From contig JAUQVK010000083.1 in assembly GCA_039794845.1 (NCBI GenBank), positions 1 to 38,366 on the forward strand: a DNA stretch of 38,366 nucleotides, read 5' to 3'. Below the pieces are notes generated by a model. It had not been told where the DNA came from. It saw nothing but the letters and a program-made list of their open reading frames with translations, and ran no database searches. This stretch comes from Thermostichus sp. DRC_bins_24. Its GTDB lineage: Bacteria; Cyanobacteriota; Cyanobacteriia; Thermostichales; Thermostichaceae. Below, in pieces: positions 1 through 38,366 of this stretch; positions within the stretch are counted from its first letter, which is position 1; every line of letters begins with the position of its first letter. A program made the translations under genes and the position numbers.

Positions 1-1
1 G

Positions 2-181
2 GTGTGTTGTTATTTGCTGCCCCGCTCCAACTTGTTAATTCGAGACAAGCTGCGCTCAGAACTCCAGCCCGGCGCACGTCTGGTTACCCATTCTTTTGAT
101 ATGGGAGATTGGCTGCCGACGGCTACAACTACGGTGTCGGATGTGATCAATACCTACACGGTCTATCTTTGGCAACTCTAA
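2..181 (+). CDS. 3' end of a class I SAM-dependent methyltransferase (truncated by window edge)
   Basis: Frame 2 reads VCCYLLPRSNLLIRDKLRSELQPGARLVTHSFDMGDWLP...VYLWQL-stop (TAA 179-181). YLLP..N..LR.KL..EL.PG.R.V.H.FDMGDW is a typical methyltransferase C-terminus. Confidence 0.75.
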   Translation: MCCYLLPRSNLLIRDKLRSELQPGARLVTHSFDMGDWLPTATTTVSDVINTYTVYLWQL

Positions 182-205
182 CTCTCTTTTCTTTAGCTCT
201 TTTCT

Positions 206-625
206 TTAGCTCTGGGGATCCCAATCCATCGCTTGCCAAAAGGCAGCGGCAGGCTGATGCACCACAATGCGGTTGCCATCCGGGTCGAGGAAATCCACCT
301 CTTGCCCGTGAAAGTCCTGCCGAACCGAAGAAACCGGGAGCTGATAGTCTTCCAGCACCGCCTGGAGTTCGGATAGGGATCCCTGTAAATCTTGCACCTG
401 CAAACACAGACTCACCGCCCCCGCCCGAGCCACAAAATCCGGATGATGACTGCGGTAAAGCCCCAACCGCAACCCCGGCAGGCGAAACTCCACATACACC
501 GGATCCCCTTCTGTCGGAATGCAGACCTGAGCAGGGATCCCCAGCAAAGACCGGTAAAAGTGACAGAGGCGGGGCAAGTCGGGGGTAGCCAAGCTGGTCA
601 AAGCCGCAGGGATCCACATCGCCAA
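206..625 (-). CDS. VOC/glyoxalase-bleomycin resistance family protein
   Basis: 139 aa with FYRSLLG and the C-terminal G.EVDFLDPDGNRIVV motif. Confidence 0.85.
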   Translation of the reverse strand: MAMWIPAALTSLATPDLPRLCHFYRSLLGIPAQVCIPTEGDPVYVEFRLPGLRLGLYRSHHPDFVARAGAVSLCLQVQDLQGSLSELQAVLEDYQLPVSSVRQDFHGQEVDFLDPDGNRIVVHQPAAAFWQAMDWDPQS

Positions 626-782
626 TGGGGAATCAGTATTTGGATCCTAGCCCAATTGCCCGCCTTAATCCGATGGATAGGGTTCGGCACAAATCGAACG
701 CGAATTGGAAATGCGTTGTAGTTCTGTTACAGACAGCTTGCCTTTGCCATAAGACCGATGTAAACTGCGAAAACTAAGTTCT

Positions 783-808
783 AAAAACCGATAGACTTAC
801 CGTAGAAT
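783..808 (+). promoter_or_regulatory. Candidate operator and -10 box upstream of the rhodanese-YeeE module
   Basis: AAAAACCGATAGACTTACCGTAGAAT contains the imperfect inverted repeat CGATA-N4-TACCG, abutting TAGAAT (803-808). A partial copy, ACCGATG, lies at ~754-760. Confidence 0.35.
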
Positions 809-1000
809 AGGAGCTCAAATACGACTGCCTATGCCCGTTCGGATCCCTGCTCTTCGGTCGCCCCGTTGGGCTTTATCTCGGTCTGCTCCCTCTGCTCCAG
901 CGGCTCTGTATGGGATCCCTGGGCTGCGGGAAGGGGTTTCTTTTCGGTCTTTGCTCTGCTGTTTGTGGGTTTGTTTGTGAACCGTTTGTGAGGTTAAGCT

Positions 1001-1990
1001 ATGTCGTTGTCTTTGGTTCTACGCACCGCTACGCGATCGGTGCGCGCTTGGGTGACCCGTCACCTACGCCAGCTTCAGGCGGTATTGCTGGTTTTACCCG
1101 TGGCTCTTTTGGGCTTTTCTCTGATTCACGCGCCTTCTCAGCCGGCCAAAGCGGCCAATGGAGAAGGAATCCAGTTTGTCTCCACCGACTGGGTCAGCGC
1201 TCATGCGAATGATGCCAATCTGCGAATTTTGGATGTGCGCATTGCACCTTTTGCCTACTTCAGCGGCCACATTCCCGGTGCAGTTCACATTCCCGACAAC
1301 GCCTTCCGGGGCCCTGATGGCAAGTTGCCGGTGCAGTACTGGCCAAACGACAAGCTGCAAAGCCTTTTCCAACAGGTGGGGGTAACCGATGACAGCCAGG
1401 TGCTGATTTACTCCGATGGCAACGATGTCTTGGGGGCGACGATGGTGGCCTACCTGCTGGAGCGCGCCGGGCACCCAGGAGCGGCGGTCTTGAATGGCGG
1501 CTTTAAGGGCTATCAGGCGGCGGGCTTGCCGGTGACCAAGGAGTTTCCGGCCTATAAACCGGGCCGTTTCACCCTCAAGGATGATCCCTCCCTGCGGGTG
1601 ACCTTAGATGAGGTGAAGAATTTAATCGGCAAAGAGGGGGTTACCTTCGTGGATCCCCGTCCAGCCGATCTGTTCGCCGGCGAGGTGGACATTTGGGCTC
1701 GCAACGGCCATATTCCCGGTGCCAAAAATATTCCCTGGCCCACCTTTACCATCGGTGAAGAGAACTTCCATCAGCTCAGGCCTCTCAACGAAATTCAAGC
1801 CCTTCTGGATGAACGAGGGGTGAAAAAAGAGGATCAAATCATCGTCACCTGCTCCACCGGCCGGGAAGCGACCTTACAATACGCTGTGCTCAAGTACCAG
1901 CTCGGCTACCCGAATGTACGAGTTTACGAGGGATCCTGGACGGAATATCAACAATCCGGCTTGCCGATAGAAACCGGGCCAGGGGCCTAA
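1001..1990 (+). CDS. Exported tandem-domain sulfurtransferase (rhodanese, RhdA-like)
   Basis: N-terminal hydrophobic signal ending in AKA, two GHIPGA motifs, active-site loop CSTGRE and C-terminal signature VYEGSWTEY. Confidence 0.92.
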   Translation: MSLSLVLRTATRSVRAWVTRHLRQLQAVLLVLPVALLGFSLIHAPSQPAKAANGEGIQFVSTDWVSAHANDANLRILDVRIAPFAYFSGHIPGAVHIPDNAFRGPDGKLPVQYWPNDKLQSLFQQVGVTDDSQVLIYSDGNDVLGATMVAYLLERAGHPGAAVLNGGFKGYQAAGLPVTKEFPAYKPGRFTLKDDPSLRVTLDEVKNLIGKEGVTFVDPRPADLFAGEVDIWARNGHIPGAKNIPWPTFTIGEENFHQLRPLNEIQALLDERGVKKEDQIIVTCSTGREATLQYAVLKYQLGYPNVRVYEGSWTEYQQSGLPIETGPGA

Positions 1991-2090
1991 GGCACTAACC
2001 CACTCGTATAGGCGGATCCGTTAGGATCCGTTAAATGACCTGTTAAGGGATCCAAGCTGAACCAGAAGCAAGCAGCCAGGCCGGAGGCGA

Positions 2091-2200
2091 TACAGCCCCT
2101 TACGCCAGGTCGGTCTCAGTGGGTAGCATCCCCACTCAAGTTCTGTTCCCCTGAGTTGAAGACACGAGCGCTACTACAGCAAACCCGCGAAAGCACTGTA
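2091..2200 (+). mobile_element. TA-flanked MITE, family A (110 bp)
   Basis: Begins TACAGCCCCTTACGCC and ends AAACCCGCGAAAGCACTGTA. The right part aligns with copies ending at 4126, 9142 and 9791, and with 29036 on the reverse strand. Confidence 0.7.
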
Positions 2201-2249
2201 CCTTCGGCTTGGTTCTGGTTCCATCCATTTTGGAAAGGGAGACGGTGAG

Positions 2250-2546
2250 ATGAAGAAGACGTACAACACCCCGGTGAAAACGGCGGCCCGTCGGTCATGG
2301 ATGTGGGCGGCCCTGTTGCTGGTGGTCTTGGTCTTGGGTTGGGGGATCCCGGCCCAGGCCAGTTGTAGCTACGTGCCCGACTACAGCACCCAAGAGTATC
2401 GCCCCATCCCCACCGTGACTCCGGGTAACTTGGAGAATGATTCAGAATCTGATGCCAACGCTGCCCTCAACCCAGAAGAAGCCAACTCCGAAAGCGCCAA
2501 CGAGGGGAATTGGTTTCAACGGCTTTGGCGTAGCCTGTTTGGGTAA
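2250..2546 (+). CDS. Small secreted hypothetical protein
   Basis: 98 aa with signal peptide ending AQA, mature start SCSY and an acidic low-complexity tail. Same strand as, and between, the rhodanese and YeeE genes. Confidence 0.7.
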   Translation: MKKTYNTPVKTAARRSWMWAALLLVVLVLGWGIPAQASCSYVPDYSTQEYRPIPTVTPGNLENDSESDANAALNPEEANSESANEGNWFQRLWRSLFG

Positions 2547-2681
2547 GCCGATGCGGGCTGAATCATCTTTGGACTCAACCTCAGAGAACTCTATTTTTTA
2601 TTTTTAATTCAGCGGCATCCACCAAGCTAGAGAAAACTCTGCCCAACCCAACTCACTCTTTTTTGCAAGACGCCAGCAACC

Positions 2682-3893
2682 ATGGTCTCTCTTCACTTGG
2701 GATCCCTAGAAGGCTCCTTTCGGCCCCGACCTCAGCGACGTGGTGTGATGCTGCTATTGGCAGTGATGGCCGCTTTGAGTTTGGGGCTAGCCTCCTTTTA
2801 TACCTGGCGACAGGCGAGCCTCTTTGGGATTGGCTGCCTGTTTGGCCTCACCCTTTATCACGCCAGTTTTGGCTTTGCCTCCTCCTACCGCAAGTTGATC
2901 GTCCGAGGAGAGGTAAAGGGGGTGTTGGCCCAACTGTTAATGTTGGCTGTGGCCACACTTCTATTTGCACCCTTATTGCTGACGCACTCGGCACAGGGGG
3001 CTGTGGCTCCGGTGGGGTTGCAGGGGGTTGTTGGGGCCTTCCTGTTTGGCATTGGTATGCAGCTGGGCAGTGGTTGTGCCTGCGGCACCCTCTACACAAT
3101 TGGAGCCGGTAGCAGCATGATGCTCTTCACCCTGACCAGCTTTTGTTTGGGCTCCTTTTGGGCTTCATTGGTGGATGGTTGGTGGGTCGGTTGGCCGCGG
3201 TTACAACCCCACTCGTTGTTGGGGGATTGGGGTCTGATGGGCTTGGCAGCGCAACTGCTGCTGTTGGGGGGGCTGGCCTGGGCCATCAGACAATGGGGGC
3301 AGCGAGCTGTGCCCGAGCCAGAAATGGGATCCCTGCCGGAAGCTGAGTTTGGGGCAGAACCTCGCCTGCCCCGTTGGCAACAGTGGGTGTTCGGCCCTTG
3401 GTCTTTGGCGGTGGGGGGTGTGGTGTTGGCGATTTTGAATACCCTTACCCTCTGGATTGCTGGTCGCCCCTGGGGAGTGACCTGGGGGTTTACCCTCTGG
3501 ACGGCCAAATTGGCCCAAGCCTTGGGCTGGGATCCCGGTTCGGTTCCCTTCTGGAGTCAAGGGTTTCCGGCAGCGGCCCTGCAGCAAAACGTATTGGCCG
3601 ATATCACCTCTGTCATGAATTTGGGCGTTATTCTCGGCTCCGCTCTGGCGGCTACCTTAGCGGGCCGGATGAGGATGCGCAAGCCACCTTCGCGCCGGGC
3701 AGTTGTTGGAGCCCTGCTGGGCGGACTCCTCATGGGCTTCGGGGCGCGGATGGCCTTCGGCTGCAATGTGGGGGCTTACTTTAGCGGCATCGCCTCCACC
3801 AGTTGGCATGGCTGGCTGTGGATTGTCTTTGCCCTGTTGGGAACCCTGCTCGGGATCCGGCTGCGCCCTTGGTTTAATCTGTCTCGACTTTAG
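2682..3893 (+). CDS. YeeE/YedE (TsuA-like) thiosulfate/sulfur-compound transporter
   Basis: Polytopic membrane protein with GAFLFGIGMQLGSGCACGTLY and GGLLMGFGARMAFGCNVGAYFSGI motifs (conserved Cys). Confidence 0.92.
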   Translation: MVSLHLGSLEGSFRPRPQRRGVMLLLAVMAALSLGLASFYTWRQASLFGIGCLFGLTLYHASFGFASSYRKLIVRGEVKGVLAQLLMLAVATLLFAPLLLTHSAQGAVAPVGLQGVVGAFLFGIGMQLGSGCACGTLYTIGAGSSMMLFTLTSFCLGSFWASLVDGWWVGWPRLQPHSLLGDWGLMGLAAQLLLLGGLAWAIRQWGQRAVPEPEMGSLPEAEFGAEPRLPRWQQWVFGPWSLAVGGVVLAILNTLTLWIAGRPWGVTWGFTLWTAKLAQALGWDPGSVPFWSQGFPAAALQQNVLADITSVMNLGVILGSALAATLAGRMRMRKPPSRRAVVGALLGGLLMGFGARMAFGCNVGAYFSGIASTSWHGWLWIVFALLGTLLGIRLRPWFNLSRL

Positions 3894-3915
3894 ATTTGTC
3901 CGGAGATTTCTCCAG

Positions 3916-4126
3916 TACGGCCCTTTACGCCCGGGGCACGCCGGGTGCATTCGCCCATGGCGGCCCAGAGGACACCGTCAGTCCTACACAACAACCGCGG
4001 AGGTTAAGACCCACTCTCTAGAGGGATAGTGCTCCACACCTCCCAGATCGAGATAGCCCTCCGAGCCCCGCGAAGCGGGAACAGGAAGCGCAAGCCCTGC
4101 CTTAGAAGACCCACCTAGGGGCTGTA
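3916..4126 (+). mobile_element. TA-flanked MITE, family A (211 bp, long variant)
   Basis: Ends are TACGGCCCTTTACGCC and CTAGGGGCTGTA. Internal GGAGGTTAAGACCCAC and GGAACAGGAAGCGCAAGCCCTG blocks match other copies. Confidence 0.7.
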
Positions 4127-4161
4127 AGGTAATAAAGAAGCGTTTGCGTGCTGAGCTCTCT

Positions 4162-4752
4162 ATGTCTCCGCAACTGGTTCAACTGGCCACTTGGATGGCC
4201 GGACACTTTAACAACCTACAGCAGGCCATCTCAGAGCCGGTTTGGTTTGCCAATATCCATGTGTATCAATGCCCATTGCCCTGGTCGGTCTTGGATGGGT
4301 TGGGATTTTATGTGGAGCAACTCTACGATATCTACCCTGAGCAGCCCTATCGCCAGCGGGTGTTACACCTGTTTGAGTCCTCAGAGGGGATCCGCATTCA
4401 AAACTACGCGCTTACAGCGCCTGAGGTTTACAAATGTGCGGGTCGAGAGCTAAGCAAATTGGCGGGGTTAAGCGCTGCTGAGTTGGAACCCTTACCGGGA
4501 TGTATCACTCAGGTGGAATGGACGGGATCCCACTATCGCGGCCAGAGTGTGCCCGGTAAGGGGTGTATTGTGGAGCGCAAAGGCAAAACCACTTATCTCT
4601 ACAGTGAGTTTGAGATCGGCGCCGACTACTTTTACAGCCTTGACCAAGGCCGGGATCCAGAAACCGATCAAATCATCTGGGGATCCCTTTCGGGGCCATT
4701 TCAGTTTGTCAAAAAACAGGATTTCTCCGGGTATCTTCCGCAGTTGACCTGA
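4162..4752 (+). CDS. cpcT: Phycobiliprotein chromophore lyase CpcT/CpeT
   Basis: LATWMAGHFNNLQQA, PYRQRV, LPGC, PGKGCIVER, DQGRDPETDQIIWGS..GPFQF. ATG at 4162 preferred over TTG at 4144. Confidence 0.9.
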   Translation: MSPQLVQLATWMAGHFNNLQQAISEPVWFANIHVYQCPLPWSVLDGLGFYVEQLYDIYPEQPYRQRVLHLFESSEGIRIQNYALTAPEVYKCAGRELSKLAGLSAAELEPLPGCITQVEWTGSHYRGQSVPGKGCIVERKGKTTYLYSEFEIGADYFYSLDQGRDPETDQIIWGSLSGPFQFVKKQDFSGYLPQLT

Positions 4753-4797
4753 GATACTGGCAGTAGCTTCAGGAAGGGATCCCTTCACAGCCTTGCC

Positions 4798-6120
4798 ATG
4801 GAAATGCAGCGGCGTCGCTTTGTCCTTGCGGTGGTGTTCCTCGGCTTGGCGGGGATCGGCGGAGTGACCTGGGGGGTGGCCCATTACTACAGCCGCAGCC
4901 ATGCCTTGCAGTTGGCCACCGGCAGCTCCACCGGCGAATACTACGCCTTTGGGCAGGCCCTTGCTACCGTGGTCAGCCGCCATCATCCTCACATTCGCAT
5001 CGACGTGCTGGAAACCGAGGGATCCGTCCAAAACATCGAGCTGGTCAGAGACAATAAGGCGCAACTGGCCTTGATTCAGAGCGATACGCCCGTACGCTTG
5101 CCGGTGCAGGCGGTGTCGTTTTTGTTCCCCGAGTTTTTCCACCTGCTGGCCCGCCCGGAAGCCAAGATCGAGTCGGTGGCAGACTTGGCGGGGAAACGCA
5201 TCGCCCTCATGCCAATTGGCAGTGGATCCTACAGCCTCTTTTGGCCCTTGGTCGCCCATTACAATCTTGGCCCAGAGGATTTTCAGGCCCAGCCGATGGG
5301 AGTGGAGCCAGCCTATGCCGCCCTCAGACGAGGGGAGGTGGATGCCTTGTTTCGCATTACTGCCCTCGGTAACCCTGCCATTCGCGACTTGATAGGTTCT
5401 GGCCAGGCGGAGTTGGTGCCAATTGACCAGGCAGAAGCCCTACAACTGACCCTGCCCTACCTGGAGGAAATGGAAATTCCCAAGGGAACCTATCGCGGCT
5501 TTCCAGCCATGCCTGCAGAAGACATGGTGGTAGTGGGGGTACGGGCTCTGCTGGTGGCCCATGAGCAGGTGGATGCGACCCTAATCTACACCCTCACGCA
5601 ACTGCTCTACGAGTATCGCAACGAGATCGTGGAACTTTACCCCCGGGCTGCCACCATTGTCATGCCAGAATCGGCGCAAAACCTGGGGGTGCCGTTACAT
5701 GCGGGGGCACGGGCCTATTATCTGCAGGATGAACCCAGCTTTTTGGAGCGCTACGCCGAATCTTTGGGGTTTATTCTGTCGGTGTTTGTGTTGCTGCTCT
5801 CTAGTTTGTGGCAGTTTCGGTTGTGGCTTCAGGAACGACAAAAAAATCGCGCCGATATGTACAACATGCAGCTCCTGGATTTGGTGGCCCAAATTGAAGA
5901 CAGCACTGACCTAGAAACAATGGCCCAACTGCGGCGACAACTGTTTGAGATCCTGCGCCAAGTGGTCTCTGATCTGGATCAAGACCGCATCAACCCTGAG
6001 TCTTTTCAATCCTTCACCCTTCCCTGGGAAGCAGCCTTTACCACCCTGCGCCACCGGGAGCGGATCTTGCTCGACCTGCAGAACCCAGAACTTGCCCCTG
6101 CTCCCAGAACTCGGGCATGA
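4798..6120 (+). CDS. TAXI-family solute-binding protein with extra C-terminal TM helix and cytoplasmic helical tail
   Basis: LATGSSTGEYYAFG, ETEGSVQNI, IPKGTY and PLHAGARAYY motifs, then a TM segment (LGFILSVFVLLLSSLW) and ~100 further residues. Confidence 0.85.
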   Translation: MEMQRRRFVLAVVFLGLAGIGGVTWGVAHYYSRSHALQLATGSSTGEYYAFGQALATVVSRHHPHIRIDVLETEGSVQNIELVRDNKAQLALIQSDTPVRLPVQAVSFLFPEFFHLLARPEAKIESVADLAGKRIALMPIGSGSYSLFWPLVAHYNLGPEDFQAQPMGVEPAYAALRRGEVDALFRITALGNPAIRDLIGSGQAELVPIDQAEALQLTLPYLEEMEIPKGTYRGFPAMPAEDMVVVGVRALLVAHEQVDATLIYTLTQLLYEYRNEIVELYPRAATIVMPESAQNLGVPLHAGARAYYLQDEPSFLERYAESLGFILSVFVLLLSSLWQFRLWLQERQKNRADMYNMQLLDLVAQIEDSTDLETMAQLRRQLFEILRQVVSDLDQDRINPESFQSFTLPWEAAFTTLRHRERILLDLQNPELAPAPRTRA

Positions 6121-6260
6121 CACCCCGGTAGGCATCGAGAGGGAGATCATTCTGGGACTTTAGATTGAGGTTGAAAGAAAGTTGGAGGGCTCCGACCGAA
6201 GTTCTCTGAACTTGGGCTAACCTGAATGGTAGGTACAGCTCGTTTTGTCTTTGTAAAAGC

Positions 6261-7307
6261 ATGAAATCTTTTACAGTTTCCCGACGCCGCCTGCTTCGGT
6301 GGGGAGCTTTGGCCACGGCAGGTTTGCTGACGGTTCGCAGCCAGGTTCAGGCTCAGCAGCGAGGGGATTTGACCCCTTTGGTTTACGGCACCAACTGGTT
6401 TGCCCAGGCTGAACATGGGGGCTTCTATCAAGCTGTGGCCAAAGGGTTTTATGAGAAGTTGGGGTTGGATGTCTCAATCCGGATGGGAGGAGGACGAACT
6501 CTGGGGGCACAGCTATTGGTGGGAGGCGCGGTAGATCTGTACATGGGATCCGGCTCCGGCACCCTCCGATCCGCGCAGCAGGGGTTACCCCTGATAACGG
6601 TGGCTGCCATTTTTCAGAAGGATCCCCAGGTATTGTTGGCACATCCCAATACAGGGGTGGAAGAGCTAGCCGATATTGTGGGCCGGCCCACCTACGTCTC
6701 GACCGCTGCTTTTAACACCTACTGGCCATTTCTGCGAGCCCGTTATGGTGTCACGGATGAGCAGACTCGTCCCTACAACTTCAACCCGGGGCCATTTCTG
6801 AGTGATCCTCAGAGCATTCAACAGGGCATCCTCACCTCGGAGCCGTTTGTGATTGCTCAAGAGGCCGGCTTTGAACCGGTGGTACTCCTGTTGGCGGACT
6901 ACGGCTACAACCCCTACTCTACGACGATTTTGACCACCCGATCCTTGGTTCAGCAGTCGCCAGAGGTGGTAGAGCGATTTGTGGAGGCCAGCATCGCCGG
7001 ATGGTACGACTATTTTGAAGATCCCGAGCCTGCCTTTGGGCTGATCAAGGCAGATAATCCTGAAATGAGTGATGAGCTGTTGGCCTATGGGTTTGAAAAA
7101 ATCCAAACCTTTGAGCTGGCTACCTCTGGGGATGCTGCCGATCTGGGCATTGGAGCCATGACCCACGAGCGCTGGCAGGAGTTCTATGACCTGATGGTGG
7201 AAATCGAAATTCTCGAACCCTTTGACTACCGGCAGGCCTACACCCTTGATTTTGTCAACAAGGGGGTTGAGTACTATCGGTCGTTGCAGCAGCAGTTGCT
7301 GACTTAA
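6261..7307 (+). CDS. ABC transporter substrate-binding protein, NMT1/THI5-like, Tat-exported
   Basis: Twin-arginine signal SRRRLL, TNWFAQAEHGGFYQA and AAIFQKDPQ motifs. Confidence 0.88.
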   Translation: MKSFTVSRRRLLRWGALATAGLLTVRSQVQAQQRGDLTPLVYGTNWFAQAEHGGFYQAVAKGFYEKLGLDVSIRMGGGRTLGAQLLVGGAVDLYMGSGSGTLRSAQQGLPLITVAAIFQKDPQVLLAHPNTGVEELADIVGRPTYVSTAAFNTYWPFLRARYGVTDEQTRPYNFNPGPFLSDPQSIQQGILTSEPFVIAQEAGFEPVVLLLADYGYNPYSTTILTTRSLVQQSPEVVERFVEASIAGWYDYFEDPEPAFGLIKADNPEMSDELLAYGFEKIQTFELATSGDAADLGIGAMTHERWQEFYDLMVEIEILEPFDYRQAYTLDFVNKGVEYYRSLQQQLLT

Positions 7308-7369
7308 GTTCTAGTTCTGCGATTCTGCGCGATTCCACCTTCGGTCACAGCCTCAAAGCCTCTTAACCG

Positions 7370-8944
7370 TTAAGGGGAAAGGGAGATCCGGATCCGAACC
7401 TGTTCCCGCCGTTCTTCAAAATCGCTGATCAACAGGGCCAGATCAATCTGCCATTCCCCCGGCAAGGCTAGGGGCACATCCTTCAATTCAAATTGCCCGG
7501 ATTCATCCGGCAAAACCCTGCGGCGCAGGGGGGGGATCCCCTGTTCCGGCAACGAAAACCCCAGGGTCAACTCTTGGGCGGGGATCCCTTCCACCTTCAC
7601 CCGAATCTGATTCTCACCCGGACGACAGGGGGAAAGTTGGATGTGCAAGCTGCCCTCCGGCCAGTTCAAACTCTCTTCACAACCGGGCTCCGCCGGGGAT
7701 CCCATGCCATGACTGGGGGGAGCCTGGGCCACCAGAAAACTCGTCAAGGCCAGCACCAGGAGCAACCCCACCAACTCCAACCGGACGATCTGACGGAGGG
7801 ACTGCTGTACCGCCCGACTGCCCTCTTGCAGCGCAGGCACCAGCCGGAACTTGTTGTGGGCACCCAACCCCACGATCATCAACACCAAGATCGCCTTGGC
7901 CCAGAGATACTGCCCATAGGGATGATCCCAATCCCAACCGCGATGGATCCCGCCCATCCCCACCCCTGCCAGGATTAGTCCCGGCACCACCCAGGTGGCG
8001 AAGTCCGAAAACCGTCGAATCACGTTGGGGGATGAAGCAGCAGACTCCCCGCTCAACAGCCGATCCAACCCCCACAACCCCCCCAACCAAAAAGCAGATC
8101 CCGCCAGATGCAACCCCAATAGGGCCATTGTTACTAGGGGATACGGGCTGGTAAGGGCATGGCCAATCGGTAAAAAGGAGCCCATCACCAGCACCGATCC
8201 GAGGCCGCTGGCCCAACCTGCCCCTCCCTCGCAGGCCCAGATCAGGATCCCCAACCCCAGCAGCCGCAGCTCTAGACCCCAGCCGTAGGGGGATGCCAAC
8301 ACCGACCGCAACTCTGCCCCGGAAAACCGGGGGTATAACTGCGCCATGTGCAAACAAAAGGCCACCACCGTCAAACTAAGTGTCAGCCAAGCCGCCGCAA
8401 AGGCCCAAGATCGGGTTCCCAGGTTCAGCTGACCCCGCAGTACCCGCCACCAGCCCAGCACCCCTACCACAAACAGGCTGCCCAAGTAGACCCCCCAGCG
8501 CACCATCAGCAGCGGCCAGTACAAGGGATCCCTGGCCTGAGCGCGGGCTGCCAGCAGCGCCTGTAAGGCTTGCGGATCTGCCTCTCCCACTTGAAACACA
8601 AACGATCCGCTCACCGGATGGGAATCGGCAGAAATGGCCCGCCAACTGACGATGTAAATCCCCTCCGGGATCCCTTCCGGTAAATCCGCCTGTGGCCCAT
8701 CGCCGGTGGCTAAAAGATTCTCCAATTCCAGAGCTTGTCCGGTGGTATCCAAAACCTGTAGCTGAGTGATTTGTACCGACTCATTAAACTGCAGCCGAAT
8801 CTGTGTCGGGGCCTCCTGTAACACCGCTCCATCCGCCGGGAAAGTAGAGAGCAAACTGGCATGAGCGAAACTGGGTTGGATCCCTGTCAGCCACAGCAAC
8901 AGACAGAGGATCCCGATTAGGATGGACTTGAAGAAATAAGGCAT
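7370..8944 (-). CDS. CopC-CopD fusion (YcnJ-like copper uptake protein) with C-terminal soluble domain
   Basis: Signal peptide, then mature N-terminal His (HASLLSTFPADG) and WRAISADSHPVSGS (CopC Cu site). CopD TMs carry GHA, LHLAGSAFWLGGL and RRFS. ATG at 8944 follows an AGGGG RBS. Confidence 0.9.
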   Translation of the reverse strand: MPYFFKSILIGILCLLLWLTGIQPSFAHASLLSTFPADGAVLQEAPTQIRLQFNESVQITQLQVLDTTGQALELENLLATGDGPQADLPEGIPEGIYIVSWRAISADSHPVSGSFVFQVGEADPQALQALLAARAQARDPLYWPLLMVRWGVYLGSLFVVGVLGWWRVLRGQLNLGTRSWAFAAAWLTLSLTVVAFCLHMAQLYPRFSGAELRSVLASPYGWGLELRLLGLGILIWACEGGAGWASGLGSVLVMGSFLPIGHALTSPYPLVTMALLGLHLAGSAFWLGGLWGLDRLLSGESAASSPNVIRRFSDFATWVVPGLILAGVGMGGIHRGWDWDHPYGQYLWAKAILVLMIVGLGAHNKFRLVPALQEGSRAVQQSLRQIVRLELVGLLLVLALTSFLVAQAPPSHGMGSPAEPGCEESLNWPEGSLHIQLSPCRPGENQIRVKVEGIPAQELTLGFSLPEQGIPPLRRRVLPDESGQFELKDVPLALPGEWQIDLALLISDFEERREQVRIRISLSP

Positions 8945-9055
8945 ACCCCTAACAACAAGTTTTGCGTGAACAAGGAAAGTATCTAATCCGTGAGATAACT
9001 GCCATGACAACCGATACCGATCTCCTCCAAACACTCTCTTAAAAAAGAAGTTCTT

Positions 9056-9142
9056 CCCTCCTGGAAGGCTAGCCCTCCGGGCCCCACAGAGCGGGAATAG
9101 GAAGTAAAAGCCCTGCTGTAGAAAACCCGCGCAAGGGCTGTA
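9056..9142 (+). mobile_element. MITE family A, right part only
   Basis: CCCTCCTGGAAGGCTAGCCCTCCGGGCCCC...GCCCTGCTGTAGAAAACCCGCGCAAGGGCTGTA. The last ~35 nt are nearly identical to the reverse complement of 29036-29070. Confidence 0.75.
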
Positions 9143-9213
9143 AAGCGAGATTTTGAAGGCATTGGCCCAATCGTGGAATATTCGGACATCACAATTTTAC
9201 CGATCTCTTTCTT

Positions 9214-9300
9214 GGATGCCGACTCAAATCAGCAGCGGCAGATAACCTCGAACTCAGAACCGGAGGCATTCGACCGTCCGCTGCATTTAAGTTGTTATGT
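9214..9300 (-). other. Degenerate attC-like site (integron cassette recombination site) with damaged R' box
   Basis: Minus strand: R'' ACATAAC, 5-bp spacer AACTT, L'' AAATGCAG, CGGACGG...CCGCTG, L' CTGATTT, spacer GAGTC, then G-GCATCC instead of GTTRRRY. It starts 11 bp after the VapC stop. Confidence 0.65.
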
Positions 9301-9311
9301 GGCGGCCTTAC

Positions 9312-9561
9312 TTACCATGCTACCGTTTGCAAATTTTCTACCTCTTGAAAATGAGCATCGCGTGTTACCAGAATCAGACCGTGTCGTAGTGCAAGGGCTG
9401 CAATCCAGACATCATTTTCAGGCAATGGACGACCTTTTAGCCTCAACCTGTTCTTGACCTCGCCATATTGCCTAGCTGTTTCAATATCACATCCAAGTAC
9501 TACGCTGTTAGCAGCCAACTCATCAACTCTTGTTAAAGTCGAGCAAAAACCTACCACTCGT
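9312..9561 (-). pseudogene. vapC: VapC/PIN toxin pseudogene
   Basis: The C-terminal half is intact (YGEVKNRLRLKGRPLPENDVWIAALALRHGLILVTRDAHF). The N-terminal SGRFLLD lies in another frame behind ACG (9561-9559, probably a former ATG), implying an internal deletion and frameshift. Confidence 0.8.
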
Positions 9562-9730
9562 CAACATCTATCCGTTCACAATCTTGCTCGATGGCCTCGC
9601 ACATCAACTGAAGGTCATCAGAAAGAATTGAACCAGAGAAAGGCAACAATTGCTGTCCTGGTGTACCTCGAACTTCCGCTTTTACCAGCGCTCGAACGAA
9701 TTCAAGCACCTGCTTTTGCAAGGGCTGGGG
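9551..9730 (-). pseudogene. 5'-truncated cognate antitoxin gene
   Basis: Reads PQPLQKQVLEFVRALVKAEVRGTPGQQLLPFSGSILSDDLQLMCEAIEQDCERIDVDEW-stop. Its 3' end overlaps the toxin start region and its N-terminus is replaced by MITE sequence. Confidence 0.7.
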
Positions 9731-9791
9731 TCCCGCGTAGCCAGAACAGGAAGCATAAGCTCTGTCGTAGAAGGCCCGCGCAAGGGCTGTA
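9727..9791 (+). mobile_element. MITE family A, right part only
   Basis: GGGGTCCCGCGTAGCCAGAACAGGAAGCATAAGCTCTGTCGTAGAAGGCCCGCGCAAGGGCTGTA aligns with the 9056-9142 and 4055-4126 copies. Confidence 0.7.
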
Positions 9792-9921
9792 ATACTGGCA
9801 GAGGGTTATAGGGGTTGCCTTTGCCGAGGACTTCAGCCGCATAACCCTGAACTCACCTGCCACTAGTCGGGAGTCGTTCACCATTGCAAGGGTTTTGCCC
9901 AGCCTCTTCCGGTTCGGGAGC

Positions 9922-10527
9922 CTAAGGGTGGGAGTGGCCGTGGGAATGCCCATGACTGTGACCATGCCCATGGGCGGTTGGATTCTCTGTGAGCTTCAAC
10001 AGTGGGGCCGGTTCCGGCAGATCGTGGGGATCCTCACCCGGTTGGGCCACTTGGATCCAGCGGTGGATCCCTGTTTCGCACTCTTGCACCACCGGGATAG
10101 GAATGGTCTCGCCGGGCCGATCCGGCAACTTCAAAAGGATGCTGAATTCATCCACAAACTCATCTGGCAGTAGCCCACCCGACCAAATCACTTCCGCGAC
10201 GGTTTCGGTGATCATCCGCCCGTGGGATTCGTAGGGGGTTTCCAGCGGCTTTTTCACGGTCTCAATTTCCCACAGGGGGTGCACCATCGGCTTTACCGAA
10301 GTCGCCCCCTCCGGGATCTGCACCCGCAACCGGGTGGTTGGGGATCCCTCACAGCCGTGGGGAACGCGAAAGGTTAATTTGGCATGGCTACCGGCAGGTG
10401 CCTCTTTGGGGTTAACCGTGACATGGGCAAAAGCGGGGGCAAGAGCCAGAAAAGCTGAACCCAAAGTTAAGCTAAGCTTTGCTCCCAAGGACAAACGATT
10501 CTGCGACTTCAACATTAACTTCAACAT
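9922..10527 (-). CDS. YcnI (DUF1775) family copper-binding protein with His-rich tail
   Basis: Signal peptide, then HVTVNP, FRVPHGCEG, W.GG.LP and PVVQEC..W, ending HGHGHSHGHSHGHSHP. Confidence 0.9.
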   Translation of the reverse strand: MLKLMLKSQNRLSLGAKLSLTLGSAFLALAPAFAHVTVNPKEAPAGSHAKLTFRVPHGCEGSPTTRLRVQIPEGATSVKPMVHPLWEIETVKKPLETPYESHGRMITETVAEVIWSGGLLPDEFVDEFSILLKLPDRPGETIPIPVVQECETGIHRWIQVAQPGEDPHDLPEPAPLLKLTENPTAHGHGHSHGHSHGHSHP

Positions 10528-10577
10528 TATTGTTACTCCTCAAGGGTTATGGTTGCTGTGAATCTTGAACGCAGGCT

Positions 10578-10910
10578 CTAGGGATGCTGGTGATGGCCGG
10601 ATCCCTCGGATTGGATCACGCTCATGCTGTGCTGACCCCAACTGGATAGGCCCATGGAGACCAATCCTGCACTGACCAAACCCATGGATACCAACCCGAA
10701 AGACAAAGCCCCCATCGCCACTAGGCCAATGGAGACGATGCCGTGGGTGACCACCCCAACGGCCACTACCCCGTGGGCCGAGATGCCAACCGCCACCAAG
10801 CCATGAGCCCCCACCCCTACTGAGAGGATTTTTCGGGGAGTGGAATGGCCGCAATCGCCCGTTTCAGAGGGTTTTGGGGAAGCAATTTCCGACTGTGATC
10901 CCGTCAGCAT
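10578..10910 (-). CDS. Small Gly-repeat hydrophobic protein with periodic His/Met, probable metal-binding protein
   Basis: 110 aa. The ATG overlaps the petJ stop (TAATG). Six 10-residue repeats Gxxx[H/M]Gxxxx and a C-terminal HHQHP. Confidence 0.75.
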   Translation of the reverse strand: MLTGSQSEIASPKPSETGDCGHSTPRKILSVGVGAHGLVAVGISAHGVVAVGVVTHGIVSIGLVAMGALSFGLVSMGLVSAGLVSMGLSSWGQHSMSVIQSEGSGHHQHP

Positions 10911-11266
10911 TAGGCTTTACCCCAGTTGCGCTCAGCTTGTTGCAGCACATAGGCGGCAACGGACTCGATCTCTTCCGGCTTCAGTTGCTTGCCAAAGGCA
11001 GGCATGGCTCCTTTCCCCTTCGTGACTTGGTTTTGAATCAACTCCGGGGTGTCCACGTGGTATTCCTGCAAAGCGGCTAGGGTTAGGTTTTTGGCGGCGA
11101 CCAGGGAGTTTCTTCCCCCCAGATGGCAACCGATGCACTTGGCCTGAAACACCTTTGCCCCCAGGCTCAGATCAGGCTCCGCTGCAGCAGGATGGACAAA
11201 TCCCAATCCCAGCAAGCCAATCAGAAGGGCTACCCCTAGGGTTTTGAAAATCCATCTTTTGAACAT
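10910..11266 (-). CDS. petJ: Cytochrome c6
   Basis: Signal peptide ending AAA, heme motif CIGCH, QVTKGKGAMPAFG (axial Met) and VAAYVLQQAERNW. ATG at 11266; the longer ORF from 11818 is antisense to dnaG. Confidence 0.88.
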   Translation of the reverse strand: MFKRWIFKTLGVALLIGLLGLGFVHPAAAEPDLSLGAKVFQAKCIGCHLGGRNSLVAAKNLTLAALQEYHVDTPELIQNQVTKGKGAMPAFGKQLKPEEIESVAAYVLQQAERNWGKA

Positions 11267-11304
11267 AGACGCATTGCCAGCTCTAACAAGGATTCTTGAC
11301 CCCG

Positions 11305-11350
11305 ACATTGTTTCAGCCCCTGACGGCTGCGTCAAAAGACAGCCCGTCAA
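11305..11350 (-). promoter_or_regulatory. Candidate petJ promoter with two GAC-N5/6-GTC palindromes
   Basis: TGACGGCTGCGTCA (11321-11334) and GACAGCCCGTC (11338-11348). The minus strand has TTGACG-N17-AACAAT. Confidence 0.55.
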
Positions 11351-11389
11351 CTCAGCCCCGGATACCATAGGGTCAGGATCCCCAAACCG

Positions 11390-13300
11390 GTGATGAGTGG
11401 TCTGCCCCCCGAAACGATCAACCTGGTGCGCCAAAAGGCCGATCTCGTCGAGGTGGTGGCTGAAAAGGTGGTGCTGCGCAAGCAGGGCAAAAATTTTGTC
11501 GGGCTTTGCCCCTTCCACAACGACCGCAAACCCAGTTTTCAGGTCAGCCCCAGCAAACAGATCTACAAGTGTTTCTCCTGCGGTGCTGGAGGGGATGTAC
11601 TGCGCTTTGTCAGCCAGATGGAGCATCTCTCCTTTGCCGAGTCGGTTCGCAAGCTGGCTCAGCGTTACCATGTGCCCCTGCCTGAGGGATCCCCGCAGCA
11701 GCAGCAAGCCCACGAACGCAAATTCTCCCACCAAGAAAAGCTGCTGGAAATCTTGGCCATGGCTGCCGATTTTTATCAGCACGCCCTCAAGTCCCCGTTG
11801 GGATCCGCCGCCCGGCACTATTTACAAAACCGCCAACTTGGCGAAGCCACGCTGCAAAAATTTCAAATTGGCTTTGCTCCCCCCGGCTGGCAATCCCTTT
11901 ACGAGTACTTGGTCCATCAAAAACGCCAACCCGTTAAGCTTTTGGAAGAAGCAGGGTTGTTGGTGGCCCGTCAACAGGGATCCGGCCATTACGACCGTTT
12001 CCGTCACCGGATTATGTTGCCCATTTTTGATGTACAAGGTCGGGTGATTGGGTTTGCGGGGCGTGCCCTTGGGGATGAACAGCCCAAGTACCTCAATTCT
12101 CCAGAGACGGAACTGTTTAGCAAAAGTCAGGTGGTGTACGGCCTCAATTTTGCCCGGGAGGCCATTGCCAAGGCGGATCAAGCGCTAATCGTCGAAGGCT
12201 ATTTCGATGTCATGGCCCTGCATCAGGCCGGGATCCCGCAGGCGGTGGCAGCCATGGGTACGGCCCTGACTCCACAACAGGTGAAAGCCCTCCTGCGCTA
12301 TACCGAATCCAAGCGGTTAATTTTTAATTTTGATGGGGATCGGGCCGGGTTAAAAGCTGCTGAGCGGGCGATTGAGGCCCTCCAAGAGCAAGCGCGGCGC
12401 GGCGAAGTGGAGCTGCGCATTCTCACCATTCCCGAAGGCAAAGATGCCGACGAGTTTTTACGGGATCATCCGGTGGGTGAGTTTCAAACCCTGCTGGATC
12501 AAGCTCCCCTGTGGCTGGATTGGCAAATCGAACAGGTGCTATCCGGTCGGGATCTCAGTCGGGCCGGCGACTTTCAACAGGCCCATCAAGCCTTTGTACA
12601 ATTGCTGGCGGGTCTGGGTGGACAATGGCGCTCTTTGTATTTGCATAAAGTTGCAGAATTGCTCAGCCGCGGCAATGGCCGCCTCAGTCGAGATTTGGAA
12701 GAAGAATTGCGGCGGGGGGTGCGGCAATATCGCTGGGCCAAACCGGAGCAACTTTCTCCCGCCAAGGGATCCAAATTATTGCAGTCGGAATCCCATTTGC
12801 TACAGATCTTTCTGCACTTTTGTGAGTACCGTCGCGAAATTCGTGAGGCACTCTTGGAGCGAGAACTGCAATTTAGCTTTCGTCCCCATCGGGATCTGTG
12901 GCAGCGGATTTTGGAACTGGTGTACGGACAACCGGAACTGGAAACCCAGCAAGAAACCCTGCTCACGGCCTTGCGCACCATGTGCGCTCATGATGAACAG
13001 CTGAACGAACGGCTTAGCCATCTGCTGTGGTTGGATGAAAATACCCGCGTGGCCCTGATGCGCCCCCGGATTGTGGTGCGGGCGGCCATCGCCAACATGG
13101 AGCTGGAAATTCGCCAGAAACGCTACCGCTACTGGACACAACTGTGGGATCAAGCCTTTTCCGAGGGCAATACGGCCCTGGCCGCCCAATACCAAGCCAG
13201 CATTCAACGGGAATATCAAGCGATTCAAACGCTGCAGCGGGATGTGCAACTGAGCTTGGAAGACATGCTGGAGACGCCGCTGGCCGAAGACTGGATTTGA
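11390..13300 (+). CDS. dnaG: DNA primase
   Basis: Zinc finger CPFH..CFSC, DRFRHRIMLPI, PKYLNSPET and TOPRIM motifs VEGYFDV and FDGDRAG. Confidence 0.97.
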   Translation: MMSGLPPETINLVRQKADLVEVVAEKVVLRKQGKNFVGLCPFHNDRKPSFQVSPSKQIYKCFSCGAGGDVLRFVSQMEHLSFAESVRKLAQRYHVPLPEGSPQQQQAHERKFSHQEKLLEILAMAADFYQHALKSPLGSAARHYLQNRQLGEATLQKFQIGFAPPGWQSLYEYLVHQKRQPVKLLEEAGLLVARQQGSGHYDRFRHRIMLPIFDVQGRVIGFAGRALGDEQPKYLNSPETELFSKSQVVYGLNFAREAIAKADQALIVEGYFDVMALHQAGIPQAVAAMGTALTPQQVKALLRYTESKRLIFNFDGDRAGLKAAERAIEALQEQARRGEVELRILTIPEGKDADEFLRDHPVGEFQTLLDQAPLWLDWQIEQVLSGRDLSRAGDFQQAHQAFVQLLAGLGGQWRSLYLHKVAELLSRGNGRLSRDLEEELRRGVRQYRWAKPEQLSPAKGSKLLQSESHLLQIFLHFCEYRREIREALLERELQFSFRPHRDLWQRILELVYGQPELETQQETLLTALRTMCAHDEQLNERLSHLLWLDENTRVALMRPRIVVRAAIANMELEIRQKRYRYWTQLWDQAFSEGNTALAAQYQASIQREYQAIQTLQRDVQLSLEDMLETPLAEDWI

Positions 13301-13307
13301 TGAGGGG

Positions 13308-14486
13308 TCAAACCTTCGCAAACCGCCCCGGAGACAACCCAGGGATCCATTCATCCTCTTGGCCGTAGGCTTGTTGAGCAAAGCGGCGGGCTAAGACCGG
13401 GACTACCGCCAGGGGGTTGCTGAAACCGGAGAACAGTTGCAACCCCTCCAACCCAGGCAAGGATCCGATCAAAGGCTGCTGATCGCCACTGAAGGCCACC
13501 AGGCAGTGATACCACCGGCCGGGTAGGTGGGCCAATTTGGGCAGGTAACGACCCACCTGTTCGCGGATTTGCGCCTCACTAGCCGCCCCATCCACAACAG
13601 CATCGGTATCCGTTAAAACACGGCTGATCTGGCCCATGCGAATGCTGCCGTCGGCAAATTGGAGGGCGCCCACATCCAAAATCGGTGGGCAGGGTTCCTG
13701 TCCCGGTTCATCCCAGAGGGGATCCTGTTCCGGACGGGTGGCTCCCTGTTCCAGTTCGAAGCGCTGCACGGGCGTGCTCATCACCAGGGCATTTAACCGC
13801 AAATGAGAGGGTTCCAACTCCACCGACTCGGCATGGGTAAAGTAGATGGGCACGCGGATCCCAGTTTGGCGCAGCAGCGCCCTGGTCCAGCCCCCCGCAC
13901 ACACCACCACCTGTGCCGCCTCGTGTAAGGTCTCTCCCACTTCTACCCCGACAATGCGATCCCCTTGGCGGCACAAGCCCGTTACCGTTCCGGTTAAGAG
14001 GGATCCCCCCAACCGTTGAAAGGCTTTTTGGAAAGCAAGCGCCGTCAGCAAGGGGTTAATGTGGCCGTGGCTCACCCAGAGGACCCGTTCTAGAGCTGCC
14101 GGATCCAGGAGCGGTTCCAGTTCACAGGCGGCCTCGACCGAAATCGGGCGGGGCGGGATCCGACACGCGGCCATATCCGCTGCCACCGCATCGGCATCGT
14201 AGCCGGGGGCAATCGGCATGAGCAGATCCAGCTCGCGAAATTGGATGTCGGCTTGTAATTCTTCGGATAGGGTGCGGTAGCGTTGGATCCCTTCTTCTCC
14301 GAGCGCCTTGAGCAGCGGTGTTTTGCCCGCCCAATGGGCCAAGCCCCCGTAGCTATAGCGGGTTGCTCCGTTTAGCACCCCATCTTTTTCCAGCAGCAGC
14401 ACGGATCCCCCCTGACGGGCCAATTCGTAGCTCAGGGCTGCTCCGGTAATGCCGCCACCGATCACAATCCAGTCGTAGTTTGCCAT
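13308..14486 (-). CDS. FAD-dependent oxidoreductase, DAO/glycine oxidase family
   Basis: N-terminal WIVIGGGITG Rossmann motif, VVVCAGGW and D.QPLIG. Confidence 0.88.
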   Translation of the reverse strand: MANYDWIVIGGGITGAALSYELARQGGSVLLLEKDGVLNGATRYSYGGLAHWAGKTPLLKALGEEGIQRYRTLSEELQADIQFRELDLLMPIAPGYDADAVAADMAACRIPPRPISVEAACELEPLLDPAALERVLWVSHGHINPLLTALAFQKAFQRLGGSLLTGTVTGLCRQGDRIVGVEVGETLHEAAQVVVCAGGWTRALLRQTGIRVPIYFTHAESVELEPSHLRLNALVMSTPVQRFELEQGATRPEQDPLWDEPGQEPCPPILDVGALQFADGSIRMGQISRVLTDTDAVVDGAASEAQIREQVGRYLPKLAHLPGRWYHCLVAFSGDQQPLIGSLPGLEGLQLFSGFSNPLAVVPVLARRFAQQAYGQEDEWIPGLSPGRFAKV

Positions 14487-14619
14487 GGCCTTACTCTTTG
14501 CATAGATGTATTGTCGTCACAAAAACGGTAGGTGCGAGGTATCGCCCGTGGCAGAACTGGATCCAGGATGAACCTCGTGGCCGATACTGATCGAGGGATC
14601 CGACGCCGGAGGACTGAAC

Positions 14620-15492
14620 ATGAACGAATTGTTGCAAACCATCAACCGTAGCCTACTGGAAATAGTCGGTCGAGGGATCGAGCTATTGCCCGGTTTTCTG
14701 ATTGCTGCTGTGATCCTCTGGGCCACCCGTTATGCCATTCAAGGGATCCGTCGCTTGGTGGAAACGGCCGCCGCTCGGTGGGTCCCCAGTCGGTCTCTGC
14801 AATCGCTTTTGGTGCAAACCAGCCAGGTGGGGGCTTGGGCGGTGGGGATCCTGGCCGCCAGCGTCATTGCTTTTCCGGATCTGCGCCTGGGGGATCTGAT
14901 CGGGCTGTTGGGCTTGGGCTCGGTGGCGGTGGGTTTTGCCTTTCAAGATATTTTCAAGAACTTCTTAGCGGGGGTGCTGTTGCTCTTGAACGAGCCCTTT
15001 CAACTGAACGATCAAATTGTCGTCGGAGATTATGAAGGCACCGTCGAAGAGATCAACATCCGCTCGACCCAGATCCGCACCTACCAAGGGGAGCGGGTGG
15101 TGATCCCCAATGCCATGGTGTTCACCAGCCCCATCACCGTCTTGACGGATCGCCCCTATCGCCGCACCGATTTGGAAATCGGCCTCGACTACACAACGCC
15201 TTTACCCCGCGGGTTGGAGGTATTGCGAGCCGCCATGCAGGGGGTAGAAGGGGTGCTGACGGAACCGCCTTTTGAAATCGACATTGTCGGCTTCGGGGAT
15301 AGCTCCATCGACTTTGTCGTGCGCTACTGGACTCGGCCCCGCAAACCGGAGGTGCGTCTTGCCCGCACCCAGGTGATGATCGCCCTCAAACAAGCCTGCG
15401 ACCAGGCCGGATTGGTCATCCCTTACCCGATTCGCACCGTCTACATGTTCGACCAAGAGATGTTTCAGGAGCACACCCCCAAAGCCGCCTAG
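14620..15492 (+). CDS. Small-conductance mechanosensitive channel (MscS family)
   Basis: GLGSVAVGFAFQDIFKNFLAG, EGTVEEINIRST and IPYPIRT. Confidence 0.93.
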   Translation: MNELLQTINRSLLEIVGRGIELLPGFLIAAVILWATRYAIQGIRRLVETAAARWVPSRSLQSLLVQTSQVGAWAVGILAASVIAFPDLRLGDLIGLLGLGSVAVGFAFQDIFKNFLAGVLLLLNEPFQLNDQIVVGDYEGTVEEINIRSTQIRTYQGERVVIPNAMVFTSPITVLTDRPYRRTDLEIGLDYTTPLPRGLEVLRAAMQGVEGVLTEPPFEIDIVGFGDSSIDFVVRYWTRPRKPEVRLARTQVMIALKQACDQAGLVIPYPIRTVYMFDQEMFQEHTPKAA

Positions 15493-15498
15493 GGATCC

Positions 15499-16302
15499 CT
15501 ACCAACGGGCCAGCAGCATCTGGAACTGGCTCTCCCCCAGCAGGATGACATCGGGGTCGGGATAGGTATCCCGAAACCACTCCTGAAACTGCCGGATGGC
15601 AACCGCAAAAATCTCCTCCGGGATCTGCCAGGAGCTGCTGTAGGAGCGCTGCGCGTACAGATCAAACACCGACTGGGCCGTGATCGCCGTCTGCCACTCC
15701 GCCGCCACCACCCGCCGCAAGTGGGCCCCTTGAGATTCCAAATACGCCTCCACTTGCTCGGCATCGGCCCCCACCCGTTGAGGTTCAAAGCCCAGCCCCG
15801 CGAGGGTGTGCGTCCAATGGGTGTCAAACTCGCCGCGAGCGTTCACCACCCGCTCTCCATAGCCGTAGAGATAAATCCCACCCGGTTTGAGAACCCGCCG
15901 GATCTCAGCGATCACCTGCGGCCACTCGCGGATCAGGTGCAACACATGCACCGTAATCGCCACATCGAAACACTCTTCCCCAAAAGGCAAAGCCGTAGCA
16001 TCGGCAATTTGCACCTGTACCTGTGGCGGCACTTGGCCCCAGTTGTCCAGGAGTTTACGGCGCAAGGCTGACAACATGTGTTCGGAAATATCGACGCCGG
16101 AATAGGAATAGCCCCGACGAATCAAGGGCAGGGCAATGCGCCCTGTCCCAATGCCTACCTCAAGGAAGTGGGTTTCCGGGGTGGCCTCTACCGCCGTCAG
16201 GATGGCATCGGCAATATCTTCATCTACACCAGTGGGAAAACCCCGGGTGGCATCGTAAATATCCGCCGCCCGATCAAAACAGACGCTATGGGACTGCACC
16301 AT
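15499..16302 (-). CDS. Class I SAM-dependent methyltransferase
   Basis: FDRAADIYDATRG, LEVGIGTGRIA, DATALPF and RVLKPGG. ATG at 16302. Confidence 0.9.
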   Translation of the reverse strand: MVQSHSVCFDRAADIYDATRGFPTGVDEDIADAILTAVEATPETHFLEVGIGTGRIALPLIRRGYSYSGVDISEHMLSALRRKLLDNWGQVPPQVQVQIADATALPFGEECFDVAITVHVLHLIREWPQVIAEIRRVLKPGGIYLYGYGERVVNARGEFDTHWTHTLAGLGFEPQRVGADAEQVEAYLESQGAHLRRVVAAEWQTAITAQSVFDLYAQRSYSSSWQIPEEIFAVAIRQFQEWFRDTYPDPDVILLGESQFQMLLARW

Positions 16303-16404
16303 CGCTGCCCTCTCCCCTGCCAAGCCGAAATGGGCCCGGACGGATCCCAGCCCATTTTAGTGCAAAGGGTTGAATTGTCTCTGAGCCTGTGCTCTTCAAC
16401 TCCC

Positions 16405-17199
16405 TCAGGACTCTTCCGCCAAGCGGGCATAAAACAAGCCCTGGATGCGGACAGTGTGGGGTTCCATTGCCCCTTGCTCGGTGCTGGAGGGTTGAATGCT
16501 GACAAAAGATCCCGCCATTTCACCGGTGCTGGGATCCACGCGGGCGATCCGCAACGACATCTTCCCTTGCGAGACCTCATCCACCTTGCGGTTGGTGGCA
16601 AACTCATCCTTGGCAGCCTGTAGCCCGACGGCGGTGTCGTAGCCGGTGTTGGACCCCCGTCCGCGCGGATCGAGGAAGGAGCTACTGTGATAGCCGGGCA
16701 CCAAAAACTCCCCTTCAAAGTCGGTGGAGGGATCGATGGCGGATCCCTGGGCGCTGGCCACCAAATCTTTCACACTAAACAGCAGCGGCACCAGTTCGCG
16801 GCGCGGCATTTGGCCGGTTGTCGGCTGAAATGTGATCCCGTCCACCACTTTCAGCTCCAAACCACCGCCTTTCGGGGTCACTTCTGCTTTGATCGGCCCC
16901 AGGGTGGCGGCGGAGATCAGGATATTCTTAGCCTTGATAAACTCTTTCTCACCGTTGCGTTTTTCCTCTTCCACCTCAATTTGCACCGGCTGGAAGCAAA
17001 CATCCGTCAACTTCAGAGATCCCCCGCTGGGTATTTCGATCCGCCCTCGGGAATTGTCAGAGACTGAAGGACAGATGGCAGCTTTGCCGGTGTTGCGGAT
17101 CTGGTCATAGGTCAGCGGGGCCTTGGCAGCCTCAGCCCGAAAGGCAAAGACGCTCAAGCAAAGCGCCAACAAAATGGCGAGCAGTGGACGGTACCGCAT
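16405..17199 (-). CDS. psbO: Photosystem II manganese-stabilizing protein
   Basis: MRYRPLL signal, LTYDQI..TG.A..CP, CFQP, FLDPRGRG..TGYD and GEMAGSFVS.QPS..RIQGLFYA. ATG at 17199. Confidence 0.93.
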   Translation of the reverse strand: MRYRPLLAILLALCLSVFAFRAEAAKAPLTYDQIRNTGKAAICPSVSDNSRGRIEIPSGGSLKLTDVCFQPVQIEVEEEKRNGEKEFIKAKNILISAATLGPIKAEVTPKGGGLELKVVDGITFQPTTGQMPRRELVPLLFSVKDLVASAQGSAIDPSTDFEGEFLVPGYHSSSFLDPRGRGSNTGYDTAVGLQAAKDEFATNRKVDEVSQGKMSLRIARVDPSTGEMAGSFVSIQPSSTEQGAMEPHTVRIQGLFYARLAEES

Positions 17200-17359
17200 G
17201 GTCGAACCTCGAAAAACCTTTTTGAATCTGCAGGCTGCTGGGGAAAACAAGCCAGAATGCCCCCATTGTACGCAATAGTGATCCCCTCTTTTGCCCTGTT
17301 TCGAGAAGTTTCTTTGCTGTCCAAACCCGCTTGGATAGGCGTTGCCGCCGGGGCCAAAG

Positions 17360-18109
17360 CTAGCCCGTGGCCAACAGCGAACCCAGCCACTGTTCCCGGA
17401 TTTGGGCGACCAACTCGCGGAGCGGCTGCGGATCGATGCGGTAGCTGATGGGATGGGCGATGAGCCGGGCCGTGCTCTCGAACAGGCAGTCCCGCTCCAC
17501 CAGGCCGTTTTCTTTGAGGGTGCGCCCCGTCGCCACCAAATCCACAATCGCATCCGCCATGCCGGTAATCGGTGCTAGCTCAACCGACCCATAGAGGGGG
17601 ATCACCTCCACCGGCAGATCCAGGCGGTCGAAGTACTCACGGGCACAGCCGACAAACTTGGACGCAACCCGGGCATGGGGGGGCAACTGGGCTGCGGAAC
17701 TGTAGGGGCTATCTTGGGGCAGCGCCACCGACATGCGACAGTAGCCAAACTTCAAATCCAACAGATGGGCTACCCGTGCTTCGGTACCGGCATAGCGCTC
17801 CCGCAACACATCGTAGCCGACAATGCCCAACTGGGCCTGACCGTACTCCACGTACACCGGCACATCGTGGGTGCGCACCAGCAGGGCCGCGTAGCGTTGT
17901 CCGTGCAAACGGGTGGGGGACTCGATCCGCAACAGACGGTTGCCGGGATCCAAAAAACGGCTGAAATCGATGCCCACCCGCTGAAAGCATTGGATGGCCT
18001 CCGGCAGAAGGGCCCCTTTGGCCAGGGCAATGGTGATCGGTCGATGGCCGGGATCCGAATCCAGATCCTCCGGCTCTGGAGCTGGCCTGTTGCCGGGAGC
18101 AAACAACAT
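17360..18109 (-). CDS. hisG: ATP phosphoribosyltransferase, short (HisZ-dependent) form
   Basis: [27 protein letters not shown] and [25 protein letters not shown], with no C-terminal regulatory domain. Start uncertain (18109 or 18118). Confidence 0.93.
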
Positions 18110-18360
18110 CGAAGTCAAGGGATCCCCTCTGCTGGGTAGGAAAGGCTCTCTGCAGGAGAGCAGGCGCTATTGATTTTAATCCTTGGGGGGACGCAGAAGG
18201 GGCGGGTTGACTCCGCGAAGATCACCCCAGTCAGATGAAAAGTTGGCGATGGAACGGATACGGAGACCCTTGAAAACTTTGCTCTATCCCGTAGGGGAGG
18301 GATCCCGATACTGGGGTGATAAAGTCAGAGCACGGTTAACCCCGAGGAGTAAACAACGGC

Positions 18361-19488
18361 ATGAAAGCCATGATCTTGGCAGCAGGCAAAGGCACACGGG
18401 TACGGCCCATCACCTACATGATGCCCAAGCCGATGATCCCGATTTTGCACAAGCCCGTAATGGAATTTCTGGTGGAGTTGCTACGAGAACACGGGTTTAA
18501 CCAGATCATGATCAACACCAGCCATCTGGCCCACCAGATCGAAGACTACTTTCGCGATGGGCAGCAGTGGGGGGTACAGATTGGCTTTTCCTTTGAGGGG
18601 CACTTCGAGAATGGCCAACCGGTGCCCCGAGCCCTCGGCTCCGCTGGCGGCATGCGCAAGATCCAGGATTTTTCCGGGTTCTTCGACAGCACCTTTGTCG
18701 TGCTCTGTGGAGATGCCCTGATCGACCTGAACCTGACGGAGGTGGTCAACTTCCACAAGGCCAAAGGGGCGCTGGCTACGGTGGTGCTGCGGCAGGTGGA
18801 TCCCAGCGAAGTCTCCAGTTACGGGGTGGTGATTACGGATGAGACGGGCCGGATTATCACCTTCCAAGAGAAACCCAGCCGAGAAGAGGCCCTGAGCAAC
18901 ACCATCAACACCGGCATCTACATTTTTGAGCCGGAGGTGTTTCAATACATTCCCCCTGCTTGTCCCTACGATATTGGCGGCGACCTGTTCCCGAACCTGG
19001 TGAAAGCCGGTGCCCCTTTCTACGGGGTAACTGCCGATTTTCAGTGGGTGGATATCGGCCGAACTCCCGACTACTGGTTGGCGGTGCAAAAGGTGCTGCG
19101 GGGCGAGATCAAGGGGGTACAGGTGCCGGGTTTCCAGATTCAGCCGGGGGTCTGGACCGGGATCAACATCCGCGCCAACTGGGATCGCCTCCACATTGAG
19201 CCGCCCGTTTACATTGGGGCCAGCAGCCATCTGGCGGACGGGGTGAAGCTGATCGGTCCAACGGCGATTGGCTACGGGTGTGTGTTGAATGAAGGGTGTA
19301 CGCTGGATGGCAGCTTGATTTTTAACTACACCCAGATTGCGGCAGGGATCACCCTACGCCACCAAATGGTGATGGGGCGGTATTGCATTTCTTCCGATGG
19401 CAATGCGATCGATACCGAAGAATCCAACCTCACCTGGCTGATCGGCGATGCCCGGACCGGCACCAATGGCAACAAAATGTCTGTCTGA
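18361..19488 (+). CDS. cugP: NDP-sugar pyrophosphorylase, cyanobacterial UDP-glucose pyrophosphorylase type
   Basis: MKAMILAAGKGTRVRPIT..PKPMIPIL, LGSAGG, VLCGDALID and a C-terminal beta-helix. Confidence 0.8.
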   Translation: MKAMILAAGKGTRVRPITYMMPKPMIPILHKPVMEFLVELLREHGFNQIMINTSHLAHQIEDYFRDGQQWGVQIGFSFEGHFENGQPVPRALGSAGGMRKIQDFSGFFDSTFVVLCGDALIDLNLTEVVNFHKAKGALATVVLRQVDPSEVSSYGVVITDETGRIITFQEKPSREEALSNTINTGIYIFEPEVFQYIPPACPYDIGGDLFPNLVKAGAPFYGVTADFQWVDIGRTPDYWLAVQKVLRGEIKGVQVPGFQIQPGVWTGINIRANWDRLHIEPPVYIGASSHLADGVKLIGPTAIGYGCVLNEGCTLDGSLIFNYTQIAAGITLRHQMVMGRYCISSDGNAIDTEESNLTWLIGDARTGTNGNKMSV

Positions 19489-19557
19489 GGGTTGAAAAGT
19501 TCTCGGATTCCTCTGTCTCTGCATTCTATTCCTGCCTCCCTTGCCCCCTGAGTACCC

Positions 19558-20286
19558 ATGAGCCCCCTCTATCTTTACGGGATCGTTGCTGCCCCTGGCC
19601 CGCGCCACTTGAGTGTGGTGGGCTTGGACAAGCAGCCGGTACACATCCATCTGCTGGGATCCCTGGCCTTCGTTTATTCACAGGCCCAACAGGAGCGCTA
19701 CCTGGCCAGCCGGGCCAATTTGCTTGCCCACGAAGCGGTGCTGGAAAAGGTGATGAACGAGGGGCACCATGCCCTGTTGCCTTTGCAATTTGGCCTGGTG
19801 GTGAACAGCTGGGAGCAGGTGGAACGAGATTTGGTGGAGCCGCGCCTGGCGGATCTGTTGGCTTTGCTCGAGCGCCTAGAGGGGAAACGGGAGGTGGGGG
19901 TGAAGGTCTTCTGGGATCCCGAGCAAGAGTTGCAACTGGGCTTGGCGGAAAACCCGGCCTTGAAAGCCCAGCGGGATGAGATGGCGGGAGCCCCCCTGGG
20001 GTTGGATGCGGTGGTGCAAATCGGGCGAGCCTTGGAACAACTTCTGGAGCGACGGCGGGAGCAGATTGCCCAATCGTTCACGAAAGCCCTCAGTCCCCTG
20101 GCCAGCGACCGCGTGGAGGGAGAGTTGCTCACCGAAAACATGGCCTACAACGGCTCGTTTTTGATCAACTGGGAGGACGAGCCCACCTTTGCCCAAAAAG
20201 TGGAGGAGCTGGATCAGGCCTTTCAGGGGCGGCTGCGCATTCGCTACAACAACTTCACCGCTCCCTACAATTTTGTCAAGCTCTAG
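19558..20286 (+). CDS. gvpF: GvpF/GvpL family gas vesicle protein
   Basis: LYLYGI, GLDKQPV, ERYLASR.NLLAHE.VLE, LLPLQFG and IRYNNFTAPYNF. Confidence 0.85.
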   Translation: MSPLYLYGIVAAPGPRHLSVVGLDKQPVHIHLLGSLAFVYSQAQQERYLASRANLLAHEAVLEKVMNEGHHALLPLQFGLVVNSWEQVERDLVEPRLADLLALLERLEGKREVGVKVFWDPEQELQLGLAENPALKAQRDEMAGAPLGLDAVVQIGRALEQLLERRREQIAQSFTKALSPLASDRVEGELLTENMAYNGSFLINWEDEPTFAQKVEELDQAFQGRLRIRYNNFTAPYNFVKL

Positions 20287-20318
20287 TTGTGAAGCTCTAG
20301 CCCTGTCAGGAGGTCTTC

Positions 20319-20705
20319 TCAGGCCAAGCCGTAGCGGGCCAAAAACCGCGGCAGATCCACCACAAAGCAGCCATAGGATCCCTGCATGACAAGCCGCTCC
20401 TGCTGCCGGATCTGCACCTGAAACGCAATGCGCCGTCCTTCCACACCGACCACCTCCACCCGCACCTGCAAGGGATCCCCCACCACCGCCGCCGCCTGAT
20501 GCTCTAGGGCAAAGCGGATCCCGACGGCGGCTTCGTTGGCTTCGTAGAAGGGCTGTAGGGTGGTGTGGCTGCAGCGCTCGATCAAGGTCAGTAGAGCCGG
20601 GGATCCGATCACCTTCACCCCCCGGTTACCCAGGGCTTCCGCCGTGTGTTCCGGCCCCAGGATCCCTTGCCAAGTGCCCGTGGTACCGAGAGGAAGGGGT
20701 TTCAT
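20319..20705 (-). CDS. Hot-dog fold thioesterase (fluoroacetyl-CoA thioesterase FlK-like)
   Basis: EHTAEALGN..V.VIGSPALLTLIE and VG....LEH.AA..VG. ATG at 20705 overlaps the upstream stop (ATGA). Confidence 0.82.
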   Translation of the reverse strand: MKPLPLGTTGTWQGILGPEHTAEALGNRGVKVIGSPALLTLIERCSHTTLQPFYEANEAAVGIRFALEHQAAAVVGDPLQVRVEVVGVEGRRIAFQVQIRQQERLVMQGSYGCFVVDLPRFLARYGLA

Positions 20706-22210
20706 CCCGGTTGCCGCAGCCGCAGTTGTTGCCAGACACTCCACCCCTGCCAGAGCAAAAGCAGCAGCAGCCCAGCGCCGCCGATCCCCCCCAGCACCAA
20801 AGCCCGTTCGACGCGGGTGGCGTAGAAGCCGGTCACCGTCCAATCGCGGCTGAGGCTGGCCGTGAGCATGGCGATCACCGTCAGGCACAGCCCCTTGGCC
20901 CCCAGCAACCCCACTTGCTTGGAGACCACCGGCTCCAAGGCCGCCAACACCAGGGCCGTCATCAGGGCCCCCAGGAGAAAGGCAGCCTGGGGTTGGGCAT
21001 GAATCAGGTAGCCCACCCCCAAAGGCAGGGCCAAACTGGCCAAGGTCAACCCCAGTCCAATCGTCAGGGGCTTGTCTCGTCCGTACAGCCAGCCGATCAG
21101 CCCCGCCAGCAACACCGCGGCAATGCCCAGGTACAAAGCGGCAGAGACATAGGCCTGGGTGAGGTCGATGCCGGCAACCTGCAGGTTGAACTGGTGCAAC
21201 AGATTTTGCAGCAGGGGTCGGGCTGCCAAAAACAGTGCCGCCATTGCCCCCCAACGGCTGGGAAAGGCCAAGCACCCCAACCCCAGCAGCGCCGCCCCGT
21301 AGGATCCCCCCAAGCGCAAGGCCAACAAGGCCCCACCCCCTACCATCACCAAGCCCAGACAGGCCCGCCAGAGCAGTAGCCCTCTCGGCTCAGGTTCTGA
21401 GGTTGGCTCCACAGAATCGGCGGCTCCCATTTCCTGAGCTCCCTCCAGCAGCGACAAGCCCCAGGAGACCAGCCCCCCAACCCCAAAGAGCAAGGCCAAA
21501 AAGAGATCCTGATATAGCCCGTTGCGAGCCAATACCAGTGCCAACGTGGTAGCCACCAGCCAGCCCACCCCATGCCCCAAAGCGGAGAGTAGCCCCGGTT
21601 GAATGGGAGTTTGCTCCCGGTCAGGAGCTGCCAACACCGGCACCGTGCCCGCCACCAAACTGAGCGCCGCCAACCCGACGGGCAACAGCAAGGGTCCAGG
21701 CCAATCCTGCTGGGATCCCATTTCCATCAGCCGGGATCCCCAGGTTAAGGCTGCGATCCCGATCCACCCCTGGCTCATGGCCAACAGCAAAGGCACCGCT
21801 TCTGCGGTCGTCATCCGCCACAACAACGGGATCCCCACCACACCCATTCCCACGCCGCATCCCCACAGCAATAGCAACAAGTCGAAAGATCCCCCTTCTA
21901 GGGCTTGCCAGGTGGCCCCGCTGAGCAACAGCACCACCAACCCCTGCCCTGCCCGCCCACACCCGCTCAAGCCTACCAACCCACACCCGATCAGGCCCCC
22001 CACCAGCACAGCAACGCTGACGGGCAGTTGCCCCAGCCCCAACCCCAGCGCCAGCAGGGCATTCAGTCCCATCACCAGTCCCAAATCCCAGCGACGGATC
22101 CCTGCCCAACGATGGTGGCGGATCCCTGCTCGCCGGCTCCTGGCGAGCCCGTCCAACAGCAAAATCACCAGGCCAATCGCAGCGGCAATGGCCAAAATTC
22201 CTGTTACCAT
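20702..22210 (-). CDS. Multi-pass membrane protein (~16-17 TM), probable degenerate membrane-pyrophosphatase-fold protein
   Basis: ATG at 22210 follows a GGAGG RBS. About 502 aa, nearly all hydrophobic helices with short loops. Helix motifs resemble HppA (see findings). The CDS itself is confident; the fold call is tentative. Confidence 0.6.
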   Translation of the reverse strand: MVTGILAIAAAIGLVILLLDGLARSRRAGIRHHRWAGIRRWDLGLVMGLNALLALGLGLGQLPVSVAVLVGGLIGCGLVGLSGCGRAGQGLVVLLLSGATWQALEGGSFDLLLLLWGCGVGMGVVGIPLLWRMTTAEAVPLLLAMSQGWIGIAALTWGSRLMEMGSQQDWPGPLLLPVGLAALSLVAGTVPVLAAPDREQTPIQPGLLSALGHGVGWLVATTLALVLARNGLYQDLFLALLFGVGGLVSWGLSLLEGAQEMGAADSVEPTSEPEPRGLLLWRACLGLVMVGGGALLALRLGGSYGAALLGLGCLAFPSRWGAMAALFLAARPLLQNLLHQFNLQVAGIDLTQAYVSAALYLGIAAVLLAGLIGWLYGRDKPLTIGLGLTLASLALPLGVGYLIHAQPQAAFLLGALMTALVLAALEPVVSKQVGLLGAKGLCLTVIAMLTASLSRDWTVTGFYATRVERALVLGGIGGAGLLLLLLWQGWSVWQQLRLRQPG

Positions 22211-22333
22211 TTCCCCCTCCTTGCCGACCCTTACCCAACTATCGCCTATGGCAAACAAAGGGTTTACCGGTCAGCCCAAGAACACCCAGGGGGCAGCGAA
22301 GATAAGCTGTAGGAAGGCGGCTACTGTGCGTTC

Positions 22334-24433
22334 ATGTCTCCAGAGCATTACAAATTTGATCTCTTCTTGCGCTATCACCGGGCTCAAGCCCGTTGGGCAC
22401 GGCAACTGGCGGAGCGGCTGGATCGGGAGGGCTTCAAGGTTTGGTTTGACCAGTGGATGCTGCAACCGGGGGATGACCGCAGGCTGGAGCTGCAACTGGC
22501 GATTGAACAGTGCCGCTGGATTGCGCTGGTGGTTTCGCCCGAATTTGTCGGGAATCCCTGGCCGAAAGACGAACTCTATAGCGGCTTTCCCCATGCTCCA
22601 GCTCGGCAAAACCAGCGGTTGCTCGCCTTGCTGCACACCCCTGTGGAGCTGCCCCGACCGATCGAGCAATCGGAACTGTTTGACTTCACCGGCTCGGAAG
22701 AGGATGCGGTGCTGTTCGAGTACCGCGCCCTGCAGTTGATGCATTTTTTGGATCCCAGCTTTGCCCCACCTGGGGATCTGCAGCGGTTCCGGCTGCAATA
22801 CCGCCGCTCAGAGCCGGTGGAAGACGAGGAAGTGCGCGGCTTTCAGGGCTTTTTGCGGGCCATCCAAGCGGCGATTGTCCGCATTGCCAGCGGGGAAACC
22901 CCCTCCGCCACCCCCGAAGAAGGGATCCGCCAGATCGCCATTTTGCAATTCATTCAGCGCCTCTTTCAGTGGAATAGCGCCGACATTCAATTTGAGCGCG
23001 GCGAGGACTGGCGCAAACGGGGCAACCTGACGGAGGCTTTGGCCGCCTACGACCGCGCCCTAAACATGGATCCCAACTTTGCCCTGGCCTGGAGCCGTCG
23101 CGGGGATGTGCTGGTGGGCTTGGCCCGTTACCGCGAGGCGGTAGACAGCTACAACGGCTCCCTCACCATCAACCCCTACGACGAGGAGACTCGGCTCAGC
23201 CTGGCACTGATTCTCGGCCGTTTGGGGCAGTACAAATCGGCGGTGGTCAACTACGACAAGGTGCTGGAAAGCAACCCAGAAGATGCCCTTGCCTGGCACA
23301 ACCGTGGCATTCGCCTGCTGCAACTGAAACGACCGAAGCTGGCGCTGAACAGCCTCAACAAAGCCCTGCGCTACAGCCCAAAACAGCCGCGCACTTGGTT
23401 GGCGCGGGGGATCGTGCTGCGACGCTTGCGCCGGCCCAGTTCGGCGGCGGCCAGTTTTGCCCGGGTTCTGAAGATCAACCCCAAAAGTGCGCGGGTGTGG
23501 CGCTACCAAGGCAATGCCCTGTTGCGCTGCAATCGGCTACGCTCGGCCATCGAGTGTTACAAGCGCTCTTTGCGGCTGCGCCGACGGGATCCGGTGACCC
23601 TGCACAACTTGGGAATAGCCCTGCTGCGGCTGGGGCAATATCGGCTGGCCAGCGATGCCCTGGAACGGGCCCTGCGCTACGATGCCGACAACCCCAAAAG
23701 CTGGTATGCCCGCGGCGTTGCCTTTCAAAAGTTGGGTTACCTGAAGGAAGCCTGCATCCACTTTGAAGAGGCCCTGAAAATCGACCCAGAGCATTTTCCG
23801 GCCCGCTATGCCCTGGCCATCGCCTGCCAGGAACTGGGCCAACATGAGGTGAGCCTGGGGCATTTTGAGCGTCTGCTCCAGCAACGTTCCCGCAGCTTTG
23901 CCTGTTGGCTGGGGCGCATCACCAGCTTGCGGCGGTTGGGTCGGCTGGACCAAGCCCGCAGTGCCTGTCAGCAGATGATCCGCCTCAACGAACGGGATCC
24001 CCTCGGCTGGTTTGCCCTGGGGCTGACCTACGCCGATCTGGGGGATGCGGAAAAAGCGGTGCAAGCCTACTCACGGGTTTTGCAGCTGACTCCCGAAGAT
24101 GCCGTGGCCCTGAACAACCGCGCCTGGGAAGCCCTGAAATTGGAGAAACTGGAATCCGCCCTCGCGGATGCCGAACAAGCCCTCCAACTGGATCCAGGTC
24201 GCCCCAGCTTTTGGCATACCCTGGGATCCATTCAACACAAAATGGGGCAGATAGAATCGGCCCAAGCCAGCTGGCAACGCTGCCTGGAGCTGGATCCGCA
24301 GTTTCAACCGGCCAAAACGGCCCTAGAGACGTTGAAGCACAAGGACGCCCTCCCGCCGGCGCCCACGGCGTTGCCAGAATTGGACAGCCTCAAGCCGGAG
24401 CCAGAACCGCAGCCGGTGGATCATGGCTCCTGA
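22334..24433 (+). CDS. TIR domain plus multiple TPR repeat protein
   Basis: N-terminal FDLFLRYH..WA..LAERL..GFKVWFD..L.PGD..VVSPEF...PWPKDEL, followed by about 13 TPR-like repeats (e.g. EALAAYDRALNMDPNFALAW). Confidence 0.9.
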   Translation: MSPEHYKFDLFLRYHRAQARWARQLAERLDREGFKVWFDQWMLQPGDDRRLELQLAIEQCRWIALVVSPEFVGNPWPKDELYSGFPHAPARQNQRLLALLHTPVELPRPIEQSELFDFTGSEEDAVLFEYRALQLMHFLDPSFAPPGDLQRFRLQYRRSEPVEDEEVRGFQGFLRAIQAAIVRIASGETPSATPEEGIRQIAILQFIQRLFQWNSADIQFERGEDWRKRGNLTEALAAYDRALNMDPNFALAWSRRGDVLVGLARYREAVDSYNGSLTINPYDEETRLSLALILGRLGQYKSAVVNYDKVLESNPEDALAWHNRGIRLLQLKRPKLALNSLNKALRYSPKQPRTWLARGIVLRRLRRPSSAAASFARVLKINPKSARVWRYQGNALLRCNRLRSAIECYKRSLRLRRRDPVTLHNLGIALLRLGQYRLASDALERALRYDADNPKSWYARGVAFQKLGYLKEACIHFEEALKIDPEHFPARYALAIACQELGQHEVSLGHFERLLQQRSRSFACWLGRITSLRRLGRLDQARSACQQMIRLNERDPLGWFALGLTYADLGDAEKAVQAYSRVLQLTPEDAVALNNRAWEALKLEKLESALADAEQALQLDPGRPSFWHTLGSIQHKMGQIESAQASWQRCLELDPQFQPAKTALETLKHKDALPPAPTALPELDSLKPEPEPQPVDHGS

Positions 24434-24463
24434 CCTTCATAACGGGGATCCGGGCAGAAGAAC

Positions 24464-25618
24464 ATGTCAAACTGGATCCCACCCCCCAAAACAGCCGCGA
24501 TGGATCCCCGTCTGATTCCCGTCAAGCTGCCCAGCAGCCAATACGACATTCTTATCCATGCCCCCGAAGGCCCCAGCGGTTACAGCCTGCGGCAACTGGG
24601 ATCCCAGATGCGGACCAGAGGTCTAGCGGGCAAGGCGCTGGTGGTGAGCCACCCCTTAATTGCCAAGCACTTTGCGGAAGGGGTGATGCAAGGGCTGCAG
24701 GAAGCGGGCTTTGTGGCCCAACTGTGTTTGCTCCCCGCCGGCGAACGCTTCAAAACGCCACGCTCGATTGCCAAAATTCACGATGCCGCCCTAGCCTTTG
24801 GTCTGGAGCGCTCCTCCAGCCTCATCGCCCTAGGGGGTGGGGTGATCGGAGATATGGCGGGCTTTGCGGCGGCCACCTGGCTGCGGGGGATTCCCTTCGT
24901 GCAGGTGCCCACGTCGCTATTGGCGATGGTGGATGCTTCCATTGGCGGCAAAACCGGAGTTAACCACCCGCAAGGGAAGAACTTGATCGGGGCCTTTCAC
25001 CAGCCGCGCCTGGTGTGGATCGACCCAACGGTGCTGAAAACCTTGCCAAGACGGGAATTTGTTTCGGCCTTGGCGGAGGTGATCAAATACGGGGTGATTC
25101 AGGCTGCCGATGTGTTCGAGTTTCTGGAAGATCGCCCCAAGCTGAGCCGTTATGACGACTTTGCCCCCGCCGATTTGCATCACCTGCTGGTGCGCTCTGC
25201 GGAGTGTAAAGCGCTGGTGGTGCAACAGGATGAAAAAGAAGGGGGATTGCGGGCCATTCTCAACTACGGCCATACCCTCGGCCATGCCCTCGAAAGTGTT
25301 ACCCACTATCGCCGCTACTTGCATGGGGAAGCCGTAGCCGTAGGCATGGTGGCAGCCGGAGAGATTGCCCGGCGTTTGGGGTGGTGGAGCGCAGGGGAGG
25401 CCCAACGGCAGCGACAACTGATTGAAAAAACCGGTTTGCCCAGCCAATGGCCTTCGGGGATCCCTTGGGAGGCGGTGTTGCAGGCAATGCAGGCGGATAA
25501 AAAGGTCAAGCAAGGGCAGATTCGCTTTGTTTTGCCCCGCCAGATTGGTCATGCGGAGCTAACCGACCAAGTGGGTTTGGAGCTGGTTCAGGCGGTAGTG
25601 GAATCGATCACGCTCTGA
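24464..25618 (+). CDS. aroB: 3-dehydroquinate synthase
   Basis: ALGGGVIGDMAGFAAATWLRG, PTSLLAMVDASIGGKTGVN, LNYGHTLGHALE and HGEAV. Confidence 0.97.
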   Translation: MSNWIPPPKTAAMDPRLIPVKLPSSQYDILIHAPEGPSGYSLRQLGSQMRTRGLAGKALVVSHPLIAKHFAEGVMQGLQEAGFVAQLCLLPAGERFKTPRSIAKIHDAALAFGLERSSSLIALGGGVIGDMAGFAAATWLRGIPFVQVPTSLLAMVDASIGGKTGVNHPQGKNLIGAFHQPRLVWIDPTVLKTLPRREFVSALAEVIKYGVIQAADVFEFLEDRPKLSRYDDFAPADLHHLLVRSAECKALVVQQDEKEGGLRAILNYGHTLGHALESVTHYRRYLHGEAVAVGMVAAGEIARRLGWWSAGEAQRQRQLIEKTGLPSQWPSGIPWEAVLQAMQADKKVKQGQIRFVLPRQIGHAELTDQVGLELVQAVVESITL

Positions 25619-25724
25619 GTTCCCTAAGGAGCTTAAAATAAGAAGCCTGTAGCTTTTCGGTGGGGTTTGGCTTCAGATCCGGATCAACCCACCGCCAACC
25701 AGGGGCAAATTGGGGATCCAAAGC

Positions 25725-26747
25725 ATGGGACGGCAACAACGGGTGGCCATTTTGGGGGCGACAGGGGCAGTCGGGGCAGAGTTGTTGACTCTGCTGGAGG
25801 AGCGAAGCTTCCCTTTGGCGGATCTAAAGCTCTTGGCCTCCCCCCGTTCTGCGGGCACCCATCTGACCTTTAAGGGGGAGCGGATCCCGGTGGAGCCGGT
25901 TTCAGAGGCGGCCTTTCGGGGCATGGATTTGGTGTTGGCTTCCGCGGGGGCCGGTGTGTCCAAAACCTGGGCTAGCGCCATTGTGGAGGCGGGCGCCGTG
26001 ATGGTGGATAACTCCAGCGCTTTTCGCCTGGATCCCGCCGTGCCTTTGGTGGTACCGGAGGTGAACCCACAGGAGGCCTTTCGCCATCAGGGCATTATCG
26101 CCAACCCCAACTGCACCACCATCTTGATGTGTGTGGCCATTTACCCCTTGCACCGGCACATTCCGATTCGACGGGTGGTGGCAGCCACCTATCAATCCGC
26201 CAGTGGGGCTGGGGCCCGTGCCATGCAGGAGTTGGAGGAGCAAACCCGCGCCTACCTACAGGGTCAGCCGTTGCAACCGCAGGTATTTCCCTACCCGATC
26301 GCCTTCAACCTCTTCCCCCACAACAGCCCCTTGCAAGAGAACGGCTACTGCCAAGAAGAAATGAAAATGGTGAACGAGTCGCGCAAAATTATGGGATCCC
26401 CCAACCTGCGCCTGACCGCCACCTGTGTGCGAGTCCCCTTGATGCGCACCCATGCCGAAGCCCTGAATCTGGAGTTCGAGCAGCCTTTCCCGGTGGAACA
26501 AGCCCGTCACATCCTGTCCAACGCACCGGGGGTCATTCTTCTAGAAGACTGGCAGCAAAATCGCTTCCCCATGCCCATTGACGTCAGTGGCAAAGACGAT
26601 GTGGCGGTAGGTCGTATCCGGCAGGATATCTCCGAGCCCAACGGCCTGGAACTGTGGCTGTGTGGGGATCAAATCCGCAAAGGGGCGGCCTTGAATGCCG
26701 TTCAAATTGCCGAGCTGTTATCGATGCCTCAGCCCGTAACGGTCTAG
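25725..26747 (+). CDS. asd: Aspartate-semialdehyde dehydrogenase
   Basis: GATGAVG, DNSSAFR, ANPNCTT, YQSASGAG and DQIRKGAALNAVQIAE. Confidence 0.97.
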   Translation: MGRQQRVAILGATGAVGAELLTLLEERSFPLADLKLLASPRSAGTHLTFKGERIPVEPVSEAAFRGMDLVLASAGAGVSKTWASAIVEAGAVMVDNSSAFRLDPAVPLVVPEVNPQEAFRHQGIIANPNCTTILMCVAIYPLHRHIPIRRVVAATYQSASGAGARAMQELEEQTRAYLQGQPLQPQVFPYPIAFNLFPHNSPLQENGYCQEEMKMVNESRKIMGSPNLRLTATCVRVPLMRTHAEALNLEFEQPFPVEQARHILSNAPGVILLEDWQQNRFPMPIDVSGKDDVAVGRIRQDISEPNGLELWLCGDQIRKGAALNAVQIAELLSMPQPVTV

Positions 26748-26810
26748 GCCGATCTCGGCAAGTCCTTCTGGGGATAGGATCCCTGGAGAATGCTGTGGGA
26801 GGGCGAGAAC

Positions 26811-28181
26811 ATGAGCTGCACCGTGATCCGCAATGGGGTGATCTTCACTGTTGATGCCCAGGATCGGGTTTACCGAGAAGGCACGGTGGTGGTGCGGGGG
26901 GATCGGATTGCCGCCGTTGGCCCTTCTGACCAGATCGGGATCCCGGCGGATGCCGGTCGCATCCTCGAGATGGACGGAAAAATGGCCTTGATCCCCGGCT
27001 TGATCGACACCCACAGCCACTCCAGCCTGTTGCGGGGGGTCACGGAAAATTATCAGCTCCTCGATTGGTTACCCCGTTACCAGCTGGAACACCGCGCCCT
27101 CACTGAAGCCGATGCCTACTACGCGGCCCTGCTCAGCTATTGGGAAGCCTTGAAGGGTGGCACCACCTGTGTCATGGATATGTACCGCTTTATGCACCGC
27201 TGTGCGGAGGCTGCCGGAGATTTGGGGTTGCGGGTGAACCTGGTGCCCTACACCGCCGATGCCCCCGGCAAAGACTTTTTTGAAACCATGGAAAGCACGC
27301 GCCAATTGATCGAAAGCCAGCACGGATCCCAGGGAGGACGGGTGCGGGTCTGGGTGGGGTTAGAGCACTTGTTTTACTGCTCGCCGGCGGCTTACCAAAC
27401 GGCGGTGGACTACTCGCGACACTACGGCGTCGGTATTCACACCCACAGCAGCGAGCAAAAAGAAGAAGTGGAAGCGGTGGAGCAACACTTTGGCCAAAAA
27501 CCCATCCATCTTTTTCAGCATTACGGCATTTTGGGGCCCCAAACAGCGATTGCCCACTGTGTTTGGTTGGATGAGTCGGAAATTCAACTCCTCAAAGACA
27601 CAGGTACTGCGGTCTGTCACTGCCCGATCAGCAACGCCAAACTGGCGGGAGGAATCGCCCCCATTCCCGAGATGCTGCAGGCTGGGATCCGCGTCGGGTT
27701 GGGTACCGATGGCAATATCTCCAACAACAACTTGGATCTGTTTGAGGAGATGAAATTCGCTTCTCTGCTGCAGAAAGTCAAACACTACGATGCTGCTGCT
27801 TTGCCTGCTTCCACGATGCTGCGAATGGCAACGATTGAAGGGGCGAAGGTGTTGGGGTTAGACCACGAAATTGGTTCCATCGAAGTGGGCAAAAAAGCCG
27901 ATTTGGTCTTGGTGGATTTGGCGCAGCCGAACTTAATGCCTCGGGTTTGGGAGCGCAACCCCAACGGCATGGAGGAGACCAACATTCTCTGGAACCTCGT
28001 CTATGCCGCCCGGGCCAGCAATGTGCACACTGTGTTTGTGGACGGGATCCCTGTGATCGAGGCCGGACGAAGCACCCGACTTTCGGAGGCCAAGGCCCTG
28101 GCTGAAATTCAGGCCCAAACGGAAGACCTGCTGCGCCGCCGGGATCCCTTCAAGGCGACCCTGACTCCCGTGGTGGGCTAG
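26811..28181 (+). CDS. Metal-dependent amidohydrolase (MtaD/AtzA-like deaminase family)
   Basis: PGLIDTHSH, HTHSSE, AHCVWL, HCPISN.KL and GLGTDG. Start at 26811 or 26790. Confidence 0.88.
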   Translation: MSCTVIRNGVIFTVDAQDRVYREGTVVVRGDRIAAVGPSDQIGIPADAGRILEMDGKMALIPGLIDTHSHSSLLRGVTENYQLLDWLPRYQLEHRALTEADAYYAALLSYWEALKGGTTCVMDMYRFMHRCAEAAGDLGLRVNLVPYTADAPGKDFFETMESTRQLIESQHGSQGGRVRVWVGLEHLFYCSPAAYQTAVDYSRHYGVGIHTHSSEQKEEVEAVEQHFGQKPIHLFQHYGILGPQTAIAHCVWLDESEIQLLKDTGTAVCHCPISNAKLAGGIAPIPEMLQAGIRVGLGTDGNISNNNLDLFEEMKFASLLQKVKHYDAAALPASTMLRMATIEGAKVLGLDHEIGSIEVGKKADLVLVDLAQPNLMPRVWERNPNGMEETNILWNLVYAARASNVHTVFVDGIPVIEAGRSTRLSEAKALAEIQAQTEDLLRRRDPFKATLTPVVG

Positions 28182-28191
28182 GGATCCTTAA

Positions 28192-28238
28192 CCGGATCAA
28201 AAGCCGGATCAAACTGGATCAGGCTGGATCAGGCTGAT
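28192..28238. repeat. Short ~10-bp tandem repeat (CYGGATCARR) between convergent genes
   Basis: CCGGATCAAAAG CCGGATCAAA CTGGATCAGG CTGGATCAGG CTGAT. Confidence 0.7.
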
Positions 28239-28948
28239 TTTTCGATCACCAGCACCCCCATCATGCCCCAAACCAAGGGATAAAACCTGGCTCCGGCAAA
28301 CCCCGCCTGCAGAGCCATTTGCCGTTGTTCTGCGCCGGAGGGGAAGCAATCCAAACTGGGGTCGATGTAGGCGTAGTCTGGGCCTAACCCCAACGCCTTA
28401 GCCTGGGAGACAACCTGGGTGTTCAAGTACCAACGCTGGAATTGCTCGAAAAAAGGGATCCCTGTAGGCCGATGAAAATCAAGAATGGCCGCCCGCCCCC
28501 CCGGCTTCAAGACCCGCCGCATCTCCCGCAAAGCCCGGGGAATATCCGTTACATTGCGCAGACCGTAGCCCATCGTGATCGCATCAAAGCTCTGCTCGGC
28601 AAAAGGCAAATTGAGGGCATCCCCCAAGATCCACTCCAACGAGCAAGCGGGAGGGTGTTGAGCCCCTCGAGATTGGGCAATCGACAACATGGCGGCAGAA
28701 AAATCCAGGCCCACCACCCGCCCATTCCTACCCACCCTGCGGGCCAACTGCAACGCCAGATCCCCAGTTCCACAGCACAGATCCAACACCTGATCCCCCT
28801 GAGTGGCTCCTGACCAGCGCACCGCCATCCGCTTCCAAACCCGATGTAGGCCCAGACTCAGGCTTTGGTTCAATTGGTCGTAATGGGGGGCTATACGGTC
28901 AAACAGTTCCCGAATTTGTTCGGGGTGTTCAACAGTTGGACTGGGCAC
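28229..28948 (-). CDS. menG: Demethylphylloquinone/demethylmenaquinone methyltransferase (UbiE/MenG)
   Basis: IRELFDRIAPHYDQLN..LSLGLHRVWK, LDLCCGTGD, MGYGLRNV and RVLKPGG. Confidence 0.9.
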   Translation of the reverse strand: MPSPTVEHPEQIRELFDRIAPHYDQLNQSLSLGLHRVWKRMAVRWSGATQGDQVLDLCCGTGDLALQLARRVGRNGRVVGLDFSAAMLSIAQSRGAQHPPACSLEWILGDALNLPFAEQSFDAITMGYGLRNVTDIPRALREMRRVLKPGGRAAILDFHRPTGIPFFEQFQRWYLNTQVVSQAKALGLGPDYAYIDPSLDCFPSGAEQRQMALQAGFAGARFYPLVWGMMGVLVIEKSA

Positions 28949-29035
28949 CGGTTCGCAACTCCACTGGCAGAAAGAGTTGGGATCCCCGACCCGACGGATC
29001 CCGTTTGTTTATCTTAGGCCTGCGCGGTCGGGTTT

Positions 29036-29143
29036 TACAGCCCTTGCGCGGGTTTTCTACAGCAGGGTTTATGCTTCCTCAGCCCTCCAGGAGGTGGGTT
29101 TCAACCTCCATAGCTGTTACATGTGACTAGCGAAAGGACTGTA
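29036..29143 (-). mobile_element. MITE family A, complete copy (108 bp)
   Basis: TIRs TACAGCCCTTGCGC and GCGAAAGGACTGTA match at 12/14 positions. Interior matches the other family A copies. Confidence 0.8.
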
Positions 29144-29241
29144 TGGTCATTGCCATCAAGATCAAGGCTGAAACAGCTCCCTCACCCCTACCCCCTCTCT
29201 CAAAGGGAAGTCAGAAAGGGTATCTGTTTGGGGTGACCGTA
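29142..29241 (+). mobile_element. MITE family B (TATGGTCA...TGACCGTA) with BoxC-like CCCTCACCCC/CCCTCTC core
   Basis: Shares a TA with its neighbours on both sides. The core and TTTGGGGTGACCGTA end match 35811-35911. Confidence 0.6.
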
Positions 29242-29406
29242 CAGCCTTTTCCAGCGTTACCTACTACAGCCGGCGTCCCTCCGGGTCGTGCGGTTCGCGG
29301 AGCAATGCCGTAGGCAGAGCACGATGCAGTTCAATGCGGGTCAATCCTTCGCCTGACGGAAGTTTAGCTAAGCTTTGGGGCTACAGGAAGTCGGAAAAGG
29401 CCGTTA
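29240..29406 (+). mobile_element. Third TA-flanked MITE-like element
   Basis: CAGCCTTTTCC (29242-29252) and GGAAAAGGCCG (29393-29403) form a 10/11 inverted match. The right end abuts the RND gene stop codon. Confidence 0.55.
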
Positions 29407-32400
29407 CTTCCGATTGCCTGCTGCCACCGCCGTAGAGGACAAGCTGGGCAGGCTGGGTAAGGTGGGGGTCTGCGGCCCAGAGCCATGCAGCAGCACATAA
29501 AAACAAGGAATGAGAAATAGCGTCAGCAGCGTCGCCAGGGAGAGGCCGGAAAACACCACTACCCCCAAGGGTTGCAGCAATTCAGAGCCTTCCCCCAAGC
29601 CCAGCGCCAAAGGAAACAGGCCCAACACGGTGGTTACCGTCGTCATCAGGATCGGGCGTAGCCGTTGCGGGGCAGCATTTAACATGGCACTGCGGTAATC
29701 CAAGCCTTGCTCCTCTCGCATTTGGTTGGCCAGCTCCACCATCAAAATGGCGTTGTTGACCACGATCCCCACCAGCAGCACCGCCCCCACCAGCACCGTC
29801 GCCCCCACCGCAGTTCGGGTGAGGAACAAGCCCAGGATCCCTCCGGAAAGGGCCAAGGGCACCGTCAGCAGGATCACCAGCGGGTCGATCAAGGAGTTGT
29901 ACTGTACCGCCATCACCACAAACACCAAGAAGGCCGCCAGGGATCCCAGGAGCAGCAGGTTATTGCGCAACTCCTGGTTGGTGGCCAGGGCCTCGCTGGG
30001 CAGGCGGGTAACCCCGGCAGGCAGTTCCAAGCCGGATAAAATCTCATCCACCTCTTGGAGGGCGGCACTTTGGGTGGCTCCAGCGGTGAGGCTACCGTTT
30101 AGGATCGCCACCTGCCGTTGGTTGATGCGGCGAATTTCCCCCGGGGCTTCCGTCATTTGCAGACGGGCCACATCCCCCAAACGCACCGGCTGCCCATTTT
30201 GCAGAAAAAGGGGCAACCGCTCCAGTTGCGAGGGCTGGGTAACGGGCGTCGCCAGGCGAACCCGCACATCCACAAGGCGACCACCCTGTTGCAGTTGCGT
30301 GGGCACGGATCCCTGTACCGCCGTTTGCACCACCCGGCCAATGTCTTGAGGGGTGAGGCGTAAGGGGGTGGCCCGCTCCCAATCCGGCCAGACTTGCACC
30401 TCCGGCTGGTTGTCATCGGCATCGGGGCGGAAGGTGGAGAGGGTGGCTTGTTCATCCAAGGCCCGCAACACCAAACGGCTGGCCGCTTGCAACGCCTGCG
30501 GATCCTCCCCCTGCAGCACCACATCCACCTCGGCATTGACGGCGGAGTTGCGGGTGGAAAGCCCGCGCACGCTGCCCGGCGCAACCCGGATCCGGGATCC
30601 CACCAAATTCAGGCGGTTCATCAGGCCATTCACCCGATCCACAAAAGGGCCTACCTCTGTGCCTGGTTTGAGGGTGATGTTGCTGGTGCCCCGCAGCGGA
30701 TTTTCAAAGGTGCTGCCCCCAAAGGCGGATCCCCCGGCTGTGGTAAACACATACTCCACCTCCGGCTGCGCCAAGAGAATGCGATCCACCTCCTGCATGA
30801 TGCGCTGGTTGGTTTCCAGGGTGGTGCCGGGGGCAAAGTTGGCAAATAGGTTCACCTGCCCGGTGCTGATGCGGGGTAACAGCTCCTGGCTGAGTTGCCC
30901 CGCCATCCAATAGCTACCCCCCCCCAACAGCAAAAAGGCCATCAGGATCAGCAGCCCAGGCCGCAACAACAGGCGACCCAACAGGCGTTGATAGGCATAA
31001 GTCCCGTTGATCACCCCCTGCTGAAAGGCCCGCATCGGCCCCCATTGCTTTAAGCCACTGCTGCCGCGAATCGTCAGCAGGCGAGAGGTGAGCATGGGCA
31101 CCACCGTCAGGCCCACCACCAGGGATCCGGCCACGGCGAAACTAATCGTCAGGATCAACTCGTTAAAGATCAACGACACAAAGCCGCCGATCAGCAAAAA
31201 GGGTAAGACCGACACCAAGTTGGTGGCCGTAGAGGCCAAAAGGGCCGATTCCAACTCGCGGCTGCTGTGCTCCGCCTGCTCGATCACCCGTTGCCCAAAC
31301 CACTGGGCGTTGCCGTTCTCCCGTGGGATCCCTTCCGCCCCTTTGACGATGTTTTCTAACATCACAATGGCGTTGTCCACCACGATCCCCACCCCCAGGG
31401 CCAAGCCCCCCAGGCTGATGATGTTAATGGAAAGGCCAAACAAGCCCATCAGCACAATGGCCGCCAATGTAGCCAAGGGAATGGCGATGACCACGATCAA
31501 GGTCTGGCGCAGGGATCCCAAAAACAGCAGCACCGCAATACCTGCCAGTACGGCCCCACCCAATCCGGCGGTGGCCACACTTTGAATGGAGCTGCGAATA
31601 AAACGGGACTCATCACTGGTGGGGGTTAGGGTCATCTCCGGGGGGATAATGCCGGTGGCCCGCAGTTGCTCTAGGCGGCGGCGGATCCCTTCCACCACCA
31701 CGATGGTGTTGGCTTCCGGCTGCTTTTGAATGCTGAGGCGCACCGCTGGTTCACCGTTCAGGGTCACCCGTACTCCTTCGGCGGCAGGGCGCACCGTGAT
31801 GGTGGCCATGTCCGTCAGGCGCACCGTGGAACCATTGGGGGTGGTCAAGCGCAATGCCTGAATGTCCTCCGGGCTGCGAAACCGACCAACGGTGCGCGTC
31901 AAGGACTCCGATAGCCCCCCGCGGATGCGGCCCCCGGAAATATCTTGGTTGCGGGCTTGCACCTGGCCCAACACATCCGTCAGGCCCAACCCCAAGGCCT
32001 GCATCCGATCCAAATCCAGATCCACCTGCACTTCTTCGGTGATGCCCCCCGCCACATCCACCGTGGCCACCCCGGGCACCACCCCCAGATCACGGGCCAA
32101 CTCTTCTTCCGCAAAGCGGCGCAGCTCCACCCCCTCTAGGCCCGGCGCCTTCAAGGCAAACTCGTAAACGGGCAACTGGGAGGGGTCGAACTTAAACACC
32201 GTGGGAGCAGACACCTCATCCGGCAGCCGCCCCCTGGCCCGGTTCACCGCCGCCGTTGTGTCGTTCAGGGCTTGGTCAATGTTGCCCCCCGGCGCGAAGA
32301 AGAGATCCACCCGTACCTGACCCTCGCGGGTGGTGGAATAGATCTGCTCCACCCCCTCGACCGTGGAAAGGGATTCCTCCAAAGGACGGGTGATCTCCTC

Positions 32401-32601
32401 AATGGCCACCTCCGGCGTTACCCCGGCCACATCCACCCGTACCCCGATGCGCGGATAGACAATCGAAGGCAGTAGATCCACCGGCAGGCGGGTAATGAAA
32501 TAGAAGCCCATGACGATCACCGCTAAGGCCAACATCAGGGTGCCGATGTGGCGGCGAATTGAGAGGCCACTGACGCTGAGTCCGGTTTTGGCTGGGGTCA
32601 T
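29404..32601 (-). CDS. RND efflux transporter permease (AcrB/CzcA superfamily)
   Basis: LPVDLLP, GIVVDNAIVMLENI, GIVVNNAILMVE and RLRPILMTT. ATG at 32601. Confidence 0.95.
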   Translation of the reverse strand: MTPAKTGLSVSGLSIRRHIGTLMLALAVIVMGFYFITRLPVDLLPSIVYPRIGVRVDVAGVTPEVAIEEITRPLEESLSTVEGVEQIYSTTREGQVRVDLFFAPGGNIDQALNDTTAAVNRARGRLPDEVSAPTVFKFDPSQLPVYEFALKAPGLEGVELRRFAEEELARDLGVVPGVATVDVAGGITEEVQVDLDLDRMQALGLGLTDVLGQVQARNQDISGGRIRGGLSESLTRTVGRFRSPEDIQALRLTTPNGSTVRLTDMATITVRPAAEGVRVTLNGEPAVRLSIQKQPEANTIVVVEGIRRRLEQLRATGIIPPEMTLTPTSDESRFIRSSIQSVATAGLGGAVLAGIAVLLFLGSLRQTLIVVIAIPLATLAAIVLMGLFGLSINIISLGGLALGVGIVVDNAIVMLENIVKGAEGIPRENGNAQWFGQRVIEQAEHSSRELESALLASTATNLVSVLPFLLIGGFVSLIFNELILTISFAVAGSLVVGLTVVPMLTSRLLTIRGSSGLKQWGPMRAFQQGVINGTYAYQRLLGRLLLRPGLLILMAFLLLGGGSYWMAGQLSQELLPRISTGQVNLFANFAPGTTLETNQRIMQEVDRILLAQPEVEYVFTTAGGSAFGGSTFENPLRGTSNITLKPGTEVGPFVDRVNGLMNRLNLVGSRIRVAPGSVRGLSTRNSAVNAEVDVVLQGEDPQALQAASRLVLRALDEQATLSTFRPDADDNQPEVQVWPDWERATPLRLTPQDIGRVVQTAVQGSVPTQLQQGGRLVDVRVRLATPVTQPSQLERLPLFLQNGQPVRLGDVARLQMTEAPGEIRRINQRQVAILNGSLTAGATQSAALQEVDEILSGLELPAGVTRLPSEALATNQELRNNLLLLGSLAAFLVFVVMAVQYNSLIDPLVILLTVPLALSGGILGLFLTRTAVGATVLVGAVLLVGIVVNNAILMVELANQMREEQGLDYRSAMLNAAPQRLRPILMTTVTTVLGLFPLALGLGEGSELLQPLGVVVFSGLSLATLLTLFLIPCFYVLLHGSGPQTPTLPSLPSLSSTAVAAGNRK

Positions 32602-32807
32602 GGGGTTAGCTCCCTTGTTAGGCTGCAAATAAGTTCAAGTTGTCTGCACGATTTCGGGATCCCAGGGTTCAATCTGCTCTATCCACGAAGAGAGTAAAAA
32701 CCTGAGATGACGTATTTCCCGTCACCCACTGCGTCCAGCCCTGGGGATCCAGGCTGACCAGTCGTTTGCTGCCGATGTCTGCTTTTTGGGTCATCTGGCG
32801 TCCTTAC

Positions 32808-34133
32808 TTAATCGGGCATGGTGGAAATGACACTCAGTTGCACTTCCTGTCCGTCTTGGAGGGGGGTGGAGCTGCGCACCACAAAGGGTTCACCGGCTTC
32901 CAACCCCGATAAAACTTCTACTTGTCCATCCCGTTGTTCCCCCAACTGCACCGGACGGGCCATCACTCGCGTTGCTTCCCCTTGCCGCTCCACCACAAAG
33001 ACCGTGGCGGAACCTGGCCCGTTCTGCTGAATGGCCGTCTGGGGAACGATCACCCCTTGTTCCTCCGGCAGGGCCAACTGCACCCGGGCCAACAGCCCAC
33101 TGCCAATCCGCCCATCGGGGTTGGGGATCATTACTTCAATCGGAATCAACCGCGCCTGCGGATCCGCGGCGGGGGAAATGCGGGTAATTTGTCCGGGAAA
33201 GCTCTGGCCGGGGAAGGCATCCAACTGCACCTGGATCCCTTGCCCCACCTGCACCCGCCCTAGCTCCAACTCGGAGAGGGGAAACTCCACCCGCACCTGG
33301 CTGAAATCCGCCACCGTCAGCACATCCGCCCCCGAATTGAGGAAGCTGCCGGGATCCGCCTGGCGGGAGAGCACCACCCCACTCAGGGGGGACAACAGCT
33401 GGGTATGGGAAAGGCGTTCTTGGGCTTGCGCCACCAGGGATCCCTGGGCTTCCACCTGGCGTTGGGCGGCGATCACCGCTTGCTCCTGGGTGCGCACCTG
33501 TGCTTCGGCAGAGCGCAGAGCTTGGGCGGCAGTCCGGGCAGCGGTTCGAGCTTGCTCCGCCTGCTGGGCGGACACGGCGCCGTCCTGGGCCAACTGGGCC
33601 AGTCGTTCGGCATCCGCTTCCTGCTGCAAGAGATTGACGCGGGCCTGCTCCACCTGCGTGCGAGCCTGGCTCAGTTGGGCTTCAGCTTGGGCCACCTGGG
33701 ACTCTTGGGCCGCCAATTGTGCTTGGGCCTGGAGGAGGGCCGATTGCAACAGGGTGGGATCCAATTGCCCCAGGAGTTGCCCTTCTTGCACGGGATCCCC
33801 CACATCTACCGATAACGCCAACAACACCCCTTCCGTACGGGTGCGCAGCGTTGCCTGCCGCAAGGGTTGGGTGGTGCCGGTATAGCGCAAATCGGCATTT
33901 AGGGATCCCATCTGGGCCGTCGCCACATCCACCGACACAGCACGCGGTGGCCCACCAACCCCGGGCGGTGGCCCAGACTCCAACCCGCGACGCTGGGCCA
34001 AAACCACTCGGGAATGGACGGCAACGAGGCCAGCTCCAGCAACACCCAGAATCACCACCAGACTGAAGATACAAGCCTGAGGGAGGTGCCTTGCTAGGCT
34101 CGGTAGCCCAGATTTCCCTTTCGTCCAACGCAT
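32808..34133 (-). CDS. RND periplasmic adaptor (membrane fusion protein)
   Basis: N-terminal TM, lipoyl half-motifs VDVGDPVQEGQLL and SPLSGVV, Gln/Ala coiled coil and G.ITRISPAAD. Confidence 0.93.
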   Translation of the reverse strand: MRWTKGKSGLPSLARHLPQACIFSLVVILGVAGAGLVAVHSRVVLAQRRGLESGPPPGVGGPPRAVSVDVATAQMGSLNADLRYTGTTQPLRQATLRTRTEGVLLALSVDVGDPVQEGQLLGQLDPTLLQSALLQAQAQLAAQESQVAQAEAQLSQARTQVEQARVNLLQQEADAERLAQLAQDGAVSAQQAEQARTAARTAAQALRSAEAQVRTQEQAVIAAQRQVEAQGSLVAQAQERLSHTQLLSPLSGVVLSRQADPGSFLNSGADVLTVADFSQVRVEFPLSELELGRVQVGQGIQVQLDAFPGQSFPGQITRISPAADPQARLIPIEVMIPNPDGRIGSGLLARVQLALPEEQGVIVPQTAIQQNGPGSATVFVVERQGEATRVMARPVQLGEQRDGQVEVLSGLEAGEPFVVRSSTPLQDGQEVQLSVISTMPD

Positions 34134-34408
34134 CGCTAGCTACCCCCAACCGACTGGCCTACTTCAACTGCCATTGTGGAGAATAATCCACGGCAAAAAA
34201 GAACGGCTTATCCGGTTTGACTCCCCCCTTGCGTGAATGGTTCAAACTCAGATGGTGAATTTGGTGAACCTTTCAGGGGCTTTGCTTTAGCAATCCTTCA
34301 CATTTCTACCCGACAAAGGGGATCCCTGCCAACCCAGCCTCCGAAGAGCGACGGCTTGGGGCCATCGTCATTGCGGGAAAGCGTCAGCCGGTTCTCGACC
34401 CCGCAAAA

Positions 34409-34454
34409 CCAGACAATCCAGACAATCGAGACAATCCAGACAATTAAGATAATC
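34409..34454. repeat. 9-bp tandem repeat x5 upstream of tal
   Basis: AGACAAT at 34411, 34420, 34429 and 34438, and AGATAAT at 34447. Confidence 0.9.
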
Positions 34455-34543
34455 TCACGTCTGCCGGGATCCCTGGAGGAATGAGTCACACTGAAGCTAG
34501 GTCGCAGAAGCGGCGCGTAGCGCACAATTCCGAGGAGCCAAAC

Positions 34544-35722
34544 ATGAGCAGGAGCTTGCTGGAGCAGTTGCGGCAGATGACTGTCGTGGTCGCCGATACC
34601 GGTGACATCAATGCCATCGAGAGTTTCAAGCCTCAAGACGCCACCACCAATCCCTCTTTAATTACCGCTGCTGCCCAAATGCCTCAGTACCAGGGCATTG
34701 TCGATGAAACCTTGCTCAAAGCCCGCCAAGAGGTGGGATCCCAGGCGGACCCACGAACGGTTGTTTCCCTTGCCATCGATCAGCTGGCGGTTGCCTTCGG
34801 CTTGCGGATCTTGTCGATCATCCCCGGACGGGTGTCTACCGAAGTGGATGCTCGCCTCTCCTACGATACCGAAGCGACAGTGGCCAAGGCCCGCTACCTG
34901 ATTAGCCAATACAAAGCTGCTGGAGCGGATCCCAGCCGGGTGCTGATCAAGATCGCCTCCACCTGGGAAGGAATCCGAGCTGCCGAGATTCTGGAAAAAG
35001 AGGGGATCCACTGCAACCTCACCCTGCTGTTCGGCCTTCACCAAGCCATTGCCTGTGCCGAGGCGGGGGTGAAGCTGATTTCGCCTTTCGTGGGCCGCAT
35101 TTTGGACTGGTACAAGAAAAATACGGGCAGAGAGAGCTATCCACCTGCCGAAGATCCAGGGGTAATCTCGGTAACGGAGATCTACAACTACTTCCGCAAA
35201 TTCGATTTTCCCACCGAAGTGATGGGGGCGAGCTTCCGCAACATTGGGGAAATCACGGAGTTGGCAGGCTGCGATCTGCTCACCATTTCACCGGGGCTGC
35301 TGGCGGAACTGCAAAACACCCAAGGGGATCTGCCCCGCAAATTGGATCCCGAGAAGGCGAAAAAACTGGATATCCCCCGCCTGGTGATGGACAAAGCCAC
35401 CTTCGACCAAATGCACAGGGAAAACCGCATGGCCTCGGAAAAGCTGGAAGAGGGCATCCAGGGGTTCTCGAAAGCGTTGGTGGCCTTGGAAACCCTACTC
35501 ACCGAACGGCTGCAGAAGTTGGAGGGCAACAAGGAGGTTGTTACCCATGCCGCCCAGGACGTGTTCCGCGTCTACGACCTGGATGGGGATGGCTTTATCA
35601 CCCGCGAGGAATGGATGGGGGCCGACCGCGTGTTCGATGCTCTCGATGCCAACCAAGACGGCAAAATCACCCCCGAGGAGATGTTGGTGGGGCTGGGGGC
35701 AGCCGTCTACCTGAAAAAGTAA
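34544..35722 (+). CDS. tal: Transaldolase with C-terminal EF-hand pair
   Basis: [25 protein letters not shown] and ISPFVGRI, plus EF-hands [12 protein letters not shown] and [15 protein letters not shown] at 34544 follows GAGGAG. Confidence 0.96.
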
Positions 35723-35810
35723 TCTGGGCTATTGACTTTAGTTGCCCTCTATTGCCCTTTGAGGGGAATCAGCCCCTCAGCGCCATACCTGTCTGTACCT
35801 GTATTTGACT

Positions 35811-35911
35811 GCCCTCACCCCCTTCCCGCAGCGTGGCACCGGTCGCAGCGCCTCTCCCAGAGCGGGAGAGGGGAGCTAAAGAGTGTATCGTTCTTATTTG
35901 GAGTGACCCTA
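35811..35911 (+). repeat. MITE family B / BoxC-like element (partial)
   Basis: CCCTCACCCC, hairpin CCTCTCCC-AGAGC-GGGAGAGG (35851-35871) and end TTTGGAGTGACCCTA, similar to 29179-29241. Confidence 0.65.
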
Positions 35912-35940
35912 CCTATATGTTATGTGTGTTACAGGTAACT

Positions 35941-35964
35941 CACGTAACTGGCAAAAGGGCCGTG
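35941..35964 (-). mobile_element. Degenerate MITE family A terminal sequence
   Basis: Minus-strand CACGGCCCTTTTGCCAGTTACGTG differs only by transitions from TACAGTCCTTTCGCTAGTCACATG (minus strand from 29143). Confidence 0.5.
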
Positions 35965-35969
35965 TTGCC

Positions 35970-36539
35970 TCAAGCATGCCAAAGTTGGTTGGGAGTAAGG
36001 CTCATCTCACCCAAGAGAACAGAGCGAATCGAGCTATCTCCCTCGTATGCTTGTTCCTCATAAAGTCCTTCTACCCACTCCAGCACCGTCACCCGACGTA
36101 GCATCGGATCCACAATCCAATATTCTGAAATGCCTCGGGCCGCATATTCCGAGCGTTTGTAGCGATAATCTCGATTTTCTTGCCCTGGACTCACCACTTC
36201 TACCACCAAAAGAGGCGGTGGCATATCCGGCATAATGGTTGAGCGGGTAGCCCCTTCTAACGCGGTAGCCAGTTCTTCCGACAAAATCATCAAATCCGGG
36301 ATCCGGGTGGTTGCGCCTGCTCCACTTACAACAATCTCGGTTTTCTGAGTTAGACGGTAGCTTGGGATCCCTTGCTGTAAGAAATAGGCAAACAAGAAAC
36401 TGGCAATCCGACGATTGGCTTCGCTCTCTGGCGGCACTTCGACCAACTCTCCATTCACCAGCTCGTAGGCATGATCTGTGTCAGTTTCCAGACTCAAGTA
36501 GGTCTGCAAAGACATGGGTTTTGAGATGAGTGTGGCCAT
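35970..36539 (-). CDS. Uma2 (DUF820) family putative endonuclease
   Basis: YELVNGELVEVPPES, R.PDL, LVVEVVSPG, DYRYKRSEYAARGISEYWIVDP. Confidence 0.93.
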   Translation of the reverse strand: MATLISKPMSLQTYLSLETDTDHAYELVNGELVEVPPESEANRRIASFLFAYFLQQGIPSYRLTQKTEIVVSGAGATTRIPDLMILSEELATALEGATRSTIMPDMPPPLLVVEVVSPGQENRDYRYKRSEYAARGISEYWIVDPMLRRVTVLEWVEGLYEEQAYEGDSSIRSVLLGEMSLTPNQLWHA

Positions 36540-36612
36540 GGAATGCAGCTCCCCGGTTAAGTGCTGGCCAAGCTTTTGACTCTGCCATCAACCTTCCCTC
36601 CACTCTAAAGAC

Positions 36613-38235
36613 TCAGTGCAAAAAGTGGCGAATGCCCGTGCAAATCATGACAATATCCGCCGCATTGGCAGCCGCAATTGAGTCGGGATCCCGAATGCTT
36701 CCCCCCGGTTGAATAATGGCGCGGATCCCCGACTGGGCGGCCACCTCGACACTATCTGAGAAGGGAAAGAACCCATCGCTGGCCAAAACCGCCCCAGCAG
36801 CTTCGGAACCGGCCTGTTTGAGGGCGATCTCTACCGCCCCCACCCGGTTCATCTGCCCCGCCCCAATGCCCACCGTTTGTCCCTGCTTGGCGATGACAAT
36901 GGCGTTGGATTTGACGTGTTTGCAGACTTTCCAGGCGAATTCTAGCTCGGCCCATTCTTCAGGGGTGGGTTGACGCTCTGTCACCACTCGCCAAGACTTT
37001 CGGCGGTCGGACTCCTGAGGTGGGTCGGCATCTTGCACCAGAAAGCCCCCCGCCAAGGTGCGAATCGTCTGGGCTGGCCCCACCTGCCAATCGGGCAAGA
37101 TCAATACCCGCAAGTTCTTTTTGGCAGAGAGCAGCTCAGCCGCTTCCAAGGTGCAATCAGGAGCCACCACGCATTCCAAAAAAGGCTCCGTCAACAGGTG
37201 GGCGGTTTCTCGATCCAGGGTTTGATTCAGGGCGACAATGCCCCCAAAGGCGGAAACCGAATCGGCAGCGAAAGCCGCGCTAAAGGCCGCCGCCGGCGAA
37301 GGACGCAGGGCCACTCCACAGGGATTGTTGTGCTTAACCACCGCAGCCACCGCTTGGGATCCAGAGCTTGGGTCACCTGGATCTGACCCAAATTCGGCGA
37401 CAATGGCGCGGGCCGCCTCCAAATCCAGCAGGTTGTTGTAACTCAGCTCCTTGCCCTGCAGTTGTTTGGCCTTATGCCAGCCGGGGGCATCCGGATCCAC
37501 AACGTACCAAGTGGCCGCTTGATGGGGGTTTTCGCCGTAACGCAGGGTTTGCTGAGGGATCCCTTGCAGCTGAAAAACGCCCGCAGAAGCGGTGGCTGAA
37601 GCCGGTTGTGGCTGGAGTTGTTGGGTCAATTCTGGGCGGGCCAGATAGTTAACAATGGCGCGATCGTAGGCCAGTACCCGTTCAAAGGCGCGGCGGGCAC
37701 ACTCGAAGCGAAAGGCCAACCGTTCTGGTTCGCCACAGGTGCTAGACAACAGCTGTAAATACTCAGGGTATTGAACGGGATCCGTCAGCACCGTGACGTG
37801 GGGATAATTTTTCGCTGCCGCACGCACCAAGGTCGGGCCGCCGATATCGATCTGTTCGGTCGCCTCCGAGAGCTGCACTCCCGCCCGCGCCACCGTCTGC
37901 TCAAATGGGTAAAAATTCACCACCACCAACGTAATGGGCGGGATCCCGAGGGAATCTAGGTCCTCTTGGTCATCGCTGCGCTCCAAGCGGGCCAAAATGC
38001 CACCGTGAATGCGGGGATGCAGGGTTTTGACTCGTCCACCCAAGATCTCGGGTGCGCCGGTATGGGTAGAAACACTGGTGACCGGGATCCCTGCCTCCGA
38101 AAGGGCCTTGGCGGTGCCACCACTGCTTAATATCCGAAAGCCGTGATCCTGAACCAGGGCTTGGGCCAGCGGGATCAGTCCGGTTTTATCGGAGACACTC
38201 AATAAAGCCAACGGCGCGGAATCCTGAAGCGGCAT
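36613..38235 (-). CDS. purH: Bifunctional AICAR transformylase / IMP cyclohydrolase
   Basis: ALLSVSDKTG, GGRVKTLHP, IDIGGP, LRYGENPHQ, KHNNPCG, ASDGFFPF and TGIRHFLH. Confidence 0.97.
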   Translation of the reverse strand: MPLQDSAPLALLSVSDKTGLIPLAQALVQDHGFRILSSGGTAKALSEAGIPVTSVSTHTGAPEILGGRVKTLHPRIHGGILARLERSDDQEDLDSLGIPPITLVVVNFYPFEQTVARAGVQLSEATEQIDIGGPTLVRAAAKNYPHVTVLTDPVQYPEYLQLLSSTCGEPERLAFRFECARRAFERVLAYDRAIVNYLARPELTQQLQPQPASATASAGVFQLQGIPQQTLRYGENPHQAATWYVVDPDAPGWHKAKQLQGKELSYNNLLDLEAARAIVAEFGSDPGDPSSGSQAVAAVVKHNNPCGVALRPSPAAAFSAAFAADSVSAFGGIVALNQTLDRETAHLLTEPFLECVVAPDCTLEAAELLSAKKNLRVLILPDWQVGPAQTIRTLAGGFLVQDADPPQESDRRKSWRVVTERQPTPEEWAELEFAWKVCKHVKSNAIVIAKQGQTVGIGAGQMNRVGAVEIALKQAGSEAAGAVLASDGFFPFSDSVEVAAQSGIRAIIQPGGSIRDPDSIAAANAADIVMICTGIRHFLH

Positions 38236-38366
38236 CGGACGGTGTTATCCATAGAGAGAAGTTATCCGGGATACCCAATTCGAGGGTTACCCAGCGCCCC
38301 CACAGCATACCTTGGGATCCGGCCCCACTCGCTAGGGATCATCCTGCCGCACTTGCTCCTGGCGCT

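Follow-up and report, generated by a model that had tools for sequence, protein, structure and literature searches.

A His/Met-ladder repeat protein encoded between petJ and ycnI, a candidate copper-handling membrane protein of cyanobacteria

Introduction

Cofactor economy has a classic example in the PetRP switch, by which cyanobacteria alternate plastocyanin and cytochrome c6. In published work the PetRP regulon of Synechocystis comprises only four genes, two of them without known function. Slr0601 of Synechocystis sp. PCC 6803 is described in 10.1101/2020.07.31.226407 as a small protein with predicted membrane segments, copper-repressed like petJ; PetR binds the slr0601 promoter, and a second small gene, slr0602, encoding a coiled coil, is linked to it. 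The PetR motif is defined in the same work, where the petJ site of Synechocystis is located 75 bp before the ATG. No assigned function was found for Slr0601 in the literature consulted.

In the membrane protein Ctr1, rings of Met side chains are proposed to relay Cu(I). The "methionine ladder" of CusA is a row of Met residues proposed (PMC7558416) to pass Cu(I) stepwise. The protein described here, designated X, resembles both in presenting rows of Met (and His) side chains in a putative membrane protein, a likeness in manner of working only: CusA and Ctr1 are helical and their ligands are set by helix geometry, whereas X is a strict 10-residue repeat of 110 aa, predicted as strand and turn, without sequence or fold relation to either of them.

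A second described system is that of B. subtilis, where both YcnI and YcnJ bind Cu(II), exchange it, and are required when copper is limiting (10.1101/2025.05.23.655588). Beside X there are a DUF1775 protein and a CopC-CopD fusion, both recognized by their domains. The B. subtilis module is under YcnK, whereas the one described here is joined to petJ and apparently under PetR, and the literature abstracts note no X-like protein for the ycnKJI operon.

Two repeat families are also close in appearance. The pentapeptide-repeat proteins (PF00805, A(D/N)LXX, a right-handed quadrilateral beta-helix) share with X the five-residue periodicity and the abundance in cyanobacteria. However, the repeat of X is G-[VIL]-[VIL]-[SAT]-x with an alternating tenth residue, its model consists of hairpins and not of a four-sided helix, and membership in PF00805 was ruled out as this profile gave no match at E <= 1. 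The other family, PF01744 (GLTT repeat), is defined by a Gly-x4 repeat only, has no assigned function and includes, unlike X, proteins without any ladder; no mention of it was found in the literature searched.

Results

Organization of the petJ operon

The window, that is, the whole stretch of 38,366 nucleotides analysed, contains the gene for X at 10578..10910 (-), and its translation matches exactly the one quoted in the initial annotation, which had also placed it correctly between petJ and ycnI. The upstream gene is petJ (cytochrome c6; 10910..11266 (-)), identified by NF045930 Cytc6PetJCyano (E 3.9e-36; 123.3 bits, under the 135-bit cut-off of the model) and PF13442 (E 2.7e-15). The TAA stop of petJ shares one base with the ATG of X (TAATG), and the same overlap is present in the relatives L004, L005 and L008. 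The downstream gene is ycnI-like (DUF1775, PF07987, E 4.6e-47; 9922..10527 (-)) and begins 50 bp after X. Its predicted mature N-terminus starts with His (HVTV following AFA), its C-terminal tail is HGHGHSHGHSHGHSHP, and it gave a weak match to PDB 3esm (E 3.3e-4). No terminator-like site was found between petJ and ycnI.

The last element is a CopC-CopD fusion, a YcnJ-like putative copper importer, encoded by an ORF of 554 aa (7370..9034 (-); PF04234 E 1.7e-22, PF05425 E 1.7e-21) where the NCBIfam matches to CopC and CopD are under their cut-offs; translation probably begins at the Met of MPYFFKS, near 8944. Two small ORFs of 56 and 81 aa lie between ycnI and copCD (9312..9721 (-)), the second with a partial PIN domain (PF01850, E 2.6e-10, profile positions 57-118 of 120), and are outside the copper module. 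In the relatives L004, L005 and L007, ycnI and copCD overlap with nothing between them. The order petJ-X-ycnI is kept in 7 of 68 related genome loci, and copCD comes next in 5 of these 7 (tblastn). A petR-petP-like pair and a gene for plastocyanin are also present in the genome to which the window belongs. Scans of the window for Rfam families and for tRNA genes gave no match.

The PetR-type site

The petJ-type PetR site is a GACN5GTC core within TTTGAC-N9-TTTGAC, around -35 and about 75 bp before the start codon. Such a site was identified upstream of petJ at 11331..11350 (-) as TTGAC-N9-TTTGAC (core GACGGGCTGTC), with its centre about 77 bp upstream of the ATG; the form is gTTGAC-N9-TTTGAC and overlaps a -35-like TTGACG. 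This hexamer, lying within the second repeat of the site, belongs to a promoter-like site at 11307..11335 (-) (17-nt spacer, -10 AACAAT with TG), which comes from a consensus scan only, with 3 sites found against 1.9 expected. No separate PetR site serves X, which relies on transcription running on from petJ. In the window the bare GACN5GTC core was counted 4 times, where 6.6 would be expected; the weight of the petJ site is only in its position and extended form. The plastocyanin gene of this genome has no GACN5GTC within 250 bp upstream, and thus petJ alone points to PetR control here.

Both strands of 1.34 Mb hold 65 copies of the extended site GAC-N5-GTC-N-TTTG, where about 1.3 are expected by chance (our own estimate, 10 fixed bases). 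It was identified upstream of the X homolog, or of the head of its operon, in 52 of 68 loci, and is absent from the other 16. It was also identified in all nine loci of family f8. Of 19 picocyanobacterial loci, none has the core site within 400 bp. Judged by its letters, the X family carries a petJ-type PetR site in most of the lineages examined.

The repeat core and the His/Met ladder

X is small and very hydrophobic. Its repeat core (residues 32-96; 10623..10817 (-)) comprises 65 hydrophobic residues in 13 pentads, each starting with one of the 13 Gly found at every fifth position from 32 to 92. The ladder is formed by H36, H46, H56, M66, M76, M86 and M96 at an exact spacing of 10 residues. 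The periodicity reported beforehand, Gly at every fifth and H,H,H,M,M,M at every tenth residue, is confirmed in the translation and its six rungs are real, although the extent had been given short as M96 is a further conserved rung; H106 also falls in register, yet it is not conserved. In 100000 shuffles of X none reached the observed run of 8 in-register His or Met, the longest run being 6.

The other motifs noted in the initial annotation are also present. D19-C20-G21-H22 (10845..10856 (-)) is followed by R26-K27 just ahead of the hydrophobic core, HSM corresponds to residues 94-96, and the C-terminal His cluster H106-H107-Q108-H109-P110 is encoded at 10581..10595 (-).

X matches PF01744 (GLTT repeat, 6 copies) in 3 stretches (85.9 bits, cut-off 21, E 1.1e-24). 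The match to PF01469 was E 0.12 and 12.7 bits, for a cut-off of 26.4 bits, and no family for X was found in NCBIfam. A His/Met-ladder subfamily was defined here as proteins of at most 240 aa with at least five consecutive His or Met at 10-residue spacing, each followed by Gly; X belongs to it with seven conserved rungs plus H106.

Conservation of the ladder in the family

The 68 related genome loci were fetched with peptide patterns from a 6-row alignment, and their X homologs have 47-87% identity. H36 is conserved in 63 of them, H46 in 66 and H56 in all 68, the conservation of H46 and H56 being partly by construction because both lay within the fetching patterns. Outside the patterns lay H36 and the four ladder Met, of which M66, M76 and M86 are each kept in 68/68 and M96 in 67/68. 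In a 72-row alignment M66 and M76 are invariant and M86 is conserved in at least 90%. Conservation of the His and Met positions, proposed beforehand as a check, thus proved to hold and, where a rung is changed, His becomes Met.

A profile search without patterns against 1.84 billion representatives gave 1028 matches at E <= 1e-3, and 72 of 106 among the listed matches of up to 235 aa have at least five consecutive His/Met rungs. The ladder is present in 218 of 254 gathered proteins of up to 240 aa, which is not an unbiased frequency because the set was gathered with ladder-containing queries. The residue after the rung is Gly in 98% of the 218, and the family consensus is [M/H]-G-[VIL]-[IVL]-[SATN]-[IALF]-G-[VIL]-V-[SPAGT]. 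Two cyanobacterial subfamilies were identified, one with H-H-H-M-M-M-M and a larger one with (T/L)-M-M-M-M-M(-M). The His rungs of one are Met in the other and not generic residues, an exchange that fits copper ligands and not a packing position. On this comparison of proteins, the ladder is the most conserved and defining trait of a widespread cyanobacterial family, present in 69 of 401 sampled cyanobacterial genomes.

Secondary elements are the ends of the protein. Tails with at least three His were identified in 175 of the 218 ladder proteins; in the 68 loci H109 is kept in 59, and position 107 is His in 39 and Met in 18. A Cys located 5-30 residues ahead of the first rung is present in 164/218, whereas C20 of X is not conserved among the 68 close loci. 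Position 26 is Arg in 31/68 and Lys in 12/68. Marine picocyanobacterial members have a C-terminal PF12518/DUF3721 module with conserved Cys, His and Met; a literature search on the methionine ladder or DUF3721 found only the CusA work. All close homologs of X carry PF01744. The same Gly periodicity, with no His or Met, is found in related HTH-fused proteins of the GLTT type, so the fold alone does not imply metal binding.

Gene neighbourhoods in other lineages

Considering two ORFs on each side, homologs of X adjoin copper/metal genes in several independent arrangements. These neighbours comprise petJ, ycnI, copCD, petR-petP-like pairs (5 of 61 loci: L012, L036, L048, L051 and L054), DUF411 (3 loci), PepSY_TM proteins, a TonB receptor in another lineage and Fur-family regulators (5 of 7 picocyanobacterial loci examined). 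The most frequent neighbour outside the clade of X was PepSY_TM, identified in 12 of 61 loci; we take these proteins to be haem-containing reductases. In many loci none of these flanking ORFs is a copper gene, and neighbours other than copper genes were Tab2-like with an ABC permease (14 loci) and NadA (5 loci). An association of the homologs with copper genes, expected from the start, is therefore borne out by the independent arrangements and by the PetR-type site in 52/68 loci, and does not extend to the many loci without a copper gene.

A possible Slr0601-type locus

A link to Slr0601 had been suggested in the initial annotation, and one locus (L104) is consistent with it. Here the gene for a 128-aa homolog of X (41% identity, E 2e-21) is followed by one for a Gln/Glu-rich protein of 129 aa, whose Pfam matches are weak helical-repeat families only. 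The sole GACN5GTC in 12 kb is located 82 bp before the ATG, within TTTGAC-N9-TTTGAC. The locus fits all that has been published on slr0601-slr0602 and is a candidate counterpart by description. No protein named Synechocystis was present among the best 120 family matches listed, nor among 45 from a query with a Crocosphaera member. In the window, by contrast, X shares the petJ operon with ycnI and copCD, a partner resembling slr0602 is absent, and the first three rungs are His, not Thr/Met.

Predicted structure

A first AlphaFold2 run with 6 sequences gave a pLDDT of 48.7 and was unusable. With the 72-row alignment pLDDT was 61, and 71-75 in the core blocks. The model presents X as a hairpin repeat with strands at residues 38-43, 49-54, 58-64, 68-74, 78-84 and 88-90. 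Between the strands are x-[H/M]-G turns of 3-5 residues, which would hold the His and Met. Foldseek gave no match in the PDB at E <= 0.001, PDB sequences compared with the family profile gave 0 matches at E <= 1, and the ESM Atlas had GLTT-named cyanobacterial clusters only and no structure. The best VIA-align Z, 7.0, equals the background and comprises antiparallel meander sheets, phage spike tips and barrel segments. A homodimer prediction (two copies of residues 24-110, 72-row alignment) scored 0.00, under the mark set for it, and, without controls, carries no verdict either way.

A meander alternates its ligands between two edges, and thus gives two rows and not a single column. The model predicts H36, H56, M76 and M96 on one edge and H46, M66 and M86 on the other. 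The single column of ligands in a beta-solenoid, as originally proposed, is not supported as stated, the model at pLDDT 61 suggesting hairpins with two rows, a confidence too low to choose the strand-turn form over a solenoid or a helical bundle. A helical three-span membrane bundle is ranked below the strand-turn form because conservation follows a period of exactly 5/10 rather than 3.6, because the core has no polar loop interruption, and because three successive rungs of the larger subfamily read Pro-Met-Gly.

Discussion

Given the ladder and the place of its gene in a putative copper-starvation operon, next to the genes for cytochrome c6 and copper uptake, X may well be a membrane protein for copper handling of a kind not described before. 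With moderate confidence, X is considered a membrane protein that is induced by copper starvation and serves to bind or relay the metal. It would be small and integral to the membrane, or at any rate hydrophobic and strongly self-associating, and would be produced alongside cytochrome c6 once copper is exhausted, with PetR, a regulator of the BlaI/CopY type, in control. The repeat core would be the scaffold, each 10-residue unit being predicted to fold as a short strand and a tight x-[His/Met]-Gly turn, and the units would hold seven imidazole/thioether ligands in a regular array with the Lys/Arg-flanked N-terminus on one side and the His-rich (elsewhere His/Met-rich) tail on the other. Such an array would bind copper. 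Under copper limitation X may capture the metal or hand it on for its neighbours, the Cu(II)-binding YcnI and the YcnJ-like CopC-CopD importer, much as is proposed for the Met relays of CusA and Ctr1. The unassigned arm of the PetRP regulon would thereby gain a concrete candidate job, copper handling during scarcity, and the X family ties the PetR regulon to the YcnI/YcnJ import module, PepSY_TM proteins and TonB receptors. If the ladder binds copper, it would be an unusual metal relay, built from a short repeat.

A wider proposal, doubtful at present, is that X and its relatives, probably with Slr0601 among them, form a new class of minimal copper conduit: a membrane strand-turn repeat of 60 residues whose turns would place alternating ligands on both faces. 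Copper from binders outside the cytoplasm (YcnI/CopC, or in other lineages a PepSY_TM reductase) would be passed across or along the membrane, and the order of His first and Met later could be a Cu(II)-to-Cu(I) hand-over. If true, the metal relay would consist of a beta-type repeat instead of helices, and the plastocyanin/cytochrome c6 switch of cyanobacteria would have a third, conserved arm.

Among the alternatives, it is unlikely that X is a structural or pore-forming hydrophobic repeat without metal role, a Gly-x4 sheet where Met and His are merely tolerated at the turns. The Gly periodicity also occurs in HTH-fused and eukaryotic low-complexity proteins with R/K/Q or hydrophobic rungs, PF01744 has no known function, and the nearest structures are generic meander sheets or barrel segments at background level (Z <= 7.0). 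However, the rung is Met in 92% and His in 8% of the 218 ladder proteins while neighbouring positions vary freely, and a structural role leaves the His-rich tails, the DUF3721 fusion, the recurrent copper/metal contexts and the PetR site unexplained.

It is rather improbable that X serves cytochrome c6 and not copper, as a membrane helper in passing haem, in docking or maturing the cytochrome, itself strongly induced, or in adapting photosynthetic complexes to it. Ladders of the larger subfamily consist of Met throughout and ligation of haem by two Met is rare, the picocyanobacterial members adjoin Fur-family regulators and not petJ, and ycnI, copCD and DUF411 as neighbours indicate copper. 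What speaks for this service is the translational coupling of X to petJ, the rung types themselves, as His and Met are haem axial ligands, and the PepSY_TM proteins adjoining homologs in 12/61 loci. A commentary (PMC7896320) adds a reported interaction of Slr0602 with photosynthetic proteins.

A copper-sensing accessory of the protease PetP, which would bind incoming copper in the membrane and trigger the degradation of PetR in a feedback loop, is quite improbable. PetP has no sensor domain and the degradation of PetR requires copper, as stated in 10.1101/2020.07.31.226407, and X is directly beside petR-petP-like genes in the five loci given above; against this, X is away from petRP in 63/68 loci, and a published passage argues against the need for a cyanobacterial accessory. 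Finally, a chance ORF in GC-rich, periodic DNA, as overlapping ORFs on the same DNA (e.g. 10540..10854 (-), of 104 aa, and 10654..10806 (+)) might suggest, is hardly credible because the protein is conserved, with frame and ladder kept in the 68 genomes, 1028 profile matches, and the petJ-stop/X-start overlap repeated in three relatives.

The ladder protein and its putative role

The protein of 110 aa encoded at 10578..10910 (-), here X, is best read from its sequence and setting as a membrane protein that would be made under copper starvation and placed in the membrane, would bind copper through its His/Met ladder and tail, and in this organism would work with YcnI and CopC-CopD toward copper acquisition; our confidence in this reading is evenly balanced. 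Ctr1 is a copper protein with a methionine relay, which is one of the two closest functional analogies, with no sequence or fold relation to X. The other is the methionine relay of CusA, described in PMC7558416 and likewise unrelated to X in sequence and fold.

The translated ORF comprises 13 Gly, one at every fifth position from residue 32 to 92, and the residue preceding each second Gly is H36, H46, H56, M66, M76 and M86. This period of 5 and the H,H,H,M,M,M series at every tenth residue, both reported in the initial annotation, are confirmed by the translation and by 100000 shufflings of X, none of which reached the observed in-register run of 8 (maximum 6). The six reported rungs (ladder His/Met) stand, although not as the full length: M96 adds one conserved rung, and H106 is likewise in register. 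The motifs DCGH (residues 19-22), HSM (94-96) and HHQHP (106-110), noticed at the same time, were all found in the translation. Two ORFs overlap X in other frames, 10540-10854 (-) of 104 aa and 10654-10806 (+) of 50 aa, and look like by-products of GC-rich periodic DNA.

Family and conservation of the ladder

X belongs to PF01744, 'GLTT repeat (6 copies)', with 85.9 bits in Pfam (cut-off 21 bits), and no NCBIfam model covers it; no description of the ladder, PF01744 or DUF3721 was found in the literature searched. A word-based search gave 5 homologs, the ladder being in register in 5/5 and one bearing the submitter's name 'copper resistance protein'. When 1.84 billion representatives were searched with a pattern-free profile, 1028 matches reached E <= 1e-3, of which 116 reached E <= 1e-10. 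At least five consecutive His/Met at 10-residue spacing were identified in 72 of 106 proteins of <=235 aa, drawn from 150 listed matches of the 1028 plus X itself.

Two ladder subfamilies were identified: H-H-H-M-M-M-M, the type of X, and a larger one, (T/L)-M-M-M-M-M(-M), with Pro-Met-Gly in place of Ala-His-Gly. Among 218 ladder proteins, which were gathered with ladder-containing queries and whose shares thus characterise the family rather than proteins at large, the unit consensus is [M/H]-G-[VIL]-[IVL]-[SATN]-[IALF]-G-[VIL]-V-[SPAGT], the rung being M (92%) or H (8%) followed by G (98%); a C-terminal tail with at least three His is present in 175 and a Cys shortly N-terminal to the first rung in 164. 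Other PF01744-type proteins, such as HTH-fused forms, keep the Gly period with rungs that are R/K/H and then hydrophobic, so the ladder is a specialised feature that the repeat as such does not bring with it. X is unlikely to be a repeat protein with a solely structural role. Six longer proteins with 18-20 Gly-x4 pentads (P0044, P0054, P0059, P0060, P0066 and P0068) have an N-terminal region that is HTH (XRE-type)-like by eye, first rungs of Arg/Lys/His and hydrophobic later rungs, and seem to put the Gly-x4 repeat to another, uncharacterised use.

A close-alignment search identified 68 genome loci, 67 cyanobacterial and one in a MAG labelled Sphingobacterium by title. The nearest, with 71-87% identity to X, belong to hot-spring Synechococcus/Thermostichus. 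Conservation of the His/Met positions in homologs, which the initial annotation had left to be checked, was found at every rung in 63-68 of the 68 loci: H36 in 63, H46 in 66, H56, M66, M76 and M86 in 68 and M96 in 67, with H46 and H56 inside the patterns used to fetch the loci and the other five outside.

Predicted structure and topology

The AlphaFold2 model from a 6-row alignment was poor (pLDDT 48.7). With 72 rows the pLDDT was 61, blocks 41-80 having 71-75, and strands were predicted at 38-43, 49-54, 58-64, 68-74, 78-84 and 88-90 with the His/Met-Gly pairs in connecting turns. The single-column beta-solenoid first proposed is not supported by this 72-row model, where the ligands would alternate, if the meander is right, between two edges: H36/H56/M76/M96 versus H46/M66/M86. 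The PDB gave no match to X by sequence search or Foldseek, and VIA-align returned only meander sheets and barrel segments (Z <= 7.0, the tool's stated background). A strand-turn repeat is favoured by the strict 5/10 period, by the absence of any polar loop and by the Pro-Met-Gly turns found in the larger subfamily; the fold could still be a solenoid or a membrane bundle of three helices. The 65 uncharged residues of X, with R/K preceding and an acidic His-rich tail trailing, suggest by the positive-inside rule a membrane protein with its N-terminus inside.

The petJ operon

The petJ gene (cytochrome c6; 10910..11266, -) lies upstream of X on the same strand, its TAA sharing one base with the X ATG; it matched NF045930 (E 3.9e-36; 123.3 bits, below the model's 135-bit cut-off) and PF13442 (E 2.7e-15). 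A ycnI-like DUF1775 gene (E 4.6e-47) follows 50 bp downstream of X, and the scan found no terminator-like site between petJ and ycnI. The initial placement of X between these two genes is therefore correct. Farther downstream Pfam identified a CopC-CopD fusion of YcnJ type. In B. subtilis, Cu(II) is bound by YcnI and by the CopC domain of YcnJ and exchanged between them, and YcnI and YcnJ both matter when copper is limiting (10.1101/2025.05.23.655588). That X is a cytochrome c6 or haem helper seems quite unlikely.

Two small ORFs lie between ycnI and copCD (9312-9721, -), one of 56 aa and the other, containing the C-terminal portion of a PIN domain, of 81 aa; both are absent from relatives with overlapping ycnI and copCD. 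Because of that overlap in close relatives they look like an inserted, possibly truncated toxin-antitoxin pair, which may disconnect copCD from the petJ operon. Before copCD there is a promoter-like site (9222-9194). The C-terminus of the DUF1775 protein (9922-9970, -) ends in HGHGHSHGHSHGHSHP, a His-Gly/Ser repeat tail that could be a further metal-binding arm. The petJ promoter lies in a divergent intergenic region of ~120 bp (11267-11390) shared with the ORF 11390-13300 (+), taken, on its translation alone, to be DNA primase (dnaG).

Putative PetR-type regulation

According to 10.1101/2020.07.31.226407, the copper-responsive regulator PetR acts in the absence of copper as an activator of petJ and slr0601-slr0602 and as a repressor of petE (plastocyanin), a regulon of four genes in Synechocystis; its core site is GACN5GTC, and in petJ promoters TTTGAC-N9-TTTGAC lies in the region of the -35 box, 75 bp upstream of the ATG. 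A PetR-type site, gTTGAC-N9-TTTGAC with core GACGGGCTGTC, was identified in the window at 11331-11350 (-). It is located ~77 bp upstream of the petJ start codon, and a -35-like TTGACG overlaps its second repeat. The window shows no enrichment of the core (4 observed versus 6.6 expected); the weight of the site lies in its position and extended form. The same genome carries a plastocyanin gene (L071, G000:C77) as well as a petR-petP-like pair; GACN5GTC was not found within 250 bp upstream of the former, the sole one nearby being ~460 bp upstream.

The core is present <=300 bp upstream of X in 37/68 loci, the background rate being 0.063 per 300 bp. In further loci it stands at the operon head, preceding petJ in L002-L008 and L016 and a PepSY_TM gene in L010-L012, L044, L046 and L055. 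The contexts of the core are almost identical, (T)TGACAGNCTGTCTTTTGAC. Both strands of 1.34 Mb together contain the extended 10-base pattern GAC-N5-GTC-N-TTTG 65 times (~1.3 by chance, our own estimate); in 52/68 loci it lies upstream of X or of the operon that includes X, and it is absent upstream in 16, one of which has just 41 bp of upstream sequence. In genome family f8 a perfect TTTGAC-N9-TTTGAC is found at -76 to -87 in 9/9 loci, and no core was identified within 400 bp in 19 loci of f18 (picocyanobacterial) and 3 of f20. The putative copper role of X is strengthened by the conserved rungs and by this regulator site recurring across cyanobacteria. Extra sites precede an ABC permease (BPD_transp_1) gene (L019:4854, L037:4966, L066:4957, L067:4957, L069:4984), a TonB-dependent receptor gene (L050:1560) and petJ (L010, L055); PetR may control more genes than the four of Synechocystis, and its targets may include uptake machinery. 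The petJ-type site also precedes PepSY_TM genes in several cyanobacteria (L010:4449 and others).

Locus L104, from an f8 genome, has the order protein kinase, pyridine-nucleotide disulphide oxidoreductase, X homolog and Gln/Glu-rich protein. The homolog has 128 aa, a T-M-M-M-M-M ladder and 41% identity to X (E 2e-21); the Gln/Glu-rich protein has 129 aa and only weak Pfam matches, to helical-repeat families. The single GACN5GTC in the 12 kb of L104 is 82 bp before the homolog ATG, inside TTTGAC-N9-TTTGAC. L104 fits every feature of Synechocystis slr0601-slr0602 given in 10.1101/2020.07.31.226407, a comparison by description only and not proof of identity. A 2025 proteomics paper still lists Slr0601 as a small protein with no assigned function, whose level drops along with that of cytochrome c6.

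Distribution and neighbourhoods

A match to X (E <= 1e-8) was identified in 69 of 401 sampled genomes of the phylum: 20/20 in f8, 27/29 in f18, 4/4 in f13 and 4/4 in f20, with none in the genomes searched of f7 (0/45) and f3 (0/25). X is, on this sequence record, a real gene from a real protein family, and the possibility that its ORF is not a gene can practically be dismissed.

Neighbours were assigned by Pfam in 218 of 245 flanking ORFs (<=2 each side of X, L009-L069) and by tblastn in the remaining 27 (L002-L008). The association of homologs with copper genes, set as a check in the initial annotation, holds in part: it is seen with a petJ-like cytochrome (11/68 loci), a BlaI/CopY-type repressor (Penicillinase_R, 5/61 loci, with an M48 protease also in 2) and DUF411 (L020, L027, L079), but not in loci with Tab2-like and ABC permease (14), DUF92 (6) or NadA (5) neighbours, which have no evident copper link. 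PepSY_TM is a neighbour in 12/61 loci. With repressor genes beside X in those five loci, a copper-sensing accessory of PetP, the protease partner of PetR, can be considered, and is distinctly improbable.

In picocyanobacteria a Fur-family regulator adjoins the X homolog in 5/7 loci examined, and marine Prochlorococcus/Synechococcus-type members are extended at the C-terminus by a PF12518 (DUF3721) module in which Cys, His and Met are conserved. The f18 members (L073-L101) are without a PetR site, usually lie beside the Fur-family regulator and a radical-SAM/DUF3641 gene and, as in P0163, P0165 and P0042, carry an HCG(S/T)KPK motif before the repeats. In L074 a free-standing DUF3721 ORF was identified just upstream.

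Follow-up and report, generated by a model that had tools for sequence, protein, structure and literature searches.

Is the long, hydrophobic protein encoded next to a thioesterase gene in Thermostichus sp. DRC_bins_24 a membrane pyrophosphatase (mPPase) core that has parted from its chemistry, and if so, what might such a core do? The gene lies on contig JAUQVK010000083.1, in a stretch of 38,366 nucleotides that was analysed as a whole (hereafter the window). An earlier note, made from the sequence alone, had read the product as a catalytically dead mPPase-like membrane core working with an acyl-CoA thioesterase. We assessed this reading using gene-level evidence, sequence and profile comparison, structure prediction and the genomic context of distant relatives. 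The features discussed are collected in Table 1.

Table 1. Features of the membrane gene and its operon partner, with positions in the window.
Feature	Position	Strand	Remark	Basis
Shine-Dalgarno-like sequence AAGGAGGGGGAA	22211..22222	(-)	Abuts the ATG at 22210	Sequence reading
Gene for 502-aa polytopic membrane protein (P0001)	20702..22210	(-)	Predicted mPPase fold without the hydrolytic centre	ORF, homologues, dN/dS, AF2 model
Residues 299-340	21191..21316	(-)	End of helix 10 (R299, G302, G305), FPSRW turn, helix 11 (F327, R331, Q335)	Alignment
Residues 341-354 (FNLQVAGIDLTQAY)	21149..21190	(-)	Most conserved coil of the family	Column conservation
Residues 404-406 (HAQ)	20993..21001	(-)		Alignment
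Residues 466-499	20714..20815	(-)	Helix 16, beyond the core superposing on mPPases	Superposition ranges and hydropathy
ATGA overlap	20702..20705	(-)	TGA stop of membrane gene with ATG start of thioesterase gene	Sequence reading
Gene for 128-aa FlK-type hotdog thioesterase	20319..20705	(-)	Operon partner of the membrane gene	Pfam PF22636

The membrane gene, its family and its thioesterase partner

The open reading frame for 502 aa, read at 22210..20702 on the minus strand, is preceded by a strong Shine-Dalgarno sequence, AAGGAGGGGG, located 2 nt 5' of the ATG, and its stop codon shares bases with the thioesterase start codon, as had been noticed before. The same ATGA overlap is found in L001 and L003, with the two genes separated by 18 nt in L004 and L005 and by approximately 28 nt in L002. 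A scan for promoters and terminators returned no promoter-like sites, and four terminator-like sites versus 3.2 expected. Leu, Gly and Ala together make up 51% of the protein, with Asp at 2.0% and Lys at 0.6%, and its earlier description as nearly all transmembrane helices with very short loops agrees with the best model, in which 16 long helices are joined by loops of 2-12 residues.

Searching 1.84 billion protein representatives gave 79 matches to the family, and a repeat word-index search using a 65-sequence profile added no further members. Eleven full-length homologues share 61-67% identity, and the family is present at full length in 24 of 301 genomes of the phylum, its members coming from Thermostichus-like cyanobacteria and from non-photosynthetic Cyanobacteriota. 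It is an undescribed small family of membrane proteins of approximately 450-560 aa, confined to the Cyanobacteriota as far as sampled. The dN/dS of the membrane gene is 0.18-0.26 (one near-identical pair omitted). Given the open reading frame, the Shine-Dalgarno sequence, the ATGA overlap, the homologues and the dN/dS values, the gene is real and under purifying selection, which settles the concern raised in the earlier note that full-length homologues under such selection might be lacking. A canonical mPPase also occurs in all 22 of the 22 non-photosynthetic genomes that carry the family gene, and in the protein tree the photosynthetic rows stand apart from nearly all other rows; on both counts the family is not a decaying copy of hppA. 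A search of the Thermostichus sp. DRC_bins_24 genome for an intact hppA, as the earlier note had advised, found none.

The product of the downstream gene matches the Pfam FlK family (PF22636) with an E-value of 6.7e-20 and 71.6 bits, versus a cut-off of 27, over positions 3-101 of the 103-position model. The catalytic arrangement of FlK is Thr/Glu/His, and His69, Glu43, Glu55, Glu58 and T49 are invariant among 14 thioesterase orthologues, a conservation judged within the orthologues alone. Its dN/dS is 0.08-0.19 for most pairs (omega 0.10 for L002). Of 201 genomes of the class, 10 yielded the thioesterase; all are members of this genus, which is represented by the same 10 genomes, and in nine of them the gene adjoins the membrane gene. 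One genome retains the thioesterase but lacks the membrane gene, and in a sister genus the reverse holds. The pairing of the two genes is therefore a trait of the genus but not of the family, the usual neighbour in distant relatives being SpoIID (see below), and we take the pairing to be a genus-specific operon, accessory rather than obligatory. A loose likeness may be drawn with ybgC, the thioesterase gene of the tol-pal envelope operon of Gram-negative bacteria, where a small hotdog acyl-CoA thioesterase is likewise co-transcribed with an integral membrane protein of envelope maintenance. However, the match of the Thermostichus thioesterase to the NCBIfam YbgC models is weak (7.6e-4, 19.8 bits, far below the equivalog cut-off of 141 bits for TIGR02799), its best Pfam family is FlK, and its membrane partner is unrelated to TolQ/R.

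Predicted fold and comparison with membrane pyrophosphatases

AlphaFold2, whose training included mPPase structures, gave a model of the 502-aa protein with a pLDDT of 91.8 and a pTM of 0.92 when 65 homologues were aligned. Comparison of this model with 48,161 chains using VIA-align placed two mPPase representatives first, with Z scores of 27.4 and 27.0 versus 8.1 for the third-best chain. The 21 mPPase entries among the matches listed had Z scores of 27.3-37.1, with 446-464 of the 502 residues aligned at an rmsd of 3.3-3.7 Å, whilst the next-best fold outside the mPPases reached only 7.2-8.1. The best match was 6qxa_D (rmsd 3.3 Å over 458 residues, 15% identity). In Foldseek, ranks 1-36 were taken by mPPases only, with E-values down to 2.9e-6, and the first other fold followed at an E-value of 0.05 and a TM score of 0.16; other transporter folds, which the earlier note had named as the outcome that would count against it, were thus not the best hits. 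At the level of predicted structure there is strong support for the idea that the protein, which appears from this model to be an mPPase-type membrane core, has lost the parts that hydrolyse pyrophosphate.

Sequence comparison gave no such signal. The 502-aa protein has no match in Pfam (E ≤ 10), in NCBIfam or in a PDB sequence search, and the suggested profile search against the H_PPase family, PF03030, yielded nothing for it, above the gathering score or otherwise; one of the 65 family members matches PF03030 at an E-value of 0.0081, which is weak and no better than matches to unrelated membrane families. Alignment of the family profile (65 sequences) with eight true mPPases from the same phylum using hhalign gave probabilities of 0.2-1.7%, about level with the controls, the best forward match scoring 21.6 versus 15.0 for a reversed profile and 18.5 for the N-terminal half of the family against its C-terminal half. 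The latter comparison, with a probability of 0.9%, gave no sign of an internal repeat. BLASTP against one true mPPase reached a best E-value of 0.65, with one query segment matching two different mPPase helices. The five helix-to-helix motif matches listed in the earlier note can thus not be set apart from chance and, the likeness being invisible to these methods, are not valid evidence by themselves; what survives of them is that the weak forward profile matches are collinear with one another and with the structural superposition, and fall on the same helices. As sequence and profile methods all fail to connect the two, the homology of the family with mPPases is argued from predicted structure only.

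The mPPases form a homodimer via helices 10, 13 and 15, and PMC6882861 describes 16 transmembrane helices arranged as two concentric rings. The predicted model likewise has 16 long helices in this two-ring arrangement, although the two do not correspond one to one. The superposed ranges of the model stop at residues 464-471, whilst the mPPase chains are aligned right through to their C-terminal residue, such that 15 model helices span entire 16-helix mPPase chains. Helix 16, the most hydrophobic of the model (hydropathy 2.41), is not part of the common core, and for one of the mPPase helices there is no obvious helical counterpart. By the positive-inside rule the first eight helices are oriented with the N-terminus out, as in mPPases, but the count flips in the C-terminal half, where it assigns loops 11-12 and 13-14 to the outer face.

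The differences from mPPases lie in the chemistry. According to PMC6882861, the hydrolytic centre consists of 12 conserved acidic residues together with K5.58, K15.64, K16.38 and N12.53, carried by cytoplasmic helix extensions, and the coupling funnel and ion gate of R5.50, D6.50, D11.50, K12.50, D16.46 and K16.50. The family proteins are approximately 200 aa shorter, short loops take the place of the helix extensions in the model, and the conserved Asp/Lys of the hydrolytic centre are missing. Amongst alignment columns conserved at 90% or more, the 65 family sequences have no D, E or K, whereas the eight mPPases have 17 D, 6 E and 12 K (35 in total), and Asp/Lys-rich motifs such as GDTVGDPFKD, found in the mPPase consensus, are absent from that of the family. 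On the same alignment the charges of the funnel and gate are also gone, R299 and R331 being the only conserved charges. Lacking any conserved Asp, Glu or Lys column, the family, as judged from its alignment, is not a pyrophosphatase, and with the helix extensions and the Asp/Lys of centre, funnel and gate all missing, neither hydrolysis of pyrophosphate nor ion pumping in the manner of mPPases would be expected. The absence of the catalytic Asp/Lys segments had been read correctly from the single sequence; the label 'catalytically dead' is apt for pyrophosphatase chemistry but goes too far beyond it, given that the family has a conserved polar cluster of its own.

The family's own polar site and its genomic context

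This cluster comprises R299, R331, Q335, N344, N349, H352, Y354, H404 and E406, a set that differs from that of the mPPases, whose known structures include those from T. maritima, V. radiata and P. aerophilum. The strongest conservation in the family is found in the polar residues of helices 10-12 and in two short loops. R299 and G302 show no variation at all, whilst G305 and Q335 each occur in 64/65 sequences, R331 in 61/65 and F327 in 59/65. The coil of residues 341-354, modelled as coil plus a four-residue helix between helices 11 and 12, has the consensus xNxNVTGINLTHxY outside the Thermostichus clade; of the coil residues, Y354 is invariant and H352 is found in all 55 members outside that clade. 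H404 occurs in 65/65 sequences. No ion-binding acidic residue is conserved across the family, an observation that counts against a function as a conduit. Three coil positions carry fixed, clade-specific differences in Thermostichus (N344Q, N349D and H352Q), and E406, present in 51 of the 55 other members, is Q in 10/10 rows of the Thermostichus clade. Judging from these replacements the polar site is remodelled in the Thermostichus clade, and with H352 and E406 replaced this clade may have lost the ancestral activity of the family.

Neighbouring genes were scanned at 18 loci of distant, non-photosynthetic relatives, the scan covering open reading frames with a minimum length of 160 aa, which make up 129 of the 213 candidates that reach 110 aa. 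In 15 of the 18, SpoIID is encoded downstream of the family gene and in the same orientation, and a PBP transpeptidase gene adjoins the family gene in four; AMMECR1 and alpha-2-macroglobulin then follow in three larger regions. Thermostichus sp. DRC_bins_24 itself has three copies of SpoIID, all on contigs other than that of the membrane gene. A literature search on SpoIID in Melainabacteria found nothing relevant. At seven loci of intermediate distance, hemB is downstream in three, and NicO or HupE/UreJ is nearby in two; these neighbours were too inconsistent and were dropped as context.

Proposed function, alternatives and implications

From the fold and the genomic context together, we consider it somewhat better than an even chance that this is a non-hydrolytic family of mPPase fold serving the cell envelope either as a conduit, passive or secondary, or in the role of a transducer, with the thioesterase as an accessory pairing of one genus. 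The conserved polar residues would lie along the central route taken by the ion in mPPases. The link to the envelope is drawn from the operons shared with the peptidoglycan enzymes SpoIID and PBP in distant relatives, and in Thermostichus the membrane gene would be translationally coupled to that of a cytoplasmic acyl-CoA thioesterase. A bolder version, which we regard as unlikely, would make the family either a living relative of the core ancestral to mPPases or a stripped descendant, in which the xNxNVTGINLTHxY coil forms a filter-like strand replacing helix 12 in the middle of the bundle; it would be a channel or carrier for peptidoglycan remodelling, rewired in Thermostichus (H352Q, E406Q, N349D) and joined there to the acyl-CoA thioesterase.

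The bundle might instead transport nothing and act purely as a membrane scaffold or anchor positioning its partners, SpoIID or PBP on the outside in distant relatives and the thioesterase on the inside in Thermostichus. The tight linkage (SpoIID at 15/18 loci; the thioesterase in 9/10 genomes, with the ATGA overlap), the change of partner between clades while the fold is kept, and the lack of a conserved acidic residue for ion binding would all suit such a role. We nevertheless think it unlikely, since conservation is strongest in the polar residues of helices 10-12 and the two short loops and not in surface loops where a partner would dock, the invariant buried R299 and R331 are left without explanation, and the thioesterase persists without the membrane protein in one genome.

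Less likely again is an enzyme with a new active site formed by H352, H404, E406, Y354, R299 and R331, acting on a membrane or periplasmic cell-wall substrate, e.g. a lipid-linked pyrophosphate, with the Thermostichus proteins as inactive derivatives put to other use. The near-complete conservation of H352, E406 and H404 and the invariance of Y354 and R299 are what such a site would require, the positive-inside count puts loops 11-12 and 13-14 on the outer side, PBP and SpoIID genes share the operon, and the ancestral fold handles a pyrophosphate. However, the family has no match among known phosphatases, transferases or polymerases, the outward placing of the cluster is tentative, and the substrate is pure conjecture.

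It is improbable that the fold match is itself an artefact or convergence, with an unrelated 16-helix transporter forced by AlphaFold2 onto an mPPase template that it had learned, even though every sequence and profile test stays at noise level, helix count and parity do not correspond one to one with mPPases, and the ESM Atlas's own model of the same sequence is poor (pLDDT 0.40; best feature score 0.78, below the noise bar). The pLDDT rose from 61 to 92 when the alignment was enlarged from 15 natural sequences to 65, which points to a signal of co-variation rather than memorisation, and the low-confidence model from 15 sequences had already ranked mPPases first. All five final models lie at 87.5-91.8, the gap in Z score between mPPases and every other fold extends over approximately 460 residues, and the reversed control scored lower than the collinear forward matches. 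That the gene is a decaying hppA remnant or a spurious open reading frame, as its shorter length and a genome with no intact hppA might suggest, is refuted by the purifying selection on it, its full-length homologues across the phylum, the invariant residues common to 65 sequences and the intact mPPases that coexist with it in non-photosynthetic carriers.

Full-text literature searches brought up no account of a non-catalytic or 'mPPase-like' relative, and the sources searched treat mPPases as an enzyme family that stands by itself and has its own architecture. The predicted structure argues for a branch of that architecture that is non-enzymatic and as yet undescribed, the likeness of which is invisible to Pfam and HH-suite but recoverable by structure prediction given an alignment with enough distant homologues. 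As conditionally as the model itself, such a branch would be a natural experiment on the mPPase membrane core alone, bearing on the long-standing dispute about the coupling between hydrolysis and ion movement, and would offer a starting point for tracing how these ancient pumps arose. For the non-photosynthetic Cyanobacteriota, it would add an unknown player to their cell-wall gene clusters.

The membrane gene and its family

The window's membrane gene is preceded, 2 nt 5′ of its ATG, by the ribosome-binding site AAGGAGGGGG; an alternative TTG start 48 nt further 5′ (518 aa) lacks such a site. The encoded protein is rich in Leu (23%), Gly (15%) and Ala (13%) and poor in Asp (2.0%) and Lys (0.6%). 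As the earlier note had read, an open frame of this size ends in the start codon of a FlK-type thioesterase gene, the overlap being ATGA, and the two form a two-gene unit; the thioesterase lies well above the FlK cut-off and matches YbgC-type NCBIfam models weakly (19.8 bits versus a cut-off of 141). The TIR-TPR protein encoded 123 nt from the membrane gene (699 aa) has a TIR domain (PF13676, 1.4e-19) at its N-terminus together with some 13 TPR repeats, and is better conserved across the genus (81–90% identity) than the membrane protein (61–67%), with synteny retained in the homologous loci L001–L005 and L054. No further gas-vesicle genes were seen among the ORFs scanned in the window. The remainder is ordinary cyanobacterial chromosome, with psbO, hisG, aroB, asd and dnaG among its genes, and the CopC-CopD, DUF1775 and c-type cytochrome genes suggest a small copper-handling cluster. 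The DNA data sets listed for the stretch are all labelled hot-spring metagenomes.

Features of the two-gene unit and of the rest of the window
Feature	Coordinates	Strand	Remarks
Membrane gene	22210..20702	-	Open frame, 502 residues
Thioesterase gene	20705..20319	-	128 aa; Pfam FlK PF22636, 6.7e-20, 71.6 bits (cut-off 27)
TIR-TPR gene	22334..24433	+	Upstream of membrane gene, divergent
GvpL/GvpF-family gene	19558..20286	+	PF06386, 4e-68; downstream, convergent on thioesterase gene
CopC-CopD fusion protein	7370-9034	-	Near c-type cytochrome gene
DUF1775 (YcnI-like) protein	9922-10527	-	Near c-type cytochrome gene
Transaldolase with C-terminal EF-hand	34481-35722	+	PF00923; side observation

A word-index search returned 16 homologues of the membrane protein, 11 full-length (61–67% identity, under Thermostichus or Synechococcus names) and five more distant; the names place the organism near Thermostichus, also called Synechococcus JA-type. 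HMMER, run exhaustively over 1.84 billion representative sequences, gave only 79 proteins at E <= 1e-3, the longest at most 564 aa. The distant matches are mostly of 470–490 aa and match best over residues 280–490; the few that carry names are Melainabacteria or Obscuribacterales, and none of 29 scanned had a significant Pfam family. Pairwise dN/dS, determined against five related loci, was 0.18–0.26 for the membrane gene and 0.08–0.19 for most thioesterase pairs, the near-identical L004–L005 pair giving higher, unreliable values in both genes. With full-length homologues under such constraint, the gene is not the decaying remnant that the earlier note had allowed for.

Across the 65-member family alignment R299, G302, Y354 and H404 are invariant, and G123, W157, G291, G305, F327, R331, Q335, G347, A357, G362 and G461 nearly so. 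Columns retained by 80% or more of the members are concentrated at the end of helix 10 (G291, R299, G302, G305), in helix 11 (F327, R331, Q335), in the coil that links helices 11 and 12 (N344, G347, I348, N349, H352), at the start of helix 12 (Y354, A357, A358, G362), between helices 13 and 14 (H404) and near the end of helix 15 (G461, A464). The family is real, under selection and, as far as sampled, restricted to the phylum, with a conserved polar cluster of its own. Outside the Thermostichus clade, 51 of 55 members have E406. The clade itself (10 rows) carries ten specific fixed differences, W151G and L457W amongst them; since five (N344Q, T346A, N349D, H352Q and E406Q) fall inside the conserved cluster, the putative site has been reshaped in precisely the lineage that gained the thioesterase neighbour.

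Relationship to the membrane pyrophosphatases

The protein had been proposed to be a repurposed core of the ion-pumping membrane pyrophosphatase (mPPase; PF03030, gene hppA) from five motif resemblances to HppA helices. Sequence comparison did not bear these out. No Pfam or NCBIfam family, PF03030 included, matched the membrane protein even at E <= 10, and no PDB sequence matched the family profile at that threshold. With eight true mPPases, drawn from genomes within the phylum and aligned as the reference, hhalign gave a probability of 1.1% with the 65-member alignment and 0.2% with a second family alignment; the best BLASTP hit of the membrane protein to a true mPPase had an E of 0.65, and an mPPase HMM scored at most 7.9 bits on family members, at inconsistent positions. 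The one PF03030 match among the 65 members (E 0.0081) was equalled by unrelated membrane families. As noise controls, the N-terminal half of the family aligned against its C-terminal half scored 18.5, and a reversed mPPase profile 15.0 versus 21.6 for the best forward segment. Since all tests lie at noise level, like the controls, the motif pairings alone are no evidence.

Structure prediction gave a different result. An AlphaFold2 model from 15 sequences was poor (pLDDT 61.4), its eight best Foldseek matches being mPPases at a non-significant E of 0.04–0.1, whilst 65 sequences yielded a pLDDT of 91.8 and pTM of 0.92 (five models spanning 87.5–91.8), with 16 long helices in the best model; that confidence climbed as natural sequences were added argues for a real co-variation signal. 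Searched against the PDB with Foldseek, this model gave 33 matches at E <= 1e-3, ranks 1–36 being exclusively mPPases from T. maritima, P. aerophilum and V. radiata (best E 2.9e-6, query TM-score 0.43–0.63) and the first other fold appearing at E 0.05 and TM 0.16. VIA-align, which is independent of Foldseek, was run over 48,161 representative chains and returned 5gpj_A (Z 27.4, rmsd 3.4 Å, 464 aligned, 13% identity) and 8b37_B (Z 27.0, 3.3 Å, 446 aligned, 18% identity), with the third-best chain at Z 8.1. Over the Foldseek list, all 21 mPPase entries shown scored Z 27.3–37.1, the best being 6qxa_D (Z 37.1, rmsd 3.3 Å, 458 residues, 15% identity), and the next fold Z 7.2. By the tool's guidance, chance matches between helical proteins are expected at Z below about 13, and we therefore accept that the predicted fold of the family is very probably that of the mPPases, with the caveat that the predicting network had mPPase structures in its training set. 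At the level of predicted structure the fold half of the original proposal stood (Z 27.0–37.1, Foldseek ranks 1–36), and the sequence half did not.

PMC6882861 describes mPPases as homodimeric, with 16 helices arranged in two concentric rings. Their hydrolytic centre, twelve conserved acidic residues together with three lysines and an asparagine, is carried by helix extensions that project some 20 Å into the cytoplasm; there are also a coupling funnel (R5.50, D6.50, D11.50, K12.50 and others) and an ion gate (D6.50, D16.46, K16.50 and others). These motifs are plain in all eight true mPPases, in which 17 Asp, 6 Glu and 12 Lys columns reach 90% conservation or more, whereas no Asp, Glu or Lys column does so across the 65 family members. 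The family has loops of 2–12 residues, and its mean length is 490 aa versus 694 aa for the mPPases; the missing Asp/Lys-rich segments, shortened loops and shortfall of about 200 aa had been correctly recognized in the earlier note. Judged from the alignments, the family protein is without the mPPase catalytic or gating residues and is not a pyrophosphatase. An intact hppA, which the earlier note suggested looking for, was not found, as no PF03030 gene occurs in the window's own genome (99.93% complete). A decayed hppA is ruled out because a canonical mPPase coexists with the family gene in 22/22 non-photosynthetic carriers and because purifying selection acts on the gene.

In every superposition the matched model range stops at residues 464–471 whilst the mPPase chain is covered up to the final residue (for example 3..464 on T. 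maritima 2..726), and therefore 15 model helices cover 16 mPPase helices, leaving helix 16, the most hydrophobic, outside the core. Lys+Arg counts per loop across the 65 members indicate an N-terminus-out topology for helices 1–8 (loops 1-2, 3-4, 5-6 and 7-8, 1.0–3.1; loops 2-3, 4-5 and 6-7, 0.15–0.42), and a parity opposite to a simple 16-helix count in the C-terminal half (loops 12-13, 14-15 and the C-terminus, 1.3–2.2; loops 11-12, 13-14 and 15-16, 0.03–0.5). The weak forward profile matches are collinear, pairing family residues 67–84 with mPPase TM3, 172–246 with TM7-9, 297–343 with TM11 to the start of TM12, and 348–427 with TM13-15. We hypothesize that helices 1–11 correspond in the two families, that the conserved coil 341–352 crosses the bundle at the position of mPPase helix 12, that family helices 12–15 equal mPPase helices 13–16, and that helix 16 is an addition bringing the C-terminus back to the cytoplasm. 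This register would accommodate the superposition ends, the charge parity and the collinear matches, and it agrees with the last two motif pairings of the earlier note.

Distribution and gene neighbourhood

Of 301 genomes sampled across the phylum, a family-profile search found a member in 24. Two of these belong to the window's genus and the other 22 to five taxonomic families in different, non-photosynthetic classes, with none in the other sampled families of the window's class. The gene is present in a sister genus within the window's taxonomic family; it is missing from two genomes of another genus and from one further genome of the order. In the protein tree (FastTree, local support values only) the Thermostichus clade is sister to six other cyanobacterial rows, these 16 and one further protein (P0024) form a 17-row clade with 99% local support, and nearly all other rows fall on the opposite side of the midpoint root, which fits vertical descent. 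As a separate observation, 151 genomes sampled across the phylum include 92 with a PF03030 mPPase, all of them outside the window's class; the sampled genomes of the photosynthetic class had none. One taxonomic family (f23, 50/50 genomes) has a divergent, longer mPPase type (E about 1e-177, open frames 800–855 aa).

At 15/18 loci from non-photosynthetic genomes the family gene is followed on the same strand by a SpoIID-domain gene, the other three having less than 1.5 kb of downstream sequence. A PBP transpeptidase-domain gene is directly 3′ of the family gene at four loci (L029, L033, L036, L038), standing between it and SpoIID in three; the L033 sequence stops before a possible SpoIID. Past SpoIID, an alpha-2-macroglobulin gene was present in three of four larger regions fetched (L046, L047, L049), and AMMECR1 was detected in the first two. 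The clusters headed by the family gene (L046 7121-14000, L047 6869-13999, L049 3-6321) encode a SpoIID protein, in some cases preceded by one with a PBP transpeptidase domain, then AMMECR1 (L046 and L047) and an alpha-2-macroglobulin of the bacterial kind and of very large size, and are reminiscent of the alpha-2-macroglobulin/PBP1c envelope-defence pairing of other bacteria. The window's genome has three SpoIID genes, all on other contigs. Amongst seven mid-distance cyanobacterial loci, hemB (ALAD, PF00490) follows the family member in three (L009, L011, L012), and a nickel/cobalt-type transporter gene is nearby in two others (NicO in L007, HupE/UreJ in L008).

Among 201 genomes of the class, an orthologue of the thioesterase was present in ten, which are the ten genomes of the window's genus (10/10), and was not found in the other 191 at E <= 1e-5; a database search returned only Thermostichus-type sequences of 75% identity or more. 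It lies immediately 3′ of the membrane gene in 9/10 genomes and at 5/12 public loci, two of those five retaining the ATGA overlap and the others having gaps of 18–28 nt. One 2.2-Mb genome of the genus has the thioesterase, 105 nt from the TIR-TPR gene, and no membrane gene genome-wide. Because the orthologues are genus-limited and one genome keeps the thioesterase alone, the pairing is a recent, genus-level operon that is not obligatory for the thioesterase; the coupling proposed earlier thus holds as adjacency within the genus and not across the family.

A possible role

No record of the family was found in Pfam, NCBIfam or the PDB, nor any pseudo-enzyme or 'mPPase-like' relative in the full text of open-access papers; the architecture itself is known, whilst a shortened branch that lacks catalysis and carries other conserved residues seems not to have been described. 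Because the conserved polar cluster would line the central path of the bundle, the protein may be a conduit or transducer rather than a pyrophosphate enzyme, and the SpoIID/PBP operons would point to an ancestral role in the cell envelope. We put forward this conduit for the envelope tentatively, as somewhat less than an even chance, and readings of the family as a scaffold or as a new enzyme are both live rivals. For the pairing of a membrane gene with a thioesterase, the ybgC/tol-pal arrangement offers a loose precedent. In Thermostichus, on this view, the site was altered and the gene would have come under co-expression with an acyl-CoA thioesterase.
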